A DNA stretch of 64,000 nt from an uncultured cyanobacterium (GCA_963744145.1 CAVUSO010000001.1:416001-480000), one strand, 5' to 3'. Shown: positions 1-64,000, counted from the stretch's first letter. The notes: a model not told the origin generated them from the letters alone. Program-made: numbers and translations.

Positions 1-215
1 GATGACAAGATTAACAGGATTTGTAGGGGCAGGTGAATGAATTTATGATCACAATCAACCGGGATTTGTAGGGGCAGGTTCACCAATCAATTATGCTCCA
101 AACAGATAACTATCATAAACCTGCCCAACCAACACAGATCAATTACAAGCGACTTTAACTGATCGCCATTCATGCAAAATCTTACTGTACTTCATCAACC
201 TAGAATCCGCTGTAT
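1..215. repeat. Composite REP-like repeat, copy 1 (cut by window start)
   Basis: Near-identical to 3569..3793 apart from a swapped internal 25-35 bp segment; contains GTAGGGGCAGGT...ACCTGCCC palindromic arms. Confidence 0.9.
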
Positions 216-467
216 TACTGACGGAATTGCTCTCTTTAGGATTAGTGTCTCTAAATCCAGATTTTTGACTGATTTTATGTATATTTTGATACAAATTCCC
301 GAAATCTTTCCCGAAAAAGCTAATGTCCCATCAAATTTTGGGAGTTTCGACCCAGGGATTCCCTCTCCTTTTCAGGTCGCTGGCAGGTAATGAAATGCTG
401 CAAACCCCATTCCCACGTCATCCAATTTTTCAGAAAAATATTGTTGATCTTTTAGAAAAGCTATATG

Positions 468-1778
468 TTAGAGTCTAGAGAAGAGAAAAGATATTCCTTC
501 CACCCCAATATCCCTTTTAAATCCCCCACCATCACCACCACCACCACCAACACCCCCAACTCCTACTGGGAGGTGTCCCACCGGAGCTGAGATATTAAAA
601 GTGAGGTCAGAGTAGCTCAACCAGTTTCCTCCTTTTCTCCAGACAACTTCATCTGCTAGTTTAACATAAGTATCGAAATCATAACTATCTAGCTTACCAC
701 CCAATTTGAGCCAGATCTTCTTCTGGACTGAAAACCCAAATTTGTCATTAGAATACTTTAACCACAACTGGTCAATGATCCGCAGTTCATTTTTCGGAAA
801 ATTACGACAGTTATCTTCTGTTAAGTATCCCTGTTTTTCCCTATTCATAATTTTTAACATGACTCGACCAGTTTCTTGATCTGCTTCTTGCCATTTTTTA
901 TCTGATAATAATTGATCTAGTTTCCTCAAATCACCTCTAGCAGTCACTAATTGCCCAGGTCCAGGAATATTTGGTGCAGATATCAATAAATCTAACCATT
1001 TTTGCATATTCTGAGGACGATTTACCGCATCAATCTCCATTCCTTTTAAAATTGCTGTTCTGAGGCGATCGCTAACACCTTCAGGAGAGAACAAATCGTG
1101 ATTTTCCAGTTTACGTTTTAATGAAGAAGTCGGTAATTGACCAGTCACTATAAAATAAAGAGAAGCAGCTAGAGTATAAACATCAACCCTCACATCACGA
1201 CTACCTTGAATATACTGTTCCCAAGGAGCAAAAGCTGGATTAGCTGGATGTTTAGAACTCATTACCGTGGGAATAATTTCCCCAGCAATCCCAAAGTCAA
1301 TTAAAACCGCCCGATTTTTATCGACAATAATATTCCCAGGGTGAGCATCCCGATGAACAATACCCTCTTGATGTACTATTACTAAAGCCTCGCCAATTTG
1401 ACGAATATAACTCACCGCAACCGATTCTGATAAAGCCCCGTTTTGTTGAACCAATTCCCATAAACTTTTCCCAAGAACCAAATCCATCACCAAACAAGGT
1501 GTATTTTCTTCATAAAACAAATCACTGACTCGGACAATATTTGGATGGGATTTCTGGGAAATTTTTGCGAGAATTTGCCCCTCTTGCTGAAAACGTTTGA
1601 CAAATTTGGGATAATCCGGATCAGCCTGTAAACCAGCATTGGGTGTTTTCAGAACTACAGAATGGTTAAGATGGAGGTGTTTAGCTTTGTAGGTAATCCC
1701 AAAACCCCCTTGTCCAAGAATCTGCTCAATCTGAAAAGGTCTATTTGTGAGTTTTTGTCCCGGTTGCCAAAACACCAT
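468..1778 (-). CDS. Ser/Thr protein kinase with C-terminal GUN4 domain
   Basis: GQGGFG loop, VHRDAHPGN, DFG motifs; GUN4 motifs KWQEADQET, IDQLWLKYSNDKFGFSVQK, APVGHLP. Confidence 0.93.
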   Translation of the reverse strand: MVFWQPGQKLTNRPFQIEQILGQGGFGITYKAKHLHLNHSVVLKTPNAGLQADPDYPKFVKRFQQEGQILAKISQKSHPNIVRVSDLFYEENTPCLVMDLVLGKSLWELVQQNGALSESVAVSYIRQIGEALVIVHQEGIVHRDAHPGNIIVDKNRAVLIDFGIAGEIIPTVMSSKHPANPAFAPWEQYIQGSRDVRVDVYTLAASLYFIVTGQLPTSSLKRKLENHDLFSPEGVSDRLRTAILKGMEIDAVNRPQNMQKWLDLLISAPNIPGPGQLVTARGDLRKLDQLLSDKKWQEADQETGRVMLKIMNREKQGYLTEDNCRNFPKNELRIIDQLWLKYSNDKFGFSVQKKIWLKLGGKLDSYDFDTYVKLADEVVWRKGGNWLSYSDLTFNISAPVGHLPVGVGGVGGGGGDGGGFKRDIGVEGISFLFSRL

Positions 1779-1990
1779 ACATATTCTCGAATTAACTCTA
1801 ATCCATGCTACTATGCTCGCTCACCATTTGAGTATACATTACCTTTAACGACAGCAACAGTTGTAGCGGAAAACTCTTAGCCGGAACTTTCCCCCCCCAT
1901 CGCAAAAACTCGAAAGTATTACACCCCGCTGACGACAATGAGACAGGATAAGATAAATAAAAAGCGATCGCGATTAATGAGGGGAGAGAA

Positions 1991-2575
1991 ATGGTTACAG
2001 CCATAAAAGAGCAAAGTTTATTAAGAAAAGTGTTTACCGTAGAGGAATTTTATAAACTGAGTGAAGTGGGGATCATCAAAGCAGATGAGCGAGTAGAATT
2101 AATCGAAGGGGATATTATCGAAATGGCAGCAATTGGGACTCGTCATGCAGGTTGTGTAAATTTACTAGTTGATATTTTTACCGAACCACCAATTAAAAAA
2201 TCTGCTTTACTGCTAGTCCAAAATCCAATCTTATTAGATAATTATTCACAGCCTCAACCCGATATTGCCGTAGTCAAGCGAGACTCTATTTTCTGTGGAA
2301 CCAAGCACCCTCAACCTCAAGATATCTTCTTAGTTATTGAAGTTGCTGATACTACTCTAAAAGATGATCGTCGCAAAGCTTTGATTTATGGTTTAGCTGG
2401 TATTTACGAATATTGGATTGTTAATTTAGATGCTCAATTAATCGAAGTTTATCGTCACCCTACTGTTGATGGTTATCGCGATCGCCTATCTTTCAAATCG
2501 GCAGAAACTATTTCACCTTTAGCTTTTCCTGATTTAGTTATTGCGGTTGATGATATTTTGCCTAAAATCCTTTAA
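1991..2575 (+). CDS. Uma2 (DUF820) family PD-(D/E)xK putative endonuclease, copy 1
   Basis: ERVELIEG, QPQPDIAV, LVIEVAD, GIYEYWIVNL motifs. Confidence 0.93.
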   Translation: MVTAIKEQSLLRKVFTVEEFYKLSEVGIIKADERVELIEGDIIEMAAIGTRHAGCVNLLVDIFTEPPIKKSALLLVQNPILLDNYSQPQPDIAVVKRDSIFCGTKHPQPQDIFLVIEVADTTLKDDRRKALIYGLAGIYEYWIVNLDAQLIEVYRHPTVDGYRDRLSFKSAETISPLAFPDLVIAVDDILPKIL

Positions 2576-2687
2576 TCGCGATGGCAATTAGAACTATACT
2601 GTATTGTTTTATAGTTTACACCCCGCCGAAGACAATGGGAAATGGTAAGATAAATAAAAAGCGATCGCGATTAATGAGGGGAGAGAA

Positions 2688-3272
2688 ATGGTTACAGCCA
2701 TAAAAGAGCAAAGTTTATTAAGAAAAGCGTTTACCGTAGAGGAATTTTATAAACTGAGTGAAGTGGGGATCATCAAAGCAGATGAGCGAGTAGAATTAAT
2801 TGAAGGGGATATTATCGAAATGGCAGCAATTGGGACTCGTCATGCAGGTTGTGTAAATTTTTTTAACGATATTTTTACGGAACCAAAAATTAAAAAAACT
2901 GCTTTGGTGTTAGTCCAAAACCCAATCTTATTAAATAATTATTCCCAGCCTCAACCCGATATTGCCATAGTTAGAAGAAAACCAGATTTTTATAAAGATG
3001 GACACCCCCAACCCCAAGAGATATTTTTAGTGATTGAAGTTTCAGACACTACATTAAAAGACGATCGAAAAAAAGTATTAATTTATGCTAAATCTGGTAT
3101 CTCCGAATATTGGATCGTGAATTTAGATGCTCAATTAATCGAAGTTTATCGTCACCCTACTGTTGATGGTTATCGCGATCGCCTATCTTTCAAATCGGCG
3201 GAAACTATTTCACCTTTAGCCTTTCCTGATTTAGTTATTGCGGTTGATGATATTTTGCCGAAAATTGTTTAA
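2688..3272 (+). CDS. Uma2 family endonuclease, copy 2 (697-bp tandem duplication of copy 1)
   Basis: Same motifs; termini nearly identical to copy 1 at the nucleotide level. Confidence 0.93.
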   Translation: MVTAIKEQSLLRKAFTVEEFYKLSEVGIIKADERVELIEGDIIEMAAIGTRHAGCVNFFNDIFTEPKIKKTALVLVQNPILLNNYSQPQPDIAIVRRKPDFYKDGHPQPQEIFLVIEVSDTTLKDDRKKVLIYAKSGISEYWIVNLDAQLIEVYRHPTVDGYRDRLSFKSAETISPLAFPDLVIAVDDILPKIV

Positions 3273-3377
3273 TCGCGATCGCCATCAGTTAATTTTAATC
3301 CCTAGACTATTGAGCCTGGAAATCTTCTCGTTATACAGCCTATTCCAGGTTTATGAAGTTCATCAAGGTGATCTGTG

Positions 3378-3464
3378 GGGCAGGGCGGGTTCATTAATAC
3401 CTCGACTGCGCTCGGCACAAGGGTTATTTGTGTGTGGCAAATTCAACGGTGAACCCGCCCCTAC
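3378..3464. repeat. REP-like palindromic element
   Basis: AGGGCGGGTTCA ... TGAACCCGCCCCTAC inverted arms. Confidence 0.7.
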
Positions 3465-3568
3465 AGAGATTCACCAAAAAATCGATCAGGATTAGAGGAT
3501 GACAAGATTAACAGGATTTGTAGGGTTTGTGGAGATATTTGAGGATAAAAAATGACTACGGATTAGAG

Positions 3569-3793
3569 GATGACAAGATTAACAGGATTTGTAGGGGCAG
3601 GTGAATGAATTTATGATCACAATCAACCGGGATTTGTAGGGGCAGGTTCACCAATCAATTCTGCTCCAAACAGATAACTATCATAAACCTGCCCAACCAA
3701 CACAGATCACTCACAATCTCTGACAGGCAAGATGCCTGTCCCACCATTCATGCCAAATCTTACTGTACTTCATCAACAGGTCATCCGCTGTAT
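3569..3793. repeat. Composite REP-like repeat, copy 2 (partial third copy at about 3489..3525)
   Basis: Direct repeat of 1..215. Confidence 0.9.
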
Positions 3794-3933
3794 CCCAAGT
3801 AATCCTGGGATATTTTTTTGTGTAATCAAATAATTAACAATAAGTATAGAATAATACATTTAAAAACGCAGATGGCTGCGCTTTTGAGGGATGGGACATA
3901 GTAAAATATTGAGTGAGTAAAGAGGTCAAGGAT

Positions 3934-4515
3934 ATGGTTACAGCAATAAAAGAAAAAACCAGATCGAGAAAAGCATTTACAGTAGAAGAATTTTATCGCA
4001 TGGGTGAAGTGGGGATACTCAAAGCAGACGATCGAGTAGAATTAATTGAAGGGGACATAATTGAAATGGCAGCAATTGGGACTCGTCATGCAGGTTGTGT
4101 GAATTGGCTAACTAAGTTTTTTTCTAAAAATCTAGATGAACGTGCTTTAGTGACAGTTCAAAATCCAATCCTATTAAGCGAATACTCGCAGCCTCAACCC
4201 GATCTCACTATAGCCAGGATAGATCCTAATTGTTATAGAACCAAGCATCCCCAACCCCAAGATATATTCCTAATTATTGAAGTTTCGGAGACTACTATCA
4301 AAGACGATCGCGAAAAAGCTTTAATTTATGGTTTAGCTGGTATTTCTGAATATTGGATCGTTAATTTAGATACTCAATTAATCGAAGTTTATCGTCATCC
4401 TAATGTTGATGGTTATCGCGATCGCCTATTATTGATGAGATTAGGTGAATCTATTTCTCCTTTGGCCTTTCCTGACCTGATTATCTCTGTTGCTGATATT
4501 TTGCCCCCATGCTGA
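3934..4515 (+). CDS. Uma2 family endonuclease, copy 3
   Basis: Uma2 motifs; start MVTAIKE chosen by analogy with copies 1 and 2. Confidence 0.92.
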
Positions 4516-6356
4516 AAAATCCAGACTATCAAGTAAAATCCTATCCAAAATTAGCCAAAAACGCTCCTCCACTTCAGCGTCTAATCAATTATGGACATAA
4601 ATATCGCCGTCAAATGTGGCTAGCGACTATTTGTTCAACTTTAAATAAATTCTTTGATTTAGCACCACCAGTTTTAATTGGAATTGCTGTCGATGTGATT
4701 GTGCATAGTCAAGATTCGATCATCGCGAATTGGGGTGTAAAAGATCCCTTCGGGCAATTTGTCATTTTGGGAATTGCCACAGTCATCATTTGGGTCTTAG
4801 AGTCAGCTTTTGAATATGCTTATGCTGTACTGTGGCGCAATTTAGCCCAGACCATTCAGCATGAGCTACGTCTCGATGCTTATAGTCATTTACAAAACTT
4901 AGAACTTGCTTATTTTGAAGAACGTAGCACCGGTGGGTTAATGTCTATTTTAAGTGATGATATTAACCAACTCGAACGATTTTTAGATACTGGTGCTAAT
5001 GAGGTAATTCAAGTTACAGCCACTGTACTTCTCATCGGTGGTGCTTTCTTTATTTTAGCACCAAGTGTAGCAGGGATGGCTATGTCACCCATGCCATTTA
5101 TTATCTGGGGATCGGTAATTTTTCAAAGGTTACTTGCTCCTCGTTATGCCGATGTACGAGAAAAAGTAGGATTATTAAATGGACAACTGGCAAATAATTT
5201 AACCGGTATAACCACAATTAAAAGTTTTACCGCTGAAGAATATGAAATTAAGCGGATTAAAAGAGAAAGTGAAGCTTATCGTCAAAGTAATCGTCGCGCG
5301 ATCGCCCTATCCTCAGCCTTTGTCCCATTAATTCGGATGTTAATTTTAGTCGGGTTCATCGTTTTATTATCCTACGGAGGCATGGAAGCGATCGCGGGTA
5401 AACTATCAGTTGGTACTTATAGCGTGTTAGTATTTCTAATTCAACGCTTATTATGGCCTTTAACTAGATTAGGAGAAACTTTTGACCAATATCAACGGGC
5501 CATGGCATCAACTAATAGGGTCATGAATTTATTAGATACACCGATTGATATTCATTCAGGGAATATTCCTTTACCACTGAGTTCAGTTCAGGGTGAAGTG
5601 ATCCTCAAAAATGTGACATTTGCTTATCAAAATCGCCATCCAGTCATTAAAAACCTATCTTTACATATTCCCGCTGGGAAAACCATTGCGATCGTTGGTT
5701 CTACTGGTTCGGGTAAAAGTACCTTAGTAAAATTATTATTGCGTCTCTATGAAATTAATGAGGGAAAAATTACCTTAGATGGGATTGATTTGCAACAAAT
5801 TCGACTGCAAGATTTACGTCAAGCAATCGGGTTAGTGAGTCAAGATGTATTCTTATTTCATGGGACAGTAGCCGAAAATATTGCTTATGGGACTTTTAAT
5901 GCGACAGAAACTGATATCATCAGAGCAGCAAAAATTGCCGAAGCTGACGATTTTATTAGGCAATTGCCCCAGCAGTATGAGACAATCGTAGGAGAAAGGG
6001 GACAAAAACTATCAGGAGGACAACGACAACGAATTGCGATCGCCAGGGTAATCTTAAAAAATCCGCCGATTTTAATCCTCGACGAAGCAACTTCAGCCGT
6101 AGATAATGAGACAGAAGCTGCGATTCAAAAATCCCTAGAACGCATCACAGTCAATCGGACAACGATCGCGATCGCCCATCGTCTTTCCACCGTTAGAAAT
6201 GCGGCTCAGATTTATGTGATGGAACAAGGTAAATTAGTAGAACAAGGGCGACATGAAGAGCTGTTAGAACAACAGGGTATTTATGCTAGCTTTTGGCGAG
6301 TACAATCTGGCTTAAGATTAGGACAATTAGGAAACACAGACAATGATGATGTTTAA
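4509..6356 (+). CDS. ABC exporter, fused permease/ATP-binding subunit
   Basis: N-terminal TM domain; [26 protein letters not shown]. Confidence 0.95.
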
Positions 6357-6774
6357 TCAACCCCAACCACAGCATGGTGAAAATAAGTGGCGCTCTCAAT
6401 TAGATCAATTTGTCAAAGAAAACCAAAAAGAATTAGCGGCGCTAGCTTGGGGTTTATTTCTAGAAAAGGGAGAAAATAATGATACATTAGGAATAGATTT
6501 GCAACCGACTCCTAGATTTGTTTCTTGTCCCCGGACAGCGATCGAAACTCTCAATACGAATGTAAAACAACATATTCAGGAAATCTTAGGAGTTTTAGAT
6601 GCTTACAATCCGGAGCAGGAAGTTGTCATGATTGGGATTGGTAAAGGACAAATTAAATTAATCCAATTTCAACCAGAGCCACCTCCACCTAAATGTTTCG
6701 CAGAAATTGGTAATAATGTTGATGTTTTATTAGAACAACTTGAACAAAGATTAATCGACATAATGCAGGAATAA
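6343..6774 (+). CDS. ccmS: Beta-carboxysome assembly chaperone CcmS
   Basis: Recognised motifs [46 protein letters not shown]. Confidence 0.8.
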
Positions 6775-6857
6775 ATCAAGTATTTCCGCTCCTGAAAGCA
6801 GCGGAATTATCCTACAACCATGACTACAGAGCGATCGCTAAATCATTTTGCTTGCTT

Positions 6858-6895
6858 GTAGTAAGCGCTTTAGCTCGCTAAAGCGCTTACTACGA
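6858..6895. repeat. REP-like palindrome, possible bidirectional terminator between convergent genes
   Basis: GTAGTAAGCGCTTTAGC-TC-GCTAAAGCGCTTACTAC perfect inverted repeat. Confidence 0.8.
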
Positions 6896-6964
6896 ACCTG
6901 ATTTTTCATTCCTAATTATATCAAAGAATTAGGAGCTATAAACAGTTTACCATGAAGCAGCAAA

Positions 6965-7333
6965 TTAAGATTGATCAAACTCGAGCAAAGCCGAGAGAAG
7001 TTCTTGTTCTTCCGTCATCGCTTTCCGAATACGTGCAATCATCGAAGAAGCGGTATTTTTATTAACTTCAATTTCTTTCGCAAGTTGACGCACACTAATA
7101 TTTTGAGTTGAAGTCATCACCAGATTAATTGCTCGTACCCATTTGGGAATTTCTACATGAGTTTTGTGAAATAGCGTTCCCACAGTAACGCTATAGGAAG
7201 TAAAACATCCATTACAATGATAACGAGATTCATTTTTTATCGGTGTAGCATTAGTTGAATCACAGTAAGGACATTGTGGTTTGTTACCCCAGCGAATTTG
7301 TTCCAAATATGAACTGTTTTTTTGATTTTGCAT
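6965..7333 (-). CDS. IS1595-type transposase N-terminal Zn-ribbon plus HTH protein with no DDE domain
   Basis: CPYC...YHCNGC, SVTVGTLFHKTH, ISVRQLAKEIEVNKNTA..M..RIR; clean stop before the catalytic domain. Confidence 0.8.
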   Translation of the reverse strand: MQNQKNSSYLEQIRWGNKPQCPYCDSTNATPIKNESRYHCNGCFTSYSVTVGTLFHKTHVEIPKWVRAINLVMTSTQNISVRQLAKEIEVNKNTASSMIARIRKAMTEEQELLSALLEFDQS

Positions 7334-8034
7334 TGAAAAAACTCGACTCTGTTTACTAAATCTCTAACCAGATGTCAAAGAGCCAACAAAATCCCTGATC
7401 AGGGAATCAAAAGCTAAAATGTCAGGTTTTTAGCTCCATCCCTATCTATTGAAAAAAACCCCCAGGAAATTTTTTTTTCAATAATTAGAGATTAATTAGA
7501 GATTTGCGTAGCAGATATATGGTTTGGCTGTGATCAGCTGCAAGTCCCCAAATCGAAATCAAGACAGGTATATCCTTTTTACTAGTCGGTGACCCAATAA
7601 ACTAATTCAGATCTACGAACCAGGACTTACACAACACCGCTATAAATTGCGTTTTTTGTTGGGACAATTTCTAGATTGACCCTACAGATAGTGTTTATAC
7701 CGAAGTTCTAGAAAGGAATTAAAGGCTTAAGTTCGGGATTTTCATTTATGGGTCGTTGATCACGAAATATATAACATACATAACACATATTATGTTGTTT
7801 GTATGTTATAAAGGTAAAATATCAACTTGAGGGATGTCAATATAGAGCAGGAGGTTGATTTGATAAAGAAATATTAAGGATGCTGGCCAATTTTTAGTCC
7901 TAGGGACATTTTGTGCTATGGATACGCTGGGTGATAGTAGTACCCAGAAAAACATCAGGGTGGATCAAGAAAACCGACATTGACCTTAGCCCCAGCTATT
8001 TTTAAACCTTACCCAGCTGAGAAAGAGGGATAAA

Positions 8035-9162
8035 GTGATATCAGAAGAAAAAAAGCAAAGGTTATCCGAGCTACTTAAGTACATTCGTGGTAACGATGGA
8101 GTGAAAAAATTTGCGGCTCGTTTAGAGATTAAACTTCCCACTTATAGTGCTTGGGAAACAGCGAGAGCTTTTCCTAGTGATGAAATTTGGGAGATAATTT
8201 TACCCAAATTGTGCGAATTATCTAGCTTTACTCCAGAGATCATCGATCGCTATCTACGCGGAGATTACGAACTAACTGATTTAATTGAAGGATCAGCTCA
8301 AACTGGTTTACTACCTAGAGCTAGACCACTGATGACTATTGCCAAGTTTAGAGCTTGGTTACAAACCCTTTCTTTAACTCAATTAATCCAGATTTTAAAA
8401 GATGCAGTGGATCGAGCTGGATTTTTAGTATCGCAACAGGAGGATAGTGAAAAAATCCTCAATTTACCAACAGTAGATGAATCGAAAAGATCAACTGATC
8501 ATCCGAAAAAAAATCTATTTGGCAAAAATAGTCAAATAAATTTAATATCTACTCGCAGTAAAGAACCAGCCAAGTTGCAAGTAGACCTACTTGATCAAGA
8601 AGCGGTAGTTAGCATTATTTTCCAGTTGAGCAATAACTTATCTCTGGAAAAGATAGCGCAGGTAGATAACCGACTCCGTAACCTAATGTTTTCAAAGTTA
8701 CAGGATCTTGGTTTACTGGAAATGAGCAAATATCAACATCATCCTTTTTACATTTTAATGGAAACCTATAGGATGAATAACAATCTCAGTTACGAACAAT
8801 TTGCCGAACGTCTGATGAGAGAAGGTCTAGAAGCTGGTTTAGATCCTCAACGAATAGCAAAGATTGTGCGAGGTGATTATTTGCCCAATGATCTAGAACT
8901 AATTTGGATTGGCGTTTTTATTCGGAAATCGGATGGAAGTCTTTACAATCACGATGAATTAGTTGCTTTGCGAGATATGACATTTTCGGCTGATTCAGAA
9001 AAATTACCACTAGAGACATCTGTCGAAAATCATGCTACTCATATTTTATCAGACCATGAGGATACAGACAATGACCAGTTTCGGAATTTTGACCACAATA
9101 GCGTAGATGATGAAACTATTCTCAATGAACACAACCGTAATTTTAAACGAAATGGAAAATAG
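8035..9162 (+). CDS. XRE-type HTH protein, probably with a second HTH near the C-terminus
   Basis: KKFAARLEIKLPTYSAWETARAFP; second candidate LSYEQFAERL...DPQRIAKIVRGDYLP; acidic tail. Confidence 0.7.
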   Translation: MISEEKKQRLSELLKYIRGNDGVKKFAARLEIKLPTYSAWETARAFPSDEIWEIILPKLCELSSFTPEIIDRYLRGDYELTDLIEGSAQTGLLPRARPLMTIAKFRAWLQTLSLTQLIQILKDAVDRAGFLVSQQEDSEKILNLPTVDESKRSTDHPKKNLFGKNSQINLISTRSKEPAKLQVDLLDQEAVVSIIFQLSNNLSLEKIAQVDNRLRNLMFSKLQDLGLLEMSKYQHHPFYILMETYRMNNNLSYEQFAERLMREGLEAGLDPQRIAKIVRGDYLPNDLELIWIGVFIRKSDGSLYNHDELVALRDMTFSADSEKLPLETSVENHATHILSDHEDTDNDQFRNFDHNSVDDETILNEHNRNFKRNGK

Positions 9163-9179
9163 TCAAGTAGAGGAATAAA

Positions 9180-9965
9180 ATGTGGAATTATCAGGGTGAT
9201 AATGGTGAAGAATTGCAATTGGAAAAAGAGTTTCAGAGGAGTTCAAATGCTTTAACGACTGCTGTATTTTATCAATTTATTCCGGCTGAAACTAAAAAGA
9301 TTTTAGCTGATGTGAAAATTCAATTAATTACTGATGCGAAAATTCTGCGTTTTGATTGTCCATCGCGAAGAATAGCAGCTCGTTTGTTTAAAATGTCTAA
9401 TCTGATTTCTTTTGCGGTTTATGGTTTAAAGGAAAATTTGCAACTTAACTTTATTCCCAAATTGGAAATTCTCTGTACAGGACAGCAGTTTATCCCTAGA
9501 TTAAACCCGGAGAAATTAGTAATGGATAGTCTGACAGCAGAAAATCAGGAAAAAGTACCTGGAACGAATCTGGTGATCGCTGAGTTAGATTTGGATTTGA
9601 ATGAACTGTATCAAAATCCCAATCCAATTTATATTACCCAAATGTCAGACCAAAAAGTTTTATTTGCTAATCGAGCTGCATTGATATCGAATAATCGAGC
9701 TGCGGGAGAAATGGTTGGGAAAGAAATTGTGGCTCTTTGGGATGATGATATTCTGCAAGAATTGATGAATCGGTTAGAACGCGATCGCGAACTTTGGCAA
9801 TATAATTATCCCGGTTATCGCTGGGCAAAAGGAGAAAATTCTCGGATTTGGCAACGCGATCGCTATATGTTTTCAGCTAATTACAAATTGGTTGATTTTT
9901 TAGGTTCAATGTGCCGCTATTGTATTATTACATCAGCGGAAAAAATGCCACTTCAACCTGTCTAA
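9180..9965 (+). CDS. Hypothetical protein with C-terminal PAS-like domain
   Basis: NPIYIT..DQKVLFANRAA...EMVGK PAS-type signature; 17 bp downstream of the XRE gene. Confidence 0.6.
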   Translation: MWNYQGDNGEELQLEKEFQRSSNALTTAVFYQFIPAETKKILADVKIQLITDAKILRFDCPSRRIAARLFKMSNLISFAVYGLKENLQLNFIPKLEILCTGQQFIPRLNPEKLVMDSLTAENQEKVPGTNLVIAELDLDLNELYQNPNPIYITQMSDQKVLFANRAALISNNRAAGEMVGKEIVALWDDDILQELMNRLERDRELWQYNYPGYRWAKGENSRIWQRDRYMFSANYKLVDFLGSMCRYCIITSAEKMPLQPV

Positions 9966-11518
9966 CAATCATCACAAGATGGCTCTAGAAGCAATATTTT
10001 GTGGAGTGCAGGTAATAAATATTGTGTCAGGGTCAAAGCATCTACACCTAATTCGGTTCGTTCCTGTGCTGCTAATCTACCTGCTTGAGCGTGCCACCAC
10101 GCGGCAATTGGGACCATGATTTCTCTAGCAGTTTGGGTAATCAATCCTGCTAATAGTCCAGTCAGTGCATCCCCACTACCACCACGCGCTAAAGCTGGGG
10201 TACTGGTGGGAATAATCCAGACTGAACCAGTGGGATTAGCGATCGCAGTTCTAGCTCCTTTTAACAAAATGATCGCTCCACTTTGTTGAGCAGCACTTTT
10301 GACTGCATCGATGCGATCTTTGGTCAAAATATCTAATTCGGGAAATAAACGTTGGAATTCACCAGCATGGGGAGTCAAAATGGTAGTCCCTTGGCGATCG
10401 CGCAGGGCAGAAATTAGGTGAAAGTTAGCTAAAATATTTAAAGCATCGGCATCTAAAACTAAAGTCCGATCGCTGGCTAAAATAATTTTTACCACTGGTG
10501 CTGCGGCTAAAGTGAGTCCCGGACCACAACCGATCGCGTGATAAGCATTAAGGTCAAGATTTGCTGGTAACTGGGCGATCGCTCCAGTTTCAGTTTCGGT
10601 ACAGCCAATAATCAGTGCTTCTGGTACTTGTGTCACTAATAAAGATTTAAGTGATTCGGGTACAGCAATGGATAACATTCCGACTCCACTAGCTCTTGCT
10701 CCGAGAGCAGTAATAATTGCAGCTCCCAGATAGCGACGGGAACCACAAATCAGCAATAAATGCCCCATTTTATATTTGTGGGTAACAGGGGGACGAGTTA
10801 GAGGAAGATGGGCGATCGCGGTAGCTGTCGTTACACGCTGAATCATCGGTGGATGACCGACTACAGCCCAAATATCTGCAAGGGGTAAATCAAAATCGAT
10901 CAGTTCAGCAGTTCCTATATAAGCTAATGCTTGGTCTTGTAATAATCCCAGTTTCCATAAACCTAAACAAAATGTTCTTGTAGCACAAATAGCTGTACCT
11001 AATACCTCTCCTGTATCAGCGTGCAAACCAGAAGGTAAATCAATACTAAAAATGGGTTTACCAGATTGATTGACTTGATTGATCACAGCCGCAATTGGGT
11101 CAGCGATCGGTCTTTCTAGTCCAAAGCCAAACAATCCATCAATAATTAGATCAGATTTTTCTAAACAATGTTCAATACATTCTGTAAACACAATACCTAA
11201 ACTTTTCGCATAAGCTGCATGAGTTGAGGTTAACTCTTTTAACTTGGGGAAAGGACAATAGATCGAGGCGATCGCACCTCGAAAATATAGCTCACGAGCA
11301 ATCACCAACGCATCGCCCCCATTGTGACCTGGCCCAACTAAAATCCCTACTCGTAACCCAGGAACTGGATAAAGGGTCTGAATTCGACGCACCATTAACC
11401 CTGCAACCTTTTCCATTAAAGCCGCAACGGGCATTCCTGCTGCAAATACTCGCGCTTCAATTGCTTGCATTTGCTTAGTAGTTACTACAATTTGCTGAAT
11501 TTGGGTTTGTCTGTCCAT
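9962..11518 (-). CDS. nnr: Bifunctional NAD(P)H-hydrate epimerase/dehydratase (YjeF family)
   Basis: GPGHNGGD, IDGLFGFG, DADALN, LTPHAGEF, ARGGSGD. Confidence 0.95.
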   Translation of the reverse strand: MDRQTQIQQIVVTTKQMQAIEARVFAAGMPVAALMEKVAGLMVRRIQTLYPVPGLRVGILVGPGHNGGDALVIARELYFRGAIASIYCPFPKLKELTSTHAAYAKSLGIVFTECIEHCLEKSDLIIDGLFGFGLERPIADPIAAVINQVNQSGKPIFSIDLPSGLHADTGEVLGTAICATRTFCLGLWKLGLLQDQALAYIGTAELIDFDLPLADIWAVVGHPPMIQRVTTATAIAHLPLTRPPVTHKYKMGHLLLICGSRRYLGAAIITALGARASGVGMLSIAVPESLKSLLVTQVPEALIIGCTETETGAIAQLPANLDLNAYHAIGCGPGLTLAAAPVVKIILASDRTLVLDADALNILANFHLISALRDRQGTTILTPHAGEFQRLFPELDILTKDRIDAVKSAAQQSGAIILLKGARTAIANPTGSVWIIPTSTPALARGGSGDALTGLLAGLITQTAREIMVPIAAWWHAQAGRLAAQERTELGVDALTLTQYLLPALHKILLLEPSCDDC

Positions 11519-11541
11519 AAGTATCTCTGAGTGGTCAAAAT

Positions 11542-11666
11542 TGATATCTGGTAAAAGTCATATTGATTAATTTATTGGACAGACAAGATGTCTGTCCCAC
11601 AAGAATCTTTTTTTTGGTTGTGGGACAGGCATCTTGCCTGTCCTAGTTATTTTTGCCAGAGGTCTA
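11542..11666. mobile_element. MITE-like element carrying two GGACAGRCA-AGA-TGYCTGTCC palindromes
   Basis: Collinear with 21152..21292; both end in TTTTTGCMAGARGTCTA. Confidence 0.75.
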
Positions 11667-11769
11667 ATCTAGAAATAAATGTTAATTTGTAAGAAGCGGA
11701 GTAATATCGTTGTCGTCCAGTAAATCTCTTGGCCATTAGTTAAAATTAGCTGGTCATTTTCCCATTATT

Positions 11770-12834
11770 ATGAACAAAATCGTCGTCGGACTCTCCGGTG
11801 GAGTTGATAGCTCTGTCGCTGCTGCAACTCTACATCATCAAGGATATGAAGTAGTTGGACTTACCCTGTGGCTCATGAAGGGTAAAGGACAGTGCTGTTC
11901 GGAGGGAATGGTTGACGCTGCTTATATTTGCGAACAATTAGGTATTCCTCATCATATCGTTGATATTCGTGATCTGTTCGAGAAAAACATTATTGATTAC
12001 CTAGTAACAGGGTATGGTGCGGGAATTACTCCCTTACCCTGTTCTCAATGTAATCGCACCGTCAAATTTGGTCCAATGCTAGATTGGGCTAAAGAAAAAT
12101 TAGGAATTGAGCAGATTGCTACTGGTCACTATGCCAGAATTACCTATAATGCCCAAAGCGATCGCTATCAATTAAGACGAGCAGTTGATCTGAATAAAGA
12201 TCAATCTTATTTTTTGTATGACCTCACCCAAGATTTATTAGCTGGGTCTGTTTTTCCATTGGGGGATATTCCTAAAACCGAAACCCGGAAAATAGCAGCT
12301 AATTTTAATTTAAAAACTGCTGATAAACCAGAAAGTCAGGATTTATGTTTAGTAGAAGCTAATGGTTCAATGCAAGCTTTTTTAGATAAGTATCTGGCTC
12401 CCAAAACAGGAGATATTGTTGATCAACAAGGTCGCATATTAGGACAACATGAAGGTATTCACCATTACACTATTGGTCAACGGAAAGGATTGGGAATAGC
12501 AGCAGCAAATCCACTCTATGTAATTGGTTTAGATGTCGTCAATAATCGAGTGATAGTGGGCGATCGGGATAGTGGTTCCCAACCGACTTGTACAGTGAAA
12601 CGAGTTAACTGGGTTTCAATTCCAGAACCAGTCAATCCAATTTCAGCTCAAGCACAAATTCGTTATCGTAGTTCTCCCATCCCAGTCACAATTATTCCCC
12701 TTCCTGATCATCGGGTGCAAATAGCTTTCGATGAACCTCAGTTTGCAATTACTCCTGGACAAGCAGCAGTTTGGTACGATGGAGATGTACTACTTGGTGG
12801 TGGAATTATTGAACAGAATCATGATAGTTTATGA
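11770..12834 (+). CDS. mnmA: tRNA-specific 2-thiouridylase
   Basis: SGGVDS, ATGHYA, KDQSYFL, ESQDLC, TIGQRKG, TPGQAAV. Confidence 0.97.
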
Positions 12835-12995
12835 TCCTTTTATAGGAGGTAATTATCGAATGGAGATCCCGCTAGTATTGTGATGTTCGCTAAGTTTAAT
12901 TAGCTTATATTACAACAATTATTTTGATTAGTTTTTTTTCATATCTCGCCCATTAAACTATTAAAATACTTGAATCATTCTCCCAGAGACTTGCT

Positions 12996-13676
12996 ATGCA
13001 AAACCTATTCTTATACCTGATCTTTGTCTCTATTCTCCTGAGTAGTATCCGTTATTTTTTAATCTTTTGGAGTATTCGTAAAAATATACTTTCATCAGTA
13101 AAATGTTTAGCTCAATCAGCCAACCAAATTCCCGATTATTTAAAAGAATTATTTCAATCCCCGATCGCAAAGTTACAGCAATTAGGATTTGAATTTTGTA
13201 CTTATTTGCAAATAGAAAGAGAGGATCATCCTTATCATCCGATACTTTGGGAAGCTTGACTATTTAATAAAATATTAAAAACCTATAGCACATTACCAGG
13301 ATTGTTGTTAGGATTGGGATTAGCGATCGCAATTTATAAAGAGAGCTATATTAGTTATCCAATTTGGGTACAAGATGCTAGTTCAATGTTGATCTTCCTG
13401 AATCTATTTAACCTCCTACCAATTTACCCTTTAGATGGTGGTCAAATTGCTGAACTATTGGTATTTTATCGTTTACCCTATATCGGTGTTTTGTTTAAAA
13501 TAATTGGGATTGCGCTCTTAGTAATGATGGGAATGACCGAACCAATACTATTGACATTCGCGATTTTGATTGCGTTCACTATTCATTCGGGCGACAATTT
13601 ATTGCTTAAACCCGTTAATTTTATATCCGAATGCTTCGCCCTGTTCTTCGCCGAAATATTCAAAAAAAAATCTTAA
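12996..13676 (+). pseudogene. Internally deleted site-2 protease (M50) gene fragments
   Basis: LNLFNLLPIYPLDGGQI motif present but no HExxH segment; split ORFs; 3' end runs into a repeat. Confidence 0.7.
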
Positions 13677-13868
13677 CTGAATGGATTTTAATATATAGTT
13701 GATCTGTTGGCTACATAGATGGTGAGGGATGAAAGCATTTCGGTAATATTATTCTTCCCTTCGACTATGCCCTTCGACTACGCTCAGGGAACACTCAGGG
13801 TAAACGCTTAAGCAATTATTTATGCGCCGAAATGCTCTCTGCCCCTACAAGTTAACTAAACCGTATTG
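13584..13868. repeat. Two partial REP/MITE copies plus CCCTTCGACTACGCTCAGGG repeats
   Basis: CATTCGG...CCGAATGCTTCGCCC and TTAACTRAAYSG ends shared with 41204..41337. Confidence 0.65.
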
Positions 13869-13929
13869 GTTTATAGAGCTAATTTATGACTGGTAATATT
13901 GGCAAAACTAAAGTAGAATACGGAGATTT

Positions 13930-14223
13930 TTAGACACCATTAGAACTAGCTAAAATGGTATGCAAAAAATTGATAGAACTTGGTGTTAATCCTGATGTCA
14001 TATTAGAACCTCTGTATTTATTCAATACAGTGTTTAATTCGATCGCTTTTATTTGTCCTTTTTCATAGCCATCGAGCCTCTTTTCTGCTTCAGCTAACCA
14101 AATTTGGTCAAATTCTGGATCTGGTCTATCTAAGCTTCTTAAAATCCATTCAACCAGCATTAACTTGTCAGTTGCAGAAAGCGCTTCAATATCGGCATAA
14201 AGTTTGCTGTTTGCATTGGTCAT
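13930..14223 (-). CDS. Putative addiction-module antitoxin, orphan, with aberrant C-terminal extension
   Basis: LSATDKLMLVEWILRSLD.PDPEFDQIWLAEAEKRL..Y..G pattern; no toxin follows. Confidence 0.75.
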   Translation of the reverse strand: MTNANSKLYADIEALSATDKLMLVEWILRSLDRPDPEFDQIWLAEAEKRLDGYEKGQIKAIELNTVLNKYRGSNMTSGLTPSSINFLHTILASSNGV

Positions 14224-14369
14224 AATTTCATCCTGCTTTTTCAGCTTGAATCTTAACGATATTTTAGCAAATAAATGAGTGAAGTACATTTTTTATACAA
14301 TACACACACATTTGGGCATCTATTTAGTGAAAAATTGGGCTGTGATGGTAATTAGATTTACGATTTTTA

Positions 14370-14765
14370 CAGACCCGAAAGGTTTACTAGAATTAGCGAG
14401 AGTTCCCCTATTACTGCATTTAATTCCTATGGCTTATCCAGAAGGATACTTGCAGGTAGATTCAGGGAAACAACACCATAATAAACAATATTTAGAAGAT
14501 AGTCGCAATCAATTATTTACAGCATATATTGATTGCATCGCTTGTTGGTATTAGTCCAGATTGGCAAATCATTGCAGGTATCGGTGCAAATGGGTCGCTC
14601 CGATTACATCACTTTCCTACGGGTAAATTAATTAGTATAATGCACGAACATTCGGATCATATAACCTCTATTGTTTTTAGTCAAGATGGGCAGTTTATCG
14701 TCACTGGTAGTTATGATAAAACAATTAAAATTTGGCAGCAAGTTCCTCTCTCTAAATCAAACTAG
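14370..14765 (+). pseudogene. Fused fragments: NACHT-associated helical segment followed by a C-terminal WD40 repeat
   Basis: LLELARVPLLL...LFTAYID then HSDHITSIVFSQDGQFIVTGSYDKTIKIW in another frame. Confidence 0.65.
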
Positions 14766-14791
14766 AGTAGTTTAAACCCTCTAAATTCATC

Positions 14792-15433
14792 CTAACTATT
14801 GCAAAGCAACCCAGTAATGCGTTTTATCACTCGTAAAACTCTAAACAAATTGTTGTTTTTATCACGAGATATTGCTGTGAACTTGTTGGATAAATCATAC
14901 TGACGCACCTGCTGATTTAGCTTAATAAAAATATAGTCATCACCAGTCGTGATCATCCCAAAAACTGGTATTTCTGAATGAGGGTTTGCCATCATATAGG
15001 CTAAAGTCTGTGGGAGAGCTTGTAAAACATTAACATTGAAACGCTTTTCCTCAATGACTACCACCCAAAATTGATTTTGGACTACTACCGCATCAATGAA
15101 TCCTTCTAATAAAGTGTCTCCGTTGTCAATTTCCACTGTTACAAATTTCTCACCTCGAATTTTAAAAGGGAGGTCAAATAGCCCGATTAAATCTAGCAGT
15201 GGAGAAACCATAATTTTGTCAATTGTGCCTTCTGCGATCGCACCATCTGCTGCATAATCAAGATATCGATTCTTTAACCGATTCAGAAATTCTTTTTCTC
15301 TATCTGTAATTTCGGGTAAATCCTCAAACCATTCTGTAAAGAATTGAAGATCACCCGTCTGAGTTAGGTTAAACTTATTATGCGCTTCGTTCAGGTTAGT
15401 AATAGCTTTAGTAATCCCAACTGTTTGAACCAT
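14792..15433 (-). CDS. Stand-alone HsdR_N-like (PD-(D/E)xK) restriction endonuclease family protein
   Basis: VSPLLDLIG, LEGFIDAVV, VIEEKR, ALPQTLAYM, FGMITTG. Confidence 0.8.
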   Translation of the reverse strand: MVQTVGITKAITNLNEAHNKFNLTQTGDLQFFTEWFEDLPEITDREKEFLNRLKNRYLDYAADGAIAEGTIDKIMVSPLLDLIGLFDLPFKIRGEKFVTVEIDNGDTLLEGFIDAVVVQNQFWVVVIEEKRFNVNVLQALPQTLAYMMANPHSEIPVFGMITTGDDYIFIKLNQQVRQYDLSNKFTAISRDKNNNLFRVLRVIKRITGLLCNS

Positions 15434-15474
15434 AATTTATTATTCCTCCATCTTTGTGCAATCATTAAGACTAA

Positions 15475-15807
15475 CTATTGCACCGCTAACTCTGTAAACT
15501 TACGCATAAAAGGGGATCTATATCCCAAAACAATATCTGATTTAGGTACTCCAGCTTCAATTAACTCATTGGCTATCCCCACATCAGTTCCATCCCGTTG
15601 AATCCAAATTTTTCCAGATTTAATCTCAATATGAATAACACATCCAAAAACTCGTTTTTCTCCATGCCACCCCACCTGAAACATTAGATAGCGATCGCGA
15701 TCAGGATCGAAAGCAATTTGAGTCTCTACTTCGCAATCATCAGTATCTCCGTCAGAATTTTTTTCGACAATCGACTTAATAATTTTTCTATATCTTTCTA
15801 TCTCCAT
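15475..15807 (-). CDS. xisI: XisI family protein
   Basis: GKIWIQRDGTDVGIANELIEAGVPKSDIVLGY. Confidence 0.93.
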   Translation of the reverse strand: MEIERYRKIIKSIVEKNSDGDTDDCEVETQIAFDPDRDRYLMFQVGWHGEKRVFGCVIHIEIKSGKIWIQRDGTDVGIANELIEAGVPKSDIVLGYRSPFMRKFTELAVQ

Positions 15808-15920
15808 GTTACAATTTTCTCTCTAATTGGATTAAATACCAGTAAGTTTAATTGCATCCGCGTCACCGACATTTGAGCTAAACGTCGAGTAAAAAACTCT
15901 TCATAAATATCCTCTGGAAC
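15798..15920 (-). pseudogene. xisH: 3' remnant of xisH
   Basis: Manual translation VPEDIYEEFFTRRLAQMSVTRMQLNLLVFNPIREKIVTWR*, overlapping the xisI start as in xisHI operons. Confidence 0.8.
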
Positions 15921-17460
15921 TCTGGGAGTTCTTACTAGCAATATTTCTAGCAAGTTGTCTTTTTTTAATACCTGCCTTTAAAATCATTTCTTGCTCTAAT
16001 GCTGTTTGATCAAAAAAATCTACGGGCCAATTAGTAACTCCAAAATTTTCATCAATGCCAACTTCTTCGTAAACAGAACCTGAATCAGTTGCACTAATAA
16101 AATAAATGCCAATTAAATCTTTTAACCTACCAGTTTCATCTTCAACAATTCTTCTAACTAATCTGTTGATAATATGATCGCTGTGAGTTTCAACCATCAC
16201 CTTTTTTCCAGATAAAGCTAGTGCAATAAAATAATCAGATAATTGCATCTGAAGATTAGGATGTAAATGGATCTCTGGTTGCTCAAGTAAAAGCGTATTC
16301 CTTTGTGGCATCCTTAATCCTTCTAACAGAATCGGGAAAATTTGGCTGACTCCAAAACCTACATCAGCAATACTAACACGAGTTTTAGATGCGGAACTAG
16401 AATTAAGATTTAGATAAACAATCTCATTAATAACTTCTGATTTGAATCCTTTTATATTCATCAAATTGAACCATTCTTGTATAGCAGCAGATAAAGTTAT
16501 ATTATTTTCTTGCTTGAAAGAATTACTTTTAGTGTCATAAAAATAGTGATTTAAAACAGGGTTATTTTGCTCTATTAAATAAATGTATGCTGCATCCTCA
16601 CCTTTGATACCAATTTCGGTAATTTCCTCCTCATATATATATCTTCTAGAAGGCTCTTCCCTCAATGGACCTATATAGCTATAAGATGAAAAAATTGCTT
16701 GCAATAAATTATTTATCCTGTAAAGTCCAGATGAAACATCTGATAAACCTCTTAATCCTTCAAAGTCACCTTTAATAGGAATAGGTGTAAATCTAAATAA
16801 ACTTTCAAATTTAAGGTTTACAGATGATATTTCTCCTTTACTATTTTCTTCATCTCGTCTGATTTTATTTTTTAGATTATCCCAGCTAATTGTATATAAA
16901 TTATTATCATCAAGTTGGATTTTAATAGAAAAACCTGGAACTTTTTGTTTATCTAATCCTATTGTCTCAATGCTAAATTGAAACTGCTCAATACTAATTG
17001 CTTTTGTAGAATTTTTATTTTTAGTTCTGTTTCTATGTTTAGGTGCTTTCAGAACGTTTTTGATGTAAATAAAAATATCATCAAGTCGCCGTCCCGGAGG
17101 AAATGAGCCGTGCGGAAAAAGATCGTAGATAAACATTCTGAGGGGCACATTATTGTTCAGGGTCGTTGATATTTGGTCTTCCTTCGTTAACTTGAAGCTA
17201 AATTCAAATACTAAGGAATTGTCCAAGTTTTTCTCAAAAATTATGTTTTCAAATGAACCTAAATGTACGAACCTTCCATTTAGTAAAAGAATTTGGTTGG
17301 GATTTTGACTCTCCAGAGTTTGTTTGAGTAAAAGTATGCTTTGGAGGATAGAGCTTTTTCCACAGCTATTAGATCCACATAAAATTGTGATTGGTTTAAC
17401 TTTTAAATTCTCTAAATTTTTAAAGCCTTTGAAATTTTCTAAACAAAGGTTTTCTAACAT
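15901..17460 (-). CDS. AAA/ABC-type ATPase with C-terminal DUF3696-like domain
   Basis: LENFKGF, GSNSCGKSS, YIGPLR, DVGFGVSQIFP, LLEQPEIHLHP, VETHS, NWPVDFFDQ. Confidence 0.88.
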   Translation of the reverse strand: MLENLCLENFKGFKNLENLKVKPITILCGSNSCGKSSILQSILLLKQTLESQNPNQILLLNGRFVHLGSFENIIFEKNLDNSLVFEFSFKLTKEDQISTTLNNNVPLRMFIYDLFPHGSFPPGRRLDDIFIYIKNVLKAPKHRNRTKNKNSTKAISIEQFQFSIETIGLDKQKVPGFSIKIQLDDNNLYTISWDNLKNKIRRDEENSKGEISSVNLKFESLFRFTPIPIKGDFEGLRGLSDVSSGLYRINNLLQAIFSSYSYIGPLREEPSRRYIYEEEITEIGIKGEDAAYIYLIEQNNPVLNHYFYDTKSNSFKQENNITLSAAIQEWFNLMNIKGFKSEVINEIVYLNLNSSSASKTRVSIADVGFGVSQIFPILLEGLRMPQRNTLLLEQPEIHLHPNLQMQLSDYFIALALSGKKVMVETHSDHIINRLVRRIVEDETGRLKDLIGIYFISATDSGSVYEEVGIDENFGVTNWPVDFFDQTALEQEMILKAGIKKRQLARNIASKNSQSSRGYL

Positions 17461-17531
17461 ATTTTTCTGCGCCTCGTTCAGATTAGTAATAGCTTTGGCA
17501 ATTCCAACCATCTGAGCCATAACTGAGCCAA

Positions 17532-17618
17532 CGGAGAGGGTGGGATTTGAACCCACGTTAGAGTTTCCCCTAAAGCAGATTTCGAGTCTGCCGCATTCAA
17601 CCGCTCTGCCACCTCTCC
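17532..17618 (-). tRNA. trnS: tRNA-Ser (anticodon CGA)
   Basis: GGAGAGG acceptor stem, anticodon arm GCAGA-CTCGAAA-TCTGC, long variable arm, GGTTCAAATCC T-loop. Confidence 0.97.
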
Positions 17619-17658
17619 AAAATCGATTGCATATCCTATATTACTATATTTTCTCATT

Positions 17659-20076
17659 TTATAGCAAGGAAGTATCATTTTCACTCGTATCCAGGGTAGT
17701 CTCAAATCCACTCCCAGGGGTCCATTGGATCGCACCATCTTGACTACTGGAGTAAAGTTGGATTTGCTTGAGCTGTAATAAGGTCTTGGTTTCCGGATCA
17801 ATGGGACTAGACGCGGCGATCGCGATTTTTGGTTGCAATAATCCTAATAGCTCTTCACGTAAACGTTTTCCCGACCACCAGAGGACATCCGGATGTGGTA
17901 AATCTGCTGTTTTCACCAATCTACTTTGCTGATCTGGTGGAAAATCTCCCAGCCATAACCATGTCTGGCCACTTATTTGCAATTCTACTACGGTTGGTTG
18001 AGCCTTGATTAATTCTAGCTTGGCTGAACCCATTTCGATTGGTTGACCGACTGTTAAGGATTGGTATGACCCCTGATCTGCTTGGACTCCATTGATAATG
18101 ATCTGCTTAGTAGGTTCTGAATTCTTTTTGCTGGTATTATCATGAAAATTTTTGACCCTCATCCGTTCTAATATCTGTAACCAACCACTTTTGATGTCTA
18201 ATTTCGGATCAGTCGCGATCGCCCAATCAATTTGGTTGACTCCTTGTTTTTGGAAAAACGGTAAAATTGTAAACCGAGCTGTATTTTCATTCCCACTATT
18301 AACCAAAACGACTTTTTCTCGTTCTTGAATTACTAAAACTGGATCTCCAGATGCGGACAGCACTGTCACTTTAAATAAGGATACTTTACTCTGCCAAATG
18401 GGAATGATCACGATCGCCACTGCGATCAAAGTCGCAAACCACCAACTTCTAACTATGATATTCAATTTGGCGATTAATTGCTCCCTCAGTTTTTTACTTT
18501 TAACTTTGGCTTTGAGATGATCTTTTTTTCCTATTTCTGGCGATCGCTGACTACCCAATAATAAAAATAGACCGATTACTCCATAAAGTGATACCATCTG
18601 CACTGTGGAAATCGTACCTACAGCTACCGCATTTCCCGGTAACTTGCTAAAAAAATGCGCGATCGTAATGAGTCCCTGAGTCGGATAATATAACAATTGT
18701 GCTAATCCACTTCCTGTTGCTGAGTGAATTAAGGCTGCGATCGCACTAATAAATCCACCTAAACTAATAATCGAAATTAAAGGAGCGACCAGAACATTGA
18801 CTAATAAGGTATAGGGTGATATGAGACCAAATGTATAGATTTGGAGGGGAATAGTCCAGATAAAAGCTGCTAAAGAAACCGCGATCGAAGATGCGATCAC
18901 TGGTGGTAACCAATCTAATTTTTTAGCGATTGATGGTTCGGTTACTAGCAACCCAAGAGTAGCGAGAAAACTTAACTGAAACCCTAAATCCCAAATCCAA
19001 TTAGGATTAAATAATAACATTAATGTTGCTGACAATAACAATAGTGCTAAAGGTTTACTTTTTCTTTTAATTAATAAAGCAATTAAAATTCCAAAAAATC
19101 CCATGATTGCTGCTCTGACGATCGAAGCTTGACAACCAGTCAGACCCAGAAATACTAATAAAGATGTCGAACCACAGATAAATTGAATTTTTTCCGAAAA
19201 ACGCTTGCATAAAGATAGCACCAGTGTTAGTATTAATGATACTTGAAATCCCGATGCAGCTAAAGCATGAGTTAATCCAATTTGTTTAAAGTCATCTTGA
19301 ATATCATAAGGTAAATCTACCGCTCGGTTACCGATTACCATCGCACTTACTAACGGTCCTGCTGGAACTCCTAACCCGAATACTTGAGAGCGGATAATTT
19401 TTTGTCGTACCATCCACCATCCCCATTTCGGTTCTTCTTGAGCTGGAATCCGAACTTGTCTTCCTACTAAACCAGCAAAACAACCTTCTTTAGCTAAATA
19501 AGCTTGAAAATTAAATCCACCTGGATTACTTGGTGGTTTAGGTTGATATAATTTGCCCGTGACTGTAATCGTTTCTCCTGGATATAAACCAGTTGCTTGG
19601 AGTAAGGGTACAGTCACATAAAGTTTACCAGTTACACCGCGATCGCCAGCTAGAGGATCATGATTATTTTGTGCGGTTTCTATATTAGGACTAACAATTG
19701 GATTGAGTTGAGTTGCTTCTAACCAAAATTGGGCTCTTTGCGATCGAGTAACTCGCGGTGTACTGATTACTTCTCCCCAAATTGTGACTACTTCCTCTTT
19801 AATATTTTCTGCATCAGTAGGCACAAATTTACTAATATCATTTAGACCTGCTTGTGGGACTTGGGCATGAAAATAGAAAGTTGCTAAAAAACCAACTATT
19901 CCTGCTATAAACCAGACCCATCTTTGCGGTCCTCCTCTCCAAAAATAAGGAATCGCGATCGCTGTTCCCGCTCCTAAAGTAAGCATGATATAGCCACCCC
20001 AGGGAACTACTGTAGAGAGCAGACCTATAATATAAGCCAAACTAAGAATGATGATAGCTGTTTGGAACACGGGCAA
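17659..20076 (-). CDS. comEC: ComEC/Rec2 competence membrane protein
   Basis: NPGGFNFQAYL, GLTHALAASGFQV, RAAIMG, DLGFQLSFLAT. Confidence 0.93.
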   Translation of the reverse strand: MPVFQTAIIILSLAYIIGLLSTVVPWGGYIMLTLGAGTAIAIPYFWRGGPQRWVWFIAGIVGFLATFYFHAQVPQAGLNDISKFVPTDAENIKEEVVTIWGEVISTPRVTRSQRAQFWLEATQLNPIVSPNIETAQNNHDPLAGDRGVTGKLYVTVPLLQATGLYPGETITVTGKLYQPKPPSNPGGFNFQAYLAKEGCFAGLVGRQVRIPAQEEPKWGWWMVRQKIIRSQVFGLGVPAGPLVSAMVIGNRAVDLPYDIQDDFKQIGLTHALAASGFQVSLILTLVLSLCKRFSEKIQFICGSTSLLVFLGLTGCQASIVRAAIMGFFGILIALLIKRKSKPLALLLLSATLMLLFNPNWIWDLGFQLSFLATLGLLVTEPSIAKKLDWLPPVIASSIAVSLAAFIWTIPLQIYTFGLISPYTLLVNVLVAPLISIISLGGFISAIAALIHSATGSGLAQLLYYPTQGLITIAHFFSKLPGNAVAVGTISTVQMVSLYGVIGLFLLLGSQRSPEIGKKDHLKAKVKSKKLREQLIAKLNIIVRSWWFATLIAVAIVIIPIWQSKVSLFKVTVLSASGDPVLVIQEREKVVLVNSGNENTARFTILPFFQKQGVNQIDWAIATDPKLDIKSGWLQILERMRVKNFHDNTSKKNSEPTKQIIINGVQADQGSYQSLTVGQPIEMGSAKLELIKAQPTVVELQISGQTWLWLGDFPPDQQSRLVKTADLPHPDVLWWSGKRLREELLGLLQPKIAIAASSPIDPETKTLLQLKQIQLYSSSQDGAIQWTPGSGFETTLDTSENDTSLL

Positions 20077-20177
20077 AAAATCCGATGGTTAATCCTGTTG
20101 GTGATGAGAATGATAGCTCTAGATCATGCGCGAGGCAATTAAATAATTGCCCCTGGGAAAAACTCAATTTGCCAGAG

Positions 20178-21063
20178 TCAAGCTACAAGCGATCGCAACT
20201 GAGGAAACCCCAGTGCTTCTCTTTGCTGCAAGTATAATTGAGCTACTTGTCGAGCTAAGTTCCGAATTCTACCAATATATCGAGTTCTTTCGGTCACAGA
20301 AATTACACCTCTAGCATCTAATAAATTAAAAGTGTGAGAACACTTTAAAATGTAATCAAGTGTAGGTGCCACCAGTTCTTTTTTAGTCAACTGTTCTGCT
20401 TCCTGTTCATATAACCCAAATAATTTAAACAGTAAATCTGGATTAGATGCTTGAAAATTATAGGTACATTGTTCAATTTCTCCTTGGAGGTGAACATCTC
20501 CGTAGGTTACCTGATCATTCCAGGAAATCTTCGTAAAAGCATCGGTTTGCTGGAGATACATAGTTAATCTTTCCAGACCATAAGTAATTTCGATCGAAAC
20601 CGGACGACAATCGATACCCCCACATTGTTGAAAATAGGTAAATTGAGTAATTTCCATTCCATCGAGCCAAACTTCCCAACCCACACCCCAAGCACCAAGG
20701 GTGGGAGACTCCCAGTTATCTTCAACAAACCGAATATCATGGTCTTCCGGTTGAATCCCCAGAGCTCTCAAGGAATCTAGATAAATATCTTGAATATTAT
20801 TTGGAGATGGTTTAATCAGCACTTGATACTGATAGTAGTGTTGATAGCGATTCGGATTTTCCCCATAACGTCCATCGGTAGGACGTTCTACAGGGCTCAA
20901 CATAAGCGACCGACCAAGGTTCCGGACCGATCGCTCTCAGAAAAGTATGGGGACTCATTGTCCCAGCACCTTTTTCTATGTCATAGGATTGGGCAATTAG
21001 ACAACCGCGATCGGCCCAAAACTGATTTAATGTAAAAATTACAGACTGAAAATTCACGCCCAT
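20178..21063 (-). CDS. glyQ: Glycine-tRNA ligase alpha subunit (apparent 1-bp insertion near 20886)
   Basis: [27 protein letters not shown] joined to [13 protein letters not shown] by one frameshift. Confidence 0.95.
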
Positions 21064-21151
21064 TTTTGTCCTTATCGTAAGATACCAGCTCTACTATTGC
21101 TCTATTTTTAGGGAGAAAGAGATTTTAGCTAAATTTCCGTTCCTAATAGAT

Positions 21152-21292
21152 TAGACAAGCAAGCAAAAGTCATGTTGATCAATTTATTGGACAATCAATT
21201 TATTGGACAGGCAAGATGCCTGTCCCACAACAACAAAAAACTTTTGTGGGACAGGCATCTTGCCTGTTCTAGTTATTTTTGCAAGAAGTCTA
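21152..21292. mobile_element. MITE-like element, second copy
   Basis: Collinear with 11542..11666. Confidence 0.75.
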
Positions 21293-21479
21293 GTAAAATA
21301 TTATCATCCCCATGTTTGTCAATCTCAAAACAATTAACGAATTTGCGCCATTTCAGCCAAGGAGCAATCAGGGTTTCATCCCTGGTTGACCAAAGAGGAA
21401 TAATATCAGTTTTAGTAAACCAGTTAGGTCAGGTGTCAGAAAAAAATTTATTGCTTACTTGATTTGTGAGCAGATATCC

Positions 21480-21872
21480 TCAATCTTTCATGTAAGCTTG
21501 ATTCATAGCTTGGACAAAATCTTGATGTTCTTGACTTGCTAATCCCTGTTGCAAAACCTCTAAAACTTTGGCTAAATTTCCCGTCAATAAAGCAGTTTTA
21601 TCTAACCACAATCCCGGAAATATCGCAGAAGAAATCGTGCCATTAGTGTTAGGTTCAATTTTAATATATTCTCCAGCATTTAATCTAAACCAATCAAATT
21701 CACGGTCATAAATTCGCCATACTAAATATTCTTGTACTCCATTGCGACGATAAACGTTGAGTTTTTGATGTAAATCTAAAGAGGCAGTAGAAGCAGCAAT
21801 TTCCACAATTAATTCAGGGGCACCTTCAACATAATCATCTTCACTAATGCAAGATTGTCCCCCCGTAATCAT
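21480..21872 (-). pseudogene. 5'-truncated Uma2 family gene
   Basis: DDYVEGAPELIVEIAAS, YRRNGVQEYLVW; N-terminal third missing. Confidence 0.8.
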
Positions 21873-21946
21873 GGTTTTTTGGGAAGCGATCGCTTATAAT
21901 TATAGCAAATTACTTACAATATGATCTGAACCTATCGACAACAACT

Positions 21947-22567
21947 ATGAAAATTACCCTTGATCTACCCCAAACTGAACTAGAAAAACTGATTGCTCCG
22001 GCGATCGCCCAATCGCGGATCTCCCTCTATAACATAACCTGGAAGCAATATGAACAATTGATCGAGCTATTCTCTGGACATCATAACCTGCACCTAATTT
22101 ATCTCCAAGGGGCTTTAGAAATCGTGACGCTTTCAGCAGAGCATGAAATGATCAAAACCATGATTGCAAGGCTTTTATATGTCTATGCTGATGCACTGAA
22201 TATTGATTTATTTAGCTGCGGTTCAGCTACCTGCAAATCAGCAGCAACTGAACGGGGTTTAGAACCAGATGAAAGCTTTTGCATCGGTCAGCGACAACAA
22301 TTTCCAGACTTAGCGATCGAGGTAATTGTTACCAGTGGAGGGATCGATAAGCTTGAAGTTTATCAAGGGTTACAAATTACCGAAGTTTGGTTTTATCAAA
22401 ATGAAAAATTTTCCCTCTATGGGATTAAGTCAGATCGCTCTGGTTACGAGGCGATCGCCCAAAGTCAATTCTTCCCAAATCTTAATTTAGAACTCATGGC
22501 AGAGTATATTCGTCCCGATCGCGAACCAGAAATGGTAAGAGCATGGCGCAAGGTGATCAATACTTAA
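21947..22567 (+). CDS. Uma2 family endonuclease
   Basis: ITWKQYEQL, GLEPDESF, PDLAIEVIVTSGGIDKL. Confidence 0.92.
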   Translation: MKITLDLPQTELEKLIAPAIAQSRISLYNITWKQYEQLIELFSGHHNLHLIYLQGALEIVTLSAEHEMIKTMIARLLYVYADALNIDLFSCGSATCKSAATERGLEPDESFCIGQRQQFPDLAIEVIVTSGGIDKLEVYQGLQITEVWFYQNEKFSLYGIKSDRSGYEAIAQSQFFPNLNLELMAEYIRPDREPEMVRAWRKVINT

Positions 22568-22592
22568 ACTAAAGAAAAAGCAGTGTAGATAA

Positions 22593-23189
22593 CTAGGTTT
22601 TTTGGGAGCGAATAGTAAGAATAAATTCCTTGATTGCCTGTGGTTGTGCTTGTGGTCTAATATACTTAGCCAACAATGGTAAGCTTAAATTTGGGAAAAA
22701 TTGGCTATGAGTAATTTCCTGATAGTCACCTTCGTTTAAACGGTAAAGTGTAATTTGATTATTCTGCCAAATCAAAACTTCTGAAATACCAAGTCCTTTA
22801 TAAACAGTTAGTTTATCTACTCCTCCCCTAGTTAAATTAACTTCGATCGCCAAATCTGGTAGTTCTTTGAGAGTGCCTACACAGTAGCACTCATCAGGTT
22901 CTATTCCTCGCGCTGTCGCTTGAAGTCGAAAAGTTGTTGATCCATAACCATGTAAAGGAATATCAACCTCCTCCGCATAACGTTCTAAAAGTCTCGCAAT
23001 CACTTTTTTGATCATTTCATGTTCAACAGAGGGCATAAAGATTTCTAGAGTTCCTTCCAGGTATATAAGCTGTAATCCAGGATAATCTCCTAGAGCTGTT
23101 AATATGCTTTCATACTGCTGCCAAGTTATGCTGGGTAAAACTACCCGTTGCTCTTCGAGGTTCGATGGTAGTTGAATTAAGGTGGTCAT
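22593..23189 (-). CDS. Uma2 family endonuclease
   Basis: ITWQQYESI, GIEPDECY, PDLAIEV. Confidence 0.92.
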   Translation of the reverse strand: MTTLIQLPSNLEEQRVVLPSITWQQYESILTALGDYPGLQLIYLEGTLEIFMPSVEHEMIKKVIARLLERYAEEVDIPLHGYGSTTFRLQATARGIEPDECYCVGTLKELPDLAIEVNLTRGGVDKLTVYKGLGISEVLIWQNNQITLYRLNEGDYQEITHSQFFPNLSLPLLAKYIRPQAQPQAIKEFILTIRSQKT

Positions 23190-23548
23190 AGAAAATATTG
23201 ACAAAATTATAGGCATTCTCCGATATTCTATCTAAAAACATATAAATAACTGTAGTAGATGTTTTAATCTGGTATCATCGCTCATGGGAAAAGTTGCGTG
23301 TGTAATCCAGCACCATCCCGCAGCAGGACGCAGGTATTGACCACGAGTCCAAGCTTTTTTCCTGTGCTTCTTGTTCCTGGTCACACTGGTAAATGATTCT
23401 CAAATATGCTTGCTGTCTAGGATTGAGAGTTTCCCACATTTCTCAATTCTTGAAATTATCAGTATATTTGGCTATTTTAGTGTGAACTAAGGTAAAATGG
23501 TTAACTAACTTAGTTTTTCTGAATATTTCTTGATCGGGAATTTTAGCC

Positions 23549-24109
23549 ATGCTTAAATCTAAAGACCAAATTAAAATAGCACAGCCAACAGAACGCTCTA
23601 TTGAGACTCTAATTAAATCTCTACCAGTTGGATGGATAGTAACAATTACTACGATCTACATTGTGATCGGTAGATCATTTTATTTCAATTTTCAATCATT
23701 GGCAACTTTCAATCTTCTGTTATCCAGTTTAGCTTTAGCAGGATTTTTTGCAGGAGTTGGAACTTGGGCTAGAACTTTGATTTTAAATCTAGTAAAAACT
23801 TTGATAGCTGCAACAGCACTAACAAGGGCGATCATGTTGGTATCTATTTATTATTTAATTGTTTCTCTATTTCTAGATCAATTACTGCCTTATACTTTTA
23901 TCACTAGATTTTTGTTTATTCCCTGGTATTTATATTTTGTGTTAGGATTGCTCTGGATAATTGCAGTAATTGCTACGAAACTCTTAGTAAAATTTAATCA
24001 AATATCTACTTTTTTGATATTATTAGGTTTTTCCCTGTTAGGTTTAGGATTAGCAAGATTAACGCTTTTCTTATTTCCTCATCCTGGTGTTCATCATTAT
24101 TACTATTAA
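23549..24109 (+). CDS. Hypothetical polytopic membrane protein
   Basis: About 5 hydrophobic segments in a 186-aa ORF. Confidence 0.65.
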   Translation: MLKSKDQIKIAQPTERSIETLIKSLPVGWIVTITTIYIVIGRSFYFNFQSLATFNLLLSSLALAGFFAGVGTWARTLILNLVKTLIAATALTRAIMLVSIYYLIVSLFLDQLLPYTFITRFLFIPWYLYFVLGLLWIIAVIATKLLVKFNQISTFLILLGFSLLGLGLARLTLFLFPHPGVHHYYY

Positions 24110-24565
24110 TAAATGCGGATAAGAGAGTGTAGCGATCACCTGTTCTGCAATATTTCAATTTCTATTACCAAGCCCACGATAGGATCTAAAATAGCGACTA
24201 ATATTTTTACACATAATTTTCGCAGTTGGTCAATGAGAGCGATCGCCATATTCCTGCATAGTTTCCAGTTCTCAATTGTAGGCTCAGAAATTTATTAATT
24301 TGGTGGCGATCGCGTACATTTTCCAAGCCCAAGTATTTTAAAAGTTATGAAATATTTCAAAAGTAGGGGCGCAAGAGTTCTTGCGTCCCTACAAAGATAC
24401 AGCAGTGATTTTGCAGTGTCCTGAGAATCGCTCTACTTTGTCTCAATCTTTATTGTTTAGGTGGCGATCGCGAATATCGACTACACCATGAGAACTCTTT
24501 GACAATCACTTCCCTTTTATCTATTATTAGTCTAAACTCCAGTAGATATCGAACTCAGGATAGCT

Positions 24566-25654
24566 ATGGATGCAATAGAAAAGGCTGGATCGCTCTTACT
24601 TCTGATTGGATTAGGAGTATTTCTACAGAAAAAAGTAACACATCCAGACTCTCTGATTGGAGTAAAATCAATTATTTTGAGTGTTGCATTGCCAGCAAGT
24701 ATATTTGTTGCTTTATTGAAAACCAAAATAGAGCCTTCTTTATTTTTTTTACCTCTATTAACCTTGGTATTTAATATCCTTTTGATGAAAGTAAGTGAAT
24801 TAACATTGCCTTTCATTGGTGTAGAGCGCAATGGACCGACAATGCGGACTTTGCTGATGCTGTTGCCTTCTTTAGCTCCAGGATTATCTAGTTTTCCATT
24901 TATTTTAGAATACTTAGGCGAGGATATGCTAGCCAGAGCTGCGTTGGCGGATGTTGGCAATAAGGTTTTTGGTTTGATCGTACTTTATTTGTTGGCGATG
25001 AACTGGTACTACCAACTTCATGGACAACAGCAAAAAACAACTTCTATCCCCCAAAACTTGAAACGCTTACTGAAATCACTTGTTCAAGAGCCAGTCAATA
25101 TATTGATGCTCCTGGCTTTGGGGATGTTGTTCATGGGATGGAACAAAACCAATTTGCCATTATTTTTGACAGATACTTTGGATAAGCTCAATGCACTAAT
25201 GACGCCCTTGGTGTTACTGTTTATTGGGATGACGGCTAAATTCAAACAGCAAGAAATATTTATAGTGGTGAAGTTGTTGACTTTTCGTTCTGGGTTGGCA
25301 TTCTGTTGGAGTGCCTTGATAATGAGTATTTTTCCAATGACAACTATAGGTTCGGTTTTGCTAATTGTAGCACTACCTCAAAGCTCTTGTAGTTTTTGGC
25401 CTTTTGCACATATGTCTATGATCCAAGAAATGGAAGATGAACAACCTTTAGAAAACCGAAAAACCACCTTTTATTTGCCTTTTGCGATTAATCTTTTGGC
25501 CATTTCCTTACCTTTCTCTACTATAATTACTCTAGCGGTGTGTTCAAGTGGCAATTTTTTTGCCCATACCGTCTATGTCTGGATGCTCGGTATATTGATG
25601 CTTTTGGCTACTGCTTTGTTGGAATGGTGTTGCTCTATGACACCTAAATCTTGA
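24566..25654 (+). CDS. AEC-like permease
   Basis: About 10 TM segments; VALPASIFVAL, ALADVGNK, TPLVLLFIG. Confidence 0.75.
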   Translation: MDAIEKAGSLLLLIGLGVFLQKKVTHPDSLIGVKSIILSVALPASIFVALLKTKIEPSLFFLPLLTLVFNILLMKVSELTLPFIGVERNGPTMRTLLMLLPSLAPGLSSFPFILEYLGEDMLARAALADVGNKVFGLIVLYLLAMNWYYQLHGQQQKTTSIPQNLKRLLKSLVQEPVNILMLLALGMLFMGWNKTNLPLFLTDTLDKLNALMTPLVLLFIGMTAKFKQQEIFIVVKLLTFRSGLAFCWSALIMSIFPMTTIGSVLLIVALPQSSCSFWPFAHMSMIQEMEDEQPLENRKTTFYLPFAINLLAISLPFSTIITLAVCSSGNFFAHTVYVWMLGILMLLATALLEWCCSMTPKS

Positions 25655-26008
25655 GACTTTTATTCTGGTAGCGATCGCACCCATTAACCCAAGTCCAAGC
25701 ATTGAAACCGTTCTGCAAAAGCTAGTGTGGCGGTTAAGGTGTAGCGGTGATTTTGCCAGATTTGAGCGATCGCTGTTTTGGATAATAAAACTTTTCCGAT
25801 AAATATACGGCGGGCAATTAATTGAATCCGTTTTGATAAATTCTTCTTATGTTGGTGGCGATCGCACTTGGGACCGCATCAAAATTTCCTTGGTATTTTA
25901 CTAACGATCGACAAGAAATCAGAACTCAAAAGAAAACTACCCCAAAACCTATTTGGGGTAATTAAAAGGGTACATTTGGGCTTCAACTAATGCTATGGAT
26001 TGCTAACT

Positions 26009-26176
26009 CTAGCTAATGCCAATTGAGAACAAAATCAATCCGGTGATCGCCAAGATAAAGATTCCACCTTGCAGTAAATAACGTTGTTGTTGTTCTGGTG
26101 AAGGGTATTGGGCGTAATAAACAGGTGGTTCGCTAGCGTAGTTGTTTAATTGGCCTTCGTTGTTAATAGTTTTCAT
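26009..26176 (-). CDS. psb34: Ssl1498/Psb34 family small photosystem II-associated protein (55 aa, absent from the ORF track)
   Basis: Manual translation MKTINNEGQLNNYASEPPVYYAQYPSPEQQQRYLLQGGIFILAITGLILFSIGIS. Confidence 0.88.
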   Translation of the reverse strand: MKTINNEGQLNNYASEPPVYYAQYPSPEQQQRYLLQGGIFILAITGLILFSIGIS

Positions 26177-26201
26177 GGGGTTTGTCCTTACCTTGTTAAC
26201 T

Positions 26202-26219
26202 TATGTAAATAAATGTAAC
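26202..26219 (-). promoter_or_regulatory. HLR1 (RpaB) site upstream of psb34
   Basis: Minus strand GTTACATT-TA-TTTACATA matches (G/T)TTACA(T/A)(T/A)-N2-repeat. Confidence 0.8.
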
Positions 26220-26468
26220 GTTTTCTTTATAGTCTGTCAATAGTTATGGGGCATTTATCTCATCAGTATTCTTTGTAGGACTGATAGGTTTAATTGATTG
26301 GGGAATAATTAGGGATTTATGGGATTGCGATCGCATCCATCCCAGATATCAAAATCCGCCGCGACTGAATTGGTGGCGATCGCCAATTATCCCCAAGTCC
26401 CGGTGATGCAGATTGAACCGCAAAATCCTTGTCCGGGCTCGGTGGTATGGTGCGATCGCTTGCAAAGA

Positions 26469-27041
26469 TTAAGGGTTTAATAATTGGAAAGAGTCTAGAA
26501 AACCTTGGGTACTAACGGAAAGACTGCTTATCATATCATCAGAAATACGAGTTGTTATAACATAAATTTTGTTTTTTACAAAATAAGCTCTGTCTTTAAT
26601 AGAATATGGGGTATTATCTATATTTACTTTTATTTGAAACTCCTCACCGGAGTAATTATTGAAAATAATATCTTTTTCAGAGATTAATTGTGCATGAGAC
26701 TCTGATACCTTTTCAGTAAAAAATTGTTTTAAAATATCAATCTGCTCTTCTTTATTAGGTACACTGTTGAAATCGACAACAGATATTACATAATAAGCCT
26801 TATTATATTGATTGGTAAAAAAAGATATAGAATTAAGTTTTTTACCATTAATCATCACAACAGATTCGTTACTGATTAGAGGTTTTCCAGGCATTAATAT
26901 GCTAAACCCATATTCTTCAGAAGTAAATTTACTCCATACTGATTGAGCTATCAGATATGGTTTTTCTGCCATGACGGGTTTAATTCCATAGCCAGTTAAT
27001 AGTAAACTTATGGTTAAGATTGATGGGATTATTTTCTGCAT
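26469..27041 (-). CDS. Secreted hypothetical protein (PsbP/DcrB-like pattern possible)
   Basis: Signal peptide; WSKFTSEEYGFSILMPGKP...FLDSFQL. Confidence 0.65.
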   Translation of the reverse strand: MQKIIPSILTISLLLTGYGIKPVMAEKPYLIAQSVWSKFTSEEYGFSILMPGKPLISNESVVMINGKKLNSISFFTNQYNKAYYVISVVDFNSVPNKEEQIDILKQFFTEKVSESHAQLISEKDIIFNNYSGEEFQIKVNIDNTPYSIKDRAYFVKNKIYVITTRISDDMISSLSVSTQGFLDSFQLLNP

Positions 27042-27173
27042 ATTTTTATCCTCTTTTTTGGCCAATATGTTATCATTTAGACTTTCTAGCTGTCTGTGTT
27101 TTAGATCACTTGCTATTTTTCTAAATATTGTCCCCTATTTATTTGATTAGTGCGATCGCCAACCCCCAACCTC

Positions 27174-27205
27174 CCAATAAAAAAGCCCCACCATTACAGT
27201 GAGGC
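27174..27205 (-). terminator. Intrinsic terminator
   Basis: Minus strand GCCTCAC-loop-GTGGGGC followed by T6; near-copy at 27892..27922. Confidence 0.75.
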
Positions 27206-27249
27206 AAATTAGCGAGGATGATAATAGGAGACCCTAAATATTTACTGGT

Positions 27250-27702
27250 TTAGTTCGATTGACCCGAATGAGCATTAGGGTGATTTTGAAGCCATTGAGC
27301 GCGATCGGCTTGAAGTTGTTGTAGTTGAGTAGGTGTTAAGATTGCCTCAAATTGGGATTTAGCACTTGCGCGAATTTGTTTAAGTTGTGCTTTTTGGTCA
27401 GCACTAAGAGTTACATTAGGCTTGGTATGGTTGGCTCTTGCTGCTTTAAATTGAGCTTTTTGATCAGCAGTGAAGACAGCAGACATTTGTTGACGAGTAG
27501 ATTCACGAATTTGTTTAGCTTGGGCTTTTTGAGCATCAGTCAAGTTGAGATTTTTAAATCCTTCACCCCGTTTTCCATGTCCACCATGTTCTGTTGTTTG
27601 AGTTGAAGCTGCAAGAGCAGGACTAAAGGAAGCGATTACGGTCGAAGCAGCAAGAGTTAGAGCGATTAGACCAGGTAATAAGAAAGATGCTTTGAGTTTC
27701 AT
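27250..27702 (-). CDS. Spy/CpxP family periplasmic protein
   Basis: Signal peptide; LNLTDAQKAQ, LSADQKAQ, ILTPTQ (LTxxQ repeats). Confidence 0.88.
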   Translation of the reverse strand: MKLKASFLLPGLIALTLAASTVIASFSPALAASTQTTEHGGHGKRGEGFKNLNLTDAQKAQAKQIRESTRQQMSAVFTADQKAQFKAARANHTKPNVTLSADQKAQLKQIRASAKSQFEAILTPTQLQQLQADRAQWLQNHPNAHSGQSN

Positions 27703-27891
27703 AGTTGAGAAATTTCTGAGAAAGTTTTGATAGTGTTTTAGAGTAAGAGTAGTTTCGAGTTAGCTCTTTTTCTTCATGTTTACAGAATAGCTATTTAAAA
27801 CTTGTTCTCATAGTCTCTAAAGTAATGAGCTAAGGGATGATAAAAGTTACAGGTGCTTTTTCTGGGGCTAAATATAGATTATCTTTAAATT

Positions 27892-27922
27892 CCAATAAAA
27901 AACCCCACCATTATGGTGAGGT
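27892..27922 (-). terminator. Intrinsic terminator
   Basis: Minus strand ACCTCACCA-TAA-TGGTGGGGT followed by T-run. Confidence 0.75.
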
Positions 27923-28045
27923 ATTTAATCAGGGTGCATTGAATATGAATTAAGAAAATCTGAGAGAAAATAGTTACTGCAATTGTTATTCGTCTAGTTG
28001 GGGTGTGTTTGTTTGCTGAATATTTAGGTTGATTACTTGAATAAT

Positions 28046-28516
28046 TTAGTGATTATTGTTATACCCATTATTGTTATAACCATTGGTGGTGGTTGTGGTA
28101 TTAGAATGTTGTTGCCAATTGTTGGTAGAAGTAGTAGTGGTTGGATTAGTGGTGTTAGAAGTAGTGGTATTAGGATTAGTGGTTTGTGCGTGGTATTGGT
28201 TATATCCGTTGGTATTAGAATTAGTTGATGCTTGCGCGTGGTATTGGTTTTGTGTATGTTGTGCTGTTGCTTGGCGTTGTGCTTCTATTCTGCGTTGTTC
28301 AGCTTGACGTTGTGCTTGTAATCTTTGTTGTTCAGCTTGACGTTGAGCTTCTATTCTGCGTTGTTCAGCTTGATGTTGAGCTTGGATTTTTTGTGCTTGT
28401 TGTTGACTATAACTATTATTATTTTGATAGTAGCTATCGGCACGAGCGGGAATTGCAATTCCTCCTAACATTAAGCTGACGATACCGACTAGAGCTAAAG
28501 ATTTATTGAGACGCAT
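28046..28516 (-). CDS. Secreted low-complexity Gln/Asn/Thr-rich protein with 11-aa repeats
   Basis: Signal peptide ending PARA; AQRQAEQRRIE repeats; N/T-rich tail. Confidence 0.75.
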   Translation of the reverse strand: MRLNKSLALVGIVSLMLGGIAIPARADSYYQNNNSYSQQQAQKIQAQHQAEQRRIEAQRQAEQQRLQAQRQAEQRRIEAQRQATAQHTQNQYHAQASTNSNTNGYNQYHAQTTNPNTTTSNTTNPTTTTSTNNWQQHSNTTTTTNGYNNNGYNNNH

Positions 28517-28755
28517 ATTTTTGACTTCCTTTTTTGCTTGTGTTTTTGTTTGCTGTTTTCTATCTGTTAACAGCTTATGTCTTTTATTCTCTCAGCAATA
28601 GTCTAGAAAGTAATGAGTTGTAGGATGCTGATAGTTACTGTCTTTCCCATGACTAATTGCACAGACCCGATCCCTGAAGCTGTAATGCTTTAGTCTGTCG
28701 CGAGCGCCTGTGGATATGTTCATCGCTAGTTAGTACAGAGCCCAGTATCCAGTAG

Positions 28756-28926
28756 GGATTGCTGGTGATGGCGAGCGATTGTAATGAGTCGCTGGTGATG
28801 ATTGCTGGTAATGGCGATCGCCTGTGCTAATGTCCCATCTTTGGATTGCTGGTGGTGGTGATCGCTTGTAATGTCCAGTCGTTGGTGATGATTACTGGTA
28901 ATGGCGATCGCTGTCTATGTCCCACC
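28756..28926. repeat. Two degenerate ~87-bp tandem units built from GATTGCTGGTRATGGCGATCGC subunits
   Basis: Direct alignment of 28756..28842 with 28843..28926. Confidence 0.75.
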
Positions 28927-29003
28927 AGAATCTTGAGAAATTAACTGGGGTGATGCGATCGCGTTAATCCTTGAAAAGTAGATTTGCGATCGCCCAATGC
29001 AGT

Positions 29004-29966
29004 TTAGAAGTGGCAGATAGATGCTGGTTTGACTGGGCAAGTTTTATTTGTCAACTTTGGATTGTCTCTAAGGTCGAGTGAAGTAAGATTAATAAGGCCA
29101 GACAAAGGTTGCAAATTACTGATTTGATTGTGGTTGAAGCCCAGTCTAGTTAGCTTAGTAAGCACTGATAGGGGTTGTAGGTTACTGATTTGATTTCCAT
29201 TGAGGTAGAGTTCAGTCAGATTCATGAGGATAGACAAGGGTTGTAGGTTGCTAATTTGATTTCTACTGAGGTAGAGTGTTTCTAGATTAGTAAGACCAGA
29301 CAAAGATTGCAGGTTACTGATTTGATTATTGTTGAGGTAGAGTCCAGTCAGATTAGTAAGGCTAGACAAGGGTTGCACATCGCTGATTTGATCGCTGCTG
29401 AGGTAGAGTAAAGTTAACTTAGTAAGACCAGACAAGGGTTGCAGGTTGCTGATTTTATTGCTGTCGAGGTTGAGACTGCTTAGATTAGTAAGGCCAGATA
29501 AGGGTTGCAGATTGCTGATTTTATTGTGAAAGATGATGATCTCTTTCAGATTAGTAAGGCCAGACAAGGGTTGCAAGTTGCTGATTTGATTGTCGCTGAG
29601 ATCGAGATTCCTTAGATTAGTAAGGCCAGCTAAGGGTTGCAAGTTGCTGATTTGATTACCTTCGAGAATGAGTGAAATCAGGTTAGTGAGACTGGACAAA
29701 GGTTGTAGGTTGCTGATTTGATTCTCGTAGAGAGCGAGTACAGTGAGAGTATAGAGCTTCTGGTTCGCTTGTTGACAGTTTTGAGTCCCAACCTTTGTTA
29801 ACAATACTTCAACTGTATGCTTTGCATCAGCAGGAAGAGTTGCTTTATTGACACACCAATCAACAAATTTACTATAAATTTGTGCTGGTTGTGCATGACT
29901 GGGAAGAGACAGCACAGACAGTAAAATAGCTCCAACTAACCCTGTACTTACAAAACTAATTTTCAT
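29004..29966 (-). CDS. Secreted internalin-like leucine-rich repeat protein
   Basis: Signal peptide; 22-aa NQISNLQPLSGLTNL repeats; Cys-containing caps. Confidence 0.93.
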   Translation of the reverse strand: MKISFVSTGLVGAILLSVLSLPSHAQPAQIYSKFVDWCVNKATLPADAKHTVEVLLTKVGTQNCQQANQKLYTLTVLALYENQISNLQPLSSLTNLISLILEGNQISNLQPLAGLTNLRNLDLSDNQISNLQPLSGLTNLKEIIIFHNKISNLQPLSGLTNLSSLNLDSNKISNLQPLSGLTKLTLLYLSSDQISDVQPLSSLTNLTGLYLNNNQISNLQSLSGLTNLETLYLSRNQISNLQPLSILMNLTELYLNGNQISNLQPLSVLTKLTRLGFNHNQISNLQPLSGLINLTSLDLRDNPKLTNKTCPVKPASICHF

Positions 29967-30309
29967 AAAATCCCATCTGTAAAATTCAGTTTCAGTATAA
30001 TCAGCTTGAACTAAAAAAGATTGAGACGCTTAGATCAAAGAATTTGGTCTCAGCCATGACTGGCGATCACTCCCAAGCTCAACTTATTTAACATCCCAGG
30101 TTTTCAGATTAGCTGCGATCGCTCTAATTTTAATCGGTGAGGATTCTAAACAGACATCCTGTAAAAGCATTAGTCTATAAGTATTTCAAGGATTTTGAGT
30201 ATAAAATGATAACCCGTGAAACTGGCTTTTTTCGTAATTGGACTATGCAGATCCAGAAAAAATTAGGGAAAATAGGTTAGTTTGTTTAGTCTGTTTGGGA
30301 GATGGATTT

Positions 30310-31422
30310 ATGCGGTTATTGAATTTTATAGGGGTTGGGAGTGCGATCGCTCTAATATTGGGGTCTAGTTTATTGCCAGTAGCAGCCCAAGAAGCAACCA
30401 ATAACCATAAAACCTTTGCAGATTGGTGTAAAAATAAAGAAAGTTTGGAAGCTCCAGCTAAACATACCGTTGAAGTATTGTTGAATTATGCCAAAACAAA
30501 TGATTGTGATCAAGCTAATCAAACTCTTTCAAATCAAACAAACCTAGACCTATCCCGAAAACAAATCAGCAATATCAAACCATTACAATCTTTGACTAAT
30601 CTTAAAAATCTGTCGCTGATGCTCAATCAAATTAATGATATCACACCATTACAATTTTTAACTAATCTTCAAAAACTTTACATTGCGGATAATCAAATTA
30701 GTGATTTAAAGCCATTAGAATCTTTAACTAATCTCCAAGTTCTTAATTTTAGTTTTAATCGGTCAAATAAAATTACTGATCTAACCCCATTAAAAGCTTT
30801 GACTAATCTTCAATATCTTGACCTCATGTCGAATAAAATTAGTGATCTAACCCCATTACAATTTTTGATTAATCTTCAATATCTTGATCTTATTTCTAAT
30901 CAGATTAGTGATCTAACCCCATTAAAAGCTTTGACTAATCTTCAATATCTCTTTCTTGGCTCGAATCAAATCAGAGACCTAACACCGCTACAATCTTTGA
31001 TTAATCTTCAATATCTTGATTTTCATACTAATCAAATTACAGATCTAACCCCATTACAATCCTTGACTAATCTGAAAACGCTTGACCTTAATTCTAATCA
31101 AATTACAGATATAATGCCATTACAATCCTTGATTAAACTTGATAGTCTAACTATTAAAAATAATCAAATTATTGATCTAACCCCATTACAATTTTTAACT
31201 AATCTTAAATTTCTTGCTCTTAAATCAAATAAAATTAGCAATATTACTTCATTACAATCATTAACTAATTTAGATATACTTGACATCAGTTCTAATCAAG
31301 TTATTGATATCAAAGTTCTACAATCATTAATTAATCTTTCTGAACTAAAGCTCTACAATAATCCAATTCCTAATAAAATTTGTCCGGTTAAACCAGAGTA
31401 TATTTGTGCATGGGACAAATAA
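30310..31422 (+). CDS. Secreted internalin-like leucine-rich repeat protein
   Basis: Signal peptide from MRLLNF; NQISDLTPLQSLTNL repeats; same caps as the neighbour. Confidence 0.92.
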   Translation: MRLLNFIGVGSAIALILGSSLLPVAAQEATNNHKTFADWCKNKESLEAPAKHTVEVLLNYAKTNDCDQANQTLSNQTNLDLSRKQISNIKPLQSLTNLKNLSLMLNQINDITPLQFLTNLQKLYIADNQISDLKPLESLTNLQVLNFSFNRSNKITDLTPLKALTNLQYLDLMSNKISDLTPLQFLINLQYLDLISNQISDLTPLKALTNLQYLFLGSNQIRDLTPLQSLINLQYLDFHTNQITDLTPLQSLTNLKTLDLNSNQITDIMPLQSLIKLDSLTIKNNQIIDLTPLQFLTNLKFLALKSNKISNITSLQSLTNLDILDISSNQVIDIKVLQSLINLSELKLYNNPIPNKICPVKPEYICAWDK

Positions 31423-31439
31423 TGTTGATAGCGATCGCC

Positions 31440-31586
31440 CTATACGGTATCTTGGTCATAGGTTATATTAAACAGCGTCTCACTCAGCCACGCTTTAAAA
31501 TCTGAGTCTTCTGTAAACTTGCAATAAGCTTCTTTATGGTAATCATAATTACGCACAAATGATTTAGCTTTTTTCTTAAAGTCATC
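31440..31586 (-). pseudogene. hsdR: Type I RM HsdR remnant (two fused pieces)
   Basis: Manual translation DDFKKKAKSFVRNYD + YHKEAYCKFTEDSDFKAWLSETLFNITY...*. Confidence 0.65.
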
Positions 31587-31779
31587 TTTCCTTACGTCCT
31601 GTTTCAGACTGCTTAACTATTCCCTGATCACTCAATATTGATAAAAGTTCTAAATCACCATATCTAGTCTCGACTATTTCCCTGAAGATCAACGAATTTC
31701 GTACAACACTCCAATGTTCTGGGACTTCTTCAATACCAGGTAATCTATGCTCTTGCTTATAAACTGGATAACGCTTCAT
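31582..31779 (-). pseudogene. hsdS: Type I RM HsdS N-terminal fragment
   Basis: MKRYPVYK...EEVPEHWSV...LLSI....GIV. Confidence 0.8.
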
Positions 31780-32228
31780 TCTAAGATTTCATCCTCAACT
31801 AATTTATATTCCCCATTTATTGTATCCTTCATAATCAATTCTGCAAAAAGAGAAGCAGAAATAATCAAAGTATTCCCTCAACTCTAAACTTCGGTAAAAT
31901 TGCGATCGCCTGTAATTAAAAAATCAGCATGAGCTGCAATCGCTCATTCCAGAAACTTAACATCTTTCCGATCTCTAGAAAAATCTATTTTTGGAGAAAC
32001 ATCAACAAGGTGAGTTGAGTTTTGAATCAAACTTAGCCATCTGACTTTTTGATCATCAGTTAATTTTAGTTTTCTTCTAGCTAATACCTCCCGATACTCT
32101 GCTAAAATCTCTTCTGAAACTCCCCATTCATAGTTAGATTGAGCAATAATACAAGCAATAATAGCTTTTGGTTTTCTACCAGCGATCGCCGCATATACTA
32201 GAATATTAGTATCTATCAATACTCTCAT
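31776..32228 (-). pseudogene. PIN-domain toxin with three in-frame stops
   Basis: MRVLIDTNILV ... RDRKDVKFLE*AIAAHADFLITGDRNFTEV*S*; final stop overlaps hsdS ATG. Confidence 0.85.
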
Positions 32229-32389
32229 TCTCCTCTCCGATAAGCATCAATTTCTTCAGCAATTTCTGCTTCATTTAAACAATTATCAAAGTGTAAAGCT
32301 TGCGTTTCTTCACACAAGTCAATAAACTTTCTAGCTAAAGTTTGTCTGTCTAGATCTGAGCGATCATTATTTTTAATTTCCTGCATCAT
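32225..32389 (-). CDS. Putative antitoxin of the PIN toxin (54 aa, possibly 5'-truncated)
   Basis: Ends LNEAEIAEEIDAYRRGE; ATGA overlap with the PIN start. Confidence 0.65.
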   Translation of the reverse strand: MMQEIKNNDRSDLDRQTLARKFIDLCEETQALHFDNCLNEAEIAEEIDAYRRGE

Positions 32390-32466
32390 TTTAACTTTCC
32401 TATCTAGTAAGCTTTTTACTTGGATTGAGAATAATTCGGATCATAAATTGCTGCTCTTTTTGTTAA

Positions 32467-32706
32467 TTACTCCTCACTCAGAATCTGACGCAAAACCCCC
32501 TCTGTTAGTGATTCTAATGCCAAAATATCTGCCGTTATTTCCTCCAAACTCCGTAATAGCTTAAACCGATAAAAATACTTAGTAAATGAAATTTCATAAC
32601 CCCTGACTGTCTTATCATAATCGATCCAAGCATCCGGAACATGGGGCAAAACTTCACGGGTAAAATAGTCATCAATATTTTCTTTAATGGGACACTTTCT
32701 GTCTCT
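32467..32706 (-). pseudogene. hsdM: Type I RM HsdM C-terminal fragment
   Basis: ENIDDYFTREVLPHVPDAWID...GYEISFTKYFY...RSLEEITADI. Confidence 0.85.
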
Positions 32707-33464
32707 ACTGGAAGAAATTTATAAGTCTGTTCAGGTGTTGTAATAAAGTCAACCCAAACGCTTAGGTGAAGTGGAACTGATTTCTTATCCTCTTTTGAGA
32801 GATTAAATTCATCTTCTAATTGAATGGCTGATATATTACCCTTTTCTGTAAAGTCTTGTTAGTGGTCGAGCAAGTCGAAGAACGCAACAAACATCTGGGA
32901 CTGGAGTTAAATGAACCCCAACCGCGTTTCTTTTAAAGAACTTACTCAATAAAGAGCGAAACTTTGTCCAAGATATCAGTCGAAAAACCCTGTTCAAGTG
33001 TAGTATCTTCTCCCCGAACCTCTCTAGTGTTTCTATTGCGATAGAAAAATTCTATTGCACCAGTTGCAAAGATTTCGCACTCTAAGTAGTATTCAGATTT
33101 TGACCATGTGTACATGAAATTATCTAGTGAATCAAGATATAATCGAAGCCCCTGGTATCGTTGTCGTTGATGATTGATAGCCTATCAAACCAATATCTAG
33201 CTGTCTTAGAGGATAAAGCTGATAATATTTGCTACCTTCAGCATTTCCAAAATTAGCCGATATCTGTGCTGGTGAACGAATTGGTTTAACCATTCTGACA
33301 GAAGTAGCAGGATTCTTTTTTTTCAGATCGGTCAGTGAGGTTGTTAAGAGAGTTTCTTGATATTCTCGTTCTTGTTTTTCCAATGGAGATCTAGTCATAA
33401 TGTCTTTCACCTTCTTGTAGAGGATACTGTTCGCAAATATCACAGACAAGATCAGACGACTCAA
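32707..33464 (-). pseudogene. Degraded two-gene pair of unknown function
   Basis: Frameshifted pieces: DNFMYTWSKSEYYLECEIFATGAIEFFYRNR... (stop at 32942) and ...EFNLSKEDKKSVPLHLSVWVDFITTPEQ. Confidence 0.5.
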
Positions 33465-33559
33465 GAACGTAAAAAGACTCCCTCTCTAGCTTACCTTCAT
33501 CTCGACATTCCTTCGATCAAGTAAAAAGCTCTAATCAGCAAGATCCAACTCTATTTGCT

Positions 33560-33620
33560 GATCTAAAACTTGATTTTTGAGTAAATGATTTTATTAGGCA
33601 GTAAATGACTTTATTGTTTC
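33560..33620 (-). mobile_element. Possible degenerate Tn7-like transposon end at the glmS attachment site
   Basis: 20-bp periodic AATAAAGTCATTTACT / AATAAAATCATTTACT repeats starting about 25 bp after the glmS stop. Confidence 0.5.
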
Positions 33621-33642
33621 TATGTTATCCATTATCTATTTC

Positions 33643-35517
33643 CTACTCCACTGTCACAGACTTGGCCAAATTTCGAGGCTGATCTACATCTAAACCACGT
33701 AATGCTGCAATATGATAAGCTAAAAGCTGTAAAGGAATCAAAGTTAATACTGGAGAAAGTAACTCATCTACGGCTGGTACTGATAACAAATCATTAAATA
33801 TTTCCGCCGCATCAGGGTTATCTTTAGGAGTAACTCCAATTAAACGTGCATCCCGCGCTTTAGCTTCTTGAGCATTAGAAAGAGATTTTTCATAAACACT
33901 ACCGGGCATCGCGATCGTCACTACGGGAACTTTTTGATCTAACAAGGCGATCGGACCATGTTTTAACTCACCCGCTGGATAACCTTCGGCATGAATATAA
34001 CTAATTTCCTTTAACTTTAAAGCCCCTTCCAACGCGATCGGATAATTAATCCCACGTCCCACAAAAATAAAATCCTTCGTCTCGGCAAACTGATGAGCTA
34101 ACTCGGCAATATGATGTTCTTGACTTGCTAAAACTTGTTCAATTTGCTCGGGTAATTTCCGCAACCCGACCATAATTTCTTCTATCTGTTGAGCTGAAAT
34201 AGCATGATCACGATAGCCTAAATCCAAAGCCAAAGCATAAAAAGCAATTAACTGAGCTACAAAAGATTTAGTCGCAGCTACACCAATTTCAATCCCAGCA
34301 TAAGTATTAATAATCTGAGGTACTAATCGAGCCAAAGAACTATCAGGACGATTAGTAATTCCTAGTAACCGGGATTTATATTTAGAACCTTGAGCAGCAC
34401 AGCGATGTTCTTCCATGGCTAAAGCAGCTAAAGTATCAGCAGTCTCTCCTGATTGAGTAATGCCGATCGTCAAAGTATTAGATCTCAAAGGTGGGGGTGC
34501 ATAACGAAACTCAGAGGCATAATGTACAGTTGTGGGAATTCCAGCTAACTGTTCGAGTAGGTATTTACCGACCAAACCAGCGTGCCAACTAGTGCCACAA
34601 GCAACTATTTGGATTTGGGCTAAATCTTGATAAAACTCATCTGGTAAATTAAACTTAATCGGCATTTCCGGCGATTCAGGGTGCCAGTTACTATTCAGAT
34701 AAGCCTCTAAACAAACCCGAACTACACCCGGTTGCTCATAGATTTCCTTGAGCATGAAATGTTTAAACCCTTGTTTTTCTACCAGAATGGGATTCCATCC
34801 TAAGAGCTGAGGATTTTTCTTTAACCGATGACCATCAAAGTCATAAACTTCCACACCCAGAGGAGTAAGACGAGCCATTTCCCGATTTTCTAACGGTAAA
34901 ACCGCTCGAGTATAGGACACTAAAGCAGGTGTATCGGAAGCACAGAAAAATTCACCTTGACCAAATCCAATCACTAGGGGTGCTTGTTGTCTAACAGCAA
35001 TCAACTCATCTGGATAATCCGCAGCTAAAACTGCGATCGCAAAAGCTCCTTGTAATTCAGCTACCGTTAACCGGACCGCATCTAAAAAAGAAGTATCAGG
35101 TTTAGCCAAATATTCAGCAATTAAATGGGGAATAACTTCTGTATCAGTTTCAGAGACAAATTTATGTCCGCGACTTTTCAGACCATCCCGCAATTCTCGA
35201 TAATTTTCAATAATGCCATTTTGCACTACCGCTACCCGTTGCGCTGTATCAAGATGGGGATGAGCATTATGTTCTTCCGGTTTACCGTGTGTGGCCCAAC
35301 GAGTATGACCAATACCGATCTGAGCCGGAGTTTGAATATTAAATAATTTTTCTCGCAGATTATTAAGTTTACCTTTAGCCCGAATACAATGAATTTTATC
35401 TTCCCAAATGGTCGCCAGACCCGCAGAATCATAGCCCCGATATTCTAACTTTTCTAAACCTGCTAGTAAAATTTCACTGGCCGCTTGAGTGCCGATATAG
35501 CCAACAATTCCACACAT
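33643..35517 (-). CDS. glmS: Glutamine-fructose-6-phosphate transaminase
   Basis: MCGIVG, LEYRGYDSAG, GHTRWATHG, PRNLAKSVTVE. Confidence 0.98.
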   Translation of the reverse strand: MCGIVGYIGTQAASEILLAGLEKLEYRGYDSAGLATIWEDKIHCIRAKGKLNNLREKLFNIQTPAQIGIGHTRWATHGKPEEHNAHPHLDTAQRVAVVQNGIIENYRELRDGLKSRGHKFVSETDTEVIPHLIAEYLAKPDTSFLDAVRLTVAELQGAFAIAVLAADYPDELIAVRQQAPLVIGFGQGEFFCASDTPALVSYTRAVLPLENREMARLTPLGVEVYDFDGHRLKKNPQLLGWNPILVEKQGFKHFMLKEIYEQPGVVRVCLEAYLNSNWHPESPEMPIKFNLPDEFYQDLAQIQIVACGTSWHAGLVGKYLLEQLAGIPTTVHYASEFRYAPPPLRSNTLTIGITQSGETADTLAALAMEEHRCAAQGSKYKSRLLGITNRPDSSLARLVPQIINTYAGIEIGVAATKSFVAQLIAFYALALDLGYRDHAISAQQIEEIMVGLRKLPEQIEQVLASQEHHIAELAHQFAETKDFIFVGRGINYPIALEGALKLKEISYIHAEGYPAGELKHGPIALLDQKVPVVTIAMPGSVYEKSLSNAQEAKARDARLIGVTPKDNPDAAEIFNDLLSVPAVDELLSPVLTLIPLQLLAYHIAALRGLDVDQPRNLAKSVTVE

Positions 35518-35691
35518 TTAACCTAAACTCCTAGTTAATTCTGGATTTGGTTAGTCAAAGCCTGATCAAATTAAAATAGATTTACCCTAGCGTAAATCTG
35601 ACAATTTATATAACTAACTTGCTTTGATATTCTGTTAACTGCAATTATATTCCGGAATATTGACATTGGCCAATTAATCAACAGTTTTGAC

Positions 35692-35718
35692 AAAACAGGG
35701 GAGCAATTTGCTCCCCTG
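35692..35718 (-). terminator. psaC intrinsic terminator
   Basis: CAGGGGAGCA-AAT-TGCTCCCCTG then TTTT on the minus strand. Confidence 0.8.
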
Positions 35719-35774
35719 AAATCTGAAAAATTTGCAGATGGATATGAGTGGACTTGAGTCTGTAGTAAATCTAC

Positions 35775-36047
<273 letters not shown>

Positions 36048-36206
36048 CTACCACCACAACTGAGAATCATCGCTTAGTTTACCGTAGCAATCTTAATAAT
36101 TCATGCAAAAGGTAACAGAACTTAAAAATTCGCAATCCCTTATACAATAAAAGGTTAGAGTCTCGCTGCGCCAAACTTAAATGTAAAGAAAGATTGCGTT
36201 ATATTT

Positions 36207-37121
36207 TCAGGTGTTTGAGATCCCGAGTTTTTCTAATAAAGGCTGAGTAGAAACAACATGGCGATCTAGGCCCAGGGTTTGGGGCGAAATACCTAGAGCT
36301 AAAGCCACTAATTGAGGTAAATGCAGAACTGGGAGAGCTAATTTATGTCCAATTAACTTTTCCACCTCGGGTTGTCGGGAATCTAACTGGAGGTGACAAA
36401 GAGGACAAGGAGTTACCAAACAATCAGCCCCATGGTCAAGTGCTTCCTGAATATGATTAGCTGCCATTTGAAAAGCTTGATTAGGAGCATAACTCGAAAT
36501 CGGCCAACCACAACATTGAGTACGTCCTTGATAATAAATCGGCGTCGCCCCAATTGCCCGAAAAACATTTTCCATCGATTCCGGTTGATGGGGGTCATCA
36601 CCCGGCAAATTTGTTTGGCCCCGAAGCAGATAACAGCCATAAAATGCAGCGCAGTTAAGACCAGTAAGTTGACGAGTGACTCGACTTTGGATCTCGGCTA
36701 AACCATAATCAGCAACTAAAGCCCAAAGCAGATGCTTTACTTCTGTATTACCTTGATAAGGTGAACAACCCTCTTTTTGCAGTAAGCTATTAACTTGGCT
36801 AAGATAAGTTGGATCTGTATGCTGAAATTCCTTAAGTCGCTCATCTACATGGCCAATAACGCCTTGACAGGTGCTACAATGGGTCAGCAACGGCAGATTT
36901 AATTTCTCAGCTAAAGCAATATTACGACCATTGATCGTATCTTCTAAGAGTTGAGAATCCTCTTTAAAGGTGCCAGACCCACAGCAAGATGCTTGTTTGA
37001 GTTCTATCAGTTCAATCCCTAGCGCTTGAGTCAGCGCTTCGGTAGACTGGTAAAGTTCGCGACAAGCTCCTTGGGCAACACAACCAGGGAAATAAGCATA
37101 TCTAAGTTTCTTGGATAACAT
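36207..37121 (-). CDS. Heterodisulfide reductase subunit B-like CCG-domain protein
   Basis: YFPGC, SCCGSG, CSTC, FYGC, QCCG, TPCPLC. Confidence 0.9.
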   Translation of the reverse strand: MLSKKLRYAYFPGCVAQGACRELYQSTEALTQALGIELIELKQASCCGSGTFKEDSQLLEDTINGRNIALAEKLNLPLLTHCSTCQGVIGHVDERLKEFQHTDPTYLSQVNSLLQKEGCSPYQGNTEVKHLLWALVADYGLAEIQSRVTRQLTGLNCAAFYGCYLLRGQTNLPGDDPHQPESMENVFRAIGATPIYYQGRTQCCGWPISSYAPNQAFQMAANHIQEALDHGADCLVTPCPLCHLQLDSRQPEVEKLIGHKLALPVLHLPQLVALALGISPQTLGLDRHVVSTQPLLEKLGISNT

Positions 37122-37341
37122 AGCTTTGGGTAAATTTTGAATACTCGCACTAAAAATGAAGGAGAAAATGACCCGATAATAAATATCATGCCTTGTCCGT
37201 AGTTATTGCACTCATTTAAATTTGAGTGGCAAAATTACCTAGTGTCACTTATAAAAAAGGCTATTCATAGATAAAACTCGATCGCCTTTCAGATAAGATG
37301 AGAAAACGCTAAACAGTAAGTCTACCCAAAAAAAATCCATT

Positions 37342-37587
37342 ATGAGCCAAACCGATGTTTTTGAGAAAGTGAAAAAGATAGTAGCCGAACAGTTATCAGT
37401 GGAGCCAGAAAAAATTACGCCTGAGTCCAATTTTGCCAATGATCTGGGAGCTGATTCCCTTGATACAGTAGAATTGGTAATGGCATTAGAAGAAGATTTT
37501 GACATCGAAATTCCTGACGAAGCCGCAGAAAAAATAACCACAGTCCAAGATGCTGTGGATTATATCAAAAACCAAACAGCAGCCTAA
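37342..37587 (+). CDS. acpP: Acyl carrier protein
   Basis: [18 protein letters not shown]. Confidence 0.98.
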
Positions 37588-37651
37588 GTGCGGCATCTTT
37601 AATCTAACTGGGTTCTGCGTTCTTGGAGCTTAAACCCTCGAAACTGACATC

Positions 37652-38906
37652 ATGGCATATTTTCAAAGTAAACGGGTTGTTGTCACGGGTCTCGGCGCGA
37701 TTACACCGATCGGCAATACCCTAGCTAATTATTGGGAAGGGTTATTGAGTGGGCGCAATGGTATTGGCCCAATATCTTTGTTTGATGCTCGTCGGCACGA
37801 CTGTAGGATCGCTGGTGAAGTGAAGGATTTCGATCCTCACATTTATATGGATCGCAAAGAAGCCAAGCGCATGGACCGCTTTGCCCAATTTGCTGTTTCT
37901 GCCAGCAAGCAAGCGATTCAAGACGCACAGTTTGTGATCAATGACCTGAACGCAGAACAAGTAGGCGTCATCATTGGCACGGGAATTGGAGGTCTGAAGG
38001 TGTTAGAAGATCAGCAAGAAGTCTATCTCACCCGCGGCCCAGATCGTTGTAGCCCCTTTATGATTCCCACCATGATTGCTAATATGGCAGCAGGATTAAC
38101 CGCGATCCATACTGGCGCAAAAGGACCAAATTCTTGTCCAGTCACGGCGTCTGTGCTGCGGGTTCAAATGCTGTGGGCGATGCCTTTCGTCTAATTCAAA
38201 GAGGCTATGCCCAAGCTATGATTTGTGGTGGCACCGAAGCTGCAGTCACACCCCTATCATTTGCTGGATTCGCTGCGGCTAGAGCCCTATCTACGCGCAA
38301 TGATGATCCCAGTCATGCCTGTCGCCCGTTTGATCTCCATCGCGATGGTTTTGTGATGGGTGAAGGAGTGGGAATTCTGATCATTGAAGAACTTGAACAT
38401 GCCCTGAGTCGTGGGGCGAAAATCTATGCGGAAATAATTGGTTATGGGATGACTTGTGATGCTTATCACATCACATCACCGGTGCCAGGAGGAATCGGCG
38501 CAGCTACGGCAATTCAATTGGCCATAAAAGACGCAGGTTTAAAACCAGAAGAAGTGAGCTACATTAACGCTCACGGACCAGTACCCCCGCCAATGATTCG
38601 ACAGAAACAGCTGCCATTAAAAAAGCATTAGGAGCCCATGCTCACCAAGTAGCAATTAGCTCCACCAAATCAATGACAGGTCATTTGTTAGGTGGATCAG
38701 GTGGGATTGAAGCTGTAGCTACGGTCATGGCGATCGCCCATGATCAAATTCCACCCACGATCAATCTGAAAAATCCAGATCCAGCCTGTGATCTGGACTA
38801 CGTTCCCAATCAGAGTCGTGCCCAAAAAGTAGAGGTGGCCTTATCCAACTCCTTTGGATTTGGTGGTCACAATGTTACTCTGGCGTTTAGAAAATTCCAT
38901 TACTAA
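37652..38906 (+). CDS. fabF: Beta-ketoacyl-ACP synthase II (apparent frameshifts near 38150 and 38577)
   Basis: [49 protein letters not shown] spread over three frames. Confidence 0.95.
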
Positions 38907-39133
38907 TTGCTCAGTCGCAATTGTGACAGCCGGACTGAGGGATAACAGCCCACATTTCACCGCATCGATTTTCAATTAGAAATGAGAAATTCTTGCCCAT
39001 AAATCCCCATGATGGGATTATGGGTAATAACGTCTTGGGGGTGATCCGAAAACACCCAAACCATGAGACGCGATAACCTTATATATTTCTCTCAACCTCG
39101 CTCATCACAGTTAGACACTCACTCATAAAAATC

Positions 39134-41140
39134 ATGCCTGTTGCAACCCAATCCCTCGAAGCACTCTGTATCAATTCCATCCGCTTTCTGGCAATTGATG
39201 CCGTTGAAAAAGCCAAATCTGGACACCCAGGGCTGCCTATGGGCGCAGCACCAATGGCCTTTGTCCTCTGGGATCGCTTTATGCGGTTTAACCCCAAAAA
39301 TCCTCAATGGTTTAATCGCGATCGCTTTGTCCTCTCCGCTGGCCACGGCTGTATGTTGCAGTATGCCCTGATGTATCTGACTGGCTACGACAGTGTTACT
39401 CTCGATGACATTAAGCAATTCCGTCAGTGGGAATCTAAAACCCCCGGTCACCCGGAAAACTTTATGACGGAAGGGGTAGAAGTAACAACTGGCCCCCTCG
39501 GACAAGGTATTGCGAATGGGGTCGGATTAGCGATCGCAGAAGCCCACCTAGCCGCTAAATTCAATCAGCCAGATCACAAAATCGTAGACCACTACACCTA
39601 CGTGATCTTAGGTGACGGTTGCAACATGGAAGGTGTTTCTGGTGAAGCTTGTTCCCTAGCTGGACATTTGGGTCTGGGTAAGCTAATTGCTCTCTACGAT
39701 GACAATCACATTTCCATTGACGGTTCTACGGACATTTCTTTTACCGAAGATGTGGGTAAGCGTTTTGAAGCTTATGGTTGGCACGTCATCCATGTGGCCG
39801 ATGGTAATACCGATCTTAACGCAATTGAACAAGCGATCGCTGCTGCCAAAGCGGTTACGGATAAACCATCTCTCCTAAAAATTACCACCACCATTGGTTA
39901 TGGCTCGCCCAATAAAGGCAATAGTGCTGATGCTCACGGTGCAGCGTTGGGTCCAGATGAAGTAAAAGCTACTCGCGAAAGCCTCCAGTGGGAATATCCA
40001 CCCTTTGAATTACCAGCAGACGCGCTGAAGCACTTCCGTCAAGCAATCGATCGAGGCGCTCAAGCGGAATCAGAATGGAATAAAACCTTTGCTGATTACA
40101 AAGCTAAATATCCTGAAGCTGCGGCAGAATTTGAGCGTCTGGTCAGCCATAAGCTCCCGGATGGTTGGGAAAAAGCCTTACCTACCTATACTCCTGCAGA
40201 TAAAGCTGTTGCTACCCGCAAACACTCGGAAATTTGCCTGAATGCTCTAGCAAAAGTTTTACCAGAACTAATTGGTGGTTCGGCGGACTTAACCCACTCT
40301 AACTACACTGAATTAAAAGGTTTTGGTAACTTCCAAAAAGGACAATACGCGAATCGGAACCTCCGGTTTGGAGTTCGGGAACATGGAATGGGCGCAATTT
40401 GTAACGGAATTGCCCTCCACGGCTCCGGTTTAATTCCTTATGGTGCCACTTTCCTAGTCTTTACCGACTATATGCGTGCGGCGATCCGGATTTCTGCCCT
40501 ATCCCGTGCTGGTTCAATTTGGGTAATGACTCACGACTCGATCGCTTTGGGTGAAGATGGTCCAACTCACCAACCAATTGAAACTATTCCATCTTTACGA
40601 GCCATCCCCGATTTATTAGTAATTCGTCCTGCGGATGGTAATGAAACTTCTGGAGCTTATAAAATCGCCATTGAAAATCGTCAACGTCCGACTTTATTAG
40701 CCCTATCTCGTCAAAATCTGACTAACTTAGCTGGTAGTTCGATCGAACAAGTGGCTAAGGGGGCTTATATTCTTTCTGACAGCGAAGGGACTCCAGACAT
40801 TATTCTAATTGGTACTGGTGGTGAAACTGAGCTAGTAGTTAAAGCCGCAGAACAGTTACGTGCTGTAGGTAAAAAAGTTCGTGTAGTCTCTTTCCCATGC
40901 TGGGAATTATTTGAAGAACAAGATGAAGCTTATCGGGAATCTGTATTCCCTAAAGCTGTGACTAAGCGTCTAGCTGTGGAAGCTGGTTCTAGTTTTGGTT
41001 GGCACCGTTATTTAGGTAATGAAGGTGCTATAATCAGCATTGATCGTTTTGGCGCTTCGGCTCCTGGTAATGTAGTTTTGGAAAAGTTTGGTTTTACCGT
41101 TGATAATGTGGTTGCTCAAGCTAAGGAATTGTTAGGATAA
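39134..41140 (+). CDS. tkt: Transketolase
   Basis: [29 protein letters not shown]. Confidence 0.98.
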
Positions 41141-41165
41141 ATTCTTTACGAAAAATACCCCATTC

Positions 41166-41196
41166 AAAAGGCTCTCTATTACTAGAGAGCTTTTTT
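41166..41196 (+). terminator. tkt intrinsic terminator
   Basis: GCTCTCTA-TTAC-TAGAGAGC followed by T6. Confidence 0.85.
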
Positions 41197-41203
41197 ATAT
41201 CCT

Positions 41204-41337
41204 CATCCGGTTCAGTTAAGGATATTTTTGAGAATCTCGGCGCAGAAGAGGGTGAAGCATTCGGGTATAATGTTACTGGCTTGATTGTTCAATTGTCGCC
41301 CGAATGCTTCACCCCTACACTTAACTGAACGGGATTG
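41204..41337. mobile_element. MITE with ~18-bp terminal inverted repeats and an internal REP-like palindrome
   Basis: GTTCAGTTAAG ... CTTAACTGAAC ends; GGGTGAAGCATTCGGG ... CCCGAATGCTTCACCC. Confidence 0.8.
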
Positions 41338-41386
41338 AAACTACCCCCACAACAGGTCTATCTTATATTTAATGGATCTGACCGAG

Positions 41387-42175
41387 TTAATTGGTATAAC
41401 CAGTTTTGGTCAAAAATTGTTGCAAATTATTAAAAAAATCATCGCGATCGTCAAAGGTATAAATTGATCTTACTTTTTGCCAACCAAGCGCACCTTGACC
41501 TAATAGATATTGATCCGCTAAATAAGCTGCTAAAGGTGCTTTGATCTTTTCTAGTGCTAAGTTGGCTTTATCGTTCTGAGCTATGTTCCAGAACCGATCA
41601 GCATTTTCTTGGATCGATTTGGGATATTCACGAGTAACATCGATTAACTGACCTTGCTGATATTGCCAAATTTGTGGGGGATAACAAGAACCAGCATAAG
41701 CTGCAAATTGATAAGCAAAACGATCATCCCTACTGTAAAATGTTAGATTATTGTTCTGGTTATAGTCTAAAACATAGTATGCTCCTCCATTACCCCAATA
41801 ATGTTTAAGAAAAATATATTGATTATTTTGGAACCTACCAATTAAAGAAATTTCACAGCAATGTGCACCACCAGTACGAAAATCTACGATTATTTCTGGT
41901 TCTCCACTTTTGTCTAAATCGATGATGAGAAGACCTGTTTTATTTAATCCCTTTTCATTCCCAACATAAACGGGATTACCTAATTCTTTGTAAGGAATAT
42001 CATAGTTATATGTCTGTCCCTGACGAGTAATTTTTAAGATACTATTTTGTCCTCTAGTATAGGAAAGTTCTGCTGATATTTGTCCAGATTGGCTCGATTT
42101 CACTTCCGCGATCGCTGGATTGGCAATTAGGACAATTCCTGGTATGGTAGCTAGTAAGAGACTTAAATTTCGCAT
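41387..42175 (-). CDS. Secreted hypothetical protein
   Basis: Signal peptide; DLDKSGEPEI, GGAHCC, DDRFAYQF, LAAYLAD. Confidence 0.8.
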   Translation of the reverse strand: MRNLSLLLATIPGIVLIANPAIAEVKSSQSGQISAELSYTRGQNSILKITRQGQTYNYDIPYKELGNPVYVGNEKGLNKTGLLIIDLDKSGEPEIIVDFRTGGAHCCEISLIGRFQNNQYIFLKHYWGNGGAYYVLDYNQNNNLTFYSRDDRFAYQFAAYAGSCYPPQIWQYQQGQLIDVTREYPKSIQENADRFWNIAQNDKANLALEKIKAPLAAYLADQYLLGQGALGWQKVRSIYTFDDRDDFFNNLQQFLTKTGYTN

Positions 42176-42383
42176 AATTGAAACCCCACACTTACTTATT
42201 GATGATCTAATGATATAACAAAATATCTGCCGGTTCAGAACGAACTGATCCTGAACATTATTATTTAGCGATCGGAGGATTGATAATTTTGACTTGATCT
42301 AAAAACTGCTTAATCTGGTCAGAACATCCCCAGCAAAAGTATACTTAGAAGTTAAAATCTAGTTAAATCTATACTTTACTTCC

Positions 42384-44369
42384 ATGACAACTGACGTAGT
42401 TTTAGACGTTCGGAACCTACAAGTTCAATTTCCCACTGATGAAAGACTAATTAAAGCTGTTGATCAGATATCCTTTCAAGTCCAACGAGGACAAACCTTG
42501 GGAATTGTAGGAGAATCGGGTTCAGGTAAATCTGTCACCTCCTTAGCTATTATGGGACTGATTTCCACCCCCGGAAAAATAACCGGGGAAATTTGGTTTC
42601 AAAAAATATCTTCTGATCAGGAAAATCCAGAACCAGTTAATTTAGTGGAATTGTCCCCAGAAAAAATGCAGAAATATCGTGGGGGACAGATTTCGATGAT
42701 TTTCCAAGAACCCATGAGTTCCCTCAACCCTGTATATACGATCGGTTTTCAACTCATTGAAGCTATTCGTCAACACCAAAATATTTCCGAACCAGAAGCA
42801 AGAAGACAAGCGATCGCACGTCTTCAAGAAGTAAAACTACTACCCAGTGATGAGCAACTTCGACAACAATACCTAGAAGAAAACCCAAATCTTCTATCTG
42901 AAGCTGAAATTAATCAAAAAATCAACCAACAGAAACTAGAGATTTTAAAACGCTATCCCCACCAATTATCAGGTGGACAAATGCAACGGATTATGATTGC
43001 AATGGCGATTTCTTGTAATCCTTCTTTATTAATAGCAGATGAACCAACTACAGCTTTAGATGTAACCGTACAAGCTACGATTCTGCAATTATTAAGAGAA
43101 TTGAGAGATCGAAGACAAATGTCGCTCGTTTTTATTAGTCATGATTTAGGAGTAATTGGAGAAATTGCTGATACCGTCGCAGTTATGTATCAAGGTAAAA
43201 TAGTTGAATATGGTGCCATTTTAGATATCTTCACTAATCCCCAACATCCCTATACTAAAGGATTATTAGCTTGTCGTCCCCGGGTAGATCGACGAGTACA
43301 ATTTTTACCAACTGTCTCGGATTTTATGGAAGTGAAGACTACTGTAAATGGGACAATTGAAATTCAAGAAAAATCAAGAGATAACTCGAAAAATCTGAGT
43401 GAAGAAATTAGTGAAGATACTCACCATCAACGCTTAATTAAATTACAAGAAAAATCTCCGATTTTAGTAGTTAAGGATTTTCAAGTTTTCTTTCCGATTC
43501 GGGGAATATTTGGTGAAACTCAACGCTATTTTAAAGCAGTCAATCAGGTTTCTTTTAACGTTTATCCAGGAGAAACCCTGGGATTAGTAGGGGAATCTGG
43601 ATGTGGAAAAACTACCTTAGCTAGAGCTTTACTACAACTAATTTCCCCTTCGGGAGGTAGCGTATTTTTTGAAGATCAAGAAGTCACCTCTCCTTTCTTA
43701 CAGCCAAATCACTCACATCCTCATCCAATTGCATATTTTAATCTGAAAAATTTAACCGCAAATTATCGCACTCAGACGCTCTATAATCGCAAATTGCGCT
43801 GGTTAAGAAGAGATATGCAAATTATTTTTCAAAACCCTTTTAGTTCCCTTAATCCTCGGATTAATATTGGTGATGCTGTGATGGAACCTCTGCAAATTCA
43901 TCAAGTTATCAAAAAAAGAAAGGAACAACACGATCGCGCAGCTTATCTGTTAGAAAGAGTTGGTTTAGATCCGGATTTAATGAATCGTTATCCTCACGAA
44001 TTTTCCGGAGGACAACGTCAACGTATTTGTATAGCTCGTGCGCTAGCTTTAAATCCCAAATTTATTATCTGTGATGAATCAGTTTCAGCTCTTGATGTCT
44101 CAGTTCAAGCTCAAGTGTTAAACTTATTAAAAGAATTACAAGCAGAATTTGGGCTAACTTATATTTTCATTTCCCACGACTTAAGTGTAGTTAAATTTAT
44201 GAGCGATCGGATTATGGTGATGAACCAAGGAAAAATTGAAGAAATTGGTCCTTCAGAAACTATCTATCGACAACCACAACAAGAATATACCCGATCGCTG
44301 ATTGCTTCTATTCCCCTTGGTAGTATTGAAAGAATCCAGGAATGTCAGCGCTCACGAATCACGAATTAG
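42384..44369 (+). CDS. Peptide/nickel-type ABC ATP-binding protein with two ATPase domains
   Basis: GESGSGKS and GESGCGKT; YPHQLSGG and YPHEFSGG; HPYTKGLL. Confidence 0.95.
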   Translation: MTTDVVLDVRNLQVQFPTDERLIKAVDQISFQVQRGQTLGIVGESGSGKSVTSLAIMGLISTPGKITGEIWFQKISSDQENPEPVNLVELSPEKMQKYRGGQISMIFQEPMSSLNPVYTIGFQLIEAIRQHQNISEPEARRQAIARLQEVKLLPSDEQLRQQYLEENPNLLSEAEINQKINQQKLEILKRYPHQLSGGQMQRIMIAMAISCNPSLLIADEPTTALDVTVQATILQLLRELRDRRQMSLVFISHDLGVIGEIADTVAVMYQGKIVEYGAILDIFTNPQHPYTKGLLACRPRVDRRVQFLPTVSDFMEVKTTVNGTIEIQEKSRDNSKNLSEEISEDTHHQRLIKLQEKSPILVVKDFQVFFPIRGIFGETQRYFKAVNQVSFNVYPGETLGLVGESGCGKTTLARALLQLISPSGGSVFFEDQEVTSPFLQPNHSHPHPIAYFNLKNLTANYRTQTLYNRKLRWLRRDMQIIFQNPFSSLNPRINIGDAVMEPLQIHQVIKKRKEQHDRAAYLLERVGLDPDLMNRYPHEFSGGQRQRICIARALALNPKFIICDESVSALDVSVQAQVLNLLKELQAEFGLTYIFISHDLSVVKFMSDRIMVMNQGKIEEIGPSETIYRQPQQEYTRSLIASIPLGSIERIQECQRSRITN

Positions 44370-44378
44370 AGGGACAAG

Positions 44379-45485
44379 ATGAAAAGAATTATTTCTCAAT
44401 GTAAAAAAGAATTATCCCAGTTTAAACGCGATCGCTTAACCTTAGCTTTAGCATTTATCCTTCCTCTAGTAGCTTTGTTAATTTTTGGTTTTGCTATTCG
44501 TCTGGAAGCTAAAGATATTCCCCTCGCAATTCAAGATTTTGATCGGAGTCAACTGAGTGAACGCTATGCAGAAAGATTATTCGCGACTAATCAATTTACT
44601 GCTGTACCTTGGAGTCTAAATAAACCGATCGAGGTAGCTATTGATCAATCGATCGCTAAAGCAGGAGTAATTATTCCTCCTGATTTTAGTCGTCGGATTA
44701 ATTCAGGTAAAGTGGCTGATGTCCAGGTATTAGTAGATGGAACTGATACCAATAATGCGCGGGTAATTAAAAACAGCATTAAAGCGACAACTAATGATTT
44801 TTTGATTGCGGAAGCATTAATTCCTAATAATAATGCGGTTACCACTAGCTCTCGTCTCTGGTTTAATCCTGGTAGACAAGAATCACTCTATATTGTACCA
44901 GGAGTTTATGCGGTAATATTGTGGATTTTTCCTTCTCTATTATCAGCGATCGCCATGGTGAGAGAAAAGGAAAAACAAACGATTTTACAAGTTTATGCTT
45001 CTAGTATTAGTTCGACGGAATTAATCTTAGGTAAAGGATTAGCCTATTTAATTATTGGTTTGGGAATGGCAATCACTATCATGGGTTTAGGTGCGTTAAT
45101 TTTTAGCTTAAAATTAGCTGGAGATCCGACTCCTTTATTGCTTGGTACTCTGCTATATTTATGGGCAAGTGTCATGTTTGGAATCATGTTAGGAACCCGT
45201 ACTAGCAATCAAAATTCTGCGGTCCAGGGAGTTTCCCTCGTGGGATTTTTAACAGCTTTACTACTTTCAGGTTTTATCTATCCTTTGAGTAATATTCCCT
45301 TTCCCTTATCGCTTTTACCTAATGTAATTCCCGCTCGTTATTTTATCGAAATTACTCGTGATGCTTATGTCCGAGGGATTGGTTGGAGCAGTGTCTGGTT
45401 TGCGATCATCATGATTTTCGCGATCGGAATGATGCTTTTTAATGTCGCTAGAAAAGTTCTCAGTCGAATGCAATTATCGGATTAA
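44379..45485 (+). CDS. ABC-2 type permease (YbhS-like)
   Basis: VDGTDTNNA, WFNPG, VREKE, LLSGFIYP. Confidence 0.9.
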   Translation: MKRIISQCKKELSQFKRDRLTLALAFILPLVALLIFGFAIRLEAKDIPLAIQDFDRSQLSERYAERLFATNQFTAVPWSLNKPIEVAIDQSIAKAGVIIPPDFSRRINSGKVADVQVLVDGTDTNNARVIKNSIKATTNDFLIAEALIPNNNAVTTSSRLWFNPGRQESLYIVPGVYAVILWIFPSLLSAIAMVREKEKQTILQVYASSISSTELILGKGLAYLIIGLGMAITIMGLGALIFSLKLAGDPTPLLLGTLLYLWASVMFGIMLGTRTSNQNSAVQGVSLVGFLTALLLSGFIYPLSNIPFPLSLLPNVIPARYFIEITRDAYVRGIGWSSVWFAIIMIFAIGMMLFNVARKVLSRMQLSD

Positions 45486-45494
45486 GGTAAATTT

Positions 45495-46613
45495 ATGTTT
45501 CAGTGGTTATTTGGTAGTCGATTATGGGCATTAGTTCGCAAGGAAATTAATCAAATTCTCCGCAATAAACAATTAATTGTTTTGTTGATTATTCCCCCAA
45601 CAGTTCAATTACTGATTTATGGATATGCACTTAATCCAGAGATTCATTATCTCAAAATGGGAGTTGTCGATTATGCTCAATCCCATAACAGTCGAGAATT
45701 AATTTCTGCTTTTAAGGAAAATCGGATTTTTACCTTAGAATCAGTTTTATCAAGTGAAAAAGAATTAGAACAACAGGTGGAGCAGGGAAAAATCACTACA
45801 GGAATTGTGATTCCTCCAGAATTTAACCGAAATATTACTAAAGGAACACCAGCTGAAATCCAAGTTTTTATTGATGGAGTAGATGCTAATACTGCGGGTA
45901 TTGCTAATGGTTATATTAGCCAAATTGTTGGTCAATATAATCTCAATCTGATGGGACAATCGATTACACCACCGATCAATACTAATGTGGTATTTCTCTA
46001 TAATCCTGGATTAACCAGTAGCTGGTTTTTTGTTCCTGGTGTCATTGGGTTAGTTTTAACTCTGATTGGTTCCATTGTTTCTTCCGTTACCGTTGTGCGC
46101 GAAAAAGATACAGGTACATTGGAACAATTATTGATGACACCTGCTGAACCTTGGGAAATTTTGCTATCGAAAATTATCCCCTTATTTATGCTATTAATGG
46201 GTGATGTTTTTCTCGCTTTAACGTTGGGAACCTTGATTTTTCATCTACCTTTTAATGGTAATTTTTTACTGTTTGTCTTATTATCTGCCCTCTATTTATT
46301 TGTAGGAATTGGGATTGGGATTATGCTAGCAACAGTCTGTCAATCTCAACAGCAAGTAGTCTTAACTACCTTTTTTATTAATTTACCAATGGTACAACTT
46401 TCAGGTGCGATCGCTCCGATTGAGACTATGCCAGATTTTTTTCGCTATATCTCTTGGTTGAATCCTTTACGTCATTATGTAGCGATTATTCGTGGAATTT
46501 TACTCAAAGGTGTAGGTTTAGAAGCTTTGTGGATGCACGCTCTCTGTCTAGCTATTTTTGCGATCGTCTTACTTACCATTAGTATTCGTCAATTCCGTAA
46601 TCAACTTAGTTAG
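45495..46613 (+). CDS. ABC-2 type permease (YbhR-like)
   Basis: IDGVDANTA, LYNPGL, REKDTGTLEQLLMTP. Confidence 0.9.
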   Translation: MFQWLFGSRLWALVRKEINQILRNKQLIVLLIIPPTVQLLIYGYALNPEIHYLKMGVVDYAQSHNSRELISAFKENRIFTLESVLSSEKELEQQVEQGKITTGIVIPPEFNRNITKGTPAEIQVFIDGVDANTAGIANGYISQIVGQYNLNLMGQSITPPINTNVVFLYNPGLTSSWFFVPGVIGLVLTLIGSIVSSVTVVREKDTGTLEQLLMTPAEPWEILLSKIIPLFMLLMGDVFLALTLGTLIFHLPFNGNFLLFVLLSALYLFVGIGIGIMLATVCQSQQQVVLTTFFINLPMVQLSGAIAPIETMPDFFRYISWLNPLRHYVAIIRGILLKGVGLEALWMHALCLAIFAIVLLTISIRQFRNQLS

Positions 46614-46643
46614 AGTTGGCTAATTTTTTCTTCTCCATAGTTT

Positions 46644-46693
46644 TGTTACGTTGCAATACGGTTCACTTAACTGAACTGTATTGTGTTACGTTG
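46644..46693. mobile_element. 30-bp minimal MITE (fused TIRs) with 10-bp target duplication
   Basis: TGTTACGTTG-[CAATACGGTTCACTTAACTGAACTGTATTG]-TGTTACGTTG. Confidence 0.85.
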
Positions 46694-46715
46694 GAAATAA
46701 ATTTTTGTCATAAAT

Positions 46716-49178
46716 TTATATACCGTTACATTTAAAGGGTTTAAGCCAAGCTGAACCACCAGTTAAATTTGGGATATAAGTAACTAATTTAATTTTCCCA
46801 ACTGGATCGATTATCCAACCTGTTGCTTCCACCAATTGATGTCGCTCTTGCTGCACCCCAACCCGCGAATTTTGACTCAGTTTTTGATCAGGAGGGTTTT
46901 CCGATCTCGAAAAATCTTGCCAATCGCGCCAAATAGTTTGACCTCGGATCGTTGTGGTGGGATCTTCTGGTAAACCACCCAGTCCAGTCACAGTTAAAGA
47001 GTTACCTTGATTAGCTGCACATCCTACAGCTACTTGATGAGTAGGATCTTCTACTTGAGCTGGTAATATGACTAATCCAGAACTAGGGTTGACGGCTGGA
47101 TTGTTAATATTGATTGTACCAGAAAGTCCATACTGAGAACTGGCTGTAACATCGCTATCGGCAGACGTAAATAGTCCTTGAGTAGTGATCTCAATATTAC
47201 CACCTTGACCTTTAATAGCATTAGCCGTAATGTTACTACTTTCCAGGAGAACCAAGTTATCGGTATTAATATTGATATTACCCCCATTCCCAGCACCACC
47301 CGCGGTAGTAGTAATATGACTATTATGGCGCAATTCGAGATTCTTTCCTTGTAAGACAATATTACCACCTTCACCATTAGCAGTAGTAGCTGTAATCGCG
47401 ACCTTATTATCCAAAAAAAGTGATCCAGTATTGATACTAAGTGCCCCGGCCATGCCATTGCCCTGATTTTGGACACTGACTAAACCTCCATTCAGAATAC
47501 TTAATTTCGGAGTGTTAATTGTCACCTTTCCCGACGTTCCACTGGGAATTGAAGCTAAGTTTAATGTTTTTTGTGTATATTGATCAATTGTAGTAAAGGC
47601 ATTTATCTCAGATGGAGTCAATGCTCCTGGTGTTTGACCATTTACTTCAATCGATTGAAGAGCATTAATCGTAATATTTCCTGCTTTACCAGTCGAGTAA
47701 GATGCATCTGAAACCTCTCCTGAATTTTTGATCATTAACGTTGAGGTATTAATGGCTACACTACCACTATCTCCTGGGCCATAAGTTGCTGCTCCTAGTG
47801 TACTATTATTAGCTGCAGTTTGTACTCCGGCTTGTAAGCTGCCTATGATTTCTATGTTGGTTGCAGAAACTGTTAATTTGCCGCCGGTTCCAGAACCCAA
47901 TGTACCAGTCAGGATCTCTCCTCCTTGCAAAGCTATTAAATTTCTTGTTGATATATTTATGTTGCCCCCATTAGCCAGACCAAAATTATAATTACCAATG
48001 TTACTGGGATTGGTAAGTAGTTGAATTGAATCGGAAGCATTTATATTAATATTGCCACCTTGGCCAAGACCATAATTTAGCTGATTTATGAAGCCGCCAT
48101 TTTGGATCAAAAAGTCTTTAGTTGAAATATTGATGTTTCCGCTATTACCACCTGCGAATGTTTGGTTAAATATGCTACTAGGAATTGTGCCATCAGCAGA
48201 AAATCCATTTAATTGAAAAGATTCAGATGCGTTAACATTGATATCTCCGGTTGGTTGAGTCCCATCGTTTTCCATCAAAAATACTGAACCACCATTCAGA
48301 ATTACGTTTCGACCTTGCACAGAAATCGCCCCACCACCATTGCTGCTGCTAACATTAACTAATGCTAGTTGAGATAAATTTATATCATTCCAACTTTGGA
48401 CACCTTGATAGTTAAACATCCAGCCCGTTGCTGAGGAATTAAAATTCACCTTACCAGCGCTAACACTTCCTAATTCAATCCGTCCTGCTGGTGCCATTAA
48501 TATACCTCCTTGTAAATTAATTGCACCTCCAATTAATGCTAAAGATTGTCCAGATGCTACTTGCAAACTATCCGGGTTATTGCCAATAGTCAAACGAGAA
48601 ACAAGTGTATCAGTAGTGATATTAGCACCAGGACCATTCACATTAATTGCGCCTGGATTTGACCCAAACTGTAATCCAATTGGTACACTAATTGTTAACA
48701 ATGGTGAAATTGATGGATTAGTAGCACTAAAAATAGTGCCATCTGCAAAAGTAATCTGATTAGCTGTACTCCCTAAAAATGAACCACCGAGATTTAAACC
48801 CGCATTAGTTCCAAAATTAATTCCATTAGGATTAAGGAAAATTAAATTAGCAGTACCATTAGCTTTCAGGGTTCCATCAATATTAGAACTTAACCCACCC
48901 GTAACACGAGTAATAATATTTTGGGTATCTAATGTATTATTAAAAAATGCTGTACTTCCCGTGGGCACAGAAAACTCTTTAAAACTATGAAATAAATTCC
49001 CTCCCACTTTAGTGCCACCATTGATAGTAATATTATTACTATTATTCGTAACCAGAGAATTTCCTGATAAAGTCGCATCGGGAACAATTTGACCGATCGC
49101 CCCACTCCCAGAAAACAAGTTGGTCACCAATAGACTAATCGCAATCCCATTCCCAAAATTTGCTCTTAGCATATTCAA
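46716..49178 (-). CDS. Filamentous haemagglutinin (TPS domain) family exoprotein
   Basis: QIVPDATL, NLFHSFKEFSV, NPNGINFG, GNINI repeats, TGLGGLPEDP, VEATGW. Confidence 0.93.
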   Translation of the reverse strand: MNMLRANFGNGIAISLLVTNLFSGSGAIGQIVPDATLSGNSLVTNNSNNITINGGTKVGGNLFHSFKEFSVPTGSTAFFNNTLDTQNIITRVTGGLSSNIDGTLKANGTANLIFLNPNGINFGTNAGLNLGGSFLGSTANQITFADGTIFSATNPSISPLLTISVPIGLQFGSNPGAINVNGPGANITTDTLVSRLTIGNNPDSLQVASGQSLALIGGAINLQGGILMAPAGRIELGSVSAGKVNFNSSATGWMFNYQGVQSWNDINLSQLALVNVSSSNGGGAISVQGRNVILNGGSVFLMENDGTQPTGDINVNASESFQLNGFSADGTIPSSIFNQTFAGGNSGNINISTKDFLIQNGGFINQLNYGLGQGGNININASDSIQLLTNPSNIGNYNFGLANGGNINISTRNLIALQGGEILTGTLGSGTGGKLTVSATNIEIIGSLQAGVQTAANNSTLGAATYGPGDSGSVAINTSTLMIKNSGEVSDASYSTGKAGNITINALQSIEVNGQTPGALTPSEINAFTTIDQYTQKTLNLASIPSGTSGKVTINTPKLSILNGGLVSVQNQGNGMAGALSINTGSLFLDNKVAITATTANGEGGNIVLQGKNLELRHNSHITTTAGGAGNGGNININTDNLVLLESSNITANAIKGQGGNIEITTQGLFTSADSDVTASSQYGLSGTININNPAVNPSSGLVILPAQVEDPTHQVAVGCAANQGNSLTVTGLGGLPEDPTTTIRGQTIWRDWQDFSRSENPPDQKLSQNSRVGVQQERHQLVEATGWIIDPVGKIKLVTYIPNLTGGSAWLKPFKCNGI

Positions 49179-49206
49179 AACTTACCAATCAATTCTTAAA
49201 TATAGC

Positions 49207-50337
49207 CTAATAATTAATAGTCTGATTGTCAAGGAGATGATTTAACCACTGTAACCATTGTTGAGCGCGAAATGACCAATTACCTAAACGGTTAGTTTGG
49301 GCAACTTGATGTTGGAGATAATTTTCAAGTATCCTAGCATCACCAGCAAGAAATTGGTGCAGTAAATTGATCGTTTCTTGGAGAAACCAGGTTTGATAAT
49401 CGGTGATATTTTTAGTGAGGGGGATTAAGCTGGCAAAATTAGCTGTAGTTTCTGGTAAAGCAGCTAAATGACTAGTCACCACTAAACAACCACTCGCGAT
49501 CGCTTCCATGACAGCAATACAGGAGGTTTCTCGACAGGTACTAGGATAAGTTAGTATACTCACCGAACGTAGTTCTTGAGCTAATTGAGGTTGAGCGATC
49601 GATCCCAGATATTCAATTCCTTCAGTTTCACGACATTGACGATAAAGAACTCCATAATTTTGTTCATCTTCATCGTCAGAAAATTGATAAATTTTGATAC
49701 TAGAAAATACTTTTAACCTTGTACCTGGTATGGCTTGACGAATTTGGGGGAAAATATCAATTAAAATCTGAAGACCACGGTCAGGTGGACTGGTATAAGC
49801 AAGAATAGGAGGTCGCGATTTAGTAGTTAAAATTGACTGATTGGTCGCAAACATATTTGTGAAAGCAGGAGCGATCGCATTCCGGATCACACAACTACGC
49901 TCTAAGTTAATCCCAAAATAGTGATAAAATTCTTCTTGTTGCCAATTACTCACAAATACCATCCCATCATAGATATTTCTTTCGGCTGGATTTTTTAAAG
50001 CACTGGCAAATTCAGTGAGATGATATTCGTGCATCCAATAAATCAATAGAGTATCTGGATTTAAAAGTCGTTTGATTTCTAAACCAAAACCTGCTAGAGT
50101 TACAATTATCACTACATCCAGGGGTATAGATTGGATTTGATATTCCCATTTTAGACAATTTACTCCTCGATACAATCCGGTCCTAGAGGTATGATTAAAT
50201 AAAAATATTTGATGACCAAGTTTAGCTAAGGTTTCTGCTAGATAGCAAAGAGCGGATTGTGTACCTCCTAAAGGACGTTGATAGGGAGTTTCTGTGGTAT
50301 AATCCATTTCTCTTAAATCCAAGAAGGCAATTCTCAT
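49207..50337 (-). CDS. GT4 (GT-B) glycosyltransferase
   Basis: PLGGTQSA, YTSPPDRGL, ETSCIAVMEA. Confidence 0.9.
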   Translation of the reverse strand: MRIAFLDLREMDYTTETPYQRPLGGTQSALCYLAETLAKLGHQIFLFNHTSRTGLYRGVNCLKWEYQIQSIPLDVVIIVTLAGFGLEIKRLLNPDTLLIYWMHEYHLTEFASALKNPAERNIYDGMVFVSNWQQEEFYHYFGINLERSCVIRNAIAPAFTNMFATNQSILTTKSRPPILAYTSPPDRGLQILIDIFPQIRQAIPGTRLKVFSSIKIYQFSDDEDEQNYGVLYRQCRETEGIEYLGSIAQPQLAQELRSVSILTYPSTCRETSCIAVMEAIASGCLVVTSHLAALPETTANFASLIPLTKNITDYQTWFLQETINLLHQFLAGDARILENYLQHQVAQTNRLGNWSFRAQQWLQWLNHLLDNQTINY

Positions 50338-50382
50338 ATTTGATCAAAATAAATAAACTATTCTAGTTAACTAGAATAACAG

Positions 50383-51528
50383 CTACTTGATTGAAAAAAT
50401 CGATGATCTTTTAGTGCGAAGATGATTTAACCATTGTAACCATTGTTGAGCGCGAAATGACCAATTACCTAAACGGTTAATTTGGGCAACTTGACGTTGA
50501 AGATGATTTTCCATTATCCTATTATCACCCTCAAGAAATTGGTGTAGTATCTTGATCGTTTCCTGCACAAAACAAATTTTATATTCGGTCGGATTTTTAG
50601 TAATCGGAATTAACTGAGCAAAATTAGCTGTAGTCTCTGGTAAAGCAGCTAAATGACTGGTAATCACTAAACAACCACTCGCGATTGCTTCCATCACTGC
50701 AATACAAGAAGTTTCTTTATATATATTAGGATAAGTTAATACATTCACCGCACGTAGTTCCTGTGCTAATTGAGGTTGGGAGACAGACCCCATATACTCA
50801 ATTCCGACGGTTTCACGACATTTATGGTAAAGCTTTCCAAATTCTTGTTCATCTTCGCGATCGCGATCGGTAATGCGATAAACTTTTTTACTGGAAAATA
50901 CTTTTAAAATTGTCCCTGGAATCGCTTGACGAATTTGGGGAAAAATCTCAATTAAAATCCCCAGACCTCGATGTGGTGTACTAGTATAAGCAAGAATGGG
51001 AGGTTGAGACTTATGTGCTAAAATTGACTGATGTGGGGGAAAAAGATGACAGAAACTAGGTGCGATCGCATTCCGGATCACACAACTACGCTCTAAATTA
51101 ATCCCAAACTGATGATAAAATTTTTCTTGTTGCCAATTACTCACAAAGACTATCCCATCATATACATTCCTTTCTTCTGGATCTTGCAATGCTTTGGTTA
51201 GTTCTGCGGTATGAGATTCCTGTACCCAAAAAATTAATTGAGTATTTTTATTTAATTGTGTTTTGATATTTAACCCGAACCCTGCTGTATTTAAAATTAT
51301 CACAGTATCTAGTACCAGAGACTGTAACTGAGATTCCCACTTTAGACAAGTTACTCCTCGGTAAATTCCTGGTGTGGAAGTCCGATTTAATAAAAATACC
51401 TCATGTCCAAGCTTTGCTAAATGTTCTGATAAATAACAAAGAGCAGATTGGGAACCTCCTAAGGGTTTAAAATAGGGAGTTTCCGTGGTATAGTTTATAT
51501 ATTTCAAATCCACAAAGGCAATTTTCAT
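50383..51528 (-). CDS. GT4 (GT-B) glycosyltransferase, tandem paralogue
   Basis: PLGGSQSA, YTSTPHRGL, ETSCIAVMEA. Confidence 0.9.
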   Translation of the reverse strand: MKIAFVDLKYINYTTETPYFKPLGGSQSALCYLSEHLAKLGHEVFLLNRTSTPGIYRGVTCLKWESQLQSLVLDTVIILNTAGFGLNIKTQLNKNTQLIFWVQESHTAELTKALQDPEERNVYDGIVFVSNWQQEKFYHQFGINLERSCVIRNAIAPSFCHLFPPHQSILAHKSQPPILAYTSTPHRGLGILIEIFPQIRQAIPGTILKVFSSKKVYRITDRDREDEQEFGKLYHKCRETVGIEYMGSVSQPQLAQELRAVNVLTYPNIYKETSCIAVMEAIASGCLVITSHLAALPETTANFAQLIPITKNPTEYKICFVQETIKILHQFLEGDNRIMENHLQRQVAQINRLGNWSFRAQQWLQWLNHLRTKRSSIFSIK

Positions 51529-51630
51529 CAGTAAAAATTAACAGTTCCACTGAAACAATAGTTACCACTAACTGATTTAATTATAATTGCACCTTGGTCT
51601 TAGTAATTAGTTAAGGAATTTGGCAAAATT

Positions 51631-52341
51631 ATGGTAGCAGCAGATCCCGCACAATTGATGAAACAAGAAGTTGGAAAAGCCGCCGCTGCTCTGGTAACAT
51701 CTGGAATGATTGTGGGCTTAGGTACTGGCTCAACTACAGCATACACGATCCAGTTTCTAGGCGATCGACTCAAATCTGGAGAGCTCCAAAATATTAAAGG
51801 AATCCCGACTTCCTTTCAAGCATCTGTCTTAGCTAAACAGTATGGTATCCCCTTAACTACCTTAGATGAAGTGGATCACATTGATATTGCCATTGATGGT
51901 GCTGATGAAGTTGATCCTCAGAAAAATTTAATTAAAGGGGGTGGTGCTGCCCATACCCGTGAGAAAATTGTCGATAGTCTAGCAAAACAGTTTATTGTTG
52001 TTGTCGATAGCTCGAAACTAGTAGAGCAATTGGGTTCTACTTTTTTACTACCAGTTGAAGTATTACCTCTTGCTTATACACCCGTAATGCGTACAATTGA
52101 AAAGCTGGGTGGTAAACCTCAGTTACGCATGGGAGTCAAAAAAGCTGGACCTGTAATTACTGATCAAGGTAATTTTGTTATTGATGTTAAGTTTGATTCA
52201 ATTGAAAACCCAGCAGAATTAGAAAAAACCTTAAATAATATCCCTGGGGTTTTAGAAAATGGTTTATTTGTTGGTGTAACTACTTTAGTCTTAGTCGGTG
52301 AGATTAAAGATGGTAAACCTTATGTCCGGGAAATTTCTTAA
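51631..52341 (+). CDS. rpiA: Ribose-5-phosphate isomerase A
   Basis: GLGTGST, DGADEVD, IKGGG. Confidence 0.98.
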
Positions 52342-52388
52342 CCCAATCGAGTGGTATTTTTTTTCGCTCATAAATAGATAACCCGATT

Positions 52389-52480
52389 AAAAAAACCCTC
52401 TAGTATTGCTACTAGAGGGGAAACTTTTCTATAGGACCCAAGAGGAAAGGTAATTTTTTACCCTTTTGCGGAGAAACATC
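52389..52480 (-). ncRNA. Candidate ~90-nt sRNA
   Basis: TG-A-GATAAT at 52486..52494, internal hairpin, CU-rich stretches, terminator CCCTCTAGTA-GCAA-TACTAGAGGG-T7. Confidence 0.5.
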
Positions 52481-52795
52481 TTTTAATTATCTCATTTATA
52501 ATCATATTTGGTGTTCCTGATCTGAAAAATTTTATCACTCTGAATGGAAAGTGAGGATTTTTTGGCTTGATTTTCTGCTTCAATCCAACTTAAGCTCCTC
52601 ATTGCTGACAAAATTGTCTGAATTTGTTGGCATTTCCTAATTATTAATAGTAACAATAACTACATTTTGACTAATATTAATTTTCTTTTAATATCGCTGA
52701 TTTTGCTAGTTACTATTTTTTTTAAGATCAGCAAGCGAATAACAGCAATATTTCCGAATCAGATCAGATGGGTAAGATTTGTAACGATCGACTGC

Positions 52796-53437
52796 TTATT
52801 TGAGAGTATCTTTCAGAACAGTTCTAGCAGCTAAATGATTACGAGTATCCGTCAAGATTTTCGCTTCACGCTCTAGTCTGAGAAAAGTATCTTCCATTTC
52901 TAACAGATATTGTTGTTCTGTCGGTACACCATAAAGATTACTTGCTACCCAGTAAGATAACTCAATCGGTAAAGAAGGTATATCTTCTGGGAGTTCAATC
53001 GTCTGATCAGTTAATTTAGCCGAGAGACGTACCACATCTTCCAACAATTGCTTAACCTCTGTAGCTAGAGGTCGGAGGTTTTGAGGGGAAGATTGGTCAG
53101 AAATCCATTCTACCAAACCAACTAGATAGGGCTTTTCTCGGACTGGTTCGAGCAAGCGAAATCGCTGTTGTCCTAAAGTTAACATCTTCATCCGGTCATC
53201 GGGTAACCGTTGACAGTGAACTATTTCTGCACAACAACCAACTGTTGCGGGCTTACCTTGCATCGGGTCCCACATTAACACCCCAAAACGGCGATCGCTT
53301 TCCAGGATCGTGTTCATCATGATCCGGTAACGAAATTCAAAAATATGTAGCGGTAGCGGTCTACCTGGAAACAACACAACTTCCGGGAGTGGAAATAAGG
53401 GAAGTTCTTGAACAGCGACGGAAGAAGAGGATGCCAT
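52796..53437 (-). CDS. LON peptidase substrate-binding domain protein
   Basis: LPLFPLPEVVLFPG.PLPLHIFEFRYRIM. Confidence 0.92.
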   Translation of the reverse strand: MASSSSVAVQELPLFPLPEVVLFPGRPLPLHIFEFRYRIMMNTILESDRRFGVLMWDPMQGKPATVGCCAEIVHCQRLPDDRMKMLTLGQQRFRLLEPVREKPYLVGLVEWISDQSSPQNLRPLATEVKQLLEDVVRLSAKLTDQTIELPEDIPSLPIELSYWVASNLYGVPTEQQYLLEMEDTFLRLEREAKILTDTRNHLAARTVLKDTLK

Positions 53438-53532
53438 CGTCCCCCAATTAAAGATAAGTGGGCTTCTATACCTACTTTAACCTGATTTTGACACAACTCC
53501 AACATCAGTCAAGATAACTTTTGCTTATTTAT

Positions 53533-54462
53533 TTATTTATTTGGCGATAATTGCCAAATTTTCAGAGTATTATCTTTGCTGCCACTAGCAAGCAGTTGAC
53601 TATCGGGGCTGAAAGCCACACTGCTGACATAGTCGGAATGTCCTTCTAGAGTCCTCAGTAGTTCACCTGTGTGTAAATTCCACAATTTAATAGTCTTGTC
53701 CCAACTGCAACTAGCCAGAATTTGGCCATCTGGGCTAATTTTGACTTCAGGAATATTATCTAAATGTCCTTCTAGGGTATTTAGAAGTTCTCCTGTCTGG
53801 ACATTCCAAATTTTCACCGTTTGATCCGCACTACTACTAGCAATCATTTCCCCATCGGGACTGATCGCGATCGAGGTAATGCCCGAGGAATGTCCAGTTA
53901 GGGTATGTAAAGCCGTACCTGTTTGTAAGTTCCATAACTTAATCGTTTCATCTTTACTCCCACTCGCGAGCATTTCCCCATCGGGACTAATCGCCACCGT
54001 TACACCCCAACGGGAATGACCATCAAAAGTCCGCACTAAATCCCCTGTGTTTAAGTCCCACAGCTTAATCCGATTTTGATGACCACTACTGGCTAATAGG
54101 GGCGATCGCGGTGCTAGGGCCACCGAAAAAATGCCTCGGGAACGAGCATCAATGGTCTGACGTACCTGACCATTCTGGAGGTTCCAGATTTGGATTTTAT
54201 TATCTAACCCACCACTGGCTAAAGTTTGGCCATCATCGCTCATGGCGATTGTCCAAATTTCGGCTGAATGACCTTTAATGGTACGAATCAATTCACCGTT
54301 GGGTAGACTCCAAAACATGATGGTTCCACCAACACTACCCACAAACGTTTGACCATCTGGGCTGATGGCAACGGATCTGACCCAGGATGGAAAACTTAAG
54401 TCCCCTGGAATGCTATGTAGTAGTTGAGCATTTTGCCAAGAATCGGGAAACGGTACGCTCAT
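53533..54462 (-). CDS. WD40 repeat protein
   Basis: About 7 GH...WD/WN repeats. Confidence 0.95.
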   Translation of the reverse strand: MSVPFPDSWQNAQLLHSIPGDLSFPSWVRSVAISPDGQTFVGSVGGTIMFWSLPNGELIRTIKGHSAEIWTIAMSDDGQTLASGGLDNKIQIWNLQNGQVRQTIDARSRGIFSVALAPRSPLLASSGHQNRIKLWDLNTGDLVRTFDGHSRWGVTVAISPDGEMLASGSKDETIKLWNLQTGTALHTLTGHSSGITSIAISPDGEMIASSSADQTVKIWNVQTGELLNTLEGHLDNIPEVKISPDGQILASCSWDKTIKLWNLHTGELLRTLEGHSDYVSSVAFSPDSQLLASGSKDNTLKIWQLSPNK

Positions 54463-54856
54463 ATATTGGTCAATTTATTGGCGAAACTTCTGCTATCTTC
54501 ACCGGATTTAGACTAACGTTCCTACTTTCCTGGCGATCGGCCAAGTTTTGAGGTAGTTTTGGCGCTAGTAATAAGTATAATTGCGCTCTAGACCGATTTG
54601 ACTATCTAATCCCGCTAGTTATTCTATAATAAGCTGATCATGATTTAATTTAGATATTGGGTAAATTTAGTCAGACTTGCCCCACTGTTCTCTGCATGAC
54701 TGAGCGCCATTCCAGTCTGTCCCCTGGTAATTAGGGACTCAAGTGAGTTTAAAGTTTAACTCCAAAACTAAAAAAGTGAAAAAGTGAAAAGTAAAAACAA
54801 AATAAAATCTTGCTGATTGACTTTTCACTATTTCTAATTTTATGAGCTAATTACTT

Positions 54857-55975
54857 TTAGCCAATTCCATCAATCAACGGATGAAAGAAAAATGCTAACC
54901 CCAAAACCATATAAGCTGCTAACAATAAAATCCCTTCGAGCCAATCAGAACGACCATCAGAACTAACCGAATTAGCAATTAATACAGCAACTGCTACACC
55001 TACTAATTCAAAGGGATTAAAATCAAGATTCATCGGTTGCCCAATGACCCAACCAATTAAAACTAAAACTGGGGCAACAAATAAAGCTATTTGCAAACTA
55101 GAACCAACCGAGACCGAAACAGACAGATCCATTTTATTTTTCATTGCTACTGTCACTGCTGTTGCGTGTTCAGCTGCATTGCCAATAATTGGTACTAGAA
55201 TCACCCCTGTAAATAGGGTGGTCAGCCCCAAATTAGCCGTCGCGACTTCTAGACTATCTACTAATAACTCAGATTCAAATGCTACAGCAATTGTGGCAAC
55301 TAATAACACCGTCAGCCAAAGTGGTAGATTAACTTTAGTTTCATGCTGTTCTGCGATCGGAGTAGTTTGATCTGATTCCTCGGAGTTGTTTTCTGCCACC
55401 CCCACATCATAAAGATAGCTGTGAGTCTTCATCGAGAATAGCAGAGTCAATCCATAAACAATGATTAATACCACTGCTACTGCACTAGATAGAGTTTGCA
55501 TCGTGGCCGAAGTAATCCCCTTTGATGTTACATCGACAGCGGTAGGGATTAACATAGCAATTACTGCTAAATTCATCGAGGAAGCATTGGTTCGGGCGAT
55601 GATTGATTGGAATGTTTGTTCTTTGTAACGCAATCCCCCCAAAAACATTGACAAGCCCATCACTAGCAGTAAATTACCGATAATTGAACCAGTGATACTA
55701 GCTTTTACCACATCAACTAAACCATTTTGCAAAGCGATAATACCGATAATTAGTTCAGTCGCATTCCCAAAAGTCGCATTCAACAGACCTCCGAAAGAAG
55801 GACCAAGGACAACCGCAATTTCTTCCGTTGCCGTGCCCATCCAAGCGGCAAGGGGAACGATCGCTAAAGCAGATGTAATAAAGATCACTGACGATCCCCA
55901 CTCCAAAAAGTGGGCGGCAATGGAGATCGGGATAAACACTAATAAGGTTGATAAGATGTTTTTTGTGTTGAGCAT
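54857..55975 (-). CDS. cax: Ca2+/H+ antiporter
   Basis: LNATFGNATE, GSIIGNLLL, GNAAEH. Confidence 0.95.
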   Translation of the reverse strand: MLNTKNILSTLLVFIPISIAAHFLEWGSSVIFITSALAIVPLAAWMGTATEEIAVVLGPSFGGLLNATFGNATELIIGIIALQNGLVDVVKASITGSIIGNLLLVMGLSMFLGGLRYKEQTFQSIIARTNASSMNLAVIAMLIPTAVDVTSKGITSATMQTLSSAVAVVLIIVYGLTLLFSMKTHSYLYDVGVAENNSEESDQTTPIAEQHETKVNLPLWLTVLLVATIAVAFESELLVDSLEVATANLGLTTLFTGVILVPIIGNAAEHATAVTVAMKNKMDLSVSVSVGSSLQIALFVAPVLVLIGWVIGQPMNLDFNPFELVGVAVAVLIANSVSSDGRSDWLEGILLLAAYMVLGLAFFFHPLIDGIG

Positions 55976-56276
55976 CTAGGTCAAAAATCTGTTCCTTCAG
56001 ATCAGGTGGCCGGCATAAAGTTAATTTTAGCTCATTTTTGTCAGACCAGATCTTCTTGATCAATATCGGTTTCATCATCAATTATTGATTGGTAGGAGCT
56101 AATTTTTAGTTGACTTGAATTAAATTTGGCGATCGCGTGCTATTTTAGTCTAGGATTGCTCACATTATGATCGAGAATAAATAGTTAACCGATGTTGATC
56201 ATTTGATAAGATGCAAAGAAGATTTTAATCATGTCATCGATCTGGCTAATTTTGGAAGATTTTTGGATGTAATTGC

Positions 56277-59018
56277 ATGGCTTCTCCTCTTGATTCCCAG
56301 TCTTCAGAATCTGCCAATCTGGCAGGATTTTCTCATCAGAATGAAAGTAATAACGCTCACCTAGACCAAAATAATTTCAACCGGGAAAACGATCCTCGGT
56401 TCAAAGCCAGTGGCGTTTATATTACAGTTCATGGACATTTCTATCAACCACCCAGAGAAAATCCTTATCTTGATGCAATTGAACGTCAGCCCAGTGCGGC
56501 TCCTTTTCATGACTGGAATGAACGGATTCATCATGAGTGTTATCGTCCCAATGCTTTTGCCCGGGTGTTCAATGACCAAGGTGAAATAGTCGGGATTGTA
56601 AATAATTATGAATATTTGAGTTTTAATATCGGTCCGACTCTGATGTCTTGGCTAGAACGTCACGATCGCGAAACTTATGACAGAATTTTGGCAGGAGATC
56701 GTTCCAGTGGCGATCGCCTCAATGGTCATGGTAATGCGATCGCTCAGGTTTATAATCATACCATCATGCCTCTGGCCAATGAGCGCGATAAATATACTCA
56801 AATTCGCTGGGGAGTGGCAGACTTTCGCTCCCGTTTTGGTCGGGAACCAGAAGGAATGTGGTTAGCAGAAACGGCTGTAGATTATGCCACTCTAGCCGTA
56901 TTAATTAAGGAAGGGATTAAGTTTATTATCCTGGCACCCTCTCAAGCCCAACGCTGTAGAACTCGATCTCATCTAGAAGTGACTCAATGGCACGAAGTTG
57001 GTGGTGGTCAAATTGATCCAACTCGTCCTTACCGCTGTTTTTTAAAGCCCAATTTGAACGTTTTAGGTGGTGGGGAAATCTTACCAGCTAGTAGTGACCC
57101 TCCTGCATCCCAGACTCCCTACATCGATATCTTTTTTTATGATGGACCGATATCAAGGGATATGGGCTTCAACGATGTGCTGCAAAGTTCCTATAATTTG
57201 AGCAGACGCTTAGGTTTGGCAATTCATGGAGATCATCGTCCTAGTCAACTCCTGTCTGTCGCTACTGATGGAGAAACCTTTGGACACCATAAAAATGGTA
57301 CAGAAAAATGTCTCGCTTATGCTTTTACCCAGGAATTTCCTCACCAGGGTTGGACGGTAACTAATTATGCCCATTATCTCAGCCTATGTCCACCCACTTG
57401 GGAAGTCGAACTAAAACCAGTCACAGCTTGGAGTTGTAGTCATGGAGTCGATCGCTGGCAAGATGATTGTGGTTGTGCTAGTGGTGGTGGTTGGCACCAA
57501 AAATGGCGTCGTCCCTTACGTGATGCCCTAAATTGGTTGCGCGATCGGTTGATTTTGGTGTATGAAGACTTCGGGCAACGCTGTTTTCACGATCCTTGGG
57601 CTGCCAGAGATGGGTATATTCAAGTGATTCGCGATCGCCGACCTGAGCAGGTAGAGCATTTTTTCCAAGAGTATCAAAACCATGAACTCACCCCAGCCGA
57701 AAAAGTTGATGCTTTGCTTTTGCTAGAAATGCAGCGTCATGCGCTCTTGATGTTCACCAGTTGTGGGTGGTTTTTTGAAGAAATTTCTCGTCCCGAAGGA
57801 GTCCAAATTCTCCGTTATGCAGCCCATGCTTTGGAATTAGCTAGAGAGCTTGCTGGGGTTGATTTAGAAGCAGAATTTATCAAACTGCTAGCTCTAGCTC
57901 CGAGTAATCTAGACTCTTTCAAAACTGGGGATGAAGTATATCGACAAATGGTGGTGACTGCTCAGATTAATTTCCTCCAAGTAGCAGCTCACTACGCCAT
58001 TAGTTCTCTGTTTACTAGCTACACAGAAATTTACCGCGTCTATTGTTATGAAGTCCAGCAATTAGATTACCAATTACAACGAATGGGATCTTTAACTTTA
58101 GCCGTTGGTCAATTAAATCTGATTTCAGAAATTACGCGGGAAAAAAGACATTTTGTATTTGCTGTTCTCCATTTAGGAGGTTGGGATTTTCACTGTTGTA
58201 TTAAGCCCTTTGCTGGCGATATTACTTATGTAGAAATGAAAAAATATTTATTTTCTGCTCTGCAAGAAGCTAGTGCGGCTGCGGCGATTTTGAGGATGGT
58301 AAATTTGTTCGGAGACCAGTCTTTTAGTTTACGGGATTTGTTTGCCGAAGAACGTCATCGAATTATGCGTTTGCTTAGTGGTGAAACCTTGACTCGATTA
58401 GATCAATTATATACCCAGGTTTATCGAGATAATTATGGAGTAATCATGGCATTCCATCGCGATGAATTACCAGTACCACAAGAGTTACAAGTAGCTGTAG
58501 AAGTAGCTCTCCAACATCGCTGTCTTACTACAGTCCGCACCTTAGCCCAGGAAATTAATGATGGTGGTTTAGGTTTGAGTCAGATCGGTGAATTAGAAGC
58601 GATCGGGACGGAAGCTAAACATCTGCGCTGTCAATTAAATATTCCTGAAGCTAAACAAATTCTAGCCGAGCTAATTGTGCGATCGCTTGATGCTTTGCTG
58701 CATCGTAGCACTGCGGCTACTTTCACGGCTAATTTTCACCAGATCGAACGGATGATTAGCATTGGTAATCAATTAAATCTCGCGCTAATTTTAGATCGAG
58801 CCCAAGAACTTTATTGGTATTATTTGACTGAGAAAATTTGGCCTTTATTATGCCAAAATCATGGTAAATCTTGGTTGGAAGTTAATCATTCTCCCTTAGG
58901 GCAATTAGCTCCTAAGTTATGGACTTATGATGAATTACGTCTGCTTTTGCAATTAGGTAAGCAACTGAGTGTCCAGGTCAATCAATATCTCGAAAAATTA
59001 ACAGAAGAAAACATCTAA
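56277..59018 (+). CDS. GH57 family protein with DUF3536 domain
   Basis: HGHFYQPPRENP, GMWLAETAVD, ATDGETFGHH, MFTSCGWFF. Confidence 0.92.
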   Translation: MASPLDSQSSESANLAGFSHQNESNNAHLDQNNFNRENDPRFKASGVYITVHGHFYQPPRENPYLDAIERQPSAAPFHDWNERIHHECYRPNAFARVFNDQGEIVGIVNNYEYLSFNIGPTLMSWLERHDRETYDRILAGDRSSGDRLNGHGNAIAQVYNHTIMPLANERDKYTQIRWGVADFRSRFGREPEGMWLAETAVDYATLAVLIKEGIKFIILAPSQAQRCRTRSHLEVTQWHEVGGGQIDPTRPYRCFLKPNLNVLGGGEILPASSDPPASQTPYIDIFFYDGPISRDMGFNDVLQSSYNLSRRLGLAIHGDHRPSQLLSVATDGETFGHHKNGTEKCLAYAFTQEFPHQGWTVTNYAHYLSLCPPTWEVELKPVTAWSCSHGVDRWQDDCGCASGGGWHQKWRRPLRDALNWLRDRLILVYEDFGQRCFHDPWAARDGYIQVIRDRRPEQVEHFFQEYQNHELTPAEKVDALLLLEMQRHALLMFTSCGWFFEEISRPEGVQILRYAAHALELARELAGVDLEAEFIKLLALAPSNLDSFKTGDEVYRQMVVTAQINFLQVAAHYAISSLFTSYTEIYRVYCYEVQQLDYQLQRMGSLTLAVGQLNLISEITREKRHFVFAVLHLGGWDFHCCIKPFAGDITYVEMKKYLFSALQEASAAAAILRMVNLFGDQSFSLRDLFAEERHRIMRLLSGETLTRLDQLYTQVYRDNYGVIMAFHRDELPVPQELQVAVEVALQHRCLTTVRTLAQEINDGGLGLSQIGELEAIGTEAKHLRCQLNIPEAKQILAELIVRSLDALLHRSTAATFTANFHQIERMISIGNQLNLALILDRAQELYWYYLTEKIWPLLCQNHGKSWLEVNHSPLGQLAPKLWTYDELRLLLQLGKQLSVQVNQYLEKLTEENI

Positions 59019-59056
59019 ATCTCAGGGGCGTGATGGCGATCCGCCCCGCAGTTAAT

Positions 59057-59692
59057 TTAACTATTCATGGGATCAAAAATGATTTCTTGATGGGAGAATC
59101 TGTGGATATTGCTACTGCGGCTTTGCCCATTTTCAGCGATCGATTCAGCTGGGATAAAACTCAATTCTAAATCTAATCTCATTTCTGCGTGTTTCCACTC
59201 TTTACCAGGTTCAAGAAATTCCACTTGGGGAAAACCTAAACGACTGGGTTGAATTAAATCAGTAGTTTCACTACAAGCAGATTGCAGTTCTTCTTTGAGT
59301 TCACGAATTAAAGAGCCAACTTGACGAGGTTCGCGACAGATGAGATTAAGATCAGATTGAATGACGGCAGCATCAGGTAAAACATAATTGGGAGATTGCC
59401 AAGTTAAGCAATCGAGTTGGATCGGTCGGTCTTCAGAACGGATTTTAAATCCAATGATTGGTAATAAGCGGAGAGTACCGTAAGTCCATCCCCCATTAGG
59501 TTGAATTGCTCTACCTTTCGTGCCATCGATTAAACATTTAACATCGTAAGAAATTCTCGTCACCGACCACAGAAGAATTGACAACAACTCTTCAAGTAAA
59601 AAAGTCTGTCGCCAAAATTTGTGGCTAGGTAGCTTAATTAATGTGTCACTGGTGAGGAAAGAAGTCTGGGTAATCCCTGTAGATTCGGCCAT
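59057..59692 (-). CDS. Hypothetical protein with KGK-like segments
   Basis: GRAIQPNGGWTYGTLRL and VEFLEPGKEWKHAEMRLDLELSFIP resemble the KGK family core. Confidence 0.55.
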   Translation of the reverse strand: MAESTGITQTSFLTSDTLIKLPSHKFWRQTFLLEELLSILLWSVTRISYDVKCLIDGTKGRAIQPNGGWTYGTLRLLPIIGFKIRSEDRPIQLDCLTWQSPNYVLPDAAVIQSDLNLICREPRQVGSLIRELKEELQSACSETTDLIQPSRLGFPQVEFLEPGKEWKHAEMRLDLELSFIPAESIAENGQSRSSNIHRFSHQEIIFDPMNS

Positions 59693-59753
59693 TGGTAAAA
59701 CTAATAGTGTTTATCCTCTAAGATATCTCTGAAATGGAGATTTAATCAAGTTT

Positions 59754-59843
59754 TTTTGTGGGACAGACATCTTGTCTGTCTAATTTTGTGGGACAGACAT
59801 CTTGTCTGTCTAATTTTGTGGGACAGACATCTTGTCTGTCTAA
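59754..59843. repeat. Three exact tandem copies of a 30-bp palindrome-containing unit
   Basis: TTTTGTGGGACAGACATCTTGTCTGTCTAA x3 with no spacers. Confidence 0.95.
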
Positions 59844-60469
59844 TCTCGACACCAGATATATTCAGGGACAAAGCCCCCCTGATGTCCATGTTGCCAACCA
59901 TACCAGTCGCAGGTCAGATCATCATATTTGTTTTTATATTCATTAAAAAAACGAATTCGTTCTAGACGCAACTCCAAAAACTGCTCCTGACGGTATTCTT
60001 GCAGCCAGGAGCGTCGATCTCCGATGGGTTCGGTGAGAGATTTCCTCATCAAAAAAATCACGCCTTTAGCCGCATATTTATAAGCCATTTTCACAAATAA
60101 GTGAATAATCGATTTTCGGCTTTTTTTACCTGGAACCAGATATTGATAGCAAGGTGGATAGCTGATGACCCAATCAAAACCTCCCGTGGCGTATTCGAGC
60201 CATTGCCAAGATGCTTCCAGGGTCATATCGAAATGAAAGTCTGAGCATTGGTGGGGATCAATATCATTTGTAAAAACGTAGATTTGGTTAGAAAAATCTT
60301 GGATCACTTTAGCGATCGCATTATTACCACTAGCCGGATCTAAAATCACATCCCCTAATTCCAAAGGTAATCTGGGCAACAGTTCTGCCGTCGCCCATTC
60401 CGGACTGGGATAAGAATTGAACCATCGATAGGGCTGGCGCAGGTGTAATTGTTGGATTAATTGTGTCAT
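59840..60469 (-). CDS. Small phage/plasmid-type DNA amino-methyltransferase-like protein
   Basis: YPSPEWAT, ILDPASG (motif I), TNDID, FDWVISYPPC (motif IV position). Confidence 0.75.
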   Translation of the reverse strand: MTQLIQQLHLRQPYRWFNSYPSPEWATAELLPRLPLELGDVILDPASGNNAIAKVIQDFSNQIYVFTNDIDPHQCSDFHFDMTLEASWQWLEYATGGFDWVISYPPCYQYLVPGKKSRKSIIHLFVKMAYKYAAKGVIFLMRKSLTEPIGDRRSWLQEYRQEQFLELRLERIRFFNEYKNKYDDLTCDWYGWQHGHQGGFVPEYIWCRD

Positions 60470-60652
60470 AAATTTTTGTCTGCTTGAGAAAATATATGTT
60501 AACCGAATTAGTTTATGACCCCTAGGGAGGGGGTCACTTCCCTCTACCAGTATCGACCGACATATTTAAAAATCAAGCTGGAGTGAATCGGGAGTTTTTT
60601 TTCCGGATTTGCGTCAAAAATGTTGAACAATATAAAGAGGGTGCATTGCGTC

Positions 60653-60886
60653 ATGATTACAGGTCTGCTTTTAGAGAGTCTTACCCCTCCGCCTGCCCTA
60701 ATTCAGCTAGCCCCTAACCCTACTCAGCTTACAGCTCCAGGGTTACTTCTGGCCAAGCAATGTAAGGAAGTCAGTCGGTGGTATGCCTGGACACAATGCG
60801 GAACAAGCACATGTTGCAAGCTATACATTGCATGCTCGGACGGAACGGTAGTTACCCAATCAGTAGAAGCCTCCAACTGCAGTTAG
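60653..60886 (+). CDS. Small six-cysteine protein (77 aa)
   Basis: AAGAGG upstream; hydrophobic Pro-rich leader then C-x11-C-x4-CC-x5-C-x14-C. Confidence 0.55.
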   Translation: MITGLLLESLTPPPALIQLAPNPTQLTAPGLLLAKQCKEVSRWYAWTQCGTSTCCKLYIACSDGTVVTQSVEASNCS

Positions 60887-60948
60887 AGGAACATCTACGC
60901 CAAGCTACCATCAAACTGATATCATCAGTAATACTGCTGGTAATTTTT

Positions 60949-61422
60949 ATGCCCAAAGATCAATCGCCCCAAACTCGGCTGACTGCTATATTGCAGGAAC
61001 AGCAGAGATTAGTGCTTGAACTAAAAGATGCCTCTCCCGGAAGGCAACTGCAAATTCAAGCTGAAATTGTCGCGCTCACCGAGGAGCAGTCAAAATTACT
61101 CCAGGAGGCTGGGCAAGTTACCTGTTTTATCTTTTCGAGTTCTAGTACCAGAGGAACTGGTTGGATTGAGGAAGAGCGTAACTATGATGGTGCGATTCGA
61201 CAATATCGTTATGGTTTCTATCGCAACGGTAAAAGTAATCGTCGCTATCTATCAAAGTTCCTTGTCCCTGATGTGCAACGGATGATTGCTGCCAAAGCTT
61301 CACCAGATGCCATTATAGAATTCCTAGATAAAGCAAAAATGCGGGATACCGCCACAACTTCTTTAGCTGGAGCTAATCTTTCTAAGCGTGATTCTAGAAA
61401 AGAGATTATTCGCGGAGTGTGA
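60949..61422 (+). CDS. Hypothetical protein: coiled coil plus basic beta-rich domain
   Basis: GWIEEE...YRYGFYRNGKSNRRYL....V..MI....SP..I..FL. Confidence 0.65.
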   Translation: MPKDQSPQTRLTAILQEQQRLVLELKDASPGRQLQIQAEIVALTEEQSKLLQEAGQVTCFIFSSSSTRGTGWIEEERNYDGAIRQYRYGFYRNGKSNRRYLSKFLVPDVQRMIAAKASPDAIIEFLDKAKMRDTATTSLAGANLSKRDSRKEIIRGV

Positions 61423-61732
61423 ATAGCTTAAATATGACTTACTGAAGGTGAATAGTAGCGTATGGTTCGCACCGTCCATTTTTCTTGACCAAAGTAAGTT
61501 TTATGTCGCTATTTCAATCTCAAAGTGGCGCCTCAATCTGGCGTCTACTTTGTTGTGTCTAGGTTGATTATTGATTCAGCAAAAAGTTGATAGATTACTG
61601 ATGTTATTGGTGGCACAAATATCTTGTCCTGGTTCAGAGATTCTGAGTTCATCAGAGAATCATTACCAAACAGCAGAATTAATCAGCTTTCTCCCATTGA
61701 CTTTGCTGTTTTTCACTAAAAACTTTACTCAA

Positions 61733-63034
61733 TTACCTCACCTTTTGTCGAAAATTACGAGCTTTTTCAATACATTTACGAACAGATTGTTTTGATAGCT
61801 GTGATGAGTGTAGCTTCTCTTGTTGTTCACATCTACGTTGTAACTCTTGAAGCAATGGTGTTAGTTTTATTGGAGGAGGTGTTAGTTTTATTGGAGGACT
61901 TGAGTCATTAATGAAAATGGGAATTGCCTCATGAATATGAGCAATAAGTAACCAAGCCATTACAACTCTATCAGGTTTTTTACCCCAATCATCAAACAAG
62001 GGTTTATAAAGATGATAGTCAAGCCAATCAATTATTTGAGGATCTTTAAAAGAAACTGAATGAGTATTTAGAAAGTATTGCAAGTCTTTGAATAATAATT
62101 CCTCAATTGAATTTATTCGCTCACTCCAACGATCATCGGGTATCTTATAAGTTTCTTGGAAAGCCTCTATCTTTTCACCAAGAGATAAACCTGCTATTGG
62201 CTTAAGTTGTCCTAACTTTCCTGAGTAACAATGCTTACTAAGCAAAATTTCCAGAGAAGTCTGTTTTCCCAATCCAGGCTCCCGTTCCCAGTAAGGCATA
62301 AAAATATCCTCTACTCTGCGCCGAGTATCCTGAGTATTACGAGTAAGAGGGTCTTGTCCTTTTTTAATTCTCTGGTTACAAAAAAGACAATTTGGGACTA
62401 AGTTATATGGATGGCAGGCCAGATGTGGATATTTACTTTTAGGAAGATAATGATCTATATCTACATTTTCTATTTGACCGATCGGATTGATATCACACGC
62501 AGGACAGATAGACAGATCCTTATTTTCATCTTTGAATGCAGTCAAAAATTCTTTTGCTCCAAAGTAAGAAGGATTATTTCCTGAAAAAATATAAAGGGGA
62601 AAGCCAACATTTTTCTGCCTGGGTGTAGGGGTTTGTCGAAAAACTTCTTCATAAAAATTAATTAAGAACTTTTTGGCTGCTTTCTGCCAGGGTTCTCTGA
62701 TTTCGACAGGTTTAAATTCACTAATATTTTGCTTCAGTAGCCTGAATACTTCATAAGCTAGCTGTTTAAACCATTTTCGTTTCTTTGTACTAGAAGTAGG
62801 ATCTGTTGCAATTTCTTGGAGCAGTTTGAGCCTACCGTCAGGTGCTTGCCACACCCACTTAGCAATCTTTTCCCCTCTTCCTCGAAATCTAGGACATCGA
62901 TTGAGACGATTAGCACAGTCAGCTTGGTCTAGAGTCTGTCTAGAAACTGCATAAAATAACAGCCAAATCTGCAAAACTACCACATCTGTGAGCCGCTTAA
63001 GGGTTAGCTCTGGAAGACAAACTTTATGAATCAT
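61733..63034 (-). CDS. Large HNH endonuclease (PtuB-like core)
   Basis: CPACD, IDHYLPKSKYP, NLVPNCLFCN; ATG overlaps the ATPase TGA. Confidence 0.88.
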   Translation of the reverse strand: MIHKVCLPELTLKRLTDVVVLQIWLLFYAVSRQTLDQADCANRLNRCPRFRGRGEKIAKWVWQAPDGRLKLLQEIATDPTSSTKKRKWFKQLAYEVFRLLKQNISEFKPVEIREPWQKAAKKFLINFYEEVFRQTPTPRQKNVGFPLYIFSGNNPSYFGAKEFLTAFKDENKDLSICPACDINPIGQIENVDIDHYLPKSKYPHLACHPYNLVPNCLFCNQRIKKGQDPLTRNTQDTRRRVEDIFMPYWEREPGLGKQTSLEILLSKHCYSGKLGQLKPIAGLSLGEKIEAFQETYKIPDDRWSERINSIEELLFKDLQYFLNTHSVSFKDPQIIDWLDYHLYKPLFDDWGKKPDRVVMAWLLIAHIHEAIPIFINDSSPPIKLTPPPIKLTPLLQELQRRCEQQEKLHSSQLSKQSVRKCIEKARNFRQKVR

Positions 63035-64000
63035 TCTGGCTCTATTTCTAGTAATTCTCGACGGATTCGGTAACTCCAATAGCCCTGACCAACTACGGAG
63101 AGAAGATTGTCAAGCACTTGCCGTCGTTCGTCAAGGTTGACAATAGGTTCTGATAGTATGCGTTGAATATACGCAACACTATGTTGTCCGGCAGGGTGAG
63201 GTGCAGCGAAGACATGAACCATCACATCGCTCGGATCGGCAGCAAAGGTTTTGAAAGGGGGGCTGATAGCACGTTTAGTGTAATTAGAATTACGCTCTAG
63301 TATACGTATGTTCTCTTCCAAAACATCTGTTAAGGTGATGCTGGAATGGGTAGTAATCAAAACATGGCTCTGTCTTCCCTCCAGAGTTTTATCTAGTAAA
63401 GAAACAATTTGACGTTTCCAAAAGTCGTTAAAGTGAACCTCTGGTTCATCCAGTAAAATTAAAGCTTCAGTTTTACCTAAGAGGGTAAAAAGGCACATCC
63501 GACCCAAAAAACTACGCTCACCATCACTTAGCCAATCGAGCAAATGTAAGGGTGGAGTTTCCTGTTCTTCACTTTCAGGATGAGCGGAAACTGAACGTTC
63601 TAGGAAAATATTGACTTCTCTCAACACAGATTGACCGTTGTCATCCACCTTGCCTAATTGAGCTAACTCTTTGAAAAGCTGTAAACCACTGGAAAATTCT
63701 TTGATAATTGCTTGAGCAACAGAGTTTTCTGAATTTGTTAGGTCAAATACTAGCAAGTAATCGCTTCCCAGGCAAAGGTGACGAGTTGCGATTGACGCCA
63801 AACGCTTTACCTGTTCTCGATCTGTGAGGCTGGCAGTGGCTTCGGTCATGCGGAACTTGAGAGAGAAACCAGCGATCGCCCTAATCTTCGCGCCTTCTAA
63901 CACATCTCCTAAGCGACGGCGATCGCACTCTTCTGCTAAATCTGTAAGTAATCCACAGAGAGTGACCAGAGAAATTTGATTAGCCTCGATCAGCAAACAT
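63031..64000 (-). CDS. ABC/AAA ATPase (PtuA-like), 5' part outside the window
   Basis: LSDGE signature, LILLDEPEVHFN Walker B, ITTHS H-loop. Confidence 0.88.
   Translation of the reverse strand, partial: CLLIEANQISLVTLCGLLTDLAEECDRRRLGDVLEGAKIRAIAGFSLKFRMTEATASLTDREQVKRLASIATRHLCLGSDYLLVFDLTNSENSVAQAIIKEFSSGLQLFKELAQLGKVDDNGQSVLREVNIFLERSVSAHPESEEQETPPLHLLDWLSDGERSFLGRMCLFTLLGKTEALILLDEPEVHFNDFWKRQIVSLLDKTLEGRQSHVLITTHSSITLTDVLEENIRILERNSNYTKRAISPPFKTFAADPSDVMVHVFAAPHPAGQHSVAYIQRILSEPIVNLDERRQVLDNLLSVVGQGYWSYRIRRELLEIEPE

Follow-up and report, generated by a model that had tools for sequence, protein, structure and literature searches.

The stretch of DNA analyzed here, referred to as the window, comprises 64,000 nucleotides from an uncultured cyanobacterium (GCA_963744145.1 CAVUSO010000001.1:416001-480000) with a genome (G000) of 7.7 Mb. 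A preliminary description had proposed three open reading frames in this region, and all three were found at the positions given there. They encode a small zinc-ribbon protein (Zn protein), a protein with two XRE-type helix-turn-helix (HTH) domains (XRE2), and a protein ending in a PAS-like domain (PAS partner), and they are accompanied by the following features:

6858..6893, no strand assigned: perfect hairpin of 17 bp, located between ccmS and the Zn gene 3' end
6965-7333, minus strand: Zn gene, 122 aa, stand-alone IS1595-type Zn-ribbon (CPYC...CNxC) plus HTH
7334..7774, minus strand: nonconserved leader, from the operator to the Zn start codon
7775..7805, no strand assigned: 31-bp palindrome CATACA-N19-TGTATG, candidate operator
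7811..7840, minus strand: inferred sigma-70-type promoter directed toward the Zn gene, read from 10 aligned loci
7857..7879, no strand assigned: A/T-rich conserved block resembling TTTTGTAAAGAA, 16-21 nt past the -35 hexamer
8035-9162, plus strand: XRE2, 375 aa, two XRE-type HTH domains (1-83 and 235-315)
9180-9965, plus strand: PAS partner, 261 aa, 17 nt past the XRE2 stop codon

The location of the trio between housekeeping genes had been described correctly. An ABC transporter gene and ccmS (CcmS family NF049993, E value of 6e-66), the latter 190 bp from the Zn gene, lie on one side, and a bifunctional YjeF_N/Carb_kinase gene of the NAD(P)H-hydrate repair type lies on the other, together with a 354-aa ORF that we take, by eye from the sequence, to be MnmA-like. 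The hairpin at 6858..6893 is terminator-like on the plus strand and is one of four copies in the genome of a small dispersed palindromic repeat. A simple insertion of the cassette between ccmS and the YjeF_N/Carb_kinase gene was considered and set aside. The ABC-ccmS adjacency is preserved in 7 of the 13 relatives' loci, but in none of the 13 did a match to the YjeF_N/Carb_kinase gene lie closer than 1.5 kb to ccmS, and hence no empty site is demonstrable.

The Zn gene descends from an IS1595 transposase

The Zn protein matches the Zn_ribbon_IS1595 profile (PF12760) with an E value of 6.3e-11 and 42.5 bits, against a cut-off of 25.4, in agreement with its initial reading as an intact 122-aa IS1595-type Zn-ribbon/HTH ORF. 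The zinc-ribbon residues C21, C24, C40, and C43 are invariant in the aligned members of the family. The match between the IS1595 transposase model NF033547 and the Zn protein is confined to positions 1-67 of 215 (42.8 bits, cut-off of 75). A 300-aa, DDE-bearing IS1595 transposase, P0170, is 54% identical to the Zn protein across all 114 alignable residues, which supports the proposed transposase derivation, and the small Zn proteins end at the "ELDE" motif of P0170, where its DDE domain begins. The Zn gene is thus derived from an IS1595 transposase gene and has lost the catalytic domain. No DDE remnant or IS ends had been seen previously, and none were detected here: the protein ends at residue 122, the DDE domain PF12762 gave no match across the whole 7.7-Mb genome, and no inverted repeat pair flanks the gene within positions 6700-8100.

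A recent truncation of a full IS1595 copy, which the preliminary description had named, along with a lack of co-conservation of the trio, as what would refute its reading, does not account for the gene, since the Zn gene is single-copy in a DDE-free genome, its orthologs are 121 to 141 aa in length, and the dN/dS analysis suggested there gave values of 0.04 to 0.10 (seven ortholog pairs with a dS of 0.3 to 0.7), indicating strong purifying selection. One copy per genome was found in all 22 ortholog-bearing genomes. A word search for the family returned 442 protein clusters; the 120 of these that were listed fall in the stated size range of 121 to 141 aa, and every organism named among them is a cyanobacterium. 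A tree built from 160 N-terminal domains places the query in a 76-leaf half, 74 of whose members are proteins of no more than 165 aa; all DDE-bearing proteins tested fall in the other half. DDE_Tnp_IS1595 is present in 11 of 301 genomes, none of which is among the 22 with a Zn ortholog. The idea that the Zn gene excludes IS1595 elements was nevertheless rejected, as 0/22 versus 11/279 is too weak a contrast, with low power and genomes that are kin. Searching PDB sequences with a profile of the Zn family gave nothing better than an E value of 0.5, and the family therefore has no solved relative.

The Zn protein has its N-terminal CxxC...CxxC zinc ribbon and its HTH in common with IS1595 transposases. 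It differs from these elements in having neither a DDE domain nor inverted repeats, in being present once in a genome without any IS1595 element, and in being encoded by a gene that is under purifying selection at a fixed, syntenic place. InsA of IS1 and OrfA of IS3/IS911 are DNA-binding-only IS products that act as a regulator or repressor. Like them, the Zn protein is short and made from the DNA-binding part of a transposase; however, InsA and OrfA are encoded within an active element and regulate its transposition, whereas the Zn gene is a conserved chromosomal locus with no element. Judging from these sequence features, the Zn protein is probably a domesticated transposase DNA-binding domain that now serves as a cellular DNA-binding regulator. 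Public records call its orthologs "IS1595 family transposase"; as the protein cannot transpose anything, this annotation is misleading.

XRE2 and the PAS partner

The reading of the 375-aa protein as an XRE protein with two HTHs was upheld by both profile matches and structural modeling. In XRE2, HTH_3 matched residues 244-287 above the cut-off (E value of 7.6e-6) and HTH_31 matched residues 24-55 below it (E value of 0.002); among 23 XRE2 orthologs, HTH_31 was matched in 19 and HTH_3 in 18. The predicted structure models of the PAS partner and of XRE2 are moderate, with mean pLDDT values of 65.5 and 59.0, respectively. That of XRE2 contains two confident helical domains, formed by residues 1-83 and 235-315, and both show the five-helix XRE fold. 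Their best PDB matches reached TM scores of 0.62 to 0.72 on the target, with an rmsd of 1.9 to 3.7 A over approximately 75 residues, and carry Foldseek E values of only 0.05 to 0.6. BLASTP detected no similarity between the two halves of XRE2. The HTHs are joined by a variable linker and followed by a variable acidic/His-rich tail, and the protein has a GTG start, with an N terminus conserved as V/M-(I/V)-S-x-E-K. In the ESM Atlas, XRE2 fell among generic HTH_3 and immunity-repressor clusters at 0.90. The five-helix fold is common to XRE controllers and repressors such as C.BclI (2b5a), C.Esp1396I, ClgR, DdrO, and ImmR; unlike these, XRE2 is a single 375-aa chain with two unrelated HTHs, a long linker, and the tail, and the locus lacks partner genes of the restriction-modification, phage, or protease kind.

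For the PAS partner, the PAS-like ending proposed earlier is borne out by the predicted model, while the sequence profile match is subthreshold (PF00989, E value of 0.13), as is that of the ortholog in genome G189 (PAS_9, E value of 0.0038). In the model, the C-terminal half (residues 140 to 255, approximately) adopts a PAS fold, with the order beta-beta-alpha-alpha-alpha-beta-beta-beta in residues 150-255 at a pLDDT of about 50 to 72. Foldseek returned 363 PDB matches at an E value of 1e-3 or lower, with a best value of 1.3e-6, and those listed are of the PAS type. VIA gave a Z score of 11.7 with an rmsd of 2.5 A over 103 aligned residues, and 73 chains had a Z score of at least 8; the PAS half dominated this wide search. 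The top PAS-fold matches include heme and flavin PAS domains, at 5 to 20% identity. A separate N-terminal domain spans residues 8 to 110, approximately, and was placed among cyanobacterial clusters at 0.86 to 0.87 in the ESM Atlas. Cys60, Cys99, Cys245, and Cys248 are invariant among the orthologs and offer the sole lead to a bound cofactor or ligand. Complex prediction for XRE2 (residues 1-320) and the PAS partner yielded scores of 0.19 and 0.28, where the mark is 0.32; these values speak neither for nor against binding.

In the NifL-NifA and AppA-PpsR systems, a DNA-binding protein is governed through contact with a PAS-type protein. The arrangement seen here is similar in that a stand-alone PAS protein adjoins, and is coinherited with, a DNA-binding regulator, and the PAS domains of PpsR and NifL are among the structural matches of the PAS partner. 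It differs in that there is no sequence relation beyond the generic PAS fold.

Conservation of the cassette and its spacer

Orthologs of XRE2 (E value of <1e-100) were found in 9 of the 301 genomes of the order, G000 included. The synteny search that had been proposed for the trio recovered the arrangement Zn <- -> XRE2 - PAS, with gene order and orientation unchanged, in 10 of 11 XRE2-ortholog loci, namely, the window, 7 of 8 relatives, and 2 of 2 further loci from a scan of genome contigs; the trio is therefore co-conserved. At the eleventh locus, XRE2 has as neighbors a group II intron reverse transcriptase and an ORF resembling InsA of IS1. The cassette is held across three GTDB families at 54 to 75% protein identity, and the closest ortholog pairs largely coincide for all three genes. 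None of the genes that flank the trio in the window was found beside it in the relatives; the cassette is thus kept as a unit. The dependence between the Zn gene and XRE2-PAS is one-sided. The Zn family, with its 442 clusters, compares with only 25 clusters for XRE2 and 22 for the PAS partner, and both XRE2 and PAS genes are missing from 14 of the 21 other genomes that carry a Zn ortholog, which means that the Zn protein can do without the XRE2-PAS module; in these 14 genomes, the Zn gene stands in unrelated contexts. A gene resembling that of the PAS partner (22 to 28% identity) lies just downstream in 3 of 13 loci with distant XRE2 paralogs, which, like the 17-nt spacing of the two genes in the window, argues for XRE2-PAS coupling. 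Two public DNA sequencing runs share sequence words with the locus (0.64 and 0.06 of the words), and no RNA run was among those listed.

In 9 of the 10 trio loci, the exception being the window, two Peptidase_C39_2 genes come after the Zn gene on its strand; one of the two has additional matches to PG_binding_1 and Glyco_hydro_19. The gap between the Zn gene and the first peptidase gene is about 320 to 1,050 bp, and in 5 of the 10 loci a TIR-like/WD40 protein is encoded next. The nearest C39-like genes in the window genome are megabases away, with 40 to 47% identity.

The approximately 700-bp spacer between the divergent genes had been characterized as structured. This is true of its potential for folding, as inverted repeats are present at 7438-7492 and 7770-7810 and the leader plus operator (7334-7806, minus strand, 473 nt) folds with a z score of -2.95, with none of 100 shuffled sequences being as stable; it does not extend to conservation of the whole, which is confined to about 100 bp. 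Within this part, CATACA-N19-TGTATG is present in 10/10 trio loci, two of them with one mismatch. The pattern occurs once per genome in all six genomes searched (G000 and 5/5 other trio genomes), and a reversed control pattern gave no matches. It was absent from the stretches examined around 14 Zn-only loci; in five Zn-only genomes, two single matches were obtained, both with nonpalindromic centers and away from the Zn gene. Neither tblastx nor blastn revealed a conserved small ORF in the spacers, and because the matches at the palindrome occur in all frames, it is conserved as nucleotide sequence. An Rfam search of positions 6000-10500 at an E value of ≤1 gave a plant virus pseudoknot (E value of 0.56), a chance match, as its sole match.

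Next to the palindrome, TGTCAA, which is TTGACA on the minus strand, is found 29 to 33 nt past it in 10/10 loci, and a TAnnnT hexamer follows 17 to 18 nt past TTGACA, likewise in 10/10. In the window, these correspond to a -35 hexamer TTGACA (7840-7835), an 18-nt spacer, and a -10 hexamer TACCTT (7816-7811), and we infer from the alignment a leftward sigma-70-type promoter that would serve the Zn gene. The predicted start, near 7804, falls inside the right arm of the palindrome. A consensus promoter scan of the window omitted this promoter, as its -10 hexamer matches only three of six positions; the scan reported 3 promoter-like sites versus 4.8 expected from shuffled sequences. The A/T-rich block at 7857..7879 might serve as an UP element or bind a second factor. 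No consistent -35/-10 pair for a rightward XRE2-PAS promoter was found in the conserved block. Between operator and Zn start codon, the leader is 260 to 650 nt long and is not conserved across loci; the version in the window includes a weak terminator-like hairpin (7405-7392, minus strand), and the leftward transcript may therefore stop short of the Zn gene.

C-protein operators are palindromic sites that overlap a promoter, and the palindrome similarly overlaps the start of the inferred promoter. As in phage CI/Cro regions, two divergent HTH regulator genes flank a candidate operator. Identity as a phage immunity region was rejected nevertheless, as there is a single palindrome, no phage genes are nearby, and the PHROG matches are to generic repressor families only (E values of 5e-4 to 6e-3); in addition, the cassette differs from such regions in being a chromosomal locus kept at its level of identity across genera. 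A toxin-antitoxin system with an XRE antitoxin was likewise discarded, given an XRE2 of 375 aa with two HTHs, a 261-aa PAS protein as partner, and no match to a toxin family. PADLOC (2023 library) gave no match for XRE2 or the PAS partner and, for the Zn protein, only CasR (E value of 0.007) over the HTH. The original impression that the trio matches no recognized system holds for Pfam, NCBIfam, PADLOC, PHROGs, and the literature searched.

A candidate switch and competing readings

We tentatively favor, at somewhat less than even confidence, the view that some filamentous cyanobacteria of the Oscillatoriales type have conserved the trio as a regulatory cassette in which XRE2, modulated by the PAS partner, works the operator and so sets transcription of the Zn gene. 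The spacer promoter would drive leftward transcription into the Zn gene from a start within the 31-bp palindrome. XRE2, with two HTH domains per chain, is most likely the protein that binds this palindrome. The PAS partner, presumably cotranscribed with XRE2 and carrying four invariant cysteines, most likely senses a redox or small-molecule signal and would modulate XRE2 by contact. The output of the switch would be the amount of the Zn protein, acting as a domesticated DNA-binding regulator with a regulon of its own, and in most relatives the leftward promoter may also reach the two C39-like/peptidoglycan-binding hydrolase genes. That the three proteins act jointly is suggested by their synteny and by the one unique operator/promoter block that they share.

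Conceivably, although we consider it unlikely, the Zn protein is itself the binder of the palindrome, which would then consist of two abutted half-sites from ancestral IS ends; the Zn protein would stand at the head of the switch, not at its output end, and would autoregulate and/or control XRE2-PAS. The N-terminal domains of IS1595 transposases, as is general for DDE transposases, recognize the inverted ends of the element, and the palindrome lies at the start of the transcript leading to the Zn gene. Furthermore, other palindromes are found right at the Zn start codon in Zn-only loci (a perfect 40-nt palindrome in L058; TCATCTTT...AAAGATGA in L060-L063), which suggests autoregulation there. 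No covariation in the alignment distinguishes XRE2 from the Zn protein as the binder. What speaks against the Zn protein is that the palindrome tracks XRE2-PAS (10/10) and not the Zn gene (0/14 Zn-only loci examined) and that the aligned trio-type and Zn-only-type proteins share the HTH residues N93, A95, and R101 without exception and K92 and T94 almost without exception. An IS-end origin of the palindrome was rejected, as the inverted ends of L072, the only full IS1595 copy examined, are unlike its half-site. The palindrome could also act as RNA, either as a 5' stem-loop that sets transcript stability or processing or as part of a noncoding RNA ending before the Zn gene. In the minimum-energy structure of the leader, the 5' hairpin is made by the palindrome; G-T accounts for several of the arm mismatches in relatives and would be paired in RNA (as read from the alignment); and the Zn start codon is preceded by the terminator-like hairpin. 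However, the arms show near-invariance, not covariation, in their outer 8 bp, and inner positions carry true mismatches in the window and in G226, for which reasons the palindrome better fits a protein site; with no Rfam family matched and the remainder of the leader not conserved, we regard the RNA reading as very improbable.

The genes downstream of the Zn gene raise the doubtful prospect that the cassette is a lysis or cell wall-remodeling module, in which a CI/Cro-like divergent HTH pair would time two C39-like hydrolases, as in filament breakage or altruistic lysis, the regulators in the window having become separated from their targets. The peptidase pair in all but one trio locus, the TIR-like/WD40 gene in half of them, and a leftward promoter directed at the peptidase genes are consistent with this. 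Yet the window genome keeps the regulators intact without adjoining peptidase genes and has only distant C39-like genes elsewhere; the Zn gene and the first peptidase gene lie about 320 to 1,050 bp apart, the three proteins match no phage or defense family beyond generic HTH, and there is a single operator, unlike the several of a CI/Cro switch. Finally, the linkage might be functionally meaningless, with the Zn gene being an independent housekeeping-type regulator and an ancestral chance neighbor of the XRE-PAS pair. The far wider distribution of the Zn family and its unrelated contexts in other genomes would agree with such a history, but it is extremely unlikely in view of an arrangement and a promoter/operator block that are held across three GTDB families with differing outer flanks, and of a window genome that kept just the three genes together, the peptidase genes having been lost or never joined.

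Transcription factors that arose by domestication of a transposase's DNA-binding domain are well known from eukaryotes but, to our knowledge, have rarely been documented in bacteria. The Zn family, of at least 442 clusters, bears the marks of transcription factors: no catalytic domain, a single copy per genome, and a dN/dS of <0.1. Its labeling as transposase inflates mobile-element counts and hides a regulator. Read together, and with correspondingly little confidence, the data may mean that an entire family annotated as "IS1595 transposases" in cyanobacterial genomes consists of old, domesticated transcription factors. In Oscillatoriales-type filaments, an XRE-PAS switch responding to redox state or a ligand would then act through one member of this family to set the timing of peptidoglycan hydrolases, whether in filament breakage or in sacrificial cell lysis, with the window genome having kept the switch and rewired its output; we consider this combined reading decidedly unlikely. 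As a circuit the cassette is compact, made up of a single inferred promoter, a unique 31-bp candidate operator with two proteins that could bind it, and a putative PAS sensor, and its link to cell wall hydrolase genes in most relatives provides a lead on the control of wall remodeling in filamentous cyanobacteria.

The zinc-ribbon protein and its origin

The three open reading frames of the locus match the preliminary description in full:

6965-7333, minus strand: Zn, the IS1595-type zinc-ribbon/HTH protein, 122 aa (ORF call)
8035-9162, plus strand: XRE2, the double-HTH protein, 375 aa (ORF call)
9180-9965, plus strand: PAS partner, 261 aa (ORF call)

They do lie between housekeeping genes, with an ABC-transporter gene and ccmS on one side and a YjeF_N/Carb_kinase gene and an MnmA-like ORF on the other. 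The ccmS gene, which encodes the beta-carboxysome assembly chaperone, was identified next to the trio with NF049993 (E 6e-66); the YjeF_N/Carb_kinase neighbor is bifunctional, and the 354-aa flanking ORF is read as MnmA-like from its sequence. The ABC-transporter gene and ccmS overlap by 14 nt (4509-6774); of 13 loci in related genomes, 7 retain this adjacency. The interval from ccmS to the Zn gene holds a perfect 17-bp-stem hairpin (6858-6893), a palindromic element present in four copies in the window's own genome (the others at 1441435, 3944581, and 5837772 of contig C1). It appears to be a REP-like repeat, small and dispersed, that doubles as a terminator.

Zn matches Zn_ribbon_IS1595 (PF12760) above the Pfam cut-off (E 6e-11) and covers only positions 1 to 67 of 215 in the NCBIfam IS1595 transposase model. 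Across its whole length, it is 54% identical to P0170, a 300-aa transposase that carries DDE_Tnp_IS1595 (E 1e-44), and when Zn is aligned with 18 short relatives and a full-length transposase, all four zinc cysteines are invariant, as is part of the HTH. The short proteins stop at 'E-x-D', where the DDE domain opens in P0170. Taken with the alignment and profile evidence, this end at the domain boundary means that Zn was therefore correctly called a transposase-derived DNA-binding protein. An insertion sequence is ruled out by the absent DDE domain, the absent inverted ends, and the single copy. IS1 and IS3-type elements encode DNA-binding-only products, and Zn works most like these; however, such products belong to an element, whereas Zn is without one.

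A recent truncation of a full IS1595 copy, the alternative named at the outset, is contradicted by the single copy, the lack of a DDE domain in the genome, and the low dN/dS. The assembly (7.7 Mb, 4 contigs, 96.3% complete) contains one Zn gene, and a search of the whole of it for PF12762 gave no match. Ortholog counts come from 301 genomes sampled evenly from the same order: 22 of them (the window's own included) have a Zn ortholog at E<=5e-31, always in one copy; a 23rd match, in G041 (37% identity), is a genuine 326-aa transposase. The IS1595 DDE domain is present in 11 of the 301 genomes and in none of the 22 Zn-bearing ones. Pairwise NG86 dN/dS, limited to seven pairs with unsaturated dS (0.31-0.68), was 0.04-0.10 for Zn, tighter than for XRE2 (0.21-0.40) and the PAS partner (0.12-0.24).

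A word-indexed protein search with Zn returned 442 clusters, the best 120 of which are 121-141 aa long. The organisms named for these 120 are all cyanobacteria (Nostoc, Calothrix, Coleofasciculus, Kamptonema, Oxynema, Leptolyngbya, and others), and the public source names of the clusters listed are mostly 'transposase'. A FastTree phylogeny covered 160 N-terminal domains. Besides the query and 16 cyanobacterial orthologs, it includes 143 representatives, the best 150 less 7 with <90 aligned residues. The query's midpoint-rooted half holds 76 leaves (74 of <=165 aa, one of 215 aa, and one 689-aa multi-repeat protein), and all nine proteins in which a scan found a DDE domain fall in the opposite half. 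Because branch supports on the path between the halves range from 0.32 to 0.95, a single old origin of the short Zn-type proteins is likely, not proven.

Conservation of the trio and its two partner proteins

XRE2 and the PAS partner are both rare, with 25 and 22 clusters, respectively, in a large protein search (source names Kamptonema, Microcoleus, Laspinema, Phormidium, and Oxynema), and an XRE2 ortholog at E<1e-100 occurs in 9 of the 301 genomes, the window's own included. The order and orientation of the trio, with Zn divergent from XRE2 and the PAS gene following XRE2, are the same in 7 of the 8 relatives whose flanks were fetched and in two further loci from a scan of genome contigs. 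The co-conservation across cyanobacteria for which a synteny search had been proposed is thus found in 10 of the 11 XRE2-bearing loci examined. In the exception (L077 of G170), XRE2 stands without Zn and PAS genes; an IS1 InsA-like ORF (5403-5771) immediately precedes it, and the place expected for the PAS gene is taken by a group II intron reverse transcriptase/maturase/HNH gene (7362-8732). Among the loci compared, the ABC-transporter, CcmS, YjeF_N/Carb_kinase, and MnmA-like genes of the window flank the trio nowhere else. In the 14 other genomes with Zn, XRE2 is without a match at E<=1e-5 anywhere, and the fetched flanks of their Zn-only loci contain no XRE2 or PAS gene; the dependence between Zn and XRE2-PAS is one-sided.

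XRE2 has two XRE-type HTH regions, as first read from the sequence: HTH_31 at residues 24-55 and HTH_3 at residues 244-287, matched in 19 and 18 of 23 orthologs, respectively. It is a member of the XRE family, but this build is unusual. Its AlphaFold model (mean pLDDT 59) has confident helical domains at 1-83 and 235-315, joined by a variable linker and followed by a variable acidic/His-rich tail. The best Foldseek matches in the PDB are the XRE controllers and repressors C.BclI, ClgR, DdrO, C.Esp1396I, and ImmR, with target TM values of 0.62-0.72 at E values of only 0.05-0.6. The two halves have no sequence similarity to each other.

The PAS partner starts 17 nt past the XRE2 stop. The PAS-like ending ascribed to it is borne out by a PAS fold in the C-terminal half of its model, although the Pfam match is weak (E 0.13) and fails the threshold; Foldseek gave 363 PDB matches at E<=1e-3, and with VIA, Z was 11.7 and the rmsd 2.5 A for 103 residues. 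The N-terminal domain (residues 8-110) is modelled at a pLDDT of about 78-89, and all 21 sequences compared have Cys60, Cys99, Cys245, and Cys248. A PAS-partner-like gene lies directly downstream in 3 of 13 loci holding distant XRE2 paralogs, which supports the view that XRE-PAS would be an older two-gene unit. In these three (L021, L023, and L025), the paralogs correspond to single XRE2 halves, each with its own downstream PAS-partner-like gene (22-28% identity), and XRE2 may hence be a fusion of two such regulators.

A candidate operator and promoter in the spacer

Eight aligned spacers between Zn and XRE2 (480-835 bp) have almost no conservation outside one block of about 100 bp. A conserved small ORF was sought in the spacer and not found, and an Rfam search of it gave no match. 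Two features stand out:

7775-7805, no strand: palindrome CATACA-N19-TGTATG, 31 bp, opening the conserved block
7857-7879: conserved A/T-rich stretch, at the position expected of an UP element or activator site

The palindrome is present in all 10 trio loci (two with one arm mismatch). Whole-genome searches found CATACA-N19-TGTATG exactly once, at the trio locus, in the window's own genome and in 5/5 other trio genomes; the reversed control pattern had 0 occurrences, and none of the stretches fetched for the 14 Zn-only loci contains the palindrome. An invariant TGTCAA (TTGACA on the minus strand) follows 29-33 nt to the right in 10/10 trio loci, and 17-18 nt beyond TTGACA the alignment has a TAnnnT hexamer, again in 10/10 (TACTAT, TAGTAT, TACGTT, TAATTT, TACTTT, TACCTT, or TAACCT). 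In our reading, this is a sigma-70-type promoter directed leftward toward the Zn gene, with a predicted start at about 7804, within the right arm of the palindrome. It was not listed by a consensus promoter scan of the window because its -10 (TACCTT) matches only 3 of 6 positions; the scan gave 3 promoter-like sites versus 4.8 expected, no excess. The case for the promoter is therefore made by conservation and not by the scan.

The leftward leader (7806 to 7334, minus strand) has a fold more stable than that of any of 100 shuffles (z -2.95), and the palindrome forms its 5' hairpin. To some extent, then, the spacer is structured, as had been claimed, but its leader shows no conservation of sequence. 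Some 60 nt before the Zn start codon, the leader contains a weak terminator-like hairpin (7392-7405, minus strand; TCCCTGATCAGGGA then a T-run), which is not conserved in relatives and could be an attenuator.

Wider neighborhood and the proposed circuit

In 9 of 10 trio loci, all but the window, two Peptidase_C39_2 genes follow Zn on the same strand, one of them also matching PG_binding_1 and Glyco_hydro_19, and a TIR-like/WD40 protein is encoded after them in 5 of 10. The nearest C39-like genes in the window's own genome are megabases off, at 40-47% identity. The ancestral cluster therefore probably had five or six genes, of which only the three regulators are kept in this genome. The C39 pair (L029 1198-6653, with equivalents downstream of Zn in L030, L031, L033-L036, L073, and L079) is paralogous, sharing a conserved N-terminal motif, roughly 'SLVNVAKYYKGxPHQ', with the PG_binding_1 and GH19-like part in one member; the TIR-like/WD40 protein often found after it has about 930-960 aa. 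In L036 (G162), the larger C39-like gene is split into 112-aa and 397-aa frames, 12 nt apart in the same frame, and tblastn aligns through, which suggests that this genome has an in-frame stop there or was misassembled.

Zn-only loci have features of their own. In L058 and L060-L063, a different long palindrome spans the Zn ribosome-binding site and start codon; it is perfect over 40 nt in L058 and reads TCATCTTT...AAAGATGA in L060-L063, with the core CTCAGAGTTCTGAG common to L058 and L063. Such a palindrome could serve in autoregulation, as an operator, or in translation, as a hairpin. Seven of the 14 Zn-only loci (L058, L063, L066, L068, L069, L070, and L071) have, next after Zn and in the same orientation, a gene for a protein of 259-329 aa, which has one or two hydrophobic segments at its N terminus and a long helical tail. 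Among themselves these proteins are only weakly related (some pairs at 23-31% identity), and a Pfam scan of two of the seven (L058 and L071) gave no match; they may be membrane-bound proteins with which the Zn regulator pairs instead.

Since the 31-bp palindrome tracks XRE2-PAS and not Zn, occurs only once per genome, and lies at the predicted start of the promoter directed toward Zn, we infer a circuit of the three proteins, which we put forward tentatively as the best reading. XRE2 would bind the palindrome; having two HTHs per chain, it could as a dimer occupy both the outer CATACAAA and the inner ACAT-type sub-sites. The PAS partner would tune XRE2 upon a redox or ligand signal, and the regulated product would be the Zn protein, a domesticated DNA-binding domain acting on further targets. 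The two wall hydrolase-like genes in relatives may be under the same regulation. The preliminary description is thus confirmed in what it observed and partly supported in its reading as a sensor/regulator switch, whose signal, binding partners, and targets are what we infer.

Binding of the palindrome by Zn itself would suit a site at the start of the predicted transcript leading to its gene and seems unlikely for an element that follows XRE2-PAS. We consider it just as unlikely that the main purpose is a lysis or wall-remodelling switch, which the hydrolase-like genes of relatives would favor and their distance in the window's own genome would not; this is partly compatible with the XRE2-palindrome circuit. 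An RNA role for the palindrome, in keeping with the 5' hairpin and at odds with the unconserved leader, is less likely still, and a meaningless linkage is very improbable for a trio kept in nearly every XRE2 locus, whatever its changing flanks.

PADLOC, PHROG, and NCBIfam have no model for the trio as a set, and in the portion of the full-text literature covered, neither the cassette nor a family of stand-alone IS1595 Zn-ribbon/HTH regulators is described; the sole mention of PF12760 there was in a list of transposase markers (PMC13639185). Within that scope, the remark that the module matches no recognized system stands.

In summary, the cassette is real, conserved, and so far undescribed, and its candidate operator and promoter are concrete and testable. 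That it is a conserved regulatory unit with a domesticated transposase domain at its center is very probable.
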